Assembly (NCBI GenBank): GCA_018985225.1
Contig: JADGIF010000533.1
Span: 1-7,014 of the forward strand
Length of the DNA stretch: 7,014 nt
Direction of reading: 5' to 3'
DNA from: Amoeboradix gromovi X-113
Taxonomy: Eukaryota > Fungi > Sanchytriomycota
The first letter of the stretch is position 1, and every line of letters begins with the position of its first letter. The notes under the pieces were generated by a model, which saw nothing but the letters and a program-made list of their open reading frames with translations, was not told the origin of the DNA and ran no database searches. Below, piece by piece: positions 1-7,014 of this stretch. Position numbers and translations under genes: made by a program.

Positions 1-112
1 TTAATGAAAGAAATTGGTATAATAGAAGATCTTTTATTAATGATAGCATTTCCTCCGTATGGAGCACCTTCTTTAAAAACGAGTTAGTCTAGTTTTTATA
101 TTTGGTGTCCCA
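1..112 (+). mobile_element. 3' end of a Fanzor/TnpB-like element, copy A (truncated by the window start)
   Basis: Matches the reverse complement of 6756-6865 (hand alignment: 7 substitutions, one 3-nt and one 1-nt indel; terminal 42 nt identical). Similarity stops abruptly after TTTGGTGTCCCA at 112. The other copy is contiguous with a TnpB/Fanzor-like C-terminal frame. Confidence 0.7.
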
Positions 113-130
113 GGCCTAGATCCATTTCAA
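20..130 (+). ncRNA. candidate omegaRNA (scaffold to about 112, plus flank-derived guide); both ends approximate
   Basis: Hairpin TAATAGAA(20-27)/TTTTATTA(32-39). Long stem-loop TGGAGCACC(60-68)/GGTGTCCCA(104-112), 8 of 9 paired, enclosing TAAAAAC(74-80)/GTTTTTA(92-98) and ending exactly at the homology boundary. The position fits known TnpB/Fanzor omegaRNA layout. Expression is inferred only. Confidence 0.45.
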
Positions 131-436
131 CTGATGAAAATAAATAAGTGCTTGAAATCATTATAGCCACAGAGAATTCATTTTTATGCTCTTTCAATAT
201 CATTGTATTTCATATTTTAGCCAAAATTGCGCCCAAGACAACTTTTATATAAATTATATCTACCATTCTTGATTATTTTGATTTAAAGATGAATTAAGAT
301 CAACTCAATATTCTGGTAAGAACTGTATGATTCCAGATTCCTTTTGATAGGGTTTTTGACATCCAATAAAGTGATCCTTTCATCTTTTTGTGATCCACTT
401 TTACCCCAGTTTGCTATTCATTGAGGAAGTCCCAAA

Positions 437-1039
437 ATGTTCAAAAAGAGATTGAAGGCCAAGTTAAATCTGCGGGTCGCTGAAGAAGAGACATCTTTGA
501 CTAAAAAAGAAGCTCTTCAGCCTAAAACATCACTCAATGTTGAATCTGATGGAACTGATATAAAAGAAGTTGAGGTCAAGGATAACATTGAAATTCTAGA
601 AGTAAAACAAAAGCAGAAGTCTCAGCGCCCAGTACTAAGCGAAGAAGAAAAGCTATCGCGAAAAAGAAAGCTATTTGACGGAAGTACTATGGAGGCTGAT
701 TACAACCCTATGATATGCCGCCCATACTTTGAGACTGGCTATTGTGGATTTGGTGACAATTGCATTTATCGACATGATCGCGAAGAAATAACTCATTCTT
801 ACGAGCTAAAAATGAATCCCAAAGTAATTGCTGACAAAAATGAATACTGCTTTGGGTGTAGAAATAACGTTAATGGTCTTCAAATGATGCTTCTTAGCTG
901 TAAAGACATGTTATGTAGAAATTGTGCTACCTCGTGCATCACGTCTAAAAGATGTCTTAAATGTAAGAAAGCAGTGGAACCATCAATTAGACCGGTTGAA
1001 CGAAAGACTAAAAAATACAAAAAGTCTACAGATGCATAG
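437..1039 (+). CDS. CWC24: pre-mRNA splicing factor Cwc24/RNF113 (CCCH zinc finger + RING), 200 aa
   Basis: DYNPMICRPYFETGYCGFGDNCIYRHDR matches the family motif DYxPDxCKDYKETGxCGFGDSCKFLHDR. It is followed by a RING-like CxxC...CxDxxCxxC...CxxC and has a basic MFKKR N-terminus. Confidence 0.9.
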   Translation: MFKKRLKAKLNLRVAEEETSLTKKEALQPKTSLNVESDGTDIKEVEVKDNIEILEVKQKQKSQRPVLSEEEKLSRKRKLFDGSTMEADYNPMICRPYFETGYCGFGDNCIYRHDREEITHSYELKMNPKVIADKNEYCFGCRNNVNGLQMMLLSCKDMLCRNCATSCITSKRCLKCKKAVEPSIRPVERKTKKYKKSTDA

Positions 1040-1046
1040 TAATAAT

Positions 1047-2532
1047 TTAATTCCAAACAATTTTATCTTCGGCTCCATTCTTTACAATAACTTTTGCTCG
1101 ATGATAAGTTGTAGGGCATCGTATATATCTGTCAAAACTAGTATATTTCATATGCATTTGCTGCACGATCTTGCTTCTAATAAAGTCTATTTCCTCATAT
1201 GTTTTCGCGTAAGCAAACTCCAATTCCTTTTCATCAACTACAATTCTTGAATTAGCAGAAACGAACGAATCCAAATCAGAATGAGTAGACGATTTTCTTA
1301 ACACTCTGCTACGACTAACTTCAGAGACCGCATTGTTGTTTTCATTAAATGCTATTGAGTCTACAATGTCTAACTGCCTTTTCAAATCTTCTTCTGATGT
1401 ATTTTCAGATCCACTTTTTTCCGCAGTGTACAGCTTAATCCATTCTCTTGTACAGTTCTCAAACTTATTAATCATTTTCAAATATTCATTAAGTAATCTA
1501 AATTAGCTGCTATTACTTGTTTGCCTCACTCTCTTTTCGGGAAGCCACAAACTTAAAATCAGCCTCACCGGGAGGAATATAATTATATTCAAAATTAGAT
1601 TCCGGATTCAATATTTTAGGCAAATGGGGTAGTAGACTTCTCAATTGCTCATCGCTGCAGAATTCTACTTTGCTTTGAACTACAGGATCCAACCAGTTTT
1701 TTATGATCTTCCAAAAACTATTGAACACCCAAGGCGCATTGACAACAAAGCATTTATATAAAGACTCAGGATAATAATCCTGAGTGCATGCAGTCATAAA
1801 CTTGGTCAATGAGTTATCAATATTCTGAACACCAAAATTAGTCAAGTTAAAAACTAGAACAATGTTGCTTATAGGGTGTCGAACAAAGCATCTTAAGGTT
1901 TCGATAACATAAATTGTGACTTCTTCAAACTCACTGGTGCTAGCGCCATTTTTGTCATGCAAGGCTGTGTTGATGTACAAAATTGGGCGGCCTTCTTCAT
2001 CCGTATTATAGACAAACGATTTGCCGGTTAGCTCATGTAATGGAAGCTTCGTATCGCCAAGCATTCTGATCTTTTCTACTTGGAACACAATTTGAAATTT
2101 AATTGCTCTAATCATCATATCCAATGCTTTTCGCAAATGATATTTTCTAGCACGAATAAACCTCATCATAAACTCGTCTGGATTTTCCAACTGAGTGATT
2201 TTGTAGTAAGCGATTCTAAACTCTTCAATTGTTATATTCTTTGAATCAACAGGAGTAGTCCTTATAGCAGAGCCTTTAGTAGTAGGCTCAAGAATGTTAT
2301 TAATTTCCTTCATAGATGTGGATATTGCTGAAGGTGACTGAGATTCTGGTAAATCAAAGTCTTCAAACAAATTAAGTCTAGATTTCGACTTCTTCTTTTT
2401 TGTAGGACTAGAAATTTGTTCCAATCCCTTGTCTAGAAGTAGCGAGTAGCATTTATCAACGGTTTCTTTTTCGTTATTACTAAATAGCTCTAAAATGGCC
2501 GAGTGAAAATAATATAGAGACAAATGGTTCAT
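1047..2532 (-). CDS. CRAL-TRIO/Sec14-family phosphatidylinositol transfer protein (fungal Csr1-like), two exons 2532-1517 and 1497-1047, 488 aa
   Basis: Motifs MMRFIRARKY, DEEGRPILY, QDYYPESL, NAPWVFNSFWKIIKNWLDPVVQSKVEF. Removing 1498-1516 fuses the 339-aa and 144-aa ORFs in frame (...ESEANK-LLNEYLKMINKFENCTREWI...). The tail FDRYIRCPTTYHR resembles the LDPYIRARSLYDR C-terminus of fungal homologues. Confidence 0.88.
1498..1516 (-). other. 19-nt spliceosomal intron (phase 2)
   Basis: GTAATAGCAGCTAATTTAG: GT...AG with branch-point-like GCTAAT. It contains the TAA that ends the upstream ORF, and its removal restores the frame. Confidence 0.85.
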
Positions 2533-3089
2533 GTTTTAAAATTTTGAAGGGGATTATAATTTTCCAAATAACATACCTACAGTAAAAGCTAGGCTACCTG
2601 ATTTTTACAGAGACACTCCGTACTTTATAATTTAAAAACTAGGTGAATTAGTTCTGTAATTTCTTCTCATGCAACTTGGTCTTTGATTATTCGTTAACAG
2701 AAATTCAATGGCTTCAAGAATGTTTTTAAAAGCATTATGGGATTCTCAAAAGATTGCCGTACTTGGGCCATCTTGTTTTCTTCCTTGGAAGTTCGTCGCT
2801 AGTGCAATGGCCTGATGGCTTTCTTCTTTACATACAGCACATAAGATAATCATAAATTTTATTAGAATTGCTGCTCAACTCTGCCCACTTAACGGTAACA
2901 ATCATGACAATCACATGGATGCCAATATTAAGTTGATCACAAATCACAGAAACATTTTCTGTAGTAGATGGTCTGAAATAAACTTGTTTTATTTGATTTT
3001 AACAGACCTAATTTCAATGCCTAATATTTTTGTTCTATCCAGCTAGTAAATCCATTATAATTTTGTTTGAAACGAAGGAATAATATAGA

Positions 3090-3683
3090 ATGAATTGGCT
3101 TCAAGGTCCAACACTAGAAGAACAGGTTCGTAAATGGAAAGGTGAATTAAAGAAACAAGAAAGACTTTTAGAAAGAAAGGTGAGAGAAGTAGACTTAGAA
3201 GAGAAGAAGTTGGTCACAGAAATAAGGAAACTCGGAACCAGCACACAGCAGCAAAATAATGTTAAGCTTCTTGCGAAAACAATTGTACAAGCCAGAAGAT
3301 CAAAAGATCATTTGTATACTAGTATTGCTCACACTAGAAGTATACAACTTCAATTACAACAGCAAATGAGCATGCTGAAAGTTACAAAACAAATACAAAA
3401 CTCTGCTGAGGTCATGAAGATGGTGAATAGGCTAATGAAGCTGCCAGAAATATCTCAAGCTATGCAGCAAATGTCCTTAGAAATGGAAAAGGCTGGAATC
3501 ATAGGTGAGATCCTGGATGATGTGCTATTTGATGAGACTGTGGAAGAAGAGGCTGAAGAAGAAGTTGAAAAGCTTATAAAAGAAATTATGGCGCCATTAA
3601 ATGCTACAAAAGTGAGCCAGGACGAAATCGCAGCAGTTGAAGAAGATAATATGTTGCAGAGACTGAACGCATTAAAGAATTAA
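3090..3683 (+). CDS. VPS24: ESCRT-III subunit Vps24/CHMP3 (Snf7 family), 197 aa
   Basis: EQVRKW...LLAKTIVQARRSKDHLYTS...SAEVMKMVNRLMKLPEI...MSLEMEKAGII...EEEAEEEVEK, with a C-terminal MIM1-like MLQRLNALKN. Confidence 0.93.
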   Translation: MNWLQGPTLEEQVRKWKGELKKQERLLERKVREVDLEEKKLVTEIRKLGTSTQQQNNVKLLAKTIVQARRSKDHLYTSIAHTRSIQLQLQQQMSMLKVTKQIQNSAEVMKMVNRLMKLPEISQAMQQMSLEMEKAGIIGEILDDVLFDETVEEEAEEEVEKLIKEIMAPLNATKVSQDEIAAVEEDNMLQRLNALKN

Positions 3684-3687
3684 TAAA
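3682..3687 (+). terminator. AATAAA polyadenylation signal overlapping the VPS24 stop codon
   Basis: TAATAAA at 3681-3687; the next ATG is only 58 nt after the stop. Confidence 0.5.
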
Positions 3688-3741
3688 ACTCAATTTCTTA
3701 TACAAAAGTTTGCTGTCAAGCCACAATTTCTAAATTTTGAA

Positions 3742-5311
3742 ATGGTTTTAAGAAAAGATCACAGACTTTTGCTAGCTATCCAAGAAGTCAAAAATCTGGG
3801 ACAAGAAATGGATACGTATGTTAATATACGCGTGCTCAAAAAACCAGAGAAGCTAGTCCAAGAATCAGAAGCTGCTATAACACCAGTGGGAACAGGAAAA
3901 AGAGATTCGGTAAATTCTATTAGTAAACGAAAAACTTTGCCACCTCTACCTGCTGGTGAAGAAGAAGATTTAATTTTTAGAACTTCGACTGTTTGGAAGT
4001 CTGAAAGTCCTTTTTTCGGAGACGATTTTGAGATAAATTTGGGAGACTTTCATGTAGTTCTGATTGAGCTTTATCAGAAAAAGATTTTAAAGGACCAGCA
4101 TCTTGGGACTATCACTCTCGACAAGGATACTTTGGTTGCAGATAATACCGTCCATGAAGATTGGAATGCAATTGATGGTGATAAAGCTAACAAACCAAGT
4201 ATTAGATTCAAATACATTTATTTGAATGAATCCATCCTGCCTTTGCATGATTATGGAAACCTGATGAACTTATTGTTTGAAGATTCATTTTGGTTAATAA
4301 AATGCATGGATAGAACTGCTGAGGATCGTGAGGAAGTCGCAAAGGTTATGGTGAGAATCTCAGTGAGCTGTGAAAACGATGTTAAGCTACTTTCCTATTT
4401 ATTAAAGCACGATGTAGAGAAAACATTGTCTGCAAATGTGCTATTCAGAGCTAATTCCATTGCTTCTAAGGCACTAGATTACTACATGAAATTAACGGCA
4501 ATGAATGTTATGCGAAATGCGTTAGAACCTGTAGTAAAGGAAATAATGTTGCAAAATAGATCTTGCGAAATTGACTTTACACGATTGGAAAGCAAAGAAA
4601 AGTACGAAGAAAATTTCACAGTATTGGAGGCATACATAAGATGGACTGTGGACAGAATTTTTGCGTCTCTTAAAGAGTGGCCCACAAATCTTAGAATTAT
4701 TTTAGGAAATTTGAGAGAAACTGTCGTCGAAAAATGGCCCGATCATGATCTTGTCAAGTATTACTGCATTTCTGGGTTTCTTTTCTTGAGACTCTTTAGC
4801 GCAGCCATGCTCGGTACTTTCAATTAACTTAGGACCAAAACTATGGCAACTAACTGATACACATCCTAATTACGATTGTGCAAGAACTTTTACTTTGATT
4901 AGCAAGGTAATACAGCAACTAGCTAACTTGGTGCCTTTTGACAAGGCTAAGGAGCCATTTATGAATCCACTTAATGAATATCTTGAATCACAGTTTCCAA
5001 GGATGAGAAAATTTATAGATGAAATTGCAGACAAAGCTATTATTTCTGGTGAGAACGCAAAAAAGACAGGTACAATGTCTAAAATGTTTAGCAAACTTGG
5101 AAAGAAAAAGGTTTCAGTCAATTTTAGTGAAATTCATGCTATAGATACTGAGTTGGAATTTACTTCACTAACGAGACTAGTCCGTAAACAAATTGATAAG
5201 ATGCAGCAGGTCAGCATACCTGGCGACCAGATAGAATCTTTGAAATCTGCATTGGAGCAAATGAGTATAGCAAAGACAGAAAAAGAGAAAATAACTTCTG
5301 AAGAAAGCTAA
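3742..5311 (+). CDS. Ras GTPase-activating protein with N-terminal C2 domain, two exons 3742-4813 and 4833-5311, 516 aa
   Basis: C2 motif FRTSTVWKSESPFFGDDF and arginine finger LFRANSIASK. After removing 4814-4832 the RasGAP signature reads continuously: GFLFLRLFSAAMLG-PKLWQLTDTHPNYDCARTFTLISKVIQQLAN, followed by KEPFM. Confidence 0.92.
4814..4832 (+). other. 19-nt spliceosomal intron (phase 1)
   Basis: GTACTTTCAATTAACTTAG: GT...AG with branch-point-like TTAAC and an in-frame TAA at 4825-4827. It sits inside the conserved RasGAP motif, which is restored without gap or insertion. Confidence 0.9.
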
Positions 5312-5320
5312 TATACTTAA

Positions 5321-5326
5321 AATAAA
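5321..5326 (+). terminator. AATAAA polyadenylation signal of the RasGAP gene
   Basis: AATAAA begins 10 nt after the last base of the stop codon (5311). Confidence 0.45.
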
Positions 5327-5602
5327 TAATTTTATTCAATCACCTAGAAATTTTGCGAAAATAGCCATCTGTGATTCCGAGAACACTTCTTGAAGTGTTA
5401 TAGAGTTTATTAAAACCTAATCTGTTAGTTATAATCACTGCGGTAACAAAAAAGGAAAACTATCGCATTTAGAGCAATAATCTATGTGTTTTACGCTTTT
5501 CATCTCTGGAAATGGCAAATATTTTTAAGGTCAAATTACAAACTGAATATTTCTCTCATATGTACCTTGAAAACATCTGCAGAGCGAATTTGAGAAGCAA
5601 GA

Positions 5603-5697
5603 ATCATTTCGAAGTGGAACCACAAATGATCTTGACGATTTAGGTCTTTCCATACAGCCAACTATCCAAACTCCTTCAATAGTAGCCTGTAGTATTT
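5603..5697 (-). pseudogene. decayed Merlin/IS1595 (ISXO2-like) DDE transposase fragment
   Basis: Reads KYYR/(frameshift)/IEGVWIVGCMERPKSSRSFVVPLRND, similar to the eukaryotic Merlin motif KYxRGxxVEGVWVxGxxERxxxxxxFxVPV. Short; catalytic DE and SD motifs not recognisable. Confidence 0.45.
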
Positions 5698-5889
5698 CAG
5701 TAAGTTGAGCTGAAAATTAGCTTTATAATAATTTTTGAAATTGGACAAGTCCTCTGTGCCAGAACATCCGAAATCCCAAGACTTTCGCTCAGCAATAATC
5801 ATGCACTGTTCCCCGCTCAGGTGTAGTCTCAAAATGAAGTTCCAGTGCAAAACAAAACGAAGACATTGGCTAAAGTAATAAAGCATTTA

Positions 5890-6189
5890 CTAGCCAAGAA
5901 TTTAGAGATGCAGAACTCTCAAGAAACCCTATATGAAGACGTGGACATCGGTAGAAAGCACATGGCATTCAACCAGGAGATGTGATTCTAGTGATTGCTG
6001 CCTACTAGATTCAAAATCATTAGCGCTCACTTTTCAAAGAATCTTTGTCCTTAATACTAATATTTTTATAGACATATACGTACAAATTAAAGAGTGATTT
6101 TATTGAACCATGGGCAAGCTTAACTCTTACACAATCAACTCTTGATTTTCCCTAAAAATCAGTATGGTTTAGAATTACTGATTCATGTG
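5890..6189 (+). pseudogene. decayed Ty3/Gypsy integrase C-terminal (GPY/F) region
   Basis: Colinear fragments across frameshifts: LAKNLEMQNSQE...DIGRKHMAF/xPGDVILV (5973-5993), KLKSDFIEPW (6084-6113), NSY...LDFP, IHV (6181-6189). These compare with the consensus D.KRR..EF.PGD.VL...KL.P.F.GPY/F...NAY.L.LP...FHV. Confidence 0.4.
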
Positions 6190-6423
6190 ATGGGAAGATG
6201 ATGCAGACTACCTATTGTGATGTACGATATCCAGAAGAATTTTCTATATTCAACAAATAATCAATTTACTGTTGAACGCGCCGTCGTTGCTGAACTGGTC
6301 TTTTAATGGGCCACATCACAATTCAGCTCATTCGCTAGGTCCTTTTACGTGACAGAGCAGTAAGCCACGAACACTGAATTTCTGAACTGATTTATGACGT
6401 TGGCGGTTTTCAAATTTTAAATA

Positions 6424-6639
6424 TTACATATAACTGATTCTTGTACATTTCATAAAATGCACTGCCTTTTTCTTGTGTCTTTGGTGCAATGAAGAATTAC
6501 GAGGTGGTGGGTCCGAGTCTGTTGGGGGTGTTAATAAACAATCAGCTTTGTCCATTTTGGAAATAAAGGGGGATTTGTTTGTCAAGGAGGAGTTTCCTAT
6601 ATATATTTGAAGGCCTTCATCCATGATTCGAAGTTTCAT
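6424..6639 (-). CDS. possible small orphan protein (71 aa)
   Basis: ATG-to-TAA ORF with Pro/Ser-rich segment and KKAVHF. No family recognised; may be spurious. Confidence 0.2.
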   Translation of the reverse strand: MKLRIMDEGLQIYIGNSSLTNKSPFISKMDKADCLLTPPTDSDPPPRNSSLHQRHKKKAVHFMKCTRISYM

Positions 6640-6737
6640 TGAAGTAGAATTTCTTTCCGTGATTTAACACTTTTGCATTGCCTGTGACACCAATCAATGC
6701 TTTATTTTAAATTAAAGCGCTTGCATGAGTTCAAGAG

Positions 6738-6845
6738 TTGATCTTACGTAACTGATGGGACACCAAATATAAAAACTAGACTAACTCGTTTTTAAAGGTG
6801 CTAGATACAGAAGAAATGCTATCATTAACAAAAGATCTTCTATTA
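6738..6845 (-). ncRNA. candidate omegaRNA of copy B; both ends approximate
   Basis: Same hairpins as copy A. An A-to-G change in hairpin 1 keeps a U-G pair, and GCACC/GGTGT and TAAAAAC/GTTTTTA are retained, but two outer pairs are lost. Confidence 0.4.
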
Positions 6846-6865
6846 TATCAATTTTCTTTCATTGA
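6756..6865 (-). repeat. inverted copy (B) of 1-112; 3' terminal segment of the Fanzor-like element
   Basis: TGGGACACCAAATATAAAAACTAGACTAACTCGTTTTTAAAG (6756-6797) is the exact reverse complement of 71-112, and the alignment continues to position 1. Confidence 0.95.
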
Positions 6866-7014
6866 TTGTATTCCCCTCTTCAAAATAAAACTAGAAGACC
6901 CTGCATCTCGTTCAAATATATGAGGTCTTTGAGCATCTAAGCAAAAGGTGCATTTTCTTAAACGGTACTCTTTTCTATTTCATTCTCACAGACACTACAT
7001 TTCTTTGATTTACT
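6848..7014 (-). pseudogene. C-terminal fragment of a Fanzor/TnpB-like RuvC nuclease (zinc ribbon + RuvC-III), frameshifted, truncated by the window end
   Basis: From 7014: SKSKKCSVCENEIE; a one-base shift in the A-run near 6971-6974; then EYRLRKCTFCLDAQRPHIFERDAGSSSFILKRGIQSMKEN* (TGA 6850-6848). This matches the TSxxCxxC...CxxC...[DN]RDxNAAxNI layout; the NAAxNI part is divergent. Confidence 0.7.

Follow-up and report, generated by a model that had tools for sequence, protein, structure and literature searches.

A probable ghost copy of a transposon with remnants of a divergent Fanzor1-type nuclease gene in the compact genome of the sanchytrid Amoeboradix gromovi

The window analysed here is a stretch of 7,014 nucleotides (nt) of Amoeboradix gromovi X-113 (assembly GCA_018985225.1, contig JADGIF010000533.1), and its terminus coincides with the contig end (C804:7014). 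On the minus strand, positions 6757-7014 contain peptide remnants of the form CxxC...CxxC...ERD, a conserved stretch of about 90 bases and a sharp edge. Translation of the minus strand gives SKSKKCSVCENEIEKSTV followed by a stop in frame 1, and KEYRLRKCTFCLDAQRPHIFERDAGSSSFILKRGIQSMKEN followed by a stop and then YNRRSFVNDSISSVSSTFKNELV with a further stop in frame 3, which reproduces the peptides described in an earlier note on this DNA. The features of the locus are as follows.

6742-6756, minus strand: right flank, ATCAGTTACGTAAGA; its first four nt, ATCA, are the expected position of the target-site duplication, and 57 of 58 copies start this flank with A.
6757-6786, minus strand: right-end (3') terminal inverted repeat of 30 nt, AGTTAGTCTAGTTTTTATATTTGGTGTCCC, identical in most copies (alignment).
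6776-6778, minus strand: ancestral stop TAG of the Fanzor-like gene, within the terminal repeat; the in-frame copies L004, L051 and L053 end in ...FKNELV and this stop.
6757-6850, minus strand: conserved 3' region made up of the last ~30 ancestral codons and the terminal repeat, a candidate omegaRNA scaffold; conserved across subfamilies (alignment A5).
6848-6850, minus strand: TGA stop where other copies have TGG (Trp); window gaaaattgatat, consensus gaaaattggtat (alignment A4).
6851-6973, minus strand: C-terminal coding remnant KEYRLRKCTFCLDAQRPHIFERDAGSSSFILKRGIQSMKEN with the second CxxC (CTFC) and RuvC-III, from translation; aligns to C1157, P0006, P0011, L083 and L084.
6905-6907, minus strand: codon of the RuvC-III Asp (ERD), from translation; conserved in alignment A7.
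6966-6972, minus strand: junction of a 40-nt internal deletion with AAGAGTA microhomology (alignment A4, against C33 and C1157).
6988-6999, minus strand: first zinc-ribbon CxxC (CSVC), frame 1; aligned to TSKxCxxCE in the long copies and in P0006 (alignments A2 and A7).
7000-7014, minus strand: junction of an N-/C-terminal fusion, ..SYTSKSKK joined to ..YTSKKCSVC, with TCAAAGAAA microhomology at 7000-7008; contig end.

More than 40 genomic copies, 90-96% identical, start matching at window positions 6755-6757. C6757 is the final base of the element and A6756 the first base of the flank. The sharp boundary seen earlier is thus real, but lies at 6757 and not at 6756. Likewise, the stretch of about 90 conserved nt exists (91 nt from the in-window TGA stop to the end of the repeat); it is actually the ancestral reading frame, ending in ...NELV and a stop, together with the 30-nt terminal inverted repeat. 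The core of this repeat has 1,528 matches in the 10.5-Mb genome at up to three mismatches, while a reversed-pattern control has none, and this number suggests a family of about 750 elements. The proposal of a multicopy family in a compact, early-diverging fungal genome holds, 10.5 Mb being the size published for the sanchytrid A. gromovi. In complete copies, which measure 390-730 bp, the right-end repeat pairs with a near-identical 30-nt left-end repeat, GGGACATCAAATATAAAAACTGGACTAACT. Ghost copies share the terminal repeat with two ORF-bearing copies, C1157 and C33. The long copies examined encode no transposase, and no intact full-length gene of the window family was found in the assembly. 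P0008 was found in the window's own genome.

Two junctions and a point change separate the window copy from these longer copies. Between both CxxC pairs C33 and C1157 carry ...EIDKSNDVSITLNEMKKEYRL..., where the window has the 40-nt deletion (alignment A4). The earlier note had placed a frame change in a run of four A and considered a homopolymer sequencing error. The frame changes instead by a 40-nt deletion between two AAGAGTA repeats; since this deletion is common to 16 copies, the frameshift is inherited and not a sequencing error, and an independent set of contigs from the single public run has no indel at the junction. The second junction, SKSKKC, brings codons ~1-14 of the gene up against the last ~90 and is common to 15 copies. 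The siblings L003 and L012 read ATG-MAKR(K/M)QKLSYTSKSKK joined directly to CSVC, where longer copies read MAKRKQKLSYTSKSKKKKPDTD... Both junctions occur together in L003, L010 and L012; wherever the assembly covers both ends, these siblings prove to be complete elements (584 bp for L003; a repeat span of ~690 bp in L012), and they have neither RuvC-I nor RuvC-II. The ghosts hence arose by microhomology deletions which removed nearly the whole gene. As the already-deleted forms were amplified, they were mobilised in trans.

The upstream part of the window copy is unassembled because the window stops at the contig end, and contigs of the only public DNA run break within the terminal repeat and therefore cannot extend it. 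This leaves room for a broken but real Fanzor gene with RuvC-I and RuvC-II beyond position 7014 and a frameshift due to assembly error, the more so as longer copies bearing RuvC-I, C1157 and C33, exist elsewhere in the genome. However, the fusion junction (7000-7008), the 40-nt deletion and the Trp-to-stop change all lie within the window already, the copies with both junctions are complete and short, and the independent contigs speak against an error. This explanation is largely refuted and we regard it as very improbable. The hidden nuclease element that was postulated for this locus is accordingly not borne out: RuvC-I is deleted from the window copy and its siblings, the alternative Glu described below is also missing from the window copy, and the upstream RuvC-I and RuvC-II motifs, the lack of which the earlier note had named as refuting its proposal, are indeed lacking, as judged from the siblings with both junctions. 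The window copy is the 3' part of an internally deleted, ghost or MITE-like transposon copy of about 585 bp, a full size taken from the siblings because the left part is unassembled, and it encodes no protein function.

The nature of the parent protein can be read from the best-preserved copy. C1157 holds a 427-aa ORF, open to the contig start, which stops within the same terminal repeat. In it RuvC-I (IDPGV), the zinc ribbon and RuvC-III are preserved, while RuvC-II has a Gly substitution and an invariant alternative Glu. The ORF is 38% identical over 354 aa (E = 7e-64) to the 616-aa metagenomic protein P0006. Full-length metagenomic homologues span 585-642 aa; the only full-length relatives found are four such proteins in virus-like contexts. 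The metagenomic contigs that carry P0006 and L084 are compact and virus-like, with dUTPase, TFIIB and dCMP deaminase genes as neighbours. The RuvC-I motif reads IGIDPGVKIPL in C1157 and C33 and (C/V)DPGVK in P0006, L083 and L084, with DPGV present in the A7 sequences covering that position. At the canonical RuvC-II position the sequences read (F/Y)WG(N/D)G, i.e. Gly, and an invariant Glu (E545 of P0006) follows 36 residues past this Gly, directly before TSK (alignment A6). Fanzors are known to swap the RuvC-II Glu for Gly or Pro and to use instead a Glu some 45 residues distant (PMC10530073). By its position, E545 matches the Fanzor-type rearranged RuvC-II acidic residue and would have a putative catalytic role. 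W508, G509, G511, E545, T548, S549 and the four Cys are invariant in A6. The zinc ribbon, CxxC...CxxC, and the RuvC-III Asp after it are present in the window (CSVC, CTFC, ERD) and conserved in A7. The RuvC-III variant regarded earlier as atypical, ERDxGSxxFIxKRG, is normal for this family, being conserved in the intact relatives of 585-642 aa (A6/A7).

This lineage has diverged too far for curated TnpB models to recognise it. None of the curated models scored above threshold for the family. PF07282, the TnpB zinc-ribbon domain, came closest at 26.1 bits against a cut-off of 26.3; it is the top Pfam match for nine family members tested (13.6-26.1 bits), ranks second for P0006 and does not appear for L004 or for the L084 protein of 642 aa. 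The sequences submitted were siblings that are in frame by nature (L011, L004) and separate pieces, none of them translated across a stop. The NCBIfam models guided_TnpB and IS200_TnpB gave zero matches to the family, while the genome's Fanzor2 on C542, used as a positive control, reached 122.8 bits on guided_TnpB. An hhalign comparison of A3 with this Fanzor2 gave a probability of 0.9% and aligned the zinc-ribbon stretch only. Among 1.84 billion proteins, a profile of the C-terminal region recovered P0006 (E = 2.1e-5). Against PDB, C-terminal profiles at E < 1 matched TnpB (9nzp), Guillardia theta Fanzor1 (9cer), Cas12f (7l48) and the uncharacterized 6i5b (E = 0.64); the first three, weak at E = 0.0055-0.07, are the only PDB profile matches at E < 0.1. 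The match to G. theta Fanzor1 (E = 0.068) is accompanied by common YSHPxFRxFKF and IGWGNW-like motifs. The full-length profile A6 had no match in PDB, scans of IMG/VR with the C-terminal and full-length profiles returned no relatives, and word-based protein searches with P0006 and profile A3 found nothing beyond P0011 and fragments. At the P0006 locus there is no window-like terminal repeat and no clear flanking inverted repeat.

For the fold we rely on the model of P0006 supplied by the Atlas, because two AlphaFold models of this protein from 8-row alignments were too poor (pLDDT 42 and 47). The Atlas model has a TM score of 0.70 (~500 residues) to giant-virus PF07282 clusters and of 0.56-0.64, by row, to bacterial TnpB clusters; the C1157 ORF has a feature score of 0.97 to the same giant-virus clusters. 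Could the remnant nevertheless belong to an unrelated zinc-finger family that resembles TnpB by chance? Taken alone, the window fragment reaches a sub-threshold 18.6 bits on PF07282 (E = 0.002) and weakly touches C1 and CXXC zinc-finger models. Yet the fragment and the C1157 ORF share the terminal repeat and near-identical sequence (A4), this ORF is homologous to the 585-642-aa proteins in which DPGV, WG(N/D)G, (N/D)E..TSK-CxxC, CxxC and ERD follow each other in TnpB order, and the nearest structural and feature neighbours of those proteins carry PF07282. We consider a chance resemblance scarcely credible, the least probable of the alternatives weighed here. By sequence comparison, the remnant is shown to be homologous, via the C1157 ORF, to full-length proteins with predicted RuvC-I, rearranged RuvC-II, zinc ribbon and RuvC-III, and the earlier recognition of a TnpB/Fanzor-type peptide was correct. 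The label 'Fanzor1' is a putative one and rests on motifs, transposon type and the weak similarity to G. theta Fanzor1.

The ends of the elements tell how the gene was carried. An exact 4-bp duplication flanks 26 of 65 end pairs, whereas 2,000 shuffles gave 6.8 on average and never more than 15. The commonest duplications are AAAT, ATTT and ATAT, of the form AWWT, as described for Sola2-type Fanzor1 elements (PMC3627910). The duplication of the window copy itself is uncheckable because its left end is unassembled. Inverted repeats with an AWWT duplication mark carriage by a eukaryotic transposon rather than IS607, and no serine recombinase lies alongside family elements, in contrast to the IS607-type Fanzor2 on C542. 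Flanks were counted with end-specific anchors, since both repeats are nearly identical. On the left, C at -5 and A at -4 are found in 31 of 33 copies; C at -5 reaches 94%, compared with 47% (27 of 58 copies) for G at +5 on the right (Fisher p = 3e-6). In two copies the left junction resembles the product of a repair by microhomology with the right flank.

Both Fanzor elements and ghosts of them that encode no protein have been described before, and the window family is a new, very dense and divergent member. In the chytrid fungus Spizellomyces punctatus, ghost loci measure ~550 nt, are bounded by 30-nt inverted repeats and carry CA ahead of the 5' repeat (PMC10432273). Spu-1 ghosts resemble the window family in size (~500-550 nt), in 30-nt inverted repeats and in lacking a nuclease ORF (PMC10432273, PMC3627910); both retain the region adjoining the right repeat, and in both a C-A is conserved immediately beyond the left repeat but not beyond the right one. 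Both genomes hold full or partial nuclease-bearing copies with the same ends and no transposase inside the repeats. The two differ in density (~750 elements in 10.5 Mb versus 134 ghost loci in 24 Mb) and in duplication (4-bp AWWT versus a putative TA), and the ghosts of the window family, unlike those of Spu-1, visibly keep fused N- and C-terminal coding remnants. The protein lineage of the window family is very divergent, and no SpuFz1 chain was returned by sequence and profile searches of PDB chains. A further difference is that no intact nuclease gene of the window family was found in the A. gromovi assembly. The Sola2-type Fanzor1 elements of dictyostelids, DFa-1/2/3 and PPa-1/4/5, have the same 4-bp AWWT duplication (ATAT, AAAT, ATTT; PMC3627910); they too are inverted-repeat elements that have their Fanzor1 gene on the 3' side and give rise to deletion derivatives, though their repeats measure 12-21 nt instead of 30 nt. 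Nearest by learned features (0.97-0.98) and by predicted structure (TM 0.70) are the giant-virus 'transposase' clusters of the ESM Atlas (PF26935 (DUF8286) and PF07282; Fanzors of Nucleocytoviricota), unlike which the window family is a transposon between ordinary fungal genes. With bacterial TnpB and Cas12f (IS200/IS605 OMEGA) it shares the order RuvC-I, RuvC-II, zinc ribbon, RuvC-III and a gene 3' end that overlaps the right end of the transposon; it differs from bacterial TnpB in that no curated TnpB model matched and in the change of the RuvC-II Glu to Gly, an alternative Glu following 36 residues later, and from IS200/IS605 in having inverted repeats and a target-site duplication.

What the retained right end does bears on how the family is to be understood. 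A shared hairpin, GCACC/GGUGU around AAAAAC/GUUUUU, is predicted there and is weak (consensus -6.4 kcal/mol, one compensatory pair); the single-sequence fold of the conserved 3' region has z = -1.9, and a comparison of this region with Rfam gave noise only. The family might be an ordinary MITE of a DDE transposon, with the Fanzor remnant as an inert passenger, the right end kept only as a transposase binding site, and neither guide RNA nor nuclease at work today. The 4-bp duplication and the near-identical 30-nt inverted repeats are those of cut-and-paste elements, the assembly yielded no intact family nuclease, and the RNA-structure support is weak. But a symmetric transposase target cannot produce the difference between left and right flanks; the CA feature recurs in Spu-1 elements, for whose nuclease the motif is CATA; and deletion derivatives with differing breakpoints all retain ~150 nt at the 3' end of the coding sequence, which reaches far past the 30-nt repeat. 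We judge a plain MITE to be rather unlikely, while of the alternatives it carries the most weight.

We favour the reading, to which we assign a probability of roughly 85%, that the 258 bp of window 6757-7014 (minus strand) form the right-hand end of a non-autonomous, internally deleted copy, a 'ghost' in the term of Saito et al. 2023 (PMC10432273), and that the parent transposon, with its 30-nt terminal inverted repeats, carried the gene of a divergent Fanzor1-type, TnpB-like RNA-guided nuclease; this includes the inferred transposase and omegaRNA steps in trans. Copies would be inserted by a trans-acting Sola2-type DDE transposase, generating the AWWT duplication. The ~75-95 nt kept at the right end and the adjoining flank may be transcribed as an omegaRNA of scaffold and guide, which in ghosts as defined by Saito et al. 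2023 extends 14-15 nt into the flank; if one is made, the right flank at 6742-6756 would serve as the guide of the window copy. Such a ghost omegaRNA could load the Fanzor1 protein of another copy, in the way that ghost omegaRNAs of S. punctatus are functional with SpuFz1 (PMC10432273). The left-only C-A would act as, or reflect, the target-adjacent motif of the nuclease. A guide-RNA function of the right end is suggested by analogy with the S. punctatus ghosts.

Beyond this, the ~750 ghosts might be a working, dispersed library of guide RNAs, with their right ends transcribed onwards into adjacent DNA and loaded onto a Fanzor1 in trans, and with RNA-guided cutting at C-AWWT driving copy retention or homing. 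The source of Fanzor1 would be a rare intact genomic copy of the C1157 type or an infecting giant virus. We think such a library improbable and put it forward as speculation. If it were true, the left-only C-A and the two microhomology-like left junctions would be its footprints.

For the ghost copies as favoured above, the consequences are several. The main text of the sanchytrid genome paper contains no word beginning with 'transpos' or 'repeat', and one family with ~1,500 terminal repeats in 10.5 Mb takes up, by estimate, ~3-4% of the DNA. Its repeat density accounts for many contig breaks in the assembly, and in annotation such stretches are to be taken as transposon relics rather than genes. 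The one-sided target can be read as C-AWWT on the left flank only, which makes a testable prediction of a target-adjacent motif. The four full-length relatives in virus-like contexts offer a clue to possible exchange between giant viruses and fungi.

A transposon with terminal inverted repeats bore a Fanzor-type gene. Microhomology deletions repeatedly gutted this gene, and the copies so reduced went on to multiply. The minus-strand copy at 6757-7014 is such a deletion derivative, not a gene. Translation of 6756-7014 reproduced the minus-strand peptides reported earlier, frame 1 reading SKSKKCSVCENEIEKSTV* and frame 3 reading KEYRLRKCTFCLDAQRPHIFERDAGSSSFILKRGIQSMKEN* and then YNRRSFVNDSISSVSSTFKNELV*. 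Alignment of the window with sibling copies and two long copies (A4) revealed three lesions upstream of the ancestral stop:

7000-7008, minus strand: junction fusing N-terminal to C-terminal sequence, at a TCAAAGAAA microhomology (A4)
6966-6972, minus strand: 40-nt deletion at an AAGAGTA microhomology, the "frameshift" of the earlier note (A4)
6848-6850, minus strand: stop codon, TGG (Trp) to TGA (A4)
6776-6778, minus strand: ancestral stop TAG, within the terminal repeat

At the first junction the initial codons of the gene (MAKRKQKLSYTSKSKK...) abut ...YTSKKCSVC of the C-terminal zinc ribbon. Therefore S-K-K-C-S-V-C, although correctly translated, spans a deletion junction. The gene start is visible in genomic copies L003 and L012, a longer stretch of it in L009 and L043. 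The 40-nt deletion removed ...NDVSITLNEMKKE... from between both CxxC pairs. A homopolymer sequencing error, proposed as one source of the frame change, is refuted: the junction sequence occurs in 16 copies, and the independent contig set of the public run has no indel there. As the fusion junction likewise occurs in 15 copies, already-deleted forms must have been amplified. Where both ends were assembled, siblings sharing these two junctions (L003, L010, L012) prove to be complete short elements (584 bp in L003), and they lack the RuvC-I/RuvC-II region. The window spans C804:1-7014 and its contig ends at 7014, which leaves the left part of the window copy unassembled; its size is inferred from these siblings. 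A hidden nuclease element at 6756-7014 is thus not upheld, given two deletion junctions, a stop and siblings without RuvC-I/II. The "90 nt of conserved sequence" are present and consist of what is left of the ancestral frame, followed by the terminal repeat.

Searching the assembly (10,549,678 bases, 1,319 contigs) recovered over 40 copies that are 90-96% identical, in agreement with the multicopy claim. Since every copy begins matching at window 6755-6757, the sharp boundary is real, with a corrected position: C6757 is the last element base and A6756 belongs to the flank, where the first base is A in 57 of 58 copies. By all-against-all comparison and alignment of 20 copies, complete elements measure about 390-730 bp and end in 30-nt terminal inverted repeats (left GGGACATCAAATATAAAAACTGGACTAACT, right AGTTAGTCTAGTTTTTATATTTGGTGTCCC). 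The right-end core has 1,528 matches genome-wide at up to 3 mismatches, versus 0 for a reversed control. As the pattern fits both ends, the family comprises roughly 750 elements, an estimated 3-4% of the genome for a length near 500 bp. Contig ends are the location of many copies, and the independent contig set of the sole public run likewise breaks within the terminal repeat, at 6782. In many copies (L008:1200-1400, L013) a short tandem-repeat block, translating to repeated ..LIHNTNS*Y*F.. units that vary in number among copies, separates the left non-coding part from the coding remnant.

A profile of in-frame fragments found ten matches among 1.84 billion proteins, including two longer products of the same genome, P0008 and P0010, and the 616-aa metagenomic protein P0006. 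P0008 maps to contig C33, to a copy roughly 1.7 kb long that carries a frameshift. On contig C1157 a frame of 427 aa runs open from the contig's start and stops inside the family's right terminal repeat; it shares 38% identity with P0006 over 354 residues (E = 7e-64). Three further full-length metagenomic relatives (P0011, L083, L084) measure 585-642 aa. In protein alignments A6 and A7 the family and its relatives show RuvC-I as (I/C/V)DPGVK, (F/Y)WG(N/D)G where RuvC-II canonically lies, its Glu replaced by Gly, then, 36 residues further on and immediately ahead of TSK, an invariant Glu, two CxxC pairs and a RuvC-III region ERDxGSxxFIxKRG. This is the TnpB order and supports the proposed TnpB/Fanzor-type identity of the peptide; by the same alignments RDAGSSSFI, considered atypical before, is the family norm. 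The same "rearranged" layout is reported for Fanzors, where Gly or Pro takes the place of Glu and an alternative one sits about 45 residues off (PMC10530073), compared with 36 here. The assembly yielded no intact nuclease of this family.

PF07282 (Cas12f1-like/TnpB zinc-ribbon, TNB, domain) scored 18.6 bits with the fragment alone. It was the best Pfam match for nine family members tested, all sub-threshold (13.6-26.1 bits, cut-off 26.3), ranked second for P0006 and did not appear with L004 or the L084 protein. NCBIfam prokaryotic TnpB models did not match the family; the positive control was a separate Fanzor2 of the same genome:

L040:1417-3126 (contig C542), minus strand: intact Fanzor2 gene, 569-aa open frame, guided_TnpB at 122.8 bits

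Sequence profile searches of the PDB (E < 1) returned TnpB (9nzp, E = 0.0055), Cas12f (7l48, E = 0.048), Guillardia theta Fanzor1 (9cer, E = 0.068; alignment spanning YSHPxFRxFKF, IGWGNW and EHYTSQxCxxC) and, beyond these, only the uncharacterized protein 6i5b (E = 0.64). The ESM Atlas model of P0006 (pTM 0.63) has as structural neighbours giant-virus clusters with PF26935 and PF07282 (TM 0.70, about 500 residues) and matches bacterial TnpB clusters at TM 0.56-0.64 by row; the C1157 frame reaches the same clusters at 0.97 by features. Two AlphaFold models of our own were too poor for use. These independent lines are each weak and mutually consistent. We assign the protein with good confidence to the TnpB/Fanzor superfamily, and provisionally to Fanzor1.

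A third, more P0006-like Fanzor1 lineage survives as fragments with stops (C574:8670-9900, C1001:3876-4491, C133, C490); P0010 belongs to it (identity 51% with P0006, 35% with the window's family). P0006 (L061, 11.2 kb) and the L084 protein (31.5-kb contig) come from compact metagenomic contigs on which neighbouring genes encode dUTPase, a TFIIB-like protein, dCMP deaminase, AAA_25 and U-box proteins. Such content is giant-virus-like; of the hallmark genes, neither capsid nor polymerase turned up there. The terminal repeats of the window's family also bound an element of 1,985 bp on contig C488 (L073:953-2937, minus strand). In it some 1 kb of unrelated, coding-like DNA, possibly captured from the host, lies upstream of the decayed C-terminal half of a Fanzor.

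Exact 4-bp duplications flank 26 of 65 end pairs, every element being counted in both orientations, against a shuffle mean of 6.8 and maximum of 15 (2,000 shuffles). The commonest, AAAT, ATTT and ATAT, conform to AWWT, exactly the duplication of the Sola2-type Fanzor1 elements of dictyostelids (Bao & Jurka, PMC3627910). Insertion would be the work of a trans-acting DDE transposase of Sola2 type. The base preceding the duplication is C in 31 of 33 left flanks (end-specific anchors), whereas its mirror position is G in 27 of 58 right flanks (Fisher p = 3e-6). From a transposase that works on near-identical ends one would expect a symmetric preference, but C-A is seen on the left only. This one-sided C-A matches S. 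punctatus, where a CA ahead of the 5' inverted repeat is conserved in Spu-1 and its ghost loci and the nuclease requires a CATA motif (PMC10432273); the left C-A(WWT) may mirror the nuclease's target-adjacent motif. Two copies (L004:1213-1770, L042:870-1362) have GTGT or GTAA in place of GGGA, the opening 4 nt of the left repeat, and 11 nt of the left junction recur in the right flank (AAATGTGTCAT, AAATGTAACAT); these junctions look like products of microhomology repair at CAT rather than of a transposase.

All derivatives keep about 75-95 nt of the right end. Together with the flank, these could encode an omegaRNA, scaffold plus guide, and the guide of the window copy would start ATCAGTTACG... 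Support is thin: the region shares a weak hairpin (consensus -6.4 kcal/mol, one compensatory pair, from the divergent C1157 copy), its single-sequence fold has z = -1.9, and no Rfam family matches it.

The genome also harbours a second abundant, unrelated family of Fanzor2/IS607-type fragments (e.g. L031-L039), mostly C-terminal remnants of about 145 aa, at 560 first-look candidates and at least 150 places with PF07282 at 49-74 bits. The intact C542 gene adjoins a serine-recombinase-like ORF. Window-family elements often lie inside or directly beside Fanzor2-type ends (L005:986-1190, L034, flanks of L018 and L027), in L005 splitting a ...RNIY... coding remnant; these associations are nested insertions within gene spacers.

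The sanchytrid Amoeboradix gromovi has a genome of 10.5 Mb with 36.3% GC (PMC8371127); GC across the window is similar, at about 30-40% (400-bp profile). The main text of the sanchytrid genome paper (PMC8371127) contains no word beginning with "transpos", and our literature search found no paper linking Fanzor to sanchytrids. Fanzor1 elements and their ghost derivatives, short elements that keep the transposon's ends without the nuclease ORF (Saito et al. 2023), are already described as a kind. The present family adds to it a new member, unusually dense and of divergent protein lineage.
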